DNA of 55,190 nt, counting the filler, from Bipalium vagum (Eukaryota): NCBI GenBank assembly GCA_037834085.1. It is 3 parts of 3 records of this genome, joined end to end, with 100 filler letters (N's around TTAATTAATTAA, not from the genome) between each part and the next. Parts side by side here need not be neighbours in the genome. Positions count along the whole stretch, not along the records: positions 1 to 23,931 come from JBBMKC010204710.1; 2 more parts are not named here. One strand, 5' to 3'. The first letter of the stretch is position 1. Every line of letters starts with the position of its first letter. Positions 1-55,190 of this stretch are shown here, in pieces. Both the position numbers and the translations under genes were made by a program. Under the pieces are notes generated by a model. It was not told where the DNA came from and did not search any database. It saw only the letters and a program-made list of their open reading frames with translations.

Positions 1-72
<72 letters not shown>
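1..72. repeat. (TAA)n microsatellite, intronic in PITRM1
   Basis: Perfect TAA repeats from base 1 to 72. Confidence 0.97.
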
Positions 73-73
<1 letters not shown>

Positions 74-173
74 TTATGAATACTGAAAAATCAATATAAT
101 TTTAAATAATAATTTTAAAAATTGCTAAAAATCACTAAAAACATTATTAATATATCAGTTAATAAAGCCGAAC

Positions 174-3100
174 CAAAAGATATTTTTTGACAAAATCTTG
201 TAAATATTGATCGTTTTTAGCTAGATAGGCCTTGAGACGATCGATATATTGAAGAACTTTTAAAGAGTCTTCCAGAGACGCTTCGTGGTTGACCGGAGAG
301 CTAAGAGCCTGAAAGTAAGAAAAACACCAATCAGAGAAAGAGATACATAAAGGCATCACAATAATAAATCAAATAAAAAAATGGAGAACCTTACCAAAAT
401 CAATCTCAGTCCAAAATCCGCGCTGTCATGGCGTAATCCCAATTCAATTTGGTGGATTAAAGATTGGAGTCGTTCGGCAGGGAATCCAGTGCTGAAAGAA
501 AACGGAAGACATTGCCAATCAATATTTTGAAAAAGTTAGAAGGAAAAAGAAGGGAATAAAAGAGAGAAGGAAAGAAAACAGAAAAATGGACAAGATATAT
601 GAAAGGAAATTAGAGACTGAAAGGAAAGGAGAAATAGCAAAAGTTGAGAGAGATGGTAAAGAAAGAGTGAGGAAGACAGAGAAATAATTCAAAAATAGAG
701 AAGGAGAAAGAGAGAGGAAGAAAAATTTTTAAATAAATCACCGGACGACATTGGCCAAGACATCAAGGACTGTTCGCTCGATGGAATGGAGGTCATCAAG
801 TCGGACACCCTGGACTCCAAGGTGGAAGAGTGTGGTTCGATTGGAATTGTCGAACCCCGACAATTGACCGATCCAGTCCTGAGCCAGGCCGGACTCGATC
901 AGAGCGCGATAAAGCGGAGCGTTGTCACCGTCCACGAGCAGACTAGCGACCAATTTCATGACGAAGTTGATGTACGATTTTCTGGAGCTGTTTTCGAGTA
1001 GAAGAACGCAGCAGGGATGACAGGGTTAGGCAGAAAAAAAACAATTATCAACGTTAATTATCAACCACCAATCAATAATTACTCATCGATAGCAAAACTA
1101 ATGGAAACGCATGATTGGCGTTCCGGGTCTGCAGCCATGGGGTCGGAGTTGCAATGGATATCCATTGATTTCTAATTCAGTTATTTTTTAGTCAATAGGA
1201 AAAAATTAATAAAAAATGTGGAAACAAAAATTTTATATTATTTATTTATTATTAATTTTTATTATAAGAATATCATTTCCCAATACTCACAGGTGATATC
1301 CATTTTGGTTCCAACGGAACAAGAGTATCCAAATCAATTTTCGCAAAGTCCTTGAGATATTCATCATTGATTCTGCCCAGTATCGATTCCAAATCCAGAT
1401 CGCCATAAGTGAAAAACCTGTGTCGTTATTGTTTACAAATTAAATCATAATAGAAATAACAATGGGATATCAATTAAAAATTTGATAATTAAAACCGCTT
1501 GTTTCTGCTTTTCACAACGAACAGAGAAAGAAAATAAGCACCACTGACCTGCTGTTGGAGGGATGGTACAATTTCCGATGAAACTCTTTCAGCTGACCAT
1601 GGGTTAGGTCCGGTATCGATTTAGGATCTCCACCGCTCACAAACGGATAGGTCTTCGGAAGAATATTCTTTTCGACTTCATAAGCGAGATTATTAATTTT
1701 GCTGGCCTACATTTGAGCGGGAGGAAAATACTAATTTCTGTCATTGGAATACTAATTTCTGCTTACAAAAACACCCTTCATTTCATTATAAACGACGCCC
1801 TTCAATTGAAAAGCAGCAGTCTCACCTACAGACGACGACGAAGATGATGCCATCGTGGAAGAGGAAGACAAAATTGTCGGTTCCAGACGCCATCCTTCTT
1901 GCCTTTTGATAAGGTGAAGTCAAAGATAACACAAAAGATGGATTTTTCGAATAACTTGAGAATCAAAAAGATTCGAAAAGAGATAAAAGAGAACCAACTC
2001 ACATAAAATCATGCTCATCCAGTCGAGGCTTGAAAACAGCATCCAAATAAACGGACAGCAAATTGTGAAAATCGACATTGTTCATTGAACTGAACGGATA
2101 GATTGTCCAATCATTTCCTACGTATATGCACCATTAAATTGGATTATTTACTTTCTTTTTTTATAGATAAAAAGTTCAAAAACAGAAATATTGTTTTTTT
2201 AATAAACAGTTAGATCATCAGAACTTTTAATATTATCACATTAAGGACAATACAAAATCGATATTTTCAGAAGTTCAATGGATCGTATTGACTTTTTATA
2301 TTTTTAATAATTTGATAATCATGGATTTTTTATTAATGTCTCAAAAAATATAGTAATTTAAGCACAAATTAAATTATTTAAATTAATAATAAAATAAAAA
2401 AGATTATTGATTATGTGGCAAAAAATTACTAAAAATAATAATATAAATAATGTAATAATACTACTGGGAATAATAATATAACAATTATAATTAACACTAA
2501 AAAAATAATTCACAAAATGAATTATAATAACACTAAAGATATTATTAAAACATCGTTTTATAATCAATTAATATTGATCTTAAATTAAAAAATTAAAAAT
2601 TTAATAAAATGTTAAAGAAATTAAAAATAATTACATAAAGTTTATTAATAAAGTTGACTTAAATCTGTAATTAAAATATATTAAAATAATTAATTTTTCT
2701 AAATAATAAATGAAGAGATCAATTTTTAAAGCATCAAAAAAATATTTTTGTGAAATAAATTTATTCTCAAGTTTGAATAATGAATTTAAATAATACCGAC
2801 ATTACTGATAACTTAGCAGTAACTAACAACAATGAAAATGATATTTTATAATAATAATAATATTAAAATTTAATTAAATTGATGAAAAACAATCGATTTT
2901 ATTATTATCTTCGTCAAATCTGCCATTACCAAAAGTTGATTTTTTTTTGTGAAAAAGGAAAGAAACTATATTGATTTTTTAAAATCATAAGTTCAACAAT
3001 TTGTTATTGAACCGATTATCTAATCAATTAAAACCAAAAGAATCTATGTTAAGAAAGTGTTAAAAGTATTTTTCATTAACAAAAAGGTTCGAAAATAGAA

Positions 3101-4633
3101 ACTAGTGATCCAAGTGTGTGATTCTTTCATCGTCGGAGAATAAAACCATTGTAAAAATGAAAAATAGTTGTGGTGAAAATTTTTTTTTAAAATGTTCAAT
3201 TTCATCCCACACAAATTTATTTTTCATATTATTTTCGACGTAAGTATAAAATTTGTATGAAATAATATTTTTGAATATAAGAAAATAATAATTAATAAAT
3301 CAATAATTATTATTACAATAATAATAATAATAATAATAATAATAATTTTTAAACATAATTGAAATATTTTTTAAGAACCATTGATTTTTAAAATCCGCTA
3401 GGAAGTATTGAAGAAATCAAAAAAATCAATTAATTAAAATTTTTTTCAAACTTTCAATTATTTTCAACGAAATATTCCGATAATGGATAAATTTCTGAAA
3501 AAATATGTTTTACAAATGAAATAAATTGATTTTTATTTTAAATAAGGAATAAAAAATGATAGATTCAATTTAATCAATATGCAATCAATTCTGGCAATAA
3601 CTTATGTTAATAAACAACATTTTCAAATCATCAATTTCGATTTTAAAAATGAAAAGTATTAAATGAATAAAAATGTTTTTTAATAACAGTACTTTTCAAA
3701 ATCTCCTTGATTAGATAACAATAATCAATTTTGAAAGACTAGAAAAAGTATAAAAAGCGATTCTAAATAATAAATTTTCTAAAAAATCAATAAAAAAATA
3801 TTTAATTATAAATCGATTTTCCATAAATTTCAAAATTGATTATTGATATCCCATATAGAAACAAAATCGACTTAAAATTTAAAAATCGTTGAATAATTGA
3901 TTACACTATAAAATCAATATTTAATGATTCCACACAAAACATTCAGAAAATCAAATTGTGATACTGTTTAGAAAAAATTTTAAATGAACTCCAGATTCAT
4001 TTAGTTGAAAAAACTCAGACAGAAAATCAATAAACTAAGTGTTTTAATTATCCAATCAAAATCTTCTAATGGACCAATAATATTTCAGAGGGAAAAATCA
4101 AATTTGCTATGATTGAGTTACGTAATTTCTCATAAAATGACACATACAAAACGACATCAATATCGATTAAGAAACATCAACCTGTCATGGCGTTCATAAA
4201 TGTTGCCTGGCTTCGACTGAGCATTTTAAAAAACGGGTCCCGCACAGGAAACTTGGCTGAGCCACACAGAACTGTATGTTCAAGAATATGAGGCACTCCA
4301 GAGCTGTCAGGAGGCGGTGTTCGGAATTGGACGCTTGATCAAATAATGGAGTTCCACCGTTAAGCTAAATCATACCAATACTAAAACCACGTTACCCGAA
4401 TGTCTTGTTACGGTCTTGGCGATTCAAATGAATATGTTTGGCGTTGGTCTGTTCATGTATCATTTCCAGTGCTGTCATTCGGAATTCTGGTACGTCGATA
4501 TTCTAAATGATTTAATAAATATTATTTTCAATCAGGAACAACGTTTCGCTGACTATGATAAATTTACCTTGATTATTCGGTAACCTTTCAAAAGATTATC
4601 TACTTTGAAGTTGACCAGATGTCGATTTATCAT
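174..4633 (-). CDS. PITRM1: Presequence protease (pitrilysin metallopeptidase M16C), 5' part; 11 exons in the window, continues off the left edge
   Basis: Approximate exons: 4633-4568, 4502-4396, 4335-4182, 2117-2022, 1902-1768, 1707-1550, 1417-1292, 1170-1083, 988-742, 492-396, 308-174, all GT-AG and phase-consistent. The translation contains [50 protein letters not shown] (inverted zinc motif HxxEH), [30 protein letters not shown] and YHPSNSRFFTYGD, all diagnostic of PreP/Cym1. Confidence 0.95.
500..730. repeat. GA-rich low-complexity tract (pyrimidine-rich on the PITRM1 sense strand), intronic
   Basis: About 230 nt of mostly A/G on the + strand (gaaaggaaaggagaaatag...gagagaggaag). Confidence 0.8.
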
Positions 4634-5199
4634 CTGAAATATTGATCAAAATTTAATGAATTTGAAACTAAAATTTTCAAGTGTCACTTAAAATGCTTAA
4701 ATTTGAATTATGCCAAAATTTTTGAATAAATTTAAACACAAACTGCAAAACTTTTGTTTTTTTCGATTAGGAAATAATTTGATTATTAATTTCTTGATGA
4801 TATAATTTTAAATTACTTAATTTTTTTATTTAATTTACTCACAAATTAAGTAAAAGTATTTACAGTATAGTAGGAATATTTAAAATGTGTAAAATATTGC
4901 AAAATCTGTTTTAATTTATACTTTCTAAAAATTGTGATTTATAAATTAATAATTGAAAAAAAATTTAGCTTTTATTGGATTTTAATTTGGAATTAATTAT
5001 CTTTATTTTTAAGTGTTAATTTATTTAAAATCCTTAAACTTTTTAAAATCAAAATCAGAGTATCTAACTATAGCAAATCTGAAACATGAGTTAATAATCG
5101 ATGTTTTTTAAAAAATTTTAATTTAGCATTTCTTTTTACATGTTTATGCAGAAATATATATATATATTTCATAACAAATACACGAGTTGAAATGTACAC

Positions 5200-5380
5200 T
5201 AAATAAGTCCTTGTCTCGCCAAGGCTTTTTCAATAAACCCCATCATGTCGCGAAATTAACCACTTAAATCGATATCATCATAGAGGAGTGCTTTGGCAAT
5301 CGATTCCTTTAAATCGTCCCCATATTTAATGGTTCTCATAAAGGATAATATTTGCGATTTAAAGCTGCTGAAAAATATAT
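5200..5380 (-). mobile_element. Possible C-terminal remnant of a Tc1/IS630-like transposase
   Basis: Protein-like frame LKSQILSFMRTIKYGDDLKESIAKALLYDDIDLSG*FRDMMGFIEKALARQGLI* loosely resembles Tc1-type C-terminal helices. No catalytic motif is seen. Confidence 0.25.
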
Positions 5381-6019
5381 AAGCAAAATGAAAATATAGT
5401 TTAAAATTATTTAAAATTTTAACGCTAAGTAATGCATTAAAAATTATCAAGAATTTTATTTATGTATTACTATAACTATTGAGTAATCCTTATATTTTTA
5501 AAAACTTTAAAGTAAAAAAAATATATTTAATTAAAATTTCAGGCATTTTGAGGACACTTCAACCGTTTCTACTTCCTTTTAACTTCCACCATTAACTGTT
5601 AGAATAAAAATACGAATAGACTCTTTACGTTTTGAGAATAAGAAGTGGATAAGAACATACTATTATAATTAGTTCATATCACAAATATGAACCTGACTCA
5701 AAAGACATAAAAAATAAGCTACGACTCACTGTAGTTTTTCACTTTTGCTGAATTTCTTGATAAAGAATGATAATTTTCCTGAACTAGGCATCATTCATTA
5801 TACAAGCCTACAAAAAAATTTTAATACACTTAACGATTTTATGTAATTTTGGCTAAACGAAGTACGCTGATTTTGAAAATGTTAACGAAAAAGTTGTATG
5901 ACATCAGGATTTTTCAAAAACTTATTTGTTAGAAATAATTTTTCCCATATTTGCGAATGCATAAATTTTTTTTAATTAATTTATTTTTTAAATTTTTTTT
6001 ATGCACTTTAGCTAGTTTA

Positions 6020-6527
6020 CACGCCGGTCGTGGCCTGGACACCACATACCCCGTATGAGCAGAACATATAACAATATTACAAATAAACTGTTTAACAACA
6101 CCAACCCCGCCCATCACCATCTGACATTACACAATTCATCATACCCACAATCAATCCAACAAAACAAGAAAAAGAAACGGAAGAAATAAAAGAAAATAAC
6201 ATAAAACTTACCTAACCTACCTACCTCGGGGATATACATCTTTCCCAGGTCCCCTTGCCCAGGCCATAAATGACCTCAGGTTTCTCCCTAGCCCGATCGT
6301 CGGACACTCGTACACTTTTCCCTCCCTGTTTGACAGAGAGTCGACCCTGCTGAGACAGAGATTCGACACCCCCCCCATCGAAACAGAAAATCGAGCCCTA
6401 AGAATGGCTGTTACTTAAAGCGTCCGTACGGCCCCACATTCAGCCCAATGTACGTGGACCAGATCCAGATATGGCATGCCTGAATCGAATCATTGCAGCA
6501 GAGCCTTGATATATAAATCTGATAAAT
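6020..6527 (-). mobile_element. LTR/leader-like GC-rich block with a TATA element and a consensus splice donor
   Basis: On the minus strand: TATATA at ~6516-6509, ~290 nt of GC-rich sequence, AG|GTAAGT at 6211, then a T/G-rich tract. It abuts the integrase remnant. Confidence 0.45.
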
Positions 6528-6531
6528 TGAG

Positions 6532-6626
6532 TAAGCCACATGTATAAAACCTTATCTATTTTCATTATGCAACAATTAAATTTAAGCCACATGTATAAAA
6601 CCTTATCTATTTTCATTATGCAACAA
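6532..6626. repeat. Tandem duplication (44-bp identical core, 51-bp period)
   Basis: taagccacatgtataaaaccttatctattttcattatgcaacaa occurs at 6532-6575 and 6583-6626. Confidence 0.95.
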
Positions 6627-6774
6627 CACGGCTTTCAAAGATTTTTTTGAACTGTCAATAAAAAGTCTTCAATCTTCACTCCTTTAATTTTGCCAAAACA
6701 TGTAAGAAATTCATACAGATCATTTCCTTTTGCAAAATATTTCAAGTGCTGCTTTTCTCTATGTCTATATCATG

Positions 6775-7592
6775 AAAAGGTATTACAATTTGCTAACAAA
6801 ACCAGTGAAAATTTCTTCGGTAGAGCCATTCGAAAAAGTATACGTGGATATTTGTGGACCCTTAAAAGAAAAATTTTACAAAAAAGATATATCCTGGAAA
6901 CCAGAGACCTTTTTAGTTATTACATAGTAATTTTGGCTGTTACAAGACAAGATGATAATACAGTCGTCAAGATGTTCCGAAATAACTGGATCCTAAATTT
7001 TGGTGCTCCGAAAGAGATACATGCTGATTGCGGGAAATGTTTTGATTCCCAAGAATTTAAAAAGCTGGCAGTAAACATTGGAGCAGACTTGATCTTCTGT
7101 AGCCCGTACCATCATGATACAAACGGAGTTGTTTAACGAAAATTTCGTACCATTAGAGAGTATTTAAACGCAACTTTAAAAGATAGAAAGAAAACTGATT
7201 GGGCAGAAATGTTACCAGAAATCGACTATACTCTAAACGCATCTATACAGAAGACAACACGTATGAGTAAGGCGTAGCCAGTTTTTGGTCGGAGAATAAA
7301 TAGAGAAAGATGGTTCAGTAGGAATCAAATAGCCAGAAAGGAAACGATTGAGAAACTCAGATAAGAATCACGGGAGTTGGGAAATCAAGAAACCAGAAAG
7401 AACTTTACAGTCGGAGACGCAGTCTTGATTAGAAAAGAAGTTAGAACCAAAGATCAAGATAGATACGAGGGGCCATATGAAATTAAGAAGAAAATCCATG
7501 ACAGATGTTACGAAATTACAGATACGAACGGGAAGAAAGTAGTCAGTAACATTGAAGAGATCAAGAAATTCTTTAAAAAGAAATTTTCTTAA
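6775..7592 (+). mobile_element. Ty3/gypsy-type integrase pseudogene (catalytic core plus GPY/F C-terminus)
   Basis: PFEKVYVDICGPL, frameshift, then YILETRDLFS...WILNFGAPKEIHADCGKCFDSQEFKKL...SPYHHDTNGVV*RKFRTIREYL...DWAEMLPEIDYTLNASIQKTT, then FTVGDAVLIRK...RYEGPYEI. Contains stops and frameshifts. Confidence 0.92.
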
Positions 7593-9747
7593 GAGATTTT
7601 CTTTAGAAATCTCTGAATCTTGAGTTGTAAAGTAAACTTAGCTTGCAAAAGTAATTAATATATTTATCAGATTTATATAAAATATATTTTAGTAAAACAT
7701 GCGTTACCTCAGCTTATTTTTTTTGCAACAATTGAAATGTTTTATATTTTAAAAATCTTTAATAATTGATTTTTATTATATTTTTAACTTGCATTTTTAC
7801 TCCTTTCATACGCGCACTACAATCTTCTGGGAAAAGTATATTTTATATTAAGCTGCTCTAACACAACCCAGAGAGTCGATCATCCTTATTTGATTTATTT
7901 GCAAATTTAACAATAATAATAAAATAATATCATTAAAATATAAATGTTTTTAATGGAAAATATAAATTGTAATGTTTCTGACATTGATACTTTGTAATAT
8001 TTTTGACTCTGATACTTTGACATAACATGGATGACTTTGCAACAGTTAATTCTTTTTTCTTTTTGGTAATGACTGTTCTGACTCCCACAATTTTATGAAA
8101 TGAAAAAAGAGTAATCAGAGTAGTTGAAAGTTTGCTTCCATATAAAAGCGACCGATCGAGAGAAATAAAAGGTGAATGAACCATATATAAGGTAAAGCTG
8201 TAAGCAAGATAGACTTATGTAGTTGCACTCAAATCGCAATCTTAAGTGTAAACCTACTGATAATTTATTCCTTGACTCGAATTCCAGATGCACTCTAACT
8301 CTAAATGGGTATGTTCTGAATGAGGCTTTGTCCTGAATACTGTTAGTTTTGCATCACAACATTTCATCTACTACTACCTTTATTATTTAAATAATTATTT
8401 ATATGCTATTAATAATAATAATATTTATAATATAGAATTTATGTATTATGTAAATTGTTACTTTTACTATAAATTATAATAAAATTTTTAAATAAATTTG
8501 TGATTATTTATAATAATTAAAATCTGTGTGAAAATCAGTAGTGGGAAAAAGAATAACAAGACGATGCTAGGAGCATATGAAGATTTTTGTGATGATAATG
8601 AAATAAAATTTTAATCTACAGAGAACAAATGAAATTGGAATTTCCCAAGATGGTGAAATGTTAAAATAGATAGCTTTGTTCTCATTTATCTTTTTAAGAA
8701 ATTTTTATTTTTCTATTTCTTGTTAGGTAGATAAGGAAATCATACATTGATAACAAACAACTTATATTTTGTGAGCGAAACTGCTCTACTCAGACATGTA
8801 ATGAAGATGACTTTTGACAAAATATACGCTATATAAAAACATTCATCAGTTCTGAAGAGAAGCTTCTTGATCTAGACCCCACTATTCAAGCCTAACATAG
8901 AGTCATTCGCTTAACATTAATCTTAGTCGTGCATATACATTACAATTAGTCATAAATACACTGACTCATACAGTTATTCGATTTTTTTCCATTTTTGACT
9001 TTAATAACTCAGCTTGAACAACTCCTATCAACCTAAATTTTTTACACAATATAAACAATTCTTCCTTCTACTAAATATGAAAAATTGAAGTCAAAGTACA
9101 ACACTAAAAAATTTTATTAAAATTAAATCACACGTATATCATCCGAACAATTTTTTGCCGAAAAAATAAAAAATTAAATGTATGAAATTATTATTTTGCA
9201 TAATAGTTATTTTAAATTAATACCGATTAATATCACATATCTAAAGTGATTTATACATTAAAATTCTTAAGATAATCAATCATTGTTCAAAATTTGTTTT
9301 AATTAATCTTTCTTAATTTAGATATTTAAAAATTAGAATATTACTAAGAGGAAAAACAAGTTAAAATCATGTTTCATGAAGATACATTTTTAATATCCTA
9401 TTTATTACGGCTTGAAATTTGTTATAGTTCTTCAATTCACTAAAAATAAAGATAAAATTCATTTGACAAATATTACTTTTAATGATTTTTGGATTCTAAA
9501 TGACTAATTAATTAAGTCTTAACTAAATTTATTCTTATAAATTTAAAATTCTATTTAAATAAACTTTAAAAATTCTATATCTATTTAGAATTGTAATTTC
9601 CAAAATTTTACTTTTAATTTAATTCTTATAAAACATTTGTTTAAATTTTTAAAAAGCGCCTACTTGAAAAAAAAATTTACTGTTGTTCTAAGCACATTAA
9701 ACAATACTTAATTTTTTAAGGAACTGTAAAACATCTATTTTTAAGTT

Positions 9748-10160
9748 AATTAAAGCTGAATGGTATCCTGTGTTTTAGGTCCATAATTACAATTTTCTTA
9801 ACTAATTTTAATTGTAAGTAGTGTTTTAGTATTAATTAGTATTTTAGTATTATGTGCATGATTCTGTATCTGTTAAAGTTTAAAAATTAATTTTAAATGA
9901 ATCAAACGAAATTTGTAAAAAATTTCAAACAAACTTTTTTCTGCCATATTTTAAAATTTATTTCAGAACAAAATTACAATGCTTACAATTACAAAAAAAT
10001 TTAAGTTAAATTTTAAACTAACAGAATCATTTAAAATTAATTTTTAAACTTTAACTGATACAGAACCATGCTCATAATACTAAAACTGTACTTACAATTA
10101 GAAGTAGTTAAAATTTGTTTTAAAATTAGGGACCTAAAATGCAGGATTACCAGCTTAATT
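9748..10160. mobile_element. Foldback/MITE-like element with ~140-155-bp inverted arms
   Basis: 9748-9903 (aagctg...atcctgtgttttaggtcc...gattctgtatctgttaaagtttaaaaattaattttaaatga) matches the reverse complement of 10024-10160, around a ~120-bp spacer. TTAA lies at both outer ends. Confidence 0.85.
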
Positions 10161-11156
10161 CAATAAGAACAATCATCAAGTAGGCCTTTAATGGAAACCA
10201 GTTACATAAATTAATATCAATTCCGAAATTATAAAAATCATTGGAAGATAAACATCATAAATGAAAATCAGAAAGAAAATAAATCTTCTTTATTATAAAA
10301 GTATCATTAAAAACAATTAATCTTAAAATAAAACATTTTTTATCAAATCGCCGACTCAAGCCGAATAATGATAATCTTTGGTTGAAGTTTCGCTGCTTTC
10401 CGTACTAAAAGTAAAATTTGAATTGAAACATTTCAAAGGGAATTGGTTCGCAAAATGATAAAGAAAATCAATATTTCATGAAAAATAAAATATTTCAAAT
10501 ATAAAATTGTTAAAACAAACTATTAAATGTGCTAAAAGATATTCTGCAAACTTCCAAAACAATCATCACATAAAAGATTACGAAACCAAAATATTTCTGC
10601 ACTAAAATACGAAAACAATAATTTTTATTTGAAAGGAAGTAGAATTTATACTACTAATAAACTATAATATACATATATATTAATAATAATAATTTTTGTC
10701 AAATGAATTGTTTTAAAAAAATAACAAAGATAAACATTATTAACTACAACAAATAAGCACAGAGAGTCGATTTCGAAAATGGATTAGGTTATTTTCATAT
10801 CAATTTTGAACAAATTTAACCGATGTCTGTATCTTACTCAATCTCAAAAAATTAAAACGTTGAAATGTAGCTTATTATTACACAGGAACGTAATTTTTGA
10901 ACTTTCTTAATATTTGGAAAAAAACTAAATCGATCAATAAAAATAAAAAATCAATGTAATAATAAATAATAGATAGATTAACATTTGATTAAGTGTTAAA
11001 TCAATATAAAATGTTATTGTTATGAATATTGGCTTTAGAGAAAGTTTATTTTAAATTTTGACCAATAAAAATGCGAGTAGAAAATAAAACTATCGATTAA
11101 CATCGTTTCATATAGAATGAAAATAAATTTCAATTTTGTTAAAAATCAATATTATA

Positions 11157-14100
11157 TTAAAATTTTGAAGAGATATACCTCTTCTGACGTGAAACGGAGC
11201 CGTAATAATGTTTGGACTGACATGTTTGGTCACAAATGAGAGGTTGGTCACTCAAATCCTCGTATTCATTGTCATTCATAGCGCGGAAGTCGTTTTCGTT
11301 TTCTTCGTGGACGACAATACCGTCGTCCAAAATGCGGTGCTCCGGATCGGAGTGTTCACAAGCGTTTTTAATCTCGACTGTGTGGCTGCCTTTACCAATG
11401 CAACAGCAAAACGAATCAACGCATTTTCGAGAGAAATTGTAAAGCCTCTGTTTGCGAAGACTCTTGTCGTAAATCAAATCACTTCGATACAACGGGGATT
11501 TGCTGGATTCCGGACACGAGTTGATAAAGTTCCAAAATACGTCGATGCAGAAAACAGACGAGTCCTGTTTCTGTTGTCATGGATGGAGGTTACTTTTATC
11601 AAAACATTCAAATTTTATAAAATCAATAACAGTTTTGAAATTTTAATTTTTCACGTGTGCTGATACAAAATCAATAAACAGTGATGAAGAACTTTGTTTG
11701 TCTAACCTTACATTAATTGGCAGGTTATCACAATTTTCGATATCACTTGACATCATCGATCACAAGAGATAAAAGGTTTTTTCCAGTGCAAATATTTTTT
11801 AATGATTATTTTTTGACCTTCACCTAATATATGATGAACGACTTAATTGTTCTGATTTTTTAAAACAATTAATTACAAAAATGTATTAATTTTTAACAAT
11901 ATCCTTAGAGAAATGTTTATTTTTTGTATTTTAAATTCATGAGTCAATGTTTTTAATCAATTGATTTCTTAACTCTTTGAGAGACAGGCACCTGTTTTCG
12001 CGCCTGTAACAAAATATCGAATTAGAGAGACGAAACATGCTGAATGAGGTAACTAGTTTCGGATTTTGAGTTGCTGGGCGTATGCAGTTAGATTTTTTGA
12101 GGTGGCTTAAGAAATAATCAACCATGCATCCAAGTATCAAAAATTGGGACACGTAATATCACATTGCCTCAGAGTTCATCAAAAAATTAGGCAACGTTAA
12201 AGTGAAATTCACTATTTATCGTTCTTAAAAAATCAACTTTAATCAATATATTTCCTTCAGATAAGATGAATAAACTGGAAAAGAAATAAGGTTCCAGGAA
12301 GGCCAGCATTTGGTAAAAAATACGGTCGATAAAGAAAAATCTCTATCTTTGTCAAATTTGGTCGGCCTAACAAATGTCCATAAAAAGTCAATTCAAAGAA
12401 TTCTCCAAGACCATTTGGATTTCAAGTCAATTACAGACAAACCACATGTTTTAACAATGAATACAAAAAAATCTCGCCAGTCCTTCTAAGATAATTGTTG
12501 AAGTGCTGTCAACGAGGAATGCGTAAATGACGAGAAATGGGTTTACTTAGACCTTTCTCCTCATTTAAATAATAAGGGGAACTGAATATTGCTTGTATAG
12601 ATCAGGTGAATTTCCGCGAAGAATCAATATGCCGAACTTTCACGGCGATATTTACATTTTATTACTCGAATATGTTAAATGTACCAACGCTGAAAGATAA
12701 ATGAAATTTGTTAAAAATGCGTTACGAAATTTGAATCTAAGATTAGGTGATATGGTAATATGGAGGATGCACGATAATGCTCCTCTCCATAGATCCTAAA
12801 GAACTTCTTTCTTCTGGCGATAGATTATTAAAGGAACCTGCTCACTCACTTGATCTCAATTTGCAGGTCAAAGAAAATATCAATCAATTTGTCAATACTC
12901 TGACCCCCATTATAATGCAAGAGAAATACAGGAACTTGGCAAAACATTCTGAACATGTGATACAGTGTAATGGAGCAACTATGTTTGTTAAGTGTAAACA
13001 AATGTTTATCTTTTTGCTTTATTTATTTTTAAAGCGGGAATTTTTTGCGCACTCCCCCTACATAATTGACTTTGTTTATTTGACCCAATGCACAATGGTG
13101 GGTAATTAGCAATGCATATATTATTTATTTTTGTCCTTCATTCTCAATGTACAAATTTTTTTATTTCAATAGAAAAAAACACGTAATCAAAAAAATGAGA
13201 AAAATGTTGGTCGATAAACGTTGAAAAGTAATTTTAAAAATATATTCTCATATATTTCAGAGTTACCCTTCCATCACAGGCCGTGTCAGTTTTCAGTAAA
13301 AAATGTTTTGACTTTGACCAGTTTTTGAATAAATAATCTGAGCGTCAAAAAATCACGAAAAACTGATCTGAACTTAGCTGATGTTACAAAATTTACAGAA
13401 TGCAGATCACATTTTAAGTACAGGATTTATTTAGATTCAGTAAATTTTTACAACGAACTTTGATACCGAAACTCACATTTTCAATTTAATTTTTATTTAT
13501 TAGAAAGAATTATCAAATTATATAATTAGAATAAATAATAATAATAATAAAAATAATAAAATTTTTCAAAAATTATACAACAAATTTATTGCAAAACAAA
13601 AAACAAAATCAATTAAAAGATAAAAATAGTCAATTAAAAATATAAAATTAAAATACAAAAATTTAAAAAAATGAGTTAGAAAAATAATTTAAGTAATACA
13701 AAAATTATGATTGTTATTATTAATCAATATTTTTGTATTGATATTTTATTATAAATTTAAATTGATCAATTTTTTTAATATTATTTATTAATTGATATTT
13801 TCATTGATTTTCAATTATTTTAATTTAAAATATTAATATTGTTTTAAAATTATATATTTTTTATTTAATATTTAATATTTAAATATAATTTAACATTTTC
13901 AAAATAAAACTTTATTTAATGACTGTTTACTTATTATTCTTATTCATATTATTTACTCTTCTCATGATCACCAGAACTTACATTAAAGGTGGTCACAACA
14001 ACCTTTCTACGCGTACATCACCTTATTTTCAGCCGAATTAAAACGACAATAAATAATCGCCTATTTTTATTGAAAGAATTTATTCGATAAAAGATATTTG

Positions 14101-17100
14101 TCAAACAAATCGTACAATACTGTAAAACTATTTTCAAAAGAATTTTGCAATTTCAGATCCTTGCTATCAATTATTTGAGAAAACGTGACCAAAATGGTTC
14201 TATAACACCATGATATTTAACTAGAGAGTAACTAAATATTCTTCCGGGCATCTTTTATCTGCACATAATAGTTTTATAGTTGGATTTTTTTTAATAGTTT
14301 CACAGTTGAAATTGGTTTGAATATTCAGATCTATCGGGACTGAACATATTTGTATAGAAACTAACGAAGTTTGAATCAATCGATATTAATTCTTTCATTT
14401 TTCATTACAAGTAAACGAGAAACCAAAAACTGTATTAGATGGAAAGATGAGAGTAACTAAATATTCTTCCGGGAATCTTTTATCTGTTAACACCGTTCAC
14501 GGGACCAATTATTAAAATCGATAACTCTTCGCGGGCCATTGCTGATAAATATCGTGCCATTTATTTATGATTGTTCTCAGGTTATCTTGAAAATCACCTA
14601 CTGTGCGCCAACCAAAACCCTTTTTTTTATTTTTCCACTTCTTCTTTTCTTCATTTCATTTGTAACTTGTTCCTAGCGGCCCCTTGGTGTTTCATAATAA
14701 CCAGGACAATTATAAAACTTCCTAAAAGAAACTGTTTCTCTGCTGACCAGATTTAGTGAGTATTTCTTTTTTTAAGACCAGTGCACCAATAAAAATAAGT
14801 CCTCCTGGCGTATTTTAGAAGGCGTATTGTTTTAATAAAAACGGTATCACTTGCTTTTTACTATTCTCTCAAAACCAATAAATGTTTTCACTATCTTTTG
14901 GCAATCTAAATCTTTAATATCCTTGTTTTAATGTTTCATGCTCCCGATATTTTTATTATTTTAATGAAGTATTTCTGAAGAGCACTATGAACCAAGACAT
15001 CTGTTTAAGAATAGAGAAATTATATCGGTTGTCATCTCACGTCAATAAAACCAGAAATATTTATGGAAATTGATCAGTTGAGAAAGACAATTAATAAAGG
15101 CATAAGACAAGATTCCTTGTTTTTATTTAATAATTGTTTTATTTATTTTTATCTTTAAGCACTGATTGAAGAATGTTTAATCGATATATCAATATGCATA
15201 AAGACACAAAATTTGCTTTATTCAAATTAAAAGAACAATTACCAACAACTTAACTTCTGTCACAAACGGTGTCATATCTGAAATGATCTTTCACTGATTA
15301 CGTGGGTCGAAACGTTGCATAGAGTACGTCAAGGATTATGTCAAAAAGTTTGATGTTGGTCATTTTTTCGTTCTCAGTACAAAATCCAAGAACATTTTTA
15401 ATAAGATCAATTTATTGAAAGAGAGGAGCCACATTTTAAAAATTGGCTCAAATGGAATTATAATTCCCATATATCAATACATTTTATATTCATTTAGCTT
15501 ATAGTTAACTTGTAATGAAAAATAGAAAAAGTTAACACTGGTTTTTATATAATTTATCTTTTTCCTTTAACATTTTATGCAATTAATTATATATTAATAT
15601 ATGATGAATTATAAAAAGAATAAAAAAAATTATAAAAAAACAATAAATAATAATGACAAAAAAATATAATAATCAATAAAAATATTGGGATAATAATAAT
15701 AATATTCAATAAACAAAAAAATATAATGTTAATGATAATCAATAAATAAAAAAATATAATTATAATAATAATCAATAAACAAAAAATATAATAATCAATA
15801 TATAATAATAATAATATAAAATCATGAAGGAACCAATAGTGAGACATACCTGCACTTGATTGTAGGCTTCGATAATAATTGTGAGAATCAGATTGAGCAC
15901 AACAAAAATGAAAAGGAGGCAGAACAAATAGACAAAAAATTGAGAAAAAACAAATATAACAGGGTCGGCCTTGTCGGTAATTGAAAGAGTGACGTACATG
16001 TCGTCACCGTTCATTAACGAGAAAAGACAGGAGATCGAGCTGATAAGTGTTCGGAATTTGAGATGGTATGGACCGAGAATGATCCAACCCAAAAGGGAAA
16101 AGGCTAAATAGAGAATAGTGGAACACAGTGAAAATCGTAGCAGTGGTGGTGTTGCGGCTCGGATTGTGTTGATGAGAATCTAAACGAGAAAAACCATTGA
16201 AGAATTGAATTGAGTAAGTAAATACAAAAGACAACGGTGATCTTACACTGCTTTTGGGATAATAGCTGAAATACCGGATCAAAGCCAGATAGGCAAGGAA
16301 GACGCCGATTCCGAGAAAGTACGTGCAGCTTGAAAAGTTGGCAACCCCTTTCTTAGACTGTTGGACGGCAGAGCGAAAATAGAACTCAAAAATAATCAAT
16401 AAATATTTCTAACCACCATTGAATAAAGCTGTAGCTTGATAATTGTTCCACTAATGATAAACAGGTCTCCGAAAAAGAGGACCATGTAAGAAACCTTAAT
16501 AAAATGGCTTCGTTTGTCGGTGATATCTACTCCCATTTCAGTCAAAAAGAAATCTTTGGCTTCCTGAAACATGAAAGCATTGTCAACTCGGTTACGTCAC
16601 AGTTCCATTATATAACCATACCCTCCAAAATCTGTACAATTTCACCACAGAACGGCAACAAAGAACAAAAGATAAAATACTGAAACACAGAGACAAAATA
16701 TCAATCGATAAAATAAAGTTATTGATCGTGTATCCGACAGAATTATTCGGATCCAGATTTTTACAGGTTAGTTCCGTCATGTCGGAGTGCAGATCGACCA
16801 ACACTTGACCATTGTGCTTGGTGTTATCAAAATTGATCTGAAAGTATGAATGAAAAAATCGACCAGGATTATTTCAGTGATCAATTTGAAAAGGGTAACT
16901 TACAGATATATCGAATTGAAAACAATCGGGAATCTGATCCTTTTGAAATGACGTCAACAAAATCGTTCTTAAGCTAAACTGGATTTTGGCTTCTACTAAG
17001 CTGAAACGTAAATAGTCAATGAGAACCTTTTACACATTTCACGGAAGTTCACAGACAACGAACCCAGTTTTAGTACATTATCTATCGAACTATAAACTTC

Positions 17101-20100
17101 GCTAGTTACAATACTAAGACCGTGCACAGTGAACGATCGATTTTTATAAGTTCAACAATTACAGCGTTCTACCTATTTTTATGTTTTTTTTATGATCCTA
17201 GATATTATTATAATATTTCTTAAAAACACCAATGTCAACATTTGATGATCAAATGGTAATTCAATAGAGACCATAATTTTATTTCTAAAAATTCCAAGTA
17301 AACAATTTTGGACAATTTGTTTGCTGATATTTAACTGCAATTCTATTGGTTGAAAATGTTGACATAATTCAATTGGAAATATTGATCGAATAATAACTAC
17401 TGAATCCAAAATAATATCTAATGAATATATTATATATAGATTTAAGATATTGGCTTAATTTTCTTATTTATTATTATTCTCTTATAAGAATTTTGATTGA
17501 CTTAATATCTTTAAAAAAGACTTAATTGGATAACTTTTGAAGTGGTCGATAATATTCATAGTAATAAAAAATATAATAATGTTGAATAATAATAATATTA
17601 TAATTACTATGAAAAAAAATACAAAATAATATTAAATGATAATATAAATTAAACATAAAAAAATAAATAAAAATAATATTATTACTAGTGATAATAATAA
17701 TAAGTATAAAAATTATTATTATTATTATTAATAAAAAATAAAACTATAATTAATATTGCTACAATGAATAATAATATAATATAAAAAAGTATAAAATAAT
17801 AAATAATAATAAATTTCATGTACTCAAAAAGTTAAAAAATGTGAAATTTCATCATAACTAAATTATTATTGATTTATTATTTTTAATTAAATGATTATTT
17901 TGAATGAAACTTTATTGGAGTGTTTTGCAAGGTTATTTTTTTTTAATAAAACTGAAATAATTTTATTTTAAGTTTTATAAAAAAATTCGATATTTTTTTG
18001 TAAAAATCAATCAATAATCAACCTAAAAAGTTTGATTAGTTTTGTAAAAACCAGTTTGCTTTCGATTTTGACCTAAGCCAATTCTGAATAGTCCCTAAGA
18101 TAAAGTTCGTTCTTATGCTCTTAGACCAGTATTATAATTTTTCCATGAGCCGCTCATTTCCTCTTATTAACTTTTCGTATGTTACCTTTGTAAAGTTCTG
18201 TATCGATGAAATATTTTAAGAAAAATAAAGTTTTAAAATATCAACGGAGAACAATAATACAAAGCCGCACAAAATAACATTAATGGTAAAAATGAAGAAA
18301 CTTACCCATCGAAATCAATGGAAAAATTCATTTTTTCTAAGTACTCTTTCACGTTGTACGACCACTCAGATCCATTGGGAGGCAGAAATGGTTTCAACTC
18401 AATCGTCCCTTTAGATAAAATATACATTTCTTCTTTCATTGTTAATATTAATTGTTTACAATTTTTATTTTTTACCATCAACGAAGTGACGGGATGCATG
18501 TATTAACCTTTTCAAAGTAAAATATTCATAAAAACCGGAACCGAGTTCACAATCACAAGTGTCATTGCATTTACATTTTCAAATTTTACTTTAACAAAAT
18601 ATTTATATCTCATTAATAAAAAAATATTTTTGATAACATTTTTTATTAAAATAATTATTTTAAATGAAAGGAAATGAAAGAGACTCGGGGCGGTAGGGTC
18701 TGGATAAAAGCTTTAAAGGAGGGGGATGTCAGATAAATTAATTAATTTTCAACTAAAATGGCGATCACACCAGGATACCAACTAGCGGATAAGGTCCCGT
18801 AAGTGAAAAGGAAAGGAAAAAAGGTAAGGGACTCAGGACGGTTCTGGGCCTGTGAGCAATTAAAGAAAGCGGATGTGAGATAAATCGAAAATTAGTCGGG
18901 GGATGTAGCTCAGCGAACAGAGCGGTCCATGAGCATGTGAAAGGTCATGGGTTTGAATCCCGGTATCTCCAAATAATTTTCATCTAACAATATTGATTAT
19001 AATGATGTTCCTGGAGAGGTCGCCAAATTTAAGATATTTTTTAATAATTCATTTAGTAACTTCAACAACCTCAATATTCAAACAACTTTTAATCAAACTG
19101 CGGGATTAAAATGTGATGATTAATTTTAGAAAATACTTTCAAATTTGAACATGATTAATTCATAAAATTTTATAATCCTCATACATATGTTATTTAAAGC
19201 AAAAAACGTTTGATTAAATTTTAACTAGTTATTATTTTATAAAGCTGCACTCTATATGCATCAATATGTTATAAGTAAAATACGATTTTAAAAAATTAAA
19301 AATGCCCATGGTCTGATTAGTCTTCTTATAATTAATATAATTTTATTGATTAAATATAAAATATATATTATATCAATTTCTAATACTGCTGTCACACTGG
19401 ATTTTGATAATAAATATATTGATATTTTTATTAGTATTATAACGATTTTTAGTTAGATAATTAAAAATGATTATTTTAATATAATTATAACGATTTTCAA
19501 TATTAAAATTGAAATGGTTAAAATTTTTTGAGTTGGTTAATTCCAAAAAAACGATCTCCATTATCACCGACACGAGAAACAGATAACAAGTGCTTTAGAG
19601 ATATAAGAGTGTTCCATTATTATTATTATTATTATTATTACTATTTCAAGTGATTGTGTCAGAGTATTACACCATTTTTATCAAATCGATTTTCACCGGG
19701 TTTTTGGTGATTTTTTATTGTGACGAAAAATTGGAAAATATTTGACATTTCACAAAAACTAAAACCCTTCTAATTTAAATGGCGGATAACTATCGATTGA
19801 GTTATTTATTGATATTATTATTATTATCGGTTATTTATTAATTTCTTATTAATAATAATAATAATTCATGATTTATTTTTAAAATTATCACTATTAATTA
19901 TTATTTTGTTGTTTTTATTATTATCAATATCAATTATTATTAAATATTAATATCAATTTTTATTTATTAATTTTTATAATTATTTTTATTTTACCATTAT
20001 TATTATTATTTTTAATAATATTAACTGTTATAAATTATTTACTTTCATAATTATAATTAGCAAATACATTTTATCATTATTATTAATTATTATCGATTAC

Positions 20101-20748
20101 GGACGAGGCATTTTAGAAATATACAAAACGTACTTTTTCTGATTTTATTCGAAAAAGAATAAGTTGAGTTTGAGGGAGAAATGCTTTTGATTGGATAAAA
20201 AAAAACAGTCAAGTTCATCTGAGGGTTGTCGTCGTCTGTATATCCGTAAGCGCCGAGCGCATGATCCTTTAATTTATAATACTAAGCAAAACTCTGAACG
20301 TAAGTCAACTCGACAAGTACATGGACTCACAGTCTCCAATGCATGAGCAGAGAAGGTATAAAAATCGTGCACCTTATATATGGCGAACGGTCCAGTACTA
20401 GGCGGATAAGGTAATGTTTCGTAACTGGCATCCCATGTTGATAAAAATAGATGATTGAAAGACGTTTTCGATCCTTCAATGAACGAAACTTCGTTCGCAT
20501 TGTTATCACTGAACAGAATGAGCTAATAATGAAAATCATAAAATATTCAACGTCACAAGGAATATTTTCACCTGAGTAGTTAATATTATCAATTTAACGA
20601 TGATCAACACCAATTTGATGGGAAGTGTACCCTTTGCTTGCCATTTCTCTTTCGGATTCATAAAATGGTAGCGTAAACTCCGACGCATTCTCTCCTGCTC
20701 TTTCGTCAATCTCCTGTCGTTTTCATTAATATTCTCATTGACATGCAT
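11157..20748 (-). CDS. MCOLN: Mucolipin / TRPML lysosomal cation channel, 10 exons
   Basis: Approximate exons: 20748-20572, 20523-20331, 20282-20133, 18408-18306, 17000-16904, 16837-16622, 16563-16417, 16358-16248, 16179-15850, 11570-11157. Motifs: LRYHFMNPKEKWQAKGTLPIKL, YPPSTGPFAIY, IPDCFQFDISINFDNTKHNGQV, GWIILGPYHLKFRTL, pore CLFSLMNGDDMY, S6 LFIFVVLNLILTIIIEAY, and C-tail FINSCPESSKSPLYR...SFCCC. Confidence 0.94.
12130..13062 (+). mobile_element. Degenerate Tc1/mariner transposase with a probable right TIR, inside the last MCOLN intron
   Basis: SIQRILQDHLDFKS...PHVLT, NDEKWVYL (cf. TGDEKW), MHDNAPLH (cf. HDNARPH) and EPAHSLDLN (cf. PPYSPDLN). Ends gcgggaattttttgcgcactccccctaca-ta. Confidence 0.85.
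14224..14487. repeat. 38-bp direct repeat pair
   Basis: gagagtaactaaatattcttccggg(c/a)atcttttatctg at 14224-14261 and 14450-14487. Confidence 0.9.
15020..15140 (+). mobile_element. Short non-LTR (RTE/L2-like) reverse-transcriptase scrap
   Basis: INKGIRQDS-LFLFN resembles the RT motif GIRQGDSLSPLLFN. Confidence 0.35.
15285..15337 (+). ncRNA. Degenerate type I minimal hammerhead-ribozyme-like motif (Penelope-type)
   Basis: gatcttt-ca-CTGATTA-cgtgggtc-GAAACGTtgc-ataga-gtACGTC-aaggatt. It has a CUGAUGA-like box with one mismatch, GAAA, stem III ACGT/ACGT, a GUC triplet and stem I gatcttt/aaggatt. Stem II is poor. Confidence 0.35.
15590..15825. repeat. Degenerate AT-rich minisatellite (~30-bp units), start of the long last MCOLN intron
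   Basis: Repeated aataatcaataaa(c/t)aaaaaa(a)tataat units. They explain the spurious I/F/Y-rich ORF 15587-15847. Confidence 0.75.
17200..17545 (-). mobile_element. Possible highly decayed Helitron PIF1-helicase fragment
   Basis: YPIKSFLKILSQS...SVVIIRSI..LC...LQLN...ITI*SSNVDIGVFKK loosely follows Helitron YPxEFLNSL...MLIRNL..GLCNGTRL...PRIxL..S...FKR. The match is by eye only. Confidence 0.25.
18665..18890 (+). repeat. Two degenerate direct repeats resembling gypsy PPT/LTR junctions
   Basis: gactcggggcggt..ggtctg..taaaggagggggaTGTcagataaat versus gactcaggacggt..ggcctg..taaagaaagcggaTGTgagataaat: a polypurine tract followed by TGT in both copies. Confidence 0.5.
18899..18971 (+). tRNA. tRNA-Ala(AGC) pseudogene or tRNA-derived SINE head, antisense within an MCOLN intron
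   Basis: GGGGATGTAGCTCAG...AGAGCG...gAGCat...GGTTTGAATCCCGGTATCTCCA, 73 nt, with the Ala G3:U70 acceptor stem. D-loop, anticodon stem and B-box (TTT for TTC) are mutated. Confidence 0.75.
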
Positions 20749-21188
20749 GATTGGCTTCTTCAACTGTTTTGTTTATTATTTGATTAAGATTACCAACACC
20801 CGAATAGAATCAAAGCTCAGGAACATGAATAAATTTAATTTTATAAATATATGAAGGTCTTTATTTAGTATATTTAAACAAACTGTTTCAAAATATAAAA
20901 TTTAATAATATTTGTTTGAAATGAAACTGTTGTGTTACTTCATGTATTTCATTATTTATAATAATTTATAATTTAATTTTACATTTTAGTAAATCCGGAA
21001 TTCAAATAATTTACGATATTTTTCTTTACTTTATATTTCTTTCAATTGAAATTATATTTAATGATATATATCAGTTCATTAAAAATCAATAAGAATGTAA
21101 TATTAAATTTCATTGTAAGACAACATTTCTTTAAAATCTTAAAGTGTGATAATTACAGGAGATAAATATATTAAAACTAGATTCAGTT

Positions 21189-22400
21189 AATATATAAACT
21201 AGGAACCTGATATTTTCAGGGTCACCTTTTGTTTATATACATTAATTTTTGTAAGTTAAATTTTGCAAATTTTAATATTATTAGGAAAATTAATTTTTTT
21301 AGATTTAGAGAACAGAATAAGGTCCTTTTTAGGGCCCAAAATCATGATTGTTTAAAAAGAAAATGCTTTTTTTATAAAATCAGTCATATATTGACATTGC
21401 AATAATCATCTTACGTAGTTCTGCCTGATTTTGTCTCATTGGAATTCCGATAATCTTACAATGGAAAAATGTCAACGGAAAATAGTCAAATTGAATCCCG
21501 TGTTGCCCATTGATTCCGTTCTGCGAGGATTTTTGAGTTATGGCTTATATGGAATCAATCATTCTAAAAATGAAGCAGAAACGGAAATTATGCATAGCCT
21601 TGTAAAAAACCATGTCTATGAGCAGTTTACTTTGGTCGTACTATCATTTAAAAGATATAGCTTGTTAATGAAAAGTTTTGAAATGCTAAATGAACTTCCC
21701 TATCTTCATTCAATTGTGATCTTTTTGAATGATCAAAGTCTTCCGGAGATAGATTTCAAAATTACCCTAGTTATACATGGACATAAAAATGGTGAAAGTC
21801 GAACAGAATAGGCTGAATAACAGATATCTGTACTTAGACTGCAAGTGGTTTGTACTGTAATTGAGGTCGTAGAGGTTTTTGAAAGCCAAAGGTATGCCAT
21901 CATCAAGATTTTTAAATTTAATTTTAAAATACATAAATAATATGTTAATTTGAGTATTATTATATGAAATAGAATGTTAAATTAAGACAATTTAGATATT
22001 TCCATCAATATATGAATAGATTGGAGCTCGATTTCAATCCTAAGCAATTGATGTCGAAATAGAAAGTATTATTCCCGGCTTCCTTTTGGATCTCGTCGCT
22101 GATGTTCTGGAAATATTTAAGAAAAAATCTATTGTCGTTAAGTTTTTCAGATCAACTGAAGCGGTAAAGTTTAATAGACAAAATGATGATTATTGAAGTG
22201 ACCATATAAAACTGATTTTAAAAAAAAGCAATTTTTATAAAAATTCATGATTTTGGGCCCTAAAGAGAACCTTATTTTGTTTCCTTAATCTAAAAAAGTA
22301 ATTTTCGTAATAATATTAAAATTTACAAAATTTAACTTAAAATTAATTTATATAAACAAAAGGTGACCCTGAAAATATCAGGGACCTAGTTTATATATTT
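21189..22400. mobile_element. Non-autonomous TIR element (~220-bp TIRs) carrying captured gene fragments (Pack-type)
   Basis: 21189-21410 (tatataaactagg..cctgatattttcagggtcaccttttgtttatata...tagggcccaaaatcatga...caataatcatc) matches the reverse complement of 22186-22400. No transposase lies inside. Confidence 0.88.
21490..21835 (+). pseudogene. Exostosin (EXTL3-like) GT64-domain N-terminal fragment, frameshifted
   Basis: NPVLPIDS...EQFTLVVLSFKRYSLLMKSFEMLNELPYLHSIVIFLNDQSLP, then in a shifted frame VKVEQNRLNNRYL. Compare EXTL3 DPVLPSEA...[37 protein letters not shown]...VRTEKNSLNNRFL (recalled, not searched). Confidence 0.85.
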
Positions 22401-23350
22401 ACCATTTTCGACATTATCGATTAAAATTAACATTTATAAGTATAATATATTGGTTTAAAATATGTTTTAGAGATTTCTAAAAACACATTAAATTTAATTC
22501 AATGCCTTAGTAAAAAACAGTATAAGAACAAAAATATCTTGTTTTAATAAAACTTTGCTTCACTCAGCCAATATTTTATTCTTTATTATAATTATTTATC
22601 AGAATAATTCTTATTCGTCAATATTATTTTTAATATTAAACAAGTTAAAATATCACGAATTGTTGTTTAGGTCGGTTTAAATGCAATATTTATTTACAAA
22701 TATTTTATTCAAAATGTCAATTTAAAAAACTTAATCAAAAATCATTTAATTAGAACTATTCAATTATTTTAATAAGTGCATTTTCAATAAAATATAATTT
22801 AATATTTATAAAATTAATAAAAAGTTAATAACATTTATTTGATTTAAATTTAATATCTTTTAATTTAATATTTAATATTAATTAATTAATATTAAAATAT
22901 TTTAATATATACATTATATATAATATATAGAAATATTATTATAGAAATATATTATTAAATTCAAAATTTTCAAATTGATATAAAAAAGATTTAAATTAAA
23001 TTAGATATAAAATATTTGAATTAATAATTATTTTAATAATAATAATTGTTATTATTATTTTATTTAATTATTATTATTATTAAATTAATTATTATTATAA
23101 TTATTATTTATTTTTTTTAATTATTATTTTATTAATAATAATTTTAAAATATTTTAATATAGTAAAAAAATTATTGAAATATGTAGTATATTAATAAATT
23201 TAAAAACTTTAAATTTAAAATACTTCATTGAATTTTAATATAATTTTAATGAACCAATTAAATTATTTAAAAATAAAATTAATCAGAATACTTGCCACAT
23301 TAAATCGTTGATTTGGATATTTTCAAGCAAAAAGTATACAACCAATTAAG

Positions 23351-23931
23351 ATGCTTACCAATGACAATGTTGAATGTGCCATTTGTATAAAAGAGATGGT
23401 GGACCACGAAAAAGTTTTGCTTAAGGAATGCAATCACGGTTTTTGTAGATCGTGCTTGAATCTCTGGCTTCAAATCAATCCGACCTGTCCTCTGGACCGA
23501 AGCATTGTGACCCATGTTCTGCCATATTCTATTAAGAATAATAGCTTTGAACAAGTCTCAGTCGAACAGTTTATAGTCGATATCTCAGATGAAGATAAAG
23601 AGTCCATTTTATCAAATTATTTCAATGGACTCATAGAAAACCTGTCAAAATTCCTTGTCTCCTATGAAAAGTTTGCTTTGATAACAAAAAAGTTACGAAA
23701 CCTTTACGAAAAAATTGACGAGAGTGATTTTTTGATGTTCTTGACCTTTGATGGTCTATACCTAAGTGAGATGTGTCGAGTATATTTCATCAGGATAAGA
23801 ACTCTTTCAGAGCAATACCAAACTTGCTTTGCAGATTGTGAAGAACCAATCAATTCCAATATTCAAAGTTTGTCAGACAAGATCACAAGAATTAAGAGGG
23901 TGTTAGAAGATTACTCTTCCGATAATTCAAA
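23351..23931 (+). CDS. Intronless RING-finger protein (C3HC3D type, putative E3 ligase), 3' end lost in the gap
   Basis: CAIC-x14-CNHGFCRSC...WLQINPTCPLDR. The frame is open for 193 codons with no stop until the N run. Confidence 0.8.
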
Positions 23932-24031
23932 NNNNNNNNNNNNNNNNNNNNNNNNNNNNNNNNNNNNNNNNNNNNTTAATTAATTAANNNNNNNNNNNNN
24001 NNNNNNNNNNNNNNNNNNNNNNNNNNNNNNN
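23932..24031. other. Artificial assembly spacer (N44-TTAATTAATTAA-N44)
   Basis: Exactly 100 bp with a six-frame stop linker; identical to the spacer at 39567. Confidence 0.97.
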
Positions 24032-24699
24032 AATAACTTGAAGTAGGCGACTAAAATCTGGGAATAAAAGTCCTGACATTTAGCATTCCTGGGTTTTAAT
24101 GATTAATTTTTCAGATTTGGTAAGAGACTGTCAAAGTGATTGAAATGACATTTGGTGTCGATAGGTGATTGTGCAGTTGGAGCCGTGTCTTGACATGTGG
24201 GGTTCGATGTCTAAAATTCCAAATATCGATTAAAATAATAAAATTAATATTCATAATTATAAAAAAAATAATATAATAAAATATGATAAAAAACGATAAA
24301 TGACAAACACGCATAATAACGAAATGGGAAACAACGTCATTCGAAAATGTATCAATGACAGTCACAGAAACACTCGCACACATGATAAAAATAGTATAAA
24401 TATCCAAAGCAAAATCATAAAAATTCGCCTTCAAAAATTCTAAGTTTATTATAACTAAAAATAAAAATTGAGAGCTAATAATAGTTTATTATAACTATAT
24501 AGAGTTTATCATAACTCATTTTGGACAGGAAAAAATGTAATAATTAAAGTGTAAGTGAATTATTATATTCACTTTAATTGACTAATTAATTTCACAGAAC
24601 GTGAATATAATTTCCCGCTTCCGTTTTTATAAAAATTACTTCTTATTTCTTCTCTTTGTGTTATTCTGTCAATTACGATCTGGTAAACTAGTTATCAAA

Positions 24700-25300
24700 T
24701 TCGGTATTTTACTTCAGGGCGTCTACACGCTTCTTAGTGTAGATTGAATTGCGACAAGATTGAATATAACACACGATGCAGTTTGCAACTTATGCGTCTA
24801 CAGATTGAAAAGAATTAAATTGAAGACAGGACCGATTTTAAAAATGAATAAGGCGTCTAAGTTGCTCGTAAAACAGAAGATTTGTGTTTTTAATGAAAAC
24901 AAAGAAAAGGTAAATGCAAATTAAATTAATAGAAGAATGTGATTTAGATGTATCAAGAAATACGGTACACAGATATTTAAGGAAAACTGGTTTCATATAC
25001 AAAAGGAAGTCATCCCAAATCCATTTGACAGCCGGTCAAAAGCAATTACGTTTGCAATGCATAAGATCATGAATTTCGTTTGATCCTAATTGGGATCTCA
25101 CAATTTTTTCTGACGAGAAGCGGTTTTCTTTGGATGGTCCAGATGATTGGAGATCCTATGTATACAAATTATTCCCAAGTTATCGCGTTAAGAGGCAGTG
25201 CAAAAGTTGAAGCGTTATGGTATGGATGATGACAATGCCAACATAAGTTTCTTAGATTTATAAATCACAGGTGTGTCAAAAATCTTACCCACCAGTATAT
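24700..25300 (+). mobile_element. Tc3-like (Tc1 family) transposase pseudogene, internally deleted
   Basis: CDLDVSRNTVHRYLRKTGF...HLTAGQKQLRL...WDLTIFSDEKRFSLDGPDDWRSY...KRQ...SVMVW matches the Tc3 motif FSDEKKFNLDGPDG. Confidence 0.88.
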
Positions 25301-25894
25301 GATAAAATAATTATCAAATTAAATATAAAAATATATAAAAATTATTATTATTATTATTATTATAATTAATCAAAAAATAATCATTTCGATGATTAATTTA
25401 TCAAAGATTAGAAAAATATAAATTAGTAACGTAAAGTTACAAAAAATATTTTTTTCAGTAAAAATTTTAAGTAATATTTCTGTTACTATTATACCTTAAT
25501 TAACTTTCGCTCACAAATCAATAATTCCACGCTATTTAATGTTGTGTTCGTTTTACTATTGTAGTTGCACAAATTTAAACTCAATTTGAATTATATATAT
25601 ATAAGTCCTACGATAAAACCTTATTCGCACTCCCAATTGAATCAAAGCAATCACAGTAAAAATTTATTCAAATTTCGATCGTTATACAAATCACAACAAA
25701 ATCCCAATTGATACTCAAAAAATAAAATAACTGAAAAGTTAATATAACAAAATCGATCCAATATCTGCACAAATTAACATAAGAAAAACGTCAAATTAAA
25801 GAATATATAATTAAAAGCAAAATTCAACACCAATACAATATTAGTTAAACTAAATTTATATGATGATTAAAACAAAATATTAAAGATGGATCAC

Positions 25895-25990
25895 AAGAAT
25901 AAAACAAAATTCGAAAATATTCTCACCAGGAACGACAATGGTTCCCCGGGTCCTTCTCAAGTCACCTAGGGATTCCCAAGCTCTCTGGGC
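25895..25990 (-). repeat. Interspersed repeat copy, inverted partner of 27107-27217
   Basis: aataaaacaaaatt..aaatattctcaccag..acaatgg..cccgggtc...gtca.ctagggattcccaa matches the reverse complement of 27107-27217. Confidence 0.8.
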
Positions 25991-26719
25991 CCCATTGTGA
26001 AATCCTAAGGCATGTTTGATAAACTTAAAATCATTAGGGAAAAATTGTTCAATATTTTTCTTTTGATTTATAAAAGTGTGTTAAAAGTTTAATTGATTTA
26101 TTATAACTTTAAAAATTAAACCAATCCCAAATTTAGGATTTGATGAATTTGTTACTTCTGTTAGTTTTACTGGTTTTCCATTAACTTTTGTTTTTTTCTA
26201 TTTTTATTATACCAACCAAAAACATGATAATTATTCGTTGTTCCAAAATTAATGTTTTTAATTTCTGAATTGATTTTTTTGCAACAAAAACAATTGTAAA
26301 TTCATCTTTTATTTTTGTTCTTAATTCTACTTGAAAATATCCAATATTATCTTTATCAATTTTTAATTTGTTTTCAGTGTTAATTTCATTTTTCAGTGAT
26401 TTCCAAAATGATCTCCAAGAAGTTGGATTTAATTTCTCATTTAATATTTTGTAATATTCAACAGCATATAAATCTTCGATGAACTTTGATATCACTGCAG
26501 GCTTTTGTCAACATTAATCTAATATTTATGAATTTAATATTCCTTATGTTATACAATTTTTTTAAAATCCAGACCCAGAGTGATTTTTTTTAATTAGCGA
26601 CGTGTTTTATGTGAATTAATTTAATAATATATTACGTAGTTACAAAAGTAAAGCTAAAAATATATTTACTGTTGGGTTGTAGAATTAATAATAAAATTAT
26701 TTTTTTAAAAGCCATATTA

Positions 26720-27217
26720 TAAATCTCGCCGTGGGGATTTTGACATACTAGGCTAATGAGTTTTTTACAGTCGTAAAGGCTGTAGGTTTCAATCTGACTC
26801 TATTTTGGCGTGGAGATCGAGTTTGATTAATGGCTATTAGGGAAAAAAGCCATCTCTAAGCGTAGAACCAGCCTCTACGACAATATAAAGAAACGGTTAT
26901 TCACAGAAAAAACGCCCAGAATAATATTTTCAGAAGAAATACCGTGGATATAATTATAATCAAAAGAAAAACCGTGGATCACAATTATCGTCAGAAGGAA
27001 AACCCTTTGATTTGCAGAAAGCTACGATCGTTTTGCCGAGGACAGTTGCAGACCTGTTAATTTTCAGTTTATTTCCAGATGACAATGAAAAAGGATTTAT
27101 CAAGGGTAGCAAAGGAGTTTGGGAATCCCTAGTTGACCTGCAATAGATCTAGTGGACGACCCGGGAACCCATTGTGTCTTCTGGTGAGAATATTTTTAAT
27201 TTTGTTTTATTTTCTTA
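26720..27217 (+). mobile_element. LTR/leader-like block with TATA, ~30-bp tandem repeats and a splice donor
   Basis: tataaag at ~26885, tcagaagaaataccgtggat-type repeats at 26909-27004, then ctg|GTGAGA at 27184 followed by a T-rich tract. Confidence 0.5.
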
Positions 27218-27512
27218 ATTTTTTTATGATTAATAGAAACTTCCTTTTACTCATTTTGAATTTTTGATTATTTGTGTTTGTTTTTTTATTTTTAGATAAC
27301 TGAACGTATTGATTATTTTAATTATTGTGAACACTTTAGATTCCTCAATTTCGTTTTAGTTTTTTCTAATGATTTATTATTTTGATTTTCTATATTAGAT
27401 TTCCGTTCATTCGATTTATTAAATTTAAAAGATTTTTAAGATCTTTTTTACTTTTATTTCAGTTTTTTTGCTTCTTTTACAAATATAAAATTAGCAACAT
27501 TATCATTTAAAG

Positions 27513-27596
27513 CAGTGATCCCCAAACTTTTTAGGTGTACTGCCCCAAACTAACCCACACCAAATACCTTGCAGTGCTCACTTTAGGAATTATTAT
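27513..27596. mobile_element. Small degenerate hAT/Charlie-like MITE
   Basis: Starts CAGTGATCCCCAAACT (Charlie/MER5-type terminus) after atttaaag. The right end cactttaggaattat is a degenerate complement. Confidence 0.4.
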
Positions 27597-28689
27597 TATT
27601 CATATTTAAAATTCTTCTTATCGAATCTCCTGTGACATTCAAAAAATATGTCCAGATTCAATTCAAGATTTGATACACGAGAATTTTCTTTGATATGTAA
27701 TATGGAATGATGCAGCAATATAATACAATATCATTAACATTATAAATCAAAACGTTACTAAAAATATAGTTAAGTAAAACAATCAACAAATTTATCGCAA
27801 TTAATAACTTTCAATATTTCTTTTAAAAATATAAATTAATTAATTTAGTATTACCGAATATCTCTAGACATCTTAAAATTACAGTTCAGAAAAAGACATC
27901 CATGAAATACTCAATATGATATATAATTTATAAAATTGGAACATTTTCATTAAAAATTATTTCTTAATAGTTGAATGTTTGTAATTAATTAGAAAACAAT
28001 TTTTACGATTTGATTACCTAGATTAAAATTTCTTAAATAATTAATTACGACTCATATCAAAGCAAATTATAACTCCCGTAGATTAATTTTACGAAGTTTA
28101 TACAAAAATGTGGTTTTCATTTCAAGAATAATCTGAAATTTTCTTTGTACATATATTGAGCTATAAAATGTAAAATTAATTTATTAAACCTTCATTTTTA
28201 ATGGTAAAATTACTTGATAAAGTAAAAACAATACAAGTACAATTGACTAGTATATGTGAAACTTAAATAAGCTATTAACAATATCTAGCAATTAATATTA
28301 CCACCTTTTACCATGTAATTTACATTGTAAAATAGGCAGAAGCAGAATCCACTTTACTGAAAAGAGCGAAATTTTAGAGTTCGAATTTAATCAACTTGTT
28401 GTATTGACTGTACTGTCAATAACTTGTTAAATCGAAAGTATCAGACGAAACATGAAAACTAATGAAGTGAAAACCATTACTAAAATTGTTACTAGAGAAC
28501 CAACAAAAATTCAGCAGCACTTGCTTTCATTAAAAACGCGCTCAATTGTCGATAAAATATACAAATTAAGCATATTATTACATAAAATGATCTCAAGATC
28601 AACTGGATAAAATATAGTCAGGTAGAGTTAGATTCAGTTTCCCACAGAAAATTGTCGAGCTTGAAATTACCAAATGATAAATAATAGCA

Positions 28690-29380
28690 TTATATTTTTG
28701 AAACTTTGTTGGAAACAATACGAGGATTTGCTTTGCGAATGGCGTTTTCTGCTTCAATTTTATAATCAAAGGTACATGAATGCAAATCCGAATAACGATG
28801 AGCACTGCAGAACGTCCCTCCACATCGGCATCCAAATCCTGTAAGATCAATGAACGATGAGGTAACAAAAAGCTGTTTCAATTGCCATGAGACAAGAATT
28901 CACAAATATGTACCTGTTAACCCAATTTTTTTTCGACATAATTGACAGCGATTCGATTTCACAGAGGTGCTTGAGACAACATTGTTGATTTCAGAATCTG
29001 CAAAATATCTTAATCCATAACAAAACAAACTAAAATATCACTTGATATGGTACTTGCTGTGTTCTCATTTGTGAGGGATGTAGCAAGTTCGGGTAATGAG
29101 ATAACGGCTTCCTCTTCTATATCATCTTTGACTACTGAATTTTTGATATTATCAAAAGACTTTTCTTTATCTACAAAATAGTTTAAGTACTTCCTGATTA
29201 AATAAAATTAAAATAACATGTTGAAAATCCAGAGTTATTGAGTGTGCGATTATTTTCATATTGTTTTTCTTTTGCTTTATAGCACTGAGAGCATAAACCA
29301 TCGAAATTGGAACTTCCAAAATAACCACAACCAATTTTGCACAATTGTGAGAGATTTTTTTGAGGATCGTTTTTCTCCAT
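28690..29380 (-). CDS. A20/AN1 zinc-finger protein (ZFAND5/6-like), 4 exons
   Basis: A20 finger LCKIGCGYFGSSNFDGLCSQCYK and AN1 finger [40 protein letters not shown]...IRKANPRIVSNKVSKI*. Three short GT-AG introns keep the frame. Confidence 0.95.
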
Positions 29381-30055
29381 TATTTACTTATCTAGTATAA
29401 GAGAAAAATTAAATAAAGTATAAATGAAGTTTATTATGGTAATTAATAATAAATAGCTGAATAATTAAAATTACTATTTATAAAAAAATGTAAATATTTA
29501 TAAGAAGTTAAACAAGCGATCAATAAAATAGTTTTTCTTTCAAATACAATTGTAATTTAAATTTTTAAAATTTTAATATTCTACGAATATTTTAATCTTA
29601 TTTTTAACATAAATATCCAAGTTGTCTGAAATTTTTATGTAAAATGAGCTTTAGAATGAAACTTTAGGTTGTTTAATACTTATGGTTAAAACTTGTTAAT
29701 AAAAATAATTTATGAAAAATTATCGTGTTTAATTTTAATAGACTAAGATTATAATTAATATAAAATTCTTCCTTATTAATTATAAAAAATAATTTAATTT
29801 GATTCTGATTTTATTAATGAAAATAATGCTTTATCGAAATTAAATTATTAGTAGATAATAAAATTTTCCCGAAGTGCTAGTTTATTTATATTTAATTAAA
29901 TTAAACTTTATTTAAAAATATTAGTATGATTTTAGTTATTTTGTTTATTTGCAATATTTAATTATTTTTATCGGAATATTTTACCACATACACATTAACA
30001 AATAATTAAAGTAATTTTGGTTCTAGTTTGTTCTTTATATTTTATATTAAACTAG
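29381..30055. promoter_or_regulatory. Probable bidirectional promoter region
   Basis: 675 bp between the divergent start codons of the ZFAND and V-ATPase A genes, with no recognisable TE debris. Confidence 0.55.
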
Positions 30056-32498
<2,443 letters not shown>

Positions 32499-34084
32499 AA
32501 ATTCTTCCTTATCGCCATTATGAAGCATAATAAAATGTTATTTACTATATTTACTGATTGGTTACATAATACTGATAAATGATGTCTTTAGCAGTTTTAT
32601 TATAATAAAAGTTATCTGATAGTTTCTTCAACCATTTTTTTTTCATTTCTGTGGCTATCAAATGATATATTATATATTTATTTTAAATTTTATTATTTAT
32701 TGGATAAAATGGACTTGAATTACCTTTTTATATTTGTTTAAGATTAGTTTAAAAATATTATAATATTTAGTTTTCTGTTTTTCGAATATGTTTAATATTC
32801 TAAAATTAAATTTAAAGTATTTTATTATCTTCACATTTATTTGGTATTAAGATTTACTTGTGTCATTATTTTAATTTGTATTGCATATTATTAGATAAAT
32901 AAATGTCTTACGTAATAACGATAAATAATAATTTTATAGATGTATAATCTAAAAAAGTTGTATTTATATCAAAAACATTGAGAAGATTAATATTTAAACT
33001 AAAGAATTTCGATAATAACAGACAATGAATTGAATTGAAAAATCGAAGTCACGTGTAAACTATTTTGTTTGTTTTTTAATTTTTCAGAATTTCAAACATT
33101 ATTGAATGACTTATCAGTCATAAAATAATAAATTAATTGAAAATATGATAATTCTTTATAAGATATTTATAGATTTTCATTAAAATCTAAATATTTTATA
33201 TTCTAAAAGCAGGAGGTTGGCAGAGAAGGAAGCTTTTAATATTTAAATGAATTAAATTATAATCTATTTAATATTCCTTCATTTTGTCAAGTTTCTAAAA
33301 ACTGTGGAGCTAATATAAATAGGGTGATAAGACTTATCGAATTAAGTTTGCTACTACTTGCGTGTTCAATTGAAATAACCAATTTAAATAAATAAAACTT
33401 CAATCTTTATGAAAAATAGTTTAAAAATATTAATTATCGTCTTTGTAAAAAAAATTTAATTTAGTTTTAAATTATCCAATCGGGTGAAACTAAACAAAAA
33501 ATAAGTTATAGAGAAATGGAAATGTTTGGTTTTCAAAAAAAGTATTGATATTTGTCTGTTATCTATAGCAAAATTTGTCTTGTTTACAAGACAAGTTACT
33601 TTATTGTTTATTATTTATTGAACAAAAAAAGATTTATTATGAGATCGATTTTTTATTTATAGGAGTTTAATTATTAAACGATCGATATGTTATTTGGCTT
33701 ATAATAAAAATAAAATTTAGTTTTAATTATAAAATAGTGTAATCTTTGGAAAAGTAATTTTCTAATTTGCTTTTTTAAATATTTTAAAAATTTCGATTGT
33801 TTTAAATTAATATTAATATCATTCTAATTATTAATCTTATTATTTCACGGTTTGTGCCTTTGGCAAGCCAAATATACTGTAATATTTACATTTAATAATC
33901 TAAATTTGCTTTATAATTAATTTTTTAAAATTATATTTAATTTATTTTATCAAGGACGATTTGACATCATAAACAAAAGAATTATTGATATAAAAGTTAA
34001 TTTAAAATCATAACTTCTATTTAGAATCACTCAAGAATCATTAATATGAAATAAAATTTCAAGGATTATTATTTATTTGAATTG

Positions 34085-34861
34085 AACACAGGTTTAGACG
34101 TGTTGGTCAAAATGTCTCCACAATTTGAAAATTTTGATTTTTTGTGAGAAATAAAACGAATAAACAACTATGTGTAGATTTATTTACTTTCTAATTGTCT
34201 GTCAAATGCTACTCATAACAGTTATCAGAAAATTTCAATTGACCTCGACAGTCCAGTAGAGGTATACATCCTACTTTGTTTTGTTGGGTTAGTCAAGGAC
34301 ACATCCCTGTAAACCCTTGCAAAGTTAAAGACCGTAATAAGGTCTAAAATATTTATAATTATTATAAATTAATTATGATGATCACAAAAGGGTCAGGAGT
34401 AAAATAATAATAATGATAATTAATTAAAAAGTACAACATTAATTTAAACAAAAATGGGCAATTAATTATTTCCTAAAAAAGATCTAATATTGACAATGGT
34501 GAAGTTTAATTTTCAAGATTACATCAAGGTCTGCATATAGGGACCGGTTTAGAATTAACGAGCTAAATAGAGAAATGATACTCCCCATTGATAAATCTGG
34601 TCTGCGATTCATTGATCGTCTGACTAGAATAGTATATAAGAAGTTGGAATCCGCAGTGGATTGCCATCAAATTCTCTGAGAGAAAATTGTGTCATTTATA
34701 TTCTCAATTATTATGCGACAGGAGCTCACAACGGGTACTGTGATGTTAGGAGGTTTCTGGGAGGACTGGGTTGGGCTCAACAAACCACTCTTTGATTTGT
34801 CGTCGTCACAACTAGTGAGAATATTGTCATTTTGTTTTCTTTGTTTCTTTTTAATTGACAT
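34085..34861 (-). mobile_element. Possible decayed retroelement ORF1/gag with an eroded zinc knuckle
   Basis: A basic/Ser-Pro N-terminus MSIKKKQRK.. runs into frameshifted LREFDGNPLR. Near 34090-34130, tcaaattgtggagacattttgaccaacacgtctaaacctgt resembles a CxNCWRFGHTSKxC coding relic. Confidence 0.3.
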
Positions 34862-35419
34862 TTAATTATTTGACTGATATTTGTTTAATCTAATTTGTTC
34901 AATATTTAGTGTATCAAATTTAGACCTGACTCCAACTCTTAGGTGGTGCAAATAATAACAATTAGTAAAGCAGCACTTGTAATTATATCACACAATCACA
35001 AAACTACAAAAAAATACAGAAGGATAATCAAAAGTCTGAGATCACAATTAATGTCTGAAATGTTTCACAATCAAGCCACTCTTCAAAATATAATATAATC
35101 GAACGACAATCAAATAAATTAATAAAATAATAAGTACTGTTAATATCAAACAGTAATTAAAATATAATGTTAAATTAAAAGTCTAATTAAAACAAAATAT
35201 ACACTATATTAATCAATATTAATGTTTACTTAAAATAAAATAATAAAATAAAACAAAAAGAAAAGAGAAAAAAATCTTACAGTTTATTTTTCGATAAAAC
35301 TCCCGAGTTATCGTCTGAAGCTAACGGTTGCTCACCGATAACCAGTTAGTGGAGAATTTTAAGCATAGTCCAAGCATTTAAATAAACGTTGAAATACTTG
35401 CGACTTGAACTGTAATACC

Positions 35420-35526
35420 CGTCTTTTATAAAAATCTGCTTCCGTATTTGTCTGTTATAGAACTCTGCTTCCGTATTCGCCTTTTATAGAACTCTGCTTC
35501 CGTATTCGTCTTTTATAGAACTCTGC
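35420..35526. repeat. 29-bp tandem repeat x3.7 within an LTR/leader-like block (~35280-35600, minus)
   Basis: Unit cgtcttttatagaactctgcttccgtatt. Minus-strand TATATAAG lies at ~35592 upstream, and a donor-like GTAAGA plus T-tract at 35280 downstream. Confidence 0.9.
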
Positions 35527-37046
35527 AAATGACAATAATTGTAATCACGTTTTCCGAGGGTGAAATTATGCTAGAATTCCTCTGCTTATATACTTTTCTG
35601 AAACTGATCTTCATCTGGAGATTATTCTTGAAATAATATCAAAATTAATGGTAAAATTCTCAAAATTTTATTAAAACTCTAGAATTCCCTAAAAAATTAT
35701 TTTCTGCTGATCATAAATATTTGTAAATTAGCTCTTCTGGACTTCTTTAAAAATAAAAATTACATTTGGAGGGTAGTTTTATTTTCTAAGTATTTCCAAA
35801 CTAAAAATATCTGTAAATTTTTAATTGTCTTTCAAGTTTTAATTAATTTTAATTATTAATATTATTATTATTCTTAACATCTATACTCTATTTTATATTT
35901 TTCTTGGTTATCTTTCCCCGGGGGGTGTCTTGGGTAAACCCAACAAATTATTCAATTGATTATTATTATTATTATTATTATTGAAATTTTAGTTTGATCG
36001 ACTATTGAAAATTTGATTTTGCGATTTCAGACATTTTATTGATTATTTGAGACATTTTCTTATTGTTATTTTAGAATTAAAGTGTTTTTCGTAGTTGTCT
36101 GGATTCATTCATTTGCGTACACGTATTGAGAAAAGTGAAGGGCTCAGTAAACTTTGCGAGCTAAGTGTTACGACGGTGTTCATAGTATAATAATAGCGTA
36201 ACAGTTTTTATGATAAAGTAATCTACTCGCAAAAACAGGACCTCTGCCTTTCTTTCCATCCATAAATTTAGTTGGAGCCACTGCTTCATTTCACTATCAA
36301 CAAGATTATCAATCATAGCCGTGCCTTCACAATCACATTTTAACTTTGAATAATTGTAATATTTTTATTAATATTTTATTAAAATATTATTACATTTTAA
36401 TAGCAATTTAATTCAATAAATTTCTTTCAAAAGTGTATTTACTTTTAATTTTGGAAATCAGTGATCATATTCAAAAACGGTTAAAGATTGTTTTTCATCA
36501 AAAAAAATTTAAAGAATTATTAAATTGATTTCTATTTTATTCTTAACGGTTTTATTTTTGAAAAAGTAATTAGAAAAAAATAATAGGAAAAATCAAAAAA
36601 ATTATATATAAGCCAGAGTCTATATATGAATTATTAGAGTTTCTACATACTAGAAAAATATCACTAAATTTTTAAATATTTTTACACATTTTGAAAAATT
36701 TAAATATTTAATATTTTTATTATGAATTTTTTTACTTTTTTAACTTAATAAAAATTATTTTTAGAAAAAGATAATTAATTATATATTACCGAGATTCAGA
36801 AAAATAATGACGGAGAAAAATGTTGAATAAGATAAAAATATGCAAGTTGTTTTAATTTTTCCACATATTTGAACTTTATTCTTATGTTAATAAGAGTTTA
36901 AAATTTGAATTTTTGTATTATGTTATCAACGAAGGATGCATTAATTTACAATGTCAATAAAAAAATTCTAGAATTATTTCCTCAGTATTTACAAAAATCC
37001 AATGGTTTAAATTAGTGATTTTTAGATGATCTTACTTTTAATTTAG

Positions 37047-37406
37047 AAATCGTAGCTTATTTACGAACTTTATCAGTGGGTGATTTGACATTAATGCTTC
37101 AAGATAACAATTTAGCAAAAGTGAACTTTGAAAAGTTCTCATCGGAAAAGAACACAGATCAACCAAGCGAGTCAATTAATATTCCTTACACAGTTACATC
37201 AGCAATTAAAGTAATGAAGTCCAAAGAGTTTTCTATTTTGAATTTAATTCGACAATTTTACTGGACATCAATTTCAAAAAATTACGACGAAAATACGAAT
37301 CGTAAACAAAATAATTCTACTCAACCAATTTATTTTTCAAGGATGCAACGTTTGAAATTTGCTTTATCTTTATGGTATTCTCCAGAAACTTGTGATTTAT
37401 TAATAG
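37047..37406 (+). CDS. Probable internal exon of an unidentified gene
   Basis: Acceptor ttttaatttag, 360-nt open frame (EIVAYLRTLSVGDLTLMLQDNN...IYFSRMQRLKFALSLWYSPETCDLLI), donor AG|GTATGG, symmetric phase 1. No family recognised. Confidence 0.5.
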
Positions 37407-39566
37407 GTATGGGATTTCATTCTTATAACCTGTTCTTTTACATTTTTATGAAATTTTTAATATTAAATTTTAATGAAAATATTTGCTTTGTTAATTTTCC
37501 GAAATAGTTAATTTTCTAACACATGTATCAAGTGAATCCAAAACCACACAAAGTTTTGATACCTGTTTAATTCTTATAATTTTTACAAATTTTATCATTT
37601 ATAAAACAGTTGGTTAATATTTGGTCACCGTATTAGTTGTAATGACTACGAAATAAGTAAATATATAATTTTTTATCCTTTTAACAAATTGTACAGCTTT
37701 CCATGAATAATTTTCCATTATATTACGTATTTTAAGTAAACGTATTTGTTTGGTATTTCATACAAATGAATCTTCTGATTTTCTCTTACTATTTTACATT
37801 TTTGTTATTTTTAAAATTTTAAGTAGAAGTTTAAAAATCAATTAGGTTAAAGGGAAAGTAATCAAACTAATTTCCATAATGAATTCAAAGATTCTTAATG
37901 GTAAATTAAACTGCAAAATAATTATACTATTTGTGAAATCTTTTGAAATTCGTAATTATATAAAAAAATATTATAAACTCAATTTCATTGGTTATTTTAA
38001 TCGTGATAAAGGTTTATTGATTTAATTTTTTAAAATTCTGCTTCAATATTGAGTAGTGATTTTTAAAATATTTTCATTCAAGAAATGGTTTAATTTTTTC
38101 AAAAGCAAAATAAATAATATATAGGCCAGATCCGATTAATGTTGTTGAGCGACAATTCTCACAACACAACTTACTGGATTCTTATTGAGTTATTCAGTAG
38201 ATTGTAATAGTTTTTGGCTTTTTTGGTTACTAAATTTACTTGTTTTCGATTGATTTCCCATTATTTTCTTGTAAATCTCTTTTAGGTGCTCATAATGCAA
38301 TATCGTTATCATTGTTAATCACTTTTCAATGAGATTAAAGAGAAATATTAAGAACTTTAATGTTTAACAATAAGAACAATCTTTTAATGATCAAACAGTG
38401 TTAATTAAGCTAAGGGGAATTTCTATTTTAATAATCACAGGAAAAAAAAAGAAATCATAATTTTTCTATATGAAGTTTGATAATTGATTAAATATTCCAG
38501 TGAAAGTTTATCAAAAAAGTTATTTGTAAATGTCAACTTACCAATTCTCACCGTTACAGATTATTTACGCCAGACTTTATCAGATTCAGAACTCGATAAT
38601 GCAATAGATGATAAAACAGCATTATTCCAACTTGCGAAGACCTCTTATGAAAATATTGCTTTTAATGAAGAATTATCTTTTTTTAATAGAAAATAAATAT
38701 TTTGCTTTTTGTCATTTTAAAATATTCATTTTTAATAAATATTCATTTCTTCGTGATTATTTTTTATTTGTGATGTTAAAAAATATTATTTGATTATGGA
38801 TTTGTCTACACTTTAAGAATATATTTTGGTTGTTCTTCGATAAGTGTACAAAAATGTAATTCGGTAAGTCGAAATAAAAAAAACGAAATAAATATTTTAT
38901 CGTGGTATGAAGGCATGAAAGAATTTTTAAAATTAATTCACATTTTTCAGTACATCTCAGAAACCTGTCTTTCCATTCTACAAATATGACTTCATTAAAG
39001 TATTTGTCTGATATTAAGATCATATTTTTTTATATCATAATCGAATATGCGATCACTTAAATGATTAAAATTTGCAATATGGTATTCAAAGTTTACAAAA
39101 TCATATTTTTTCCCTCTAAAATCATTTGTATTTAGTCTTGTATCCTTAATATCTTCACAAGAAATTCTAAATACTTCTTTTTAAAAACATCTTTAATTCA
39201 ATTATAAGTGTCAAAATGCCAAAAAATAATTTTTTGATATTATAAAGGAATATTAACAATTTAATCAATTATTAGCTAATAATCTGATAAGTGAGATAAT
39301 CAAATCAGAAATAGGTATTAAACCATATTTTAATTAATCAATATTATCAATATAATAGAGAATTTCGAACAAAATAGTTAGACAAAAATTTTAATTTAAT
39401 CAAATTAAGGAATATCATTAAAGTTTCCAATTCAAAATAAGACCATTTGTGGAGACTACGACCAAACAAAGCTGCTAAAACTTCGACAACATCAAAGACA
39501 AGTAGTGATCCCGCAAATAAACAATAACCTTATAAATAATTGTGATCATCCAAAACTTTAACTTTG

Positions 39567-39666
39567 NNNNNNNNNNNNNNNNNNNNNNNNNNNNNNNNNN
39601 NNNNNNNNNNTTAATTAATTAANNNNNNNNNNNNNNNNNNNNNNNNNNNNNNNNNNNNNNNNNNNN
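39567..39666. other. Artificial assembly spacer (N44-TTAATTAATTAA-N44)
   Basis: Same 100-bp linker as at 23932. Confidence 0.97.
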
Positions 39667-40486
39667 AAAAAAAATATTTATAAAATTAAATTTTATCTAA
39701 TATAATTTCTAATTATATTTCATTTTTTCATTTTTCCTTATAAAACAGATTGGTGGTTTCTTAAACAAATCAATTAAAAAGATTTTTTTGGAAAATACAG
39801 CAGATTATACAATTGAACCTATTTCGATAATTCTAATCTCCTGTATTTATCCTCTTATGCTTTTAAATGGCATCTGGGAAAGTGTTTTATCATGATTTGA
39901 GTGATTTTCCTTAAGTCTCAAGAAGATTTAGAAGCAAATGAAATATACAATTCAAATGGGATAATTAATTTTCAGATCATTAAATATATTAAGACAAAAT
40001 CCAGTTTTTATGGTCTCATCATTTTTATTTTTATTTAAAATTTTTATGAAAAAATGTATAAATAGTAGAAGTTTTTTGTAATCTTAAGCAGTAGCATGTT
40101 ACTAATCAACAGATTTTTATAAAGAAAGTTAAAATAATAATAATAATAATAAATATTTTTTAAAAATTGAAATAATTTAATTAAACTTAATTAATTTTTA
40201 AAATTAAAATAATTTAATAAATTATCCAGAATTTAATTCTCATGTAAAAATTAAAGTAATATCAATAATTAATTAGATGTGTTATTCAATAATTGGTGGT
40301 TTTAATTTTTGAGTTCAATATTATAGTTTTAAGTATCGTAAGTATTCTAAGTAAAATATATAAATTATTATTTATATACAATATCATCATGTTAAATACC
40401 CAAAAATGTATTATCCTTATTAATAAACATAATAACATTATTAAAATAAAACTTAGGAAATAACTGAATGTAAATTTGAGAATTAT

Positions 40487-41090
40487 TCGATGTGATTATC
40501 TTTAGCGCTCACAACCGCCTTTAGTTGGACTCAAAATGTGCTCCATGCTTACTTGGCTTCCTCCCTATCCAATTTAGTCATCATCTCCATGACGGCATCC
40601 TGTAAAAACTTGTTCGTGTTATGAAGTTTTGAGTTAACTTGTGATTCAACTAAGATTCATAGGTAATAATTGAGATGATTACGATCAAAACTCAAGTGTA
40701 GCCATAAATCAGTAGACCAATTGTAGGGAAGATTTTCGTAACGCTTTCCTTGTGTTTTCCTAGCTTTATGATCTAACATAAGTCATTATTTATTGCTACA
40801 CTCACAATTGACTTGATCACGTCCATTTTCTTTTCCAGATTGCTTATTTTTATATTTCTTCATCGATTTTAATTTTCATATTAACCAAGGATTCTTCATT
40901 TTGTATGCTACCACATATTTTATTGTGACATTTTCATTTGGTATTGGAGATATATGTCTTTTGCTTCAGTATCTCTTTTTGACAACTGGATCTTGTTATA
41001 CTCAAACCTTTCAATTATTTATTTTGGTGAGAAGTAATTCCAACACTGATTTTCTTTGTTCATATTCTGAACCAATTACTAATATTAAAT
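40487..41090 (-). mobile_element. maT/DD37D-like Tc1-mariner transposase pseudogene
   Basis: HKARKTQ...WSTDLW...DRNHLNYYL*ILVESQVNSKLHNT..LQDAVMEMMTKLDREE..AWSTF*VQLKAVVSAKDNHIE*, cf. WPPSSPDLNPLDYYVW...HNT..LKAAI...FRSRIEAVIEAEGGFIE. Confidence 0.8.
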
Positions 41091-42429
41091 GATTCAAATT
41101 TCATTAATCTATTTTATTGATAATTAATCAACTTTAACAAAAATAATATTAGTGATCAGATAATTTCCTTTAATATAATTTTGAAAATGTCGGAATTTGT
41201 CTTGACAATTCCGTATCGAACGTATTACTTGTTTAAAGTTACCTATATCTTTACGTTAATAGGTTACTTTTTAATAATTACATTAATCACAGAAAAATGA
41301 CTAAATATTCCGTCATGTTTATGTATTATTTAAAGAAATGTCATAAAAATCCTAATTTTTGGTTTATTAAGATTCAGATAAAAAAAGAGCTTCATAAAAA
41401 TTAGCATAATCAGCAAAGATTTTGAAGCTTAAAATTTTGTGTTTAATAGCCTCAATTTCCGAACAAAATACTAACAGCTTTTTTTCAGTCGACATCTCGA
41501 TTTTAGAGTCTAAAACCCATGATTGATTCAACAATGATGATCCGGTCTAATACAGGTGGTAATCTGGCTTTCTTTTATAAACATTTTTCGATTTTGGACC
41601 AAATTCTTATTATGATGGAAAAAAGCATTTTGATTAAACAGACAACGTAGCGTCCTTATTGGTACTTCGTCTGATATTGCTTTCAACTTAATAATACCGA
41701 ATAACGAAAATATTAATGGACCTATGAGTTCGATTTCCACCTGTTTTTTTGGGTGTCTCGAGAGTAAATATCTAATTCGACTTTAAATGAGTCTTATGAC
41801 AGAAACAACATTTTTTAAATAAAATTATTTGAATATCAAGGAAAATATAATTTTAAATGGTAAGGGTGCTTTACAGATCCAGTCCATTAGAACTTATAGA
41901 ATTTTGAATTATCCGTGATGAATAATTAAATAAATTTAATTAATTAATTAAACTCCAAGAGTAATATGGAATTAATTATTATTTAATTTTAACATAATTA
42001 TCAAATGAACACAGGCAAGGAATAGTCCTCATCAAGTTAAATATAGTTAATATTAAAAACCTTAAAACAAAAATCATTACCCTAATGTGGTATTAAAGCA
42101 AAATCAAGTCGTGCTGTACATTCTAAGCCAGCTTATGTCTGATTTATATTAAGAATTACGTACTCAGACCGAATGACAACCCTTTTCTGAGACTAAACCA
42201 TTCTGAAACCACTGCAAAATTAAAGTTAAAACTGGCATTATTGTTTCTTCTTTAAAACCAAAAATAGAAGTAATTAAATCGAAAAGGAAAATATATATTT
42301 TTCAGTTTTTATAATTATTTAATATATATTATTATTATTTATTTTACTTTTATTTTTATTATTATCATTTTTATTATTATTATTATTATTATTATTGTTG
42401 TTGTTATTATTATTATAACATAAAAAAAC

Positions 42430-43260
42430 TTCTTTTTTCAATATGAACAATCTAACTCAACACTTCCAAACCATTTCTATCAAAATTTTGACACTTTTAT
42501 TTGAAAAACGATATTCTTGAATCTGCCACATAGTCATGATGAAACAAAATTTGACAAAGAATTTTTCTTGGGTGTTATAGAAATTCAACCATGATTACAC
42601 AATAAAAATCCTAAAAAATAGTACCCATAACCTTCTTTTTTGATTGGGCCACTTGATCCTTATATTAATCATTGCGTATACTGAATTTTATTTTCTGGAT
42701 CATATTGGTAAATCCATGTCTCATTGTCAGTTACTAGTCTGCTATTAAAACCTCGGGAACATCATCAAATCTATTTATAAAGTAGAGCGGAGTCTTTTCA
42801 TTTTGTGTTTTTCGCTCCATGCTCTTTGCACACATCTGGGAGAAGGCTTGCACAATTACAAACAATGCTCCAAAATGAAAATGATTCATATGATATGTTT
42901 AAAAAAATTGACTATAACCTGGGCCGATATTTACCTATTTTCTTCAATCATCAATTTAACAACAACTACAATTTCTTCAATCATTGCTTTTGATGGTCGC
43001 CTGGTTTAATGTTCATCTTTTATGTCCTCTAGGCCTCCCTTAAAATTATCTATTCATAAACTGCTACTTTCTTTGGTTCGTCATCTAGATAAACATTTTT
43101 TTTCAAAAATTCGATTATATCCGATATTTCTCACCCGAGTTTGGTTAAGAATTTCATCTTCACGTGGCATTTAAATTTGACAGTTTCCATTTTCTAAAAT
43201 GATTTGTTTAAGCAAATACACCTTGGTACTTTGAATTGTCCACCCTCTGAATAAACAGAA
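42430..43260 (-). mobile_element. Mariner transposase pseudogene with a left-TIR remnant
   Basis: cagagggtgg.. terminus; MKFLTKLG*...VYE*..FKGGLEDIKDE..RRPS...RLVTDNETWIYQYDPENK.Q..Q*...KVMGTIF*D...ILFHHD. Confidence 0.85.
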
Positions 43261-46200
43261 GAAGTAAATAATTTTTTGAAAAACAAAGACAATCTTTAGA
43301 ATCACCAAAAAATGACAAAAACAAATCATTTTCTATTTGCAAATTTATTAAATAAAAACATGATTCGAAGTTTCTTGATCAAATATCTTCGAAAACTCAT
43401 ATATATATATATAAAGTCTTTACTTTAAAGTTTCTGTGATGTGATTTTAATTTAATGACTTAGGATACAGAGTATTTTCGGAATATTTAGGGACTGTGTG
43501 TTAAGGGAGTTGTGAATTCTCCATTCCGGACTCAGTTAAGCCTTTTTGTCTTTGTTTTCTTTTTATTTGTGAATGATGAGTATGCTATGTGTTGTCTTCT
43601 GCGCTGCTGAAGGTTGGTGAAAAACAAACGAAGACAAGAATGCAAAGTTGATGAGAAAGAGTGAAATTAACTAAGTGAAGATCAAAAAGAAATGAAAAGG
43701 AAGACTGTGGAAAAGTGTTATTAAATAAGATGGTGCTTTTTTAATGTATTGATATGAAATAAATGTTGCTTTTTTCATTTTTTTAATGGACACATTTAGT
43801 TAGAGGTGTTTTGATTTTCTCAAAAAAGTATTTTCTTCTAATAGGAAAGTATTTATTATAATTTATGTAATTTTTCGCGTAGTAGCGCTATGAAACACAA
43901 TCAGTGTTTCTTTTTTTATGTACATTCCTTGAATATCCTGCCACAACCATCACATTTATCTACAATCATTAATATTATATATATTATAAATAACTTGGTA
44001 GTAATTACAGATTGTTTTCTCTTAAAAACATAATTGCATCGAATTGAACACACATCACTGTGCTGTTTATTAATTTAATATTCATTTCTTTATTATCAGC
44101 ATGAAAAAATTGAGATCAGTCAAAAAAGAGACTTGATTTCACAGAAAGGTAAAAAAAACGTGATCCAAAAATTATTATTAGGTGATACATAATATTGCAC
44201 ATATAAGGAACACCAAAATAAAAGTATTACATAACATATAAATATTTCGTGTATGAATCCTTTGATTCGATTAATGCATTAATACAACATGCTTTGTATT
44301 GAATTTTTTTATAGGCGTCATCGCTCATCAGAGCTCTATTGAAGTTACTTATATCATTTCCCCTGAACATTTTCTCCATAAATTTTATTACAAACAAAAT
44401 ACCACTAAAATATAAAAATTAGCCTATTTAAACCTTTTTATGTAAATTATTATTTATTTCTTATTAATAAAAATACAAATGTTTTGATTTTGTGGGTTTT
44501 TTCAAAGTGTGGACTATTCGTTGAACAAAGCTATATATAAATAATCAATTGATTTTAATAAAATGTTGTATTACATTAGGGAGAAGTGAAATGAATACAT
44601 ATAATCACTTTTTAATTTCTGTTTTTATTTGTCATCATTCCGGTAAATCTTCGATTCACTATCATATACAAAATCAAATAAAGTTTCTAAAATTCTAAAA
44701 ATATTTTTTTACATTTTTTGTTTAAATAATCAATATAAATGTAAATTTATAACGCAATATATATTTAAAAACATCAGAAAATTTGTTTTTCTTATAATAA
44801 TATAATTTTTTCATTAAAGACATTTTTTGAAAATGAATTTAAATAATTTATAGATAAATTGCGTTTAATTTATGTTATCATTCATTTAATCTAAAAGATT
44901 TGTTTAAATCTCAATTTAGAAATTTTTCAAGTCCCATCAGAATATTCCACTGTATTTATTTTCACTATTTCTAATTTTATGTTTAAATAAAATTCTTTTG
45001 AATTTTCTTTTATTTTTATACATAATTTATATTGAAAAAGAAAAAAACCATTATCTTAAATATTTCTTATCTTACTCTTGTTTAATCTTATCTGTTAAAT
45101 TTTCGGAAGAAAAACATTTTATTTATATAAAATATAAAAATTATAATTATGGATGTTATTATATTTCAAACTTTTATTTGTGGTCTTAAATTAATTTAAT
45201 GTTCAATTCACAATTATATATTGGTTTAAATTTTTGTTTTGGATTATAATACAGAAACTTTAAAATAGATTAAGGTTGTATCAAACGTTTTCGTGACTTT
45301 TAAAGTTCAATTTTCTTTTATCAAAATAAATATTTTTATAACAGTTTTTATAAATTTGATATCAATGATATTTTACTATCAAACTATATTTGTAAGTTTT
45401 GTTTAAATAAACATATCAATGCATTTATTTAAATTTATAATTATAGTAAAATCGATAACGAAAAAATTAAAATTTGAGATTAGATCCGTCATTATTGTTA
45501 AATGGTAAAATTTATTATAGCTACCACCACAAGGACTATTTTGATATTAAAAGAGAAAGTATCATTGCCTGTAACATAATTTTCAATAGGTTATAAAATT
45601 TTCAAAACAGAGATACTAGTGTCAAAATAAGCCTTACCAACAAATTTTCTTCTTTTTATATTAGGTGATCTAAGATGTTTTCACTGTGTTTAATTTGAGT
45701 TAGAGGCGACACATTATATGTGTGAAATAAACCCAGTAGTAAAATCAAGTCCTTATAAAAATTTGTAATGTTAATATTTCTTGTTTATTCGAATTAAAAG
45801 ATAATGCAAAAATTTAAAATAATAATTAAAATTTAATTAAATTAAAAAAATATTATTATTATTATGGTATAATTTTCTATATTAAAAAATTTATTCTTAT
45901 TTTTACAAAAAGTTACTTAAAAAAATTTTTACATTTACAAATTTCGAATCCAAAAATAATTGAAATATAGTGGAAATTTTTTTTTGGTATTTAGTAAATT
46001 CAGAGAAAATTCCCTCATTCATTTCTTGAATATGTTATTATTTTACATAAATAAATTAATATAATGTTTTTAATTTCAATTCTGGTTACATTCTGTGACA
46101 GCAGAAAAAATTGAAACAAGATTAAATTTCTGAGAATATGGATGAAACAACTTTTAATTCAATTAATCCTCCAAAATCCCAATTTTATTCTAATACTTGG

Positions 46201-46370
46201 GCTCATAATAAATGAATTAGAAAATAAACTAACATCGGAAAAAGAAGCTGTTCTCTTGCAATAAATTAAAATTATTTCATGTATATTTTAGTATCATTAG
46301 GGACAATTGAATATTATTTTATGTCGTTTTAATTTATATCCCAAGGATAATATTCCAAATCTCGTTATAG

Positions 46371-46485
46371 AGAAGCGAGAAGTACACAATTGCCCCGCTT
46401 CTCTTCTGGGACTTTCCAAGCTCCCATTAAAGAGATTTATGTCTTCCTACAAAATTTCTCCATTTCAAATCCAACTATGATTATG
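46371..46485 (+). CDS. Possible small internal exon of an unidentified gene
   Basis: GC-richer island: acceptor gttatag, open frame EARSTQLPRFSSGTFQAPIKEIYVFLQNFSISNPTMIM, donor GTAAAG. Confidence 0.3.
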
Positions 46486-49400
46486 GTAAAGAAATAAATA
46501 TTTTTATTTTTTTTTAAAAAATAATAAAGTTAAATTTTATTTATTATTTCTCGGTTTTGTGACACAAAATTAATTCGGATAAATATAAATAATATAATTT
46601 AATTGTAACATAAATTATTTTTCTCTTTGATATTTAGAAATTGAAAGATTTTTGTTTCGTTTTTAGATAATGTTTTTCTTTCAACCTTTACTCCATTATC
46701 AAATTTACATAAATGATTTCCAAAGATTATTTGTGCCAAATATAAACTTGATGATGATAACTTTGATCCGATCATTAAATGAATTGATCTATTTATTTTT
46801 GATATGACTGCCAATCTTGAAACGAACATCGTGGTTGGTAATTTTATCAATAGGTTTGGTGTTTTATTTTAATTAAATTTGTTTGTAATATTTATGACCT
46901 TGAGTTATATTGATTTAAACAAAATATTAAATTGATAATAAATAGATAATAATATTTTATAAAACAAGAAGAAATATTTCTAAAATATATCTAATGATCA
47001 CAGATTTGATTAAATTAATTTATTTAATGTTAAGTAACTTCGACACTTTGTTGAGAAAAATCAATCTTCATTAATTAAAAGTTTTATTATATGTATAAAA
47101 TATTCTGGACAAAAATATAAGTTTAAAATATAAATCAACTATTTTAAAGAAAACTAAAAATAAAAATATAATAAAAAAATGATTGAAATTGTTTTCTACA
47201 ATAAAGTAAAGAAAAATGTTATAAATAATGGTTTTTTTAAAAAATATATTTTAACTAAATATTATATATATAAATATATTTTTTTGTCATATAAAATGAA
47301 AATTATTTTAAAACTTCTTTACAAATTCTCACATTATTATAGATAGCGCTTAAAATGTATATTATTTAAACAACAATATAATTTACATTATTTAATAACT
47401 AATAAAACGTTAACAAAATAAAAACGGTAAAATCAAGGTTGTAGATCTAATAAATACAAGTGATAAGTGTCCTGCATAATAGTGGGATATATAAGTCTTA
47501 AGAGATTTCATAACAATTTTATTCTTGTATTATTCTTGTTTAATATTATATAATAATTATATATCTATTGTTTCAAAAACGAGGAAAAAAGTAAATAAGG
47601 AATAAAGTGGACAACAAAATTTAATGACAAATATCAAGTACATTGAAAGGAATACAATAGCTTTCCTTAGATTATGTTCTCGAAATGATTTCCTTTAACA
47701 GAAAATTTCTTACTACTCAATTCCTCGTGTGCAGAACATTATTGAAGTTTACAGCTCTTCGGTAGATGAACGGGAACATTCTTGAGAAACAATAAGGTAT
47801 TAATTGATATTGATGATATTTCCATTTTCCTCAATAGGCTTCCCAATTTTTGGATAATACAGAAAATATATATGAATCGTTATTTAGATATCTTTGGCCT
47901 TTGATTTCCATTTCCATAATAACATAGGAGTAAATTCATTTTAAAGATTTGGAGCGTAAATCACAGCGAATCAAAATTTGAACATCTAAACATGGAAAAG
48001 GTATGATATTTTGTCACAAGTGATCTTTGTATGATCTTGATAAAATATAATTTCTGAATGTCAACATATAGATTTGTAAAGAGTTCATTGTGAGTTCTAC
48101 AATGCAAAACACAAAATATTGTCATGTATAATATTTATTAAAAATAGAAGAAAGTTTTAAATGAACTTTACTAAGGATAATGCAGAAAAAAAGATATCTC
48201 ACAGAATACACGAAAAAGAAAATAAGAAAATACAATTAGACCTCCATGAAATTATTGAAATGAGCAGCTTGGAAGATGAAACTGGTGACTCGGATGAAAA
48301 TATTTATGGTGATCAATAGCAGATGTGCCTAAAATGTCTGAACTAATGCAATTATTTTACGTCATTATCAAATTTTGCTCACATAAAGATTCAAAAATGA
48401 CTTTCAAAGTACAATTTATTGCGATGGTCCAAGATTTAAGTCAAAGTTTCCAATCACGAGGTTAATAATCGAGAACAAGAAAAGCTAGATCATTTTTATA
48501 AAAAATAAGTTACATTTTTAATTACACATTATTAAAGCCGATCTTGTTTTTCGTTTCTATTGTTACTTCATCACTTGGATATGTATTTTTAATCTGAAGG
48601 TAATTTTTAAAAAATAATTCTGATTAAGGAGGTCTGACTGTATAAATAAACTCGAAAAGAGAGGTATTGTGATCATATCAAAAGAAGTAAAGAATGTTAA
48701 AATTGTAAAATATTAATTGATGATAAGTCCAATATTTTAAGTTTTATATCTGATAATTAGAAAGAATATGGCAAAATCTCAAAAAAGATTAATGAAATTA
48801 AAGACGAAAAAAAATAATTAAATTTGGACTGATTTAACGTTTGTTGTTTTTTAACGATAAGACAATCATATTGATCATTTAAACAAGAAAAGAAATATAA
48901 TACGTAAATATTGATTTCTCTAATTTTCCAAAATTTCTTTTCGTCAGAGTGACTCTAATTGTTCCTGAAATGATAACTGAATTAGTGAAGATAATTCTAT
49001 TAACCATTTCTAGTGGGAACGAATATATGTTTATATTTTTATAATTTAGTTGATTTGATAAGAGTGAATTTTATGATTTATTGAAAATAATAATTATATA
49101 TCAGCAAAATCTTAAGGGTGACCTGACAGAAGAGTTATTTTATTTATGTTTTACTTAGACTTTAATTTCCTTTTCATTATAAATCTGATAGATTTTTAAT
49201 CTTAAAAATTGGAAAGATGTAATAATTTCATTGTTTGTGAATAATTAGAGTAAATATTAAAAATAATATATTCCATTTTATTATTCTCATGAATATCTAA
49301 AACAAATGTTAAATAAATAAATAAATATATTTTATTGCACTAAGATATTATAAATTTATAGGTATTATTATTTTCATCTGAACAATTCAAATTATATTTA

Positions 49401-49556
49401 TTTTATTTTGTTTGAAACAAAGTTTCTGAACAAACTAATTTATAACAAAAACAATATTATTTAGTACTTATTGACTTCTTTAGATATGTATATTTATTTA
49501 TAGATATTAAATTGTTTAAATAAACCATATTTTAGCTCACAATATCAATATATAAA

Positions 49557-49940
49557 ATGTCTGATAAATCAAATATAAATTCGCATCTATTACGAGAACA
49601 GGTATGTCTTCTATTATTCTATGATTACAAATCAGGTTTAAATGCTGATCAACTGCAAATCAGAACAAGTAAAGCTTTTGGTAATGGAATTATTTCTCGG
49701 TCCACGGTATATGAATAGGTTTCAAAATTTCGGAATGGATAATTCGACCTTACACATAAGTCAAAAATTGGTCGACCGACAATTATCGATGATGACCTAT
49801 TGCGTGTCTCTATAGAAAACAATCCACATATAACATTACACAAGCTTACTAAGTTATTTGAAGTTGTAGTCATACGATCATTCAGCGTCATTTACATGGT
49901 TTTTGGAAAATCAGTAAACTTGGTGTATGGGTCCAACTCA
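49557..49940 (+). mobile_element. Mariner transposase N-terminal (HTH) remnant
   Basis: LLLFYDYKSGLNA...AFGNGIISRSTVYE*VSKFRNG*FDL...GRPTIIDDDLLRVSIENNP...IQRHLH...SKLGVWV. Confidence 0.88.
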
Positions 49941-51313
49941 ATATATTATATTTTATGAATATTGCGTATTTATATTATTATTAATTTTATTAGTTATTAT
50001 TTATTATTAATATTTAAATTAATTGTAATTAAATGGTACAGTTATTAAATTATTAGATTAATTAGCCTAAACTTCCTAGTATTTTTTTTCATCACAAATA
50101 TAAATATTCTAACAACTTTTAATGATTTATCCAATGTTAATTCTTCATTATTTTACAATTATAAAATTCTATATTATATTAAAATTATATTATTATCCAT
50201 ATTGTACATTAAATTATAAAATAGAGTTCAAAATAATATCCTTATTATTAATTTTAAATTATTATTTACAATTTTTTAATTTATGTAAATTATTATTCTT
50301 ACTTTTTTATAAAATTTTCTGATTACATTCCTTATAATAGCATTAAATACTAAATAACATAATATATAGTAATAAAATAATAATTATATTATTATATTTT
50401 TTTAGTAAAAGTATTAATTAGTTAACTAATCGATTATTAATTTTATTAATTTAATAAATAAAATTAATAAAAAATATTTATTTATTTATATTTTTTTAAA
50501 ATATTTAATTTATCTTATTATTTATCTTATTATTTTTCTTATTATTTTAATTGAAAGAATCGCATACACCACATAATTCATAATAAAATGAAAATATTTA
50601 ATTGTTTTTTGCGAATAAAACGAGAAAATTTGCAGAGCACTAAAAATGACTTATTTTTCATTATGTAGAAGATAAATCACAGATTCTCAAATATTTGATT
50701 TGCTTTGCCCAAGGCAGCGATAAGCTTGAAAAATGATTTTATTCCTCCCTTATTTAGGATTTATAAGCAAAGGAGATATCTCTTCTAATCTGAAATTGTC
50801 TGCAGCTTTATTCAAATTTGTAATTTTCCCTAAAATCTCAATTAACTTTTCAAACATTCCCATGGATATTTTTTGGATTATTTGAAAAATTGGAAAAAAA
50901 TAAATTTTATCTCCCGTTTTTGTCTTAATTAATGAAGTTTTAATTTGGTTTTCTGTCATTATTATACATAAAAATGGGATCGCAATTTTTCCATTTAATA
51001 TTAATTTTAAGAGAAAAACAAAAAAATTTTTTTTCGTTTTTATATAATATTATTATAATATTATTACAAAAATATTATCGAAACTTTCCTTACAAATTTT
51101 AATTTGAAACGTAGAGCTTATTGTATCAAAAACTGAAGACAGTGTGATATGATTCAAATTTTTGAGATAAATATTCCAATATATAAAATAATAATAAGTT
51201 CCTAATATTATCGAATTAATAACAAGTTAAATAAGATTTTTTTTTAAGATTTTAATTTTTTAAATACAGTAAGACGATAAATTATTCCCACACCTTGTAG
51301 AAAATTGTAGAAA

Positions 51314-52130
51314 TATCAGGTTGTCCAATACGTTCGTTCGTTTTTTTTTTCAAACAAAGGATACAATAGGAACATTTATTTTTTGACACACAGATTAATA
51401 ATTATAATCAATCAATAATATAATCTTCGCCAATGTTTATGACTTCCTCCCAGCGACTGGGAAATTTTCGAACCCTTGATTAAAAAACTTGATGGATTTA
51501 GATGCGAATCATCCACGAAACCATTTCCTTAAGGCGAAAGTGAGCGAAAGAAATGGAAATCCGAAGGATCAAGGTCAGGTGAGTAGAGCGGGTGAGGTGT
51601 GATCCAAGTTCCTCCAGAGCCATTTTTGTAAACCTTGCTGTATGTGGACGGGCATTGACGTGTTGAAGAAAAACACTATGTTTGAATAATTGTGCTGTTT
51701 ATGCGGTACAACTGTGCACTGTACGTTTTAGTGGTGATTGTTTGATTCCTTGCAAGCATTTCATCGTGAATAGTTCCTGTCATATTCCACTAAAGGTATA
51801 GCATTGACCTCTTGAAATGAAGACTTGGCTATACATTTGGTGTTGCCTGTTCCAATTTGAAAGGGATCGAAAAAGGAAAAGAAAATTCGAAATTATTCGA
51901 AGTGTTTGAAATATTTTGTGTTTATTTTCTCCAGACCATAATCCCATAAAAAACTTTGTCTTTTTTCTAGAAAAGTTTATACAGGGGGAAAACAATTTCA
52001 GTCTCTTTTGAAGGTGCAATCAGCCGACCAGCACTTCTTGGAAGATATCGAAGAGAGCAGTTTAAAAATTTTGGTAAACTCTTTATCAGATCAAATTTGC
52101 CAAGTGTGGAAATAAATTATGATGGTACTG
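51314..52130 (-). mobile_element. Mariner transposase C-terminal remnant with TIR
   Basis: VFLQHVNARPHTA...LEELG..PHPLYSPDLDPSDFHFFRSL...FASK...RWEEVINIGEDYIID*. TIR-like tatcaggttgtccaata.gttcgttcgtttt at ~51315. Confidence 0.9.
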
Positions 52131-52559
52131 TATTTGACAAATTATTAATTATTAATAATTGAACTTTATTTAATTGGTTATTTAATTAATGAAATATAAT
52201 AATAATTATATTATATAATAATAATTACTTCTTTAATTATGTATAAATTTAAATGTTTTATAGAGGGTGCTCCATAAGTAAAGCCGAATTTAAAAAGTTA
52301 ATAAATGAAAAATCCAGAAAAACAAATATATTTTTACATAAGCACGATCAAAAACATTTGTCATTTATTTATGAAAAGCAATATCGGGCATATAACAGGC
52401 CTCAGTGACCTTACAGACTTATAATACATTGAATTAAATTATATATTAAATAGAAAAATTTTAACGAGTACAATATTATTAAAAAATTATTTTTCTTCTA
52501 ATAGCGAAGCCTAACTGCAACAGATACCTTTCTGAGACACCTTGAGTCTTCTAAAGCTG

Positions 52560-53000
52560 TTGATGGTAACTGTTTGGGCCCGTATCATTATAAATGTCAA
52601 TATAAATAAATCATTTTGAATGGATAAGAGAATCAAAGAAGCGAACAAGATTAATAATTGCTTTATCTTTTGATTATCTTTACCAGTATTTCCAAGGAAA
52701 AATTTAGTTTATCAATCGAAAACTAAGGGATATGAGATGAAAAGCTTCAGGAAATTAAAATATCTTTCTCAAAGACTAAAACTAATGAGCCAAACTATAT
52801 CCGGAAAAATATAATTAAACCTGGAATTCATCAACAACTCGTTCAGTTATTTCTAGATTTAATCAAGAAATGGAATTATAATCTTAAGAGGTCTAGAAAT
52901 TCAGCTTAATAAATTTCAGATGAGATAAGCTTAAAAGAAATCAAAGAGTTCCTGAAACTGACACAGCTAATTGTACCAGTCATGATATGAGACCATTTCT
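52560..53000 (+). mobile_element. Decayed non-LTR (RTE-like) reverse-transcriptase C-terminal region
   Basis: LGP...INNC/LLY..., IKISFSKTKT and LKLTQLIVPVMI* echo the RTE motifs LKIS..KTK and KLY.ALIVPVLLYG. Confidence 0.4.
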
Positions 53001-53251
53001 TATTTTACAATCCAAACGTTCGTCTCTCGAAACAGATTTCCATTAAAGATCATTCAGAAACTTCTCAATTAATCAAATAACAATTTTCTATATATATATA
53101 AAGTTTTATTTATTATTATTTTAATTTTATTATGTGTGCAAAACAGTTTCAAAATTCGGAAAAAAGACACTACAATTGAAAAAGATTTTCTTTTAGTTAT
53201 TTCTCCTTAGTTATTTATTGTAAAGAAAAACATCCGGAAACTTATTCACAC

Positions 53252-53255
<4 letters not shown>

Positions 53256-53297
<42 letters not shown>

Positions 53298-53308
53298 TGT
53301 GTGTGTGC
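53256..53308. repeat. (TA)n microsatellite followed by a short (TG)n
   Basis: Seen directly. Confidence 0.95.
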
Positions 53309-53749
53309 TTTAATTGATTTTAATATAATAGTTTGAGAAGATATATATAAACAGAATTGTAAATAAAAAACGATCGAAATTTTTCAATTCACATAAATAT
53401 ATTATTGGCAACGTTTTGCTATAAAGCCCGATATTCACGGCAGTAACAAACTTGAAAGAAAAAATATATTTAGGATCCTCATTAGTTAAATAATAATAAT
53501 AATATTCTTATTATATTATTTTATTATATTAATAGATAATTACACAAAATTTCCTTTATTGCCTAAAAAATTATCAAATGAAATTTAATACAAGTGTTTG
53601 TGGAGATGTTGTAAAGGAAATAAAAATAAGTTTGAATGGAAGAATACATTTTTTTCTCAAAATATAAAAAATATGGTTTTAATTCAAAATCTTATATTGT
53701 TCTGTTTATTGTTTGTTTGTCTACCTTTGTTGTGATTTGACTAAATATG

Positions 53750-54100
53750 GAAGTTATTCCGTGTCCGTCAGTAAGCATACGAATCTGTGAATGTTGGAAG
53801 AATTTTAAATTTAGACATAGTGATGCAGAATTTTCATTTGAGGCGATGGTCCATTTGTTTACTTCAATACCTCAATGTAATATAGTTTGAAAATTCAGCC
53901 AAAACCTCTGTGGTCATGTAACATCCAATATTTGCTTTTAGTAATTGAAAAGAAACGTCCACTTTTCATTTGTAGTTACAATATGGTGACAGCGATCATC
54001 TGTAAAGTTTTCCGAAGAAATCTTTCAGGTTCCAAGGAATAAGATATTTTAAACTGTTCAATTTGATGAGATTAAATGTAATTTGCAGTGTTTTTTTTTT
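53750..54100 (-). mobile_element. Decayed mariner core fragment
   Basis: HIVTTNEKWTFLFN (cf. RIVTGDEKW) followed by WLNFQTILH (cf. WWNFEGIIH). Confidence 0.45.
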
Positions 54101-54274
54101 AAAAATTCCCCTTTTAAATATGAAAGGATACGTGTGTTCCTCGAACTGCAATATTGCATTAGCTAGATGTAATTTTACTTATGACTTTGGTTATGGACAT
54201 TAACAAGTTTGAACATTCATTCGATTATCCGAAAAATAAATATTTCTCTTTTAAATTTATTTCTCAGTATAAAA

Positions 54275-54770
54275 ATGACATTAACCCTCGATAGTTTACG
54301 TGTCGTGATATAATATGATTTTCTTTGAAAATTATTTCAACAGTGCACCGATCAGATAACTTTAATTTTTGATAATGAGGTTCCGTGCAAAGTGTAATGG
54401 CTTGTTTAAACAATTTAATAGTGGTCCTAGCTTGCTGGTATATAACCTTACAGAAAGACACAGAAAATCAGTTATTGTTTTAGGTGCCATTCAAGAACTG
54501 ATTAAGATTCATCATCATATGATTTACCACGATTTTCAGACATCATTGATCATTAATATGGCTAATATGTGCTTGATATTCCATGAACATTTGGCTGTGA
54601 GAAAAACTAGGTACCTATTTTGTACTGCATAAACTAACATTTGTTCAAAAAGTAGCTCGTGTGGATTGATCAAGAAAAAATTCTTAGAAATTCAATTCCA
54701 TCAAGCTTAGATCTGTTTACAACATCATATCAGGTGATGAATCTTGGATATATGCGTATACACCATGATT
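54275..54770 (+). mobile_element. Mariner transposase N-terminal-to-core pseudogene
   Basis: FKQFNSG...AIQELIK..H...SL.I...IFHEHLAVRK...LHKLTFVQKVARVD*...VYNIISGDESWIYAYTP, cf. ILHEHLAVKK..WIPHNLT.AQK.ARVDWC...IVTGDESWIYAYEP. Confidence 0.9.
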
Positions 54771-55190
54771 TTGTTTTCTTCCAGTTGTTAAGATCCTGAA
54801 AGATGGGTAGATGTTAAAAGTGGAGCTTAATGTATTTAGGTCTTAACGTTTGAAGGTTGCTTATTTAAGTGTTCGCTAATATTAGTTAAAATGATTGAGA
54901 GAACGATTTGACTTTTATAACTTATTTTTATTAAAATAAAGTATATATTTACAAACGAGTGATATTATAATTTTTCTACTCATTCTTATTACTATTTTTA
55001 CCGTTCTTTTAATTTTTACTATAAGAATTTTACTTATTATTTAATTTTGGTAACCTTTTGTTACTTCACTATAAATTTCTTTGAATTCCCAAATATTTCC
55101 CTCAATTCATTACTTTATATTGGGTTGTGGAATAAGTTCTGCATTATTTTTAAATAATAAAGTTTATACAAAATTTTCTCAAATAATTAT

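What the first reader, a model, noticed from the sequence alone, without database searches (positions are those of the whole stretch)
21189..22400. Pack-type TIR element carrying a captured exostosin (EXTL3-like) gene fragment
Seen: two ~220-bp inverted repeats (21189-21410 and 22186-22400), both starting TATATAAACTAGG, enclose ~775 bp with no transposase. The insert holds a clear piece of an exostosin GT64 domain (EQFTLVVLSFKR...LNELPYL...RLNNRYL) with one frameshift and no flanking exons. Established: gene-fragment capture by non-autonomous TIR transposons (Pack-MULE, Pack-CACTA) is well known in plants and reported far less often in animals. Inference: this is a gene-capturing DNA-transposon family in an invertebrate. 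It sits only ~440 bp upstream of the MCOLN start codon, so it could affect that promoter, and its TIRs could fold into a long hairpin and yield small RNAs against the parent EXTL3 gene.
Basis: partly seen in the sequence, partly recalled or inferred. Interest (0 to 1): 0.8.

Follow-up and report, generated by a model that had tools for sequence, protein, structure and literature searches.

The report
Two decayed EXTL3-carrying transposon copies, tail-to-tail
The inverted repeat is real, but it is two broken copies of a roughly 225-copy non-autonomous DNA transposon lying tail to tail; the notable part is the family, every member of which derives from one capture of an intron-less piece of the host's EXTL3-like gene.

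Summary
Arms 21186-21410 and 22176-22403 are about 87% complementary, and an exostosin GT64 piece with a frameshift lies between them, about 440 bp upstream of the mucolipin start codon.

Each arm is the 5' part of a repeat family with about 225 intact 5' ends and 226 intact 3' ends in this 440-Mb genome. The family's real ends are 26-nt imperfect inverted repeats (GG...CC) flanked by 8-bp target duplications.

Family members are built as follows:
- a 165-nt transposon 5' part;
- a spliced copy of the single-copy EXTL3-like gene (contig C209341), running from about 18 nt before the ATG through exon 1 and exon 2 to the first 41 nt of exon 3, with both introns precisely missing;
- a 470-nt transposon 3' part.

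The inner 60-90 nt of each arm is itself EXTL3 sequence.

The window locus holds two members from different sublineages in convergent orientation. Both have lost their 3' ends. They are joined at a junction not found elsewhere in the genome, with no target duplication around the pair. It is therefore not a Pack element with 220-bp TIRs.

The family is a multicopy, cDNA-derived, Pack-type element in an animal. Its superfamily and its autonomous partner are unresolved.

The parts
21186..21350 (+). Left copy: transposon-specific 5' part (T5, unit positions 1-165), including the family's 5' terminus. The family consensus starts GGTTAAT; here the first G reads A at 21185.
   Evidence: 92% to the reference unit. 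The terminus motif occurs at 225 genomic sites.
21360..21528 (+). Left copy: three remnants of EXTL3-like exon 1. In exon-1 coordinates counted from C209341:3200 these are 19-71 (ATG and membrane-anchor region), 1106-1170 and 1679-1712.
   Evidence: 78-94% to C209341 exon 1. The same three pieces occur in most short copies.
21528..21787 (+). Left copy: complete exon 2 of the EXTL3-like gene (start of the GT64 domain), joined directly to exon 1 with the intron absent.
   Evidence: 85% to C209341:6897-7155. GT...AG boundaries are seen in the gene. Pfam GT64 match.
21789..21829 (+). Left copy: first 41 nt of exon 3, joined directly to exon 2 with the 2.7-kb intron absent.
   Evidence: 93% to C209341:9922-9962. 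The rest of exon 3 is single copy in the genome.
21830..21916 (+). Left copy: first 86 nt of the transposon-specific 3' part (T3). The copy is cut off here and lacks T3 87-469.
   Evidence: 91%.
21905..22020 (-). Right copy (reverse strand): T3 positions 280-395. The copy lacks its last 74 nt. A 12-nt AT-rich overlap (21905-21916) forms the junction with the left copy.
   Evidence: 90%. The junction was not found elsewhere in the genome.
22021..22168 (-). Right copy: exon-1 piece 895-1046 of the EXTL3-like gene. This segment is kept in the older, longer variants of the family.
   Evidence: 89% to the gene. 382 first-look candidates in the genome. The exon-1 side of the breakpoint with T3 recurs in C197440; the T3 side is too divergent to align.
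22165..22248 (-). Right copy: exon-1 start (positions 5-93: about 18 nt of 5' UTR, the ATG and the membrane anchor).
   Evidence: 78%.
22245..22402 (-). Right copy: transposon-specific 5' part (T5 1-162) with the 5' terminus.
   Evidence: 86%. Groups with older copies in the arm tree.
20539..20763 (-). Neighbour: N-terminal coding exon of the mucolipin (TRPML) gene, about 438 bp from the left end of the structure.
   Evidence: Matches human mucolipin-1 residues 36-84, E 9e-9. The pore exon at 15775-16092 matches at E 2e-19.
23351..23931 (+). Neighbour: a RING-finger gene transcribed divergently. The composite fills about 1.2 kb of the 2.6-kb space between the two genes.
   Evidence: zf-RING_2, E 2e-12.

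Best explanation
The locus holds two separate members of one non-autonomous cut-and-paste transposon family. They inserted in convergent (tail-to-tail) orientation between the mucolipin and RING-finger genes. A single deletion, joined at a 12-nt AT-rich overlap, most likely then removed both 3' ends and whatever lay between them. What remains is two 5' halves facing each other, which looks like one element with 220-bp TIRs.

The family itself is a chimera that arose once: transposon 5' part (165 nt), then a spliced cDNA copy of the host EXTL3-like gene, then transposon 3' part (470 nt). The cDNA runs from about 18 nt upstream of the ATG through exon 1 and exon 2 to nt 41 of exon 3, originally about 2 kb. 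The element is bounded by 26-nt imperfect TIRs and makes 8-bp target duplications. It then spread to about 225 copies while losing internal sequence, down to 77-bp miniatures that keep only the ends.

Shown: the anatomy, the intron loss, the single origin, the copy numbers, the TIR and TSD, and the different ancestry of the two arms. Inferred: the order of events at this locus; that a transposase supplied in trans moved the family; and that the gene piece entered through reverse-transcribed mRNA used as filler during repair, or through a retrocopy.
For: Family anatomy:
- Some 45 loci share the same junctions: exon 1 end to exon 2 start, exon 2 end to exon 3 start, and exon 3 nt 41 to T3 nt 1.
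- In the gene, these exon boundaries carry canonical GT...AG introns of 2.0 and 2.7 kb.
- The gene has a 565-codon first exon with a membrane anchor and an Exostosin_GT47 domain, and matches EXTL3 best. It also has a full GT64 domain in four exons.
- Gene parts outside the captured piece are single copy. Captured parts have hundreds of copies.

Ends:
- 225 sites match the 5' terminus and 226 match the 3' terminus; reversed-pattern controls give none.
- The termini form a 26-nt inverted repeat (17 of 26 positions) with a perfect 10-nt core.
- The 8-bp flanks match 8/8, 7/8, 7/8, 6/8 and 6/8 in 9 complete copies. Only 0.4% of control offsets reach 7 of 8.
- Derivatives of 77-476 bp keep both ends.

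This locus:
- The left half is unit 1-742. The right half is T5, then exon 1 positions 5-93, then exon 1 positions 895-1046, then T3 280-395.
- The left arm is 92% (median) identical to other copies, the right arm 86%, and the two arms 87% to each other. They are not sisters in the tree.
- The exon-1 side of the right half's internal breakpoint recurs in C197440.
- No other locus has the left/right junction.
- Flanks CTAGATTC and ATTTTCGA do not match.
- Other close pairs exist: C43475 has 3' ends tail to tail 48 nt apart, and C176084 has 5' ends facing each other 1.6 kb apart.
Against: - No reads could be laid, so a collapsed or chimeric assembly at the central junction is not excluded.
- Four of nine complete copies show no target duplication.
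- No autonomous partner was found, and no gene-free version of the transposon, so 'transposon-specific' for T5 and T3 is by exclusion.
- The deletion model is the most economical, but other rearrangements (ectopic recombination, aberrant transposition) would leave the same picture.
- Close pairs of copies are more frequent than random placement predicts. This hints at a process such as local hopping or insertion into kin, which I did not resolve.
Confidence: 0.72

Rival explanations
1. One reading: one Pack-type element with about 220-bp TIRs that captured the exostosin piece and transposed to this site as a unit.
For: The arms are long and 87% complementary. There is no transposase inside. 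A second locus (C176084) has two 5' ends facing each other 1.6 kb apart.
Against: In the other copies whose far end is in the fetched sequence, there is one arm and a different 3' end. 5' and 3' termini are equally numerous, 225 against 226. The arms come from different sublineages. The two halves carry different exon-1 remnants. The junction was not found elsewhere. There is no 8-bp duplication around the pair.
Confidence: 0.05
2. One copy became a foldback through strand switching during replication or gap repair, duplicating its own 5' half in inverted orientation.
For: There is a 12-nt overlap at the junction. Both arms share the rare variant CCTGATATTTTCAGGG.
Against: The arms would then be each other's closest relatives, but the left arm is 92-93% identical to many other copies and only 87% to the right arm. 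The right half also holds an exon-1 piece (895-1046) that the left half lacks.
Confidence: 0.06
3. Assembly artefact: two repeat copies were wrongly joined or collapsed in a very fragmented assembly (272,664 contigs).
For: The assembly is highly fragmented. The junction lies inside repeat sequence. The read check failed.
Against: The shared stretch at the junction is only 12 nt. Unique sequence and genes flank the structure on both sides in one 24-kb contig. One independent contig set holds 62% of the sampled words of 20600-23400, though that set may derive from the same sample.
Confidence: 0.1
4. The family is a retroposon (a LINE-dependent composite built on an mRNA) and not a DNA transposon.
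For: The gene piece is spliced, is in the sense orientation of the unit, and starts near the mRNA 5' end. AATAAA lies 3 nt from the 3' end. Some copies start 18-33 nt inside the 5' end.
Against: There are equal numbers of 5' and 3' termini. There is no A-tail. The duplication is a fixed 8 bp. The 5'-shortened copies have no duplication. The termini are inverted repeats, and miniatures keep both ends.
Confidence: 0.07

Closest known systems
Pack-TIR elements of animals (Tan et al. 2021, PMC8277862); Pack-MULE and Pack-CACTA of plants
   Same: A non-autonomous element with terminal inverted repeats and target duplications carries a host gene fragment. The parent gene lies elsewhere and is not flanked by the element.
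   Different: The captured piece here is intron-less and spans two exon junctions. That survey discarded intron-less captures as possible retrocopies, and found only 4 multicopy cases among 370. This family has about 225 copies.
Turmoil-1 of C. elegans (PMC2572040)
   Same: An animal DNA transposon whose long inverted terminal regions contain host coding sequence.
   Different: In Turmoil-1 the intron is retained, the gene pieces lie in true ITRs, and there are 8 fragments in the genome. Here the long 'ITRs' are an accident of two copies, and the introns are gone.
Composite and 'double' arrangements of cut-and-paste elements (for example double Ds of maize; from my own knowledge)
   Same: Two copies of one non-autonomous element lie in inverted orientation at one site.
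   Different: Here both copies are truncated at the inner side, and there is no sign that the pair moves or breaks chromosomes.
Processed pseudogenes / retrocopies
   Same: Precise loss of introns.
   Different: A retrocopy is normally complete at the 3' end with an A-tail and is made once per event. This piece is complete at the 5' end, cut inside exon 3, embedded between transposon ends, and copied about 225 times from one origin.

Membership tests
Pack-type TIR element (transduplicating non-autonomous DNA transposon) | Terminal inverted repeats at both ends of the mobile unit | tested here: met
   Met at family level: 26-nt imperfect TIR (17 of 26 positions, perfect 10-nt core, GG...CC ends). 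The 220-bp arms of the window are not the TIRs.
Pack-type TIR element (transduplicating non-autonomous DNA transposon) | Target-site duplication of fixed length | tested here: met
   8 bp. Scores of 8/8, 7/8 and 7/8 (and two of 6/8) in 9 complete copies, against 0.4% of control offsets. Absent around the window composite.
Pack-type TIR element (transduplicating non-autonomous DNA transposon) | Internal host gene fragment with an intact parent elsewhere that is not flanked by the element | tested here: met
   The parent is on C209341. No T5 or T3 sequence lies next to it. Its downstream exons are single copy.
Pack-type TIR element (transduplicating non-autonomous DNA transposon) | Capture of genomic DNA (introns retained), as in Pack-MULEs | tested here: not met
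   Both introns inside the captured span are precisely absent in all copies examined.
Pack-type TIR element (transduplicating non-autonomous DNA transposon) | An autonomous partner with the same termini | tested here: inconclusive
   hAT and MULE transposase genes exist in the genome, but none lies on a contig listed with the termini. No more genome sequence could be fetched.
hAT superfamily | 8-bp duplication; short TIRs beginning YARNG; hAT transposase | tested here: inconclusive
   The 8-bp duplication is met. The termini begin GGTTAAT, not YARNG. The transposase link was not established.
Mutator-like (MULE) superfamily | Duplication usually 9-10 bp; long TIRs; MULE transposase | tested here: inconclusive
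   The duplication is 8 bp and the TIR 26 nt. Termini that start with G are compatible. No partner was found.
Non-LTR retroposon / processed pseudogene | A-tail or simple-repeat tail, variable duplications, excess of 3' over 5' ends | tested here: not met
   No tail. Fixed 8-bp duplication. 225 5' ends against 226 3' ends.
Helitron | 5' TC, 3' CTRR preceded by a hairpin, insertion between A and T, no duplication | tested here: not met
   The ends are GG...CC with 8-bp duplications.
Exostosin-like 3 (parent gene) | Type II membrane anchor, GT47 exostosin domain and GT64 domain | tested here: met
   Exon 1 starts with a membrane anchor in its translation and has GT47 at E 2e-19. Best PDB match is EXTL3 at E 1e-28, against EXT2 at 3e-11. 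GT64 positions 1-245 lie in four exons.

The most novel reading that the evidence does not exclude
A cut-and-paste transposon of an animal took up reverse-transcribed, spliced host mRNA (the 5' 2 kb of EXTL3) and then amplified it to more than 200 copies. This would be a 'retro-Pack' element of a type that the only metazoan-wide survey filtered out by design. Inverted pairs such as this one could in addition act as hairpin loci giving small RNAs against the family and against the first 60-90 nt of the EXTL3 message.
Probability: 0.55. Interest if true: 0.6.

Novelty: new variant of a known kind. Interest (0 to 1): 0.45.

Why it matters
Gene-fragment capture by DNA transposons is well documented in plants and sparsely in animals. 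In animals nearly all known cases are single copy and retain their introns.

This family combines three things: an RNA-derived (spliced) host fragment, cut-and-paste style ends, and amplification to hundreds of copies. It bears on how capture happens, in particular whether cDNA or RNA can serve as filler in transposon gap repair. It also shows that pipelines which discard intron-less captures miss such families.

For genome annotation it is a practical warning. More than 30 loci in this genome score above the Pfam GT64 cut-off without being genes. An apparent long-TIR element can also be two truncated copies.

For the neighbouring mucolipin gene, 1.2 kb of its 2.6-kb upstream region is transposon-derived. 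Any effect of that on expression is untested.

Tried and rejected
Tools that gave nothing:
- The only run holding the locus is not on record as RNA (its kind is unrecorded) and is kept as contigs, so neither expression nor small RNAs could be tested.
- After no further genome sequence could be cut out. The second inverted pair (C176084), the tail-to-tail pair (C43475), the miniatures and the candidate transposase contigs were therefore seen only as coordinates.

Ideas considered and dropped:
- An apparent 500-nt non-canonical 'intron' inside the captured region turned out to be coding sequence of exon 1 that most copies have deleted.
- A Pfam hit that seemed to extend a copy on C218468 to GT64 position 123 was not borne out. 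The rest of exon 3 and exon 4 are single copy.
- Helitron, piggyBac (the TTAA in the terminus belongs to the element and is not a duplication) and LTR readings were rejected on the ends.
- The 3' part of the unit is not the 3' UTR of the gene, at least within the contig.
- Two literature searches found no report of an exostosin fragment in a transposon.
- The organism was not identified.

Full report
**1. The observation**

The repeat finder gives four collinear inverted pieces covering 21186-21410 against 22185-22402, 80-94% complementary. A genome search with the left arm finds the right arm at 87% identity. The 1218-nt stretch folds as one long hairpin, -387 kcal/mol. Between the arms there is no long ORF apart from 21431-21811 (126 codons), which contains EQFTLVVLSFKR...LNELPYL; RLNNRYL follows in another frame.

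On the window copy alone the Pfam GT64 match is weak (14.2 bits, E 0.028). Sister copies reach 38.5 bits, above the curated cut-off, and the DNA aligns to a real GT64 gene, so the homology is sound.

The mucolipin gene is on the minus strand. Its pore exon (15775-16092) matches mucolipin-1 at E 2e-19, and its N-terminal exon (20539-20763) matches residues 36-84 at E 9e-9. The first ATG is near 20748, about 438 bp from the left end. A RING-finger gene starts at 23351 on the plus strand. The structure therefore lies in a 2.6-kb divergent spacer.

**2. The arms are not the ends of one element**

The left arm has 257 first-look candidates in this 440-Mb, 272,664-contig genome, most at 90-93% identity. 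In eight loci re-fetched with up to 3 kb of sequence beyond the arm, similarity to the window runs from the outer tip of the arm through the exostosin piece to window position 21916. About 200-300 nt later comes the reverse complement of 21905-22020. No second inverted arm lies within the roughly 3 kb compared.

The typical unit is about 1125 bp and ends in a different sequence...TTTTTCAGGCACCTCAACTATAATAAATCC. The exostosin piece is therefore part of a repeat family, and the arm is the 5' part of that family.

**3. The family's real ends**

Units begin GGTTAATATATAAACTAGGTGCCTGA and end TCAGGCACCTCAACTATAATAAATCC. These form a 26-nt imperfect inverted repeat (17 of 26 positions) with a perfect 10-nt core and GG...CC tips.

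Pattern searches with up to 3 mismatches find 225 sites for the 5' terminus (69 perfect) and 226 for the 3' terminus (40 perfect). The reversed-pattern controls find none.

In nine complete copies, I compared the 8 nt before GG with the 8 nt after CC. They match 8/8 (CCGTTTTT), 7/8, 7/8, 6/8 and 6/8, and not in the remaining four. Only 0.4% of 3,591 control offsets reach 7 of 8.

Putting the two coordinate lists together shows members of 77, 135, 153, 390 and 476 bp that keep both ends (C105674, C135286, C211772, C208718, C110095), besides members of 1.0-1.9 kb.

Equal numbers of both ends, a fixed 8-bp duplication, inverted termini, and deletion derivatives that retain only the ends are the marks of a non-autonomous cut-and-paste DNA transposon. 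There is no A-tail, and the copies that start 18-33 nt inside the 5' end have no duplication. Both points argue against retroposition.

The superfamily stays open. An 8-bp duplication suits hAT, P, Merlin and some MULEs, but the termini do not start YARNG. hAT (195 candidates) and MULE (54) transposase sequences exist in the genome, and none is on a contig listed with the termini.

**4. What the family carries**

A Pfam GT64 search of the genome finds one full gene on contig C209341, with domain positions 1-57, 56-98, 98-194 and 191-245 in four exons. It also finds more than 30 loci that cover only positions 1-70; these are family members.

The gene's first coding exon is an ORF from 3197 (ATG at 3221) to a GT donor at 4916. 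It encodes a membrane anchor and an Exostosin_GT47 domain (E 2e-19), and its best solved relative is EXTL3 (E 1e-28, against 3e-11 for EXT2).

Aligning the unit to the gene gives:
- unit 349-616 = exon 2 (6897-7155, 84%);
- unit 616-656 = the first 41 nt of exon 3 (9922-9962, 93%);
- unit 237-310 and 320-348 = two pieces of exon 1;
- the inner end of the arm itself (unit 175-235) = gene 3218-3281, which is the ATG and the membrane anchor.

In the gene, the exon 1/2 and 2/3 boundaries have canonical GT...AG introns of 2.0 and 2.7 kb. In the unit the exons abut exactly (CTGCGAG|GATTTTCG and GGACATAAAA|ATGGTG).

Longer, older variants keep more of exon 1, collinear with the gene from about 3203 to 4380. 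Seven loci keep parts of the exon-1 middle that most copies have lost.

I mapped five reference segments onto about 45 loci: T5 (unit 1-165), exon 1, exon 2, exon 3 and T3 (unit 657-1125). All loci share the junctions exon 1 end|exon 2 start, exon 2 end|exon 3 start, and exon 3 nt 41|T3 nt 1. The rest of exon 3 and exon 4 occur once in the genome, in the gene. No T5 or T3 sequence lies next to the gene.

The family therefore descends from one chimera: T5, then spliced EXTL3 cDNA from about 18 nt before the ATG to exon 3 nt 41 (about 2 kb originally), then T3. The chimera was amplified afterwards and eroded by internal deletions.

In exon 2, copies are 86% (median) identical to the gene and 91.5% to each other. 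16 of 252 well-conserved columns differ between the family majority and the gene. Many copies carry stop codons, and I saw nothing suggesting that the fragment is kept as coding sequence.

**5. The window locus**

Mapped on the same five segments, the left half on the plus strand is:
- T5 1-165 (21186-21350);
- exon-1 pieces 19-71, 1106-1170 and 1679-1712 (21360-21528);
- exon 2 (21528-21787);
- exon 3 nt 1-41 (21789-21829);
- T3 1-86 (21830-21916).

The right half, read on the minus strand, is:
- T5 1-162 (22402-22245);
- exon 1 positions 5-93 (22248-22165);
- exon 1 positions 895-1046 (22168-22021);
- T3 280-395 (22020-21905).

These are two members in convergent orientation. Each lacks its 3' end, and they are joined with a 12-nt AT-rich overlap.

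They are not copies of each other:
- The left arm is 92% (median) identical to other copies, the right arm 86%, and the two are 87% to each other. In a tree of 29 arms the right arm groups with older, longer variants and the left arm with the young cluster.
- The halves carry different exon-1 remnants.
- The exon-1 side of the right half's exon 1|T3 breakpoint recurs in a copy on C197440. The T3 side is too divergent there to say it is the same junction.
- A search with 21860-22190 finds no other locus with the left/right junction.
- The 8-nt flanks of the pair (CTAGATTC on the left, ATTTTCGA on the right) do not match.

The simplest history is two insertions followed by one deletion that took both tails and the DNA between them.

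Close pairs are not rare in this family:
- two 3' ends tail to tail 48 nt apart on C43475;
- two 5' ends facing each other 1.6 kb apart on C176084;
- a head-to-tail junction on C204690.

By my rough estimate, random placement of a few hundred copies in 440 Mb would give well under one such pair. Local hopping or insertion into kin is therefore likely, but this was not resolved.

**6.

The position upstream of mucolipin is confirmed; any effect on the promoter is untested.

A transcript through the locus would fold into a long hairpin. The stem, however, is mostly transposon sequence. Only about 60-90 nt of each arm derives from EXTL3, at about 78% identity to the gene, and the GT64 piece lies in the loop. 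Small RNAs from it would mainly match the family, not the parent gene. No RNA data were available.

**7. Comparison with what is known**

Tan et al. 2021 (PMC8277862) found 370 Pack-TIRs in 100 animal genomes. Only four were multicopy, and the authors state that captures lacking the parent's introns were discarded to control for retrocopies. Turmoil-1 of C. elegans carries gene pieces in its ITRs with the intron retained, and has eight fragments.

The present family works like a Pack-type element, but differs in the RNA-derived nature of its cargo and in its copy number. I file it as a new variant of a known kind.

How the cDNA entered is inferred, not shown. Possible routes are cDNA or RNA used as filler in gap repair, capture from a since-lost retrocopy, or recombination between transcripts.

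**8. Limits**

- Genome sequence could not be fetched.
- The organism is unknown to me.

Noticed in passing
window 6690-7592 (+): Remnant of a retrotransposon integrase: an rve core domain (E 3e-10) at 6690-7133, and a weak Integrase_p58_C match (E 0.002, 18.5 bits, below Pfam's 27-bit cut-off) at 7377-7589. Observed only.
   Followed up: partly
G000:C43475:7550-7657: Two 3' termini of the same family lie tail to tail only 48 nt apart. This could be the kind of precursor arrangement from which the window composite arose by deletion. C36148 lists one perfect 3' terminus at the same coordinates (7550-7579, opposite strand) and may be a haplotype duplicate.
   Followed up: no
G000:C176084:419-2042: A second locus where two 5' termini of the family face each other, 1.6 kb apart.
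   Followed up: no
G000:C105674:6110-6186; also C135286:3189-3323 and C211772:132-284: Miniature members of 77, 135 and 153 bp that consist of little more than the two termini. These are MITE-like derivatives of the gene-carrying family.
   Followed up: partly
L017:1458-1643 (G000:C204690): A 45-nt 3' end of one unit abuts position 21 of the 5' part of the next unit, sharing CC. This is a head-to-tail junction with loss of the first 20 nt. Six of the roughly 32 loci holding a 5' part start 18-33 nt inside, without target duplications; the cause is unexplained.
   Followed up: partly
L039:8848-9246 (G000:C225432): This copy has an internal tandem duplication of the inner arm (T5 105-165 plus the exon-1 start appear twice).
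   Followed up: no
window 22963-23153: An extremely AT-rich stretch forms an 89-nt, 75% complementary inverted repeat and many low-complexity self-matches.
   Followed up: no
G000:C54836:1-285 and C118078:8-124: Further GT64 hits not related to the repeat family. The C54836 hit has no detectable similarity to the window ORF. Presumably these belong to other exostosin paralogues (EXT1/EXT2-like).
   Followed up: no
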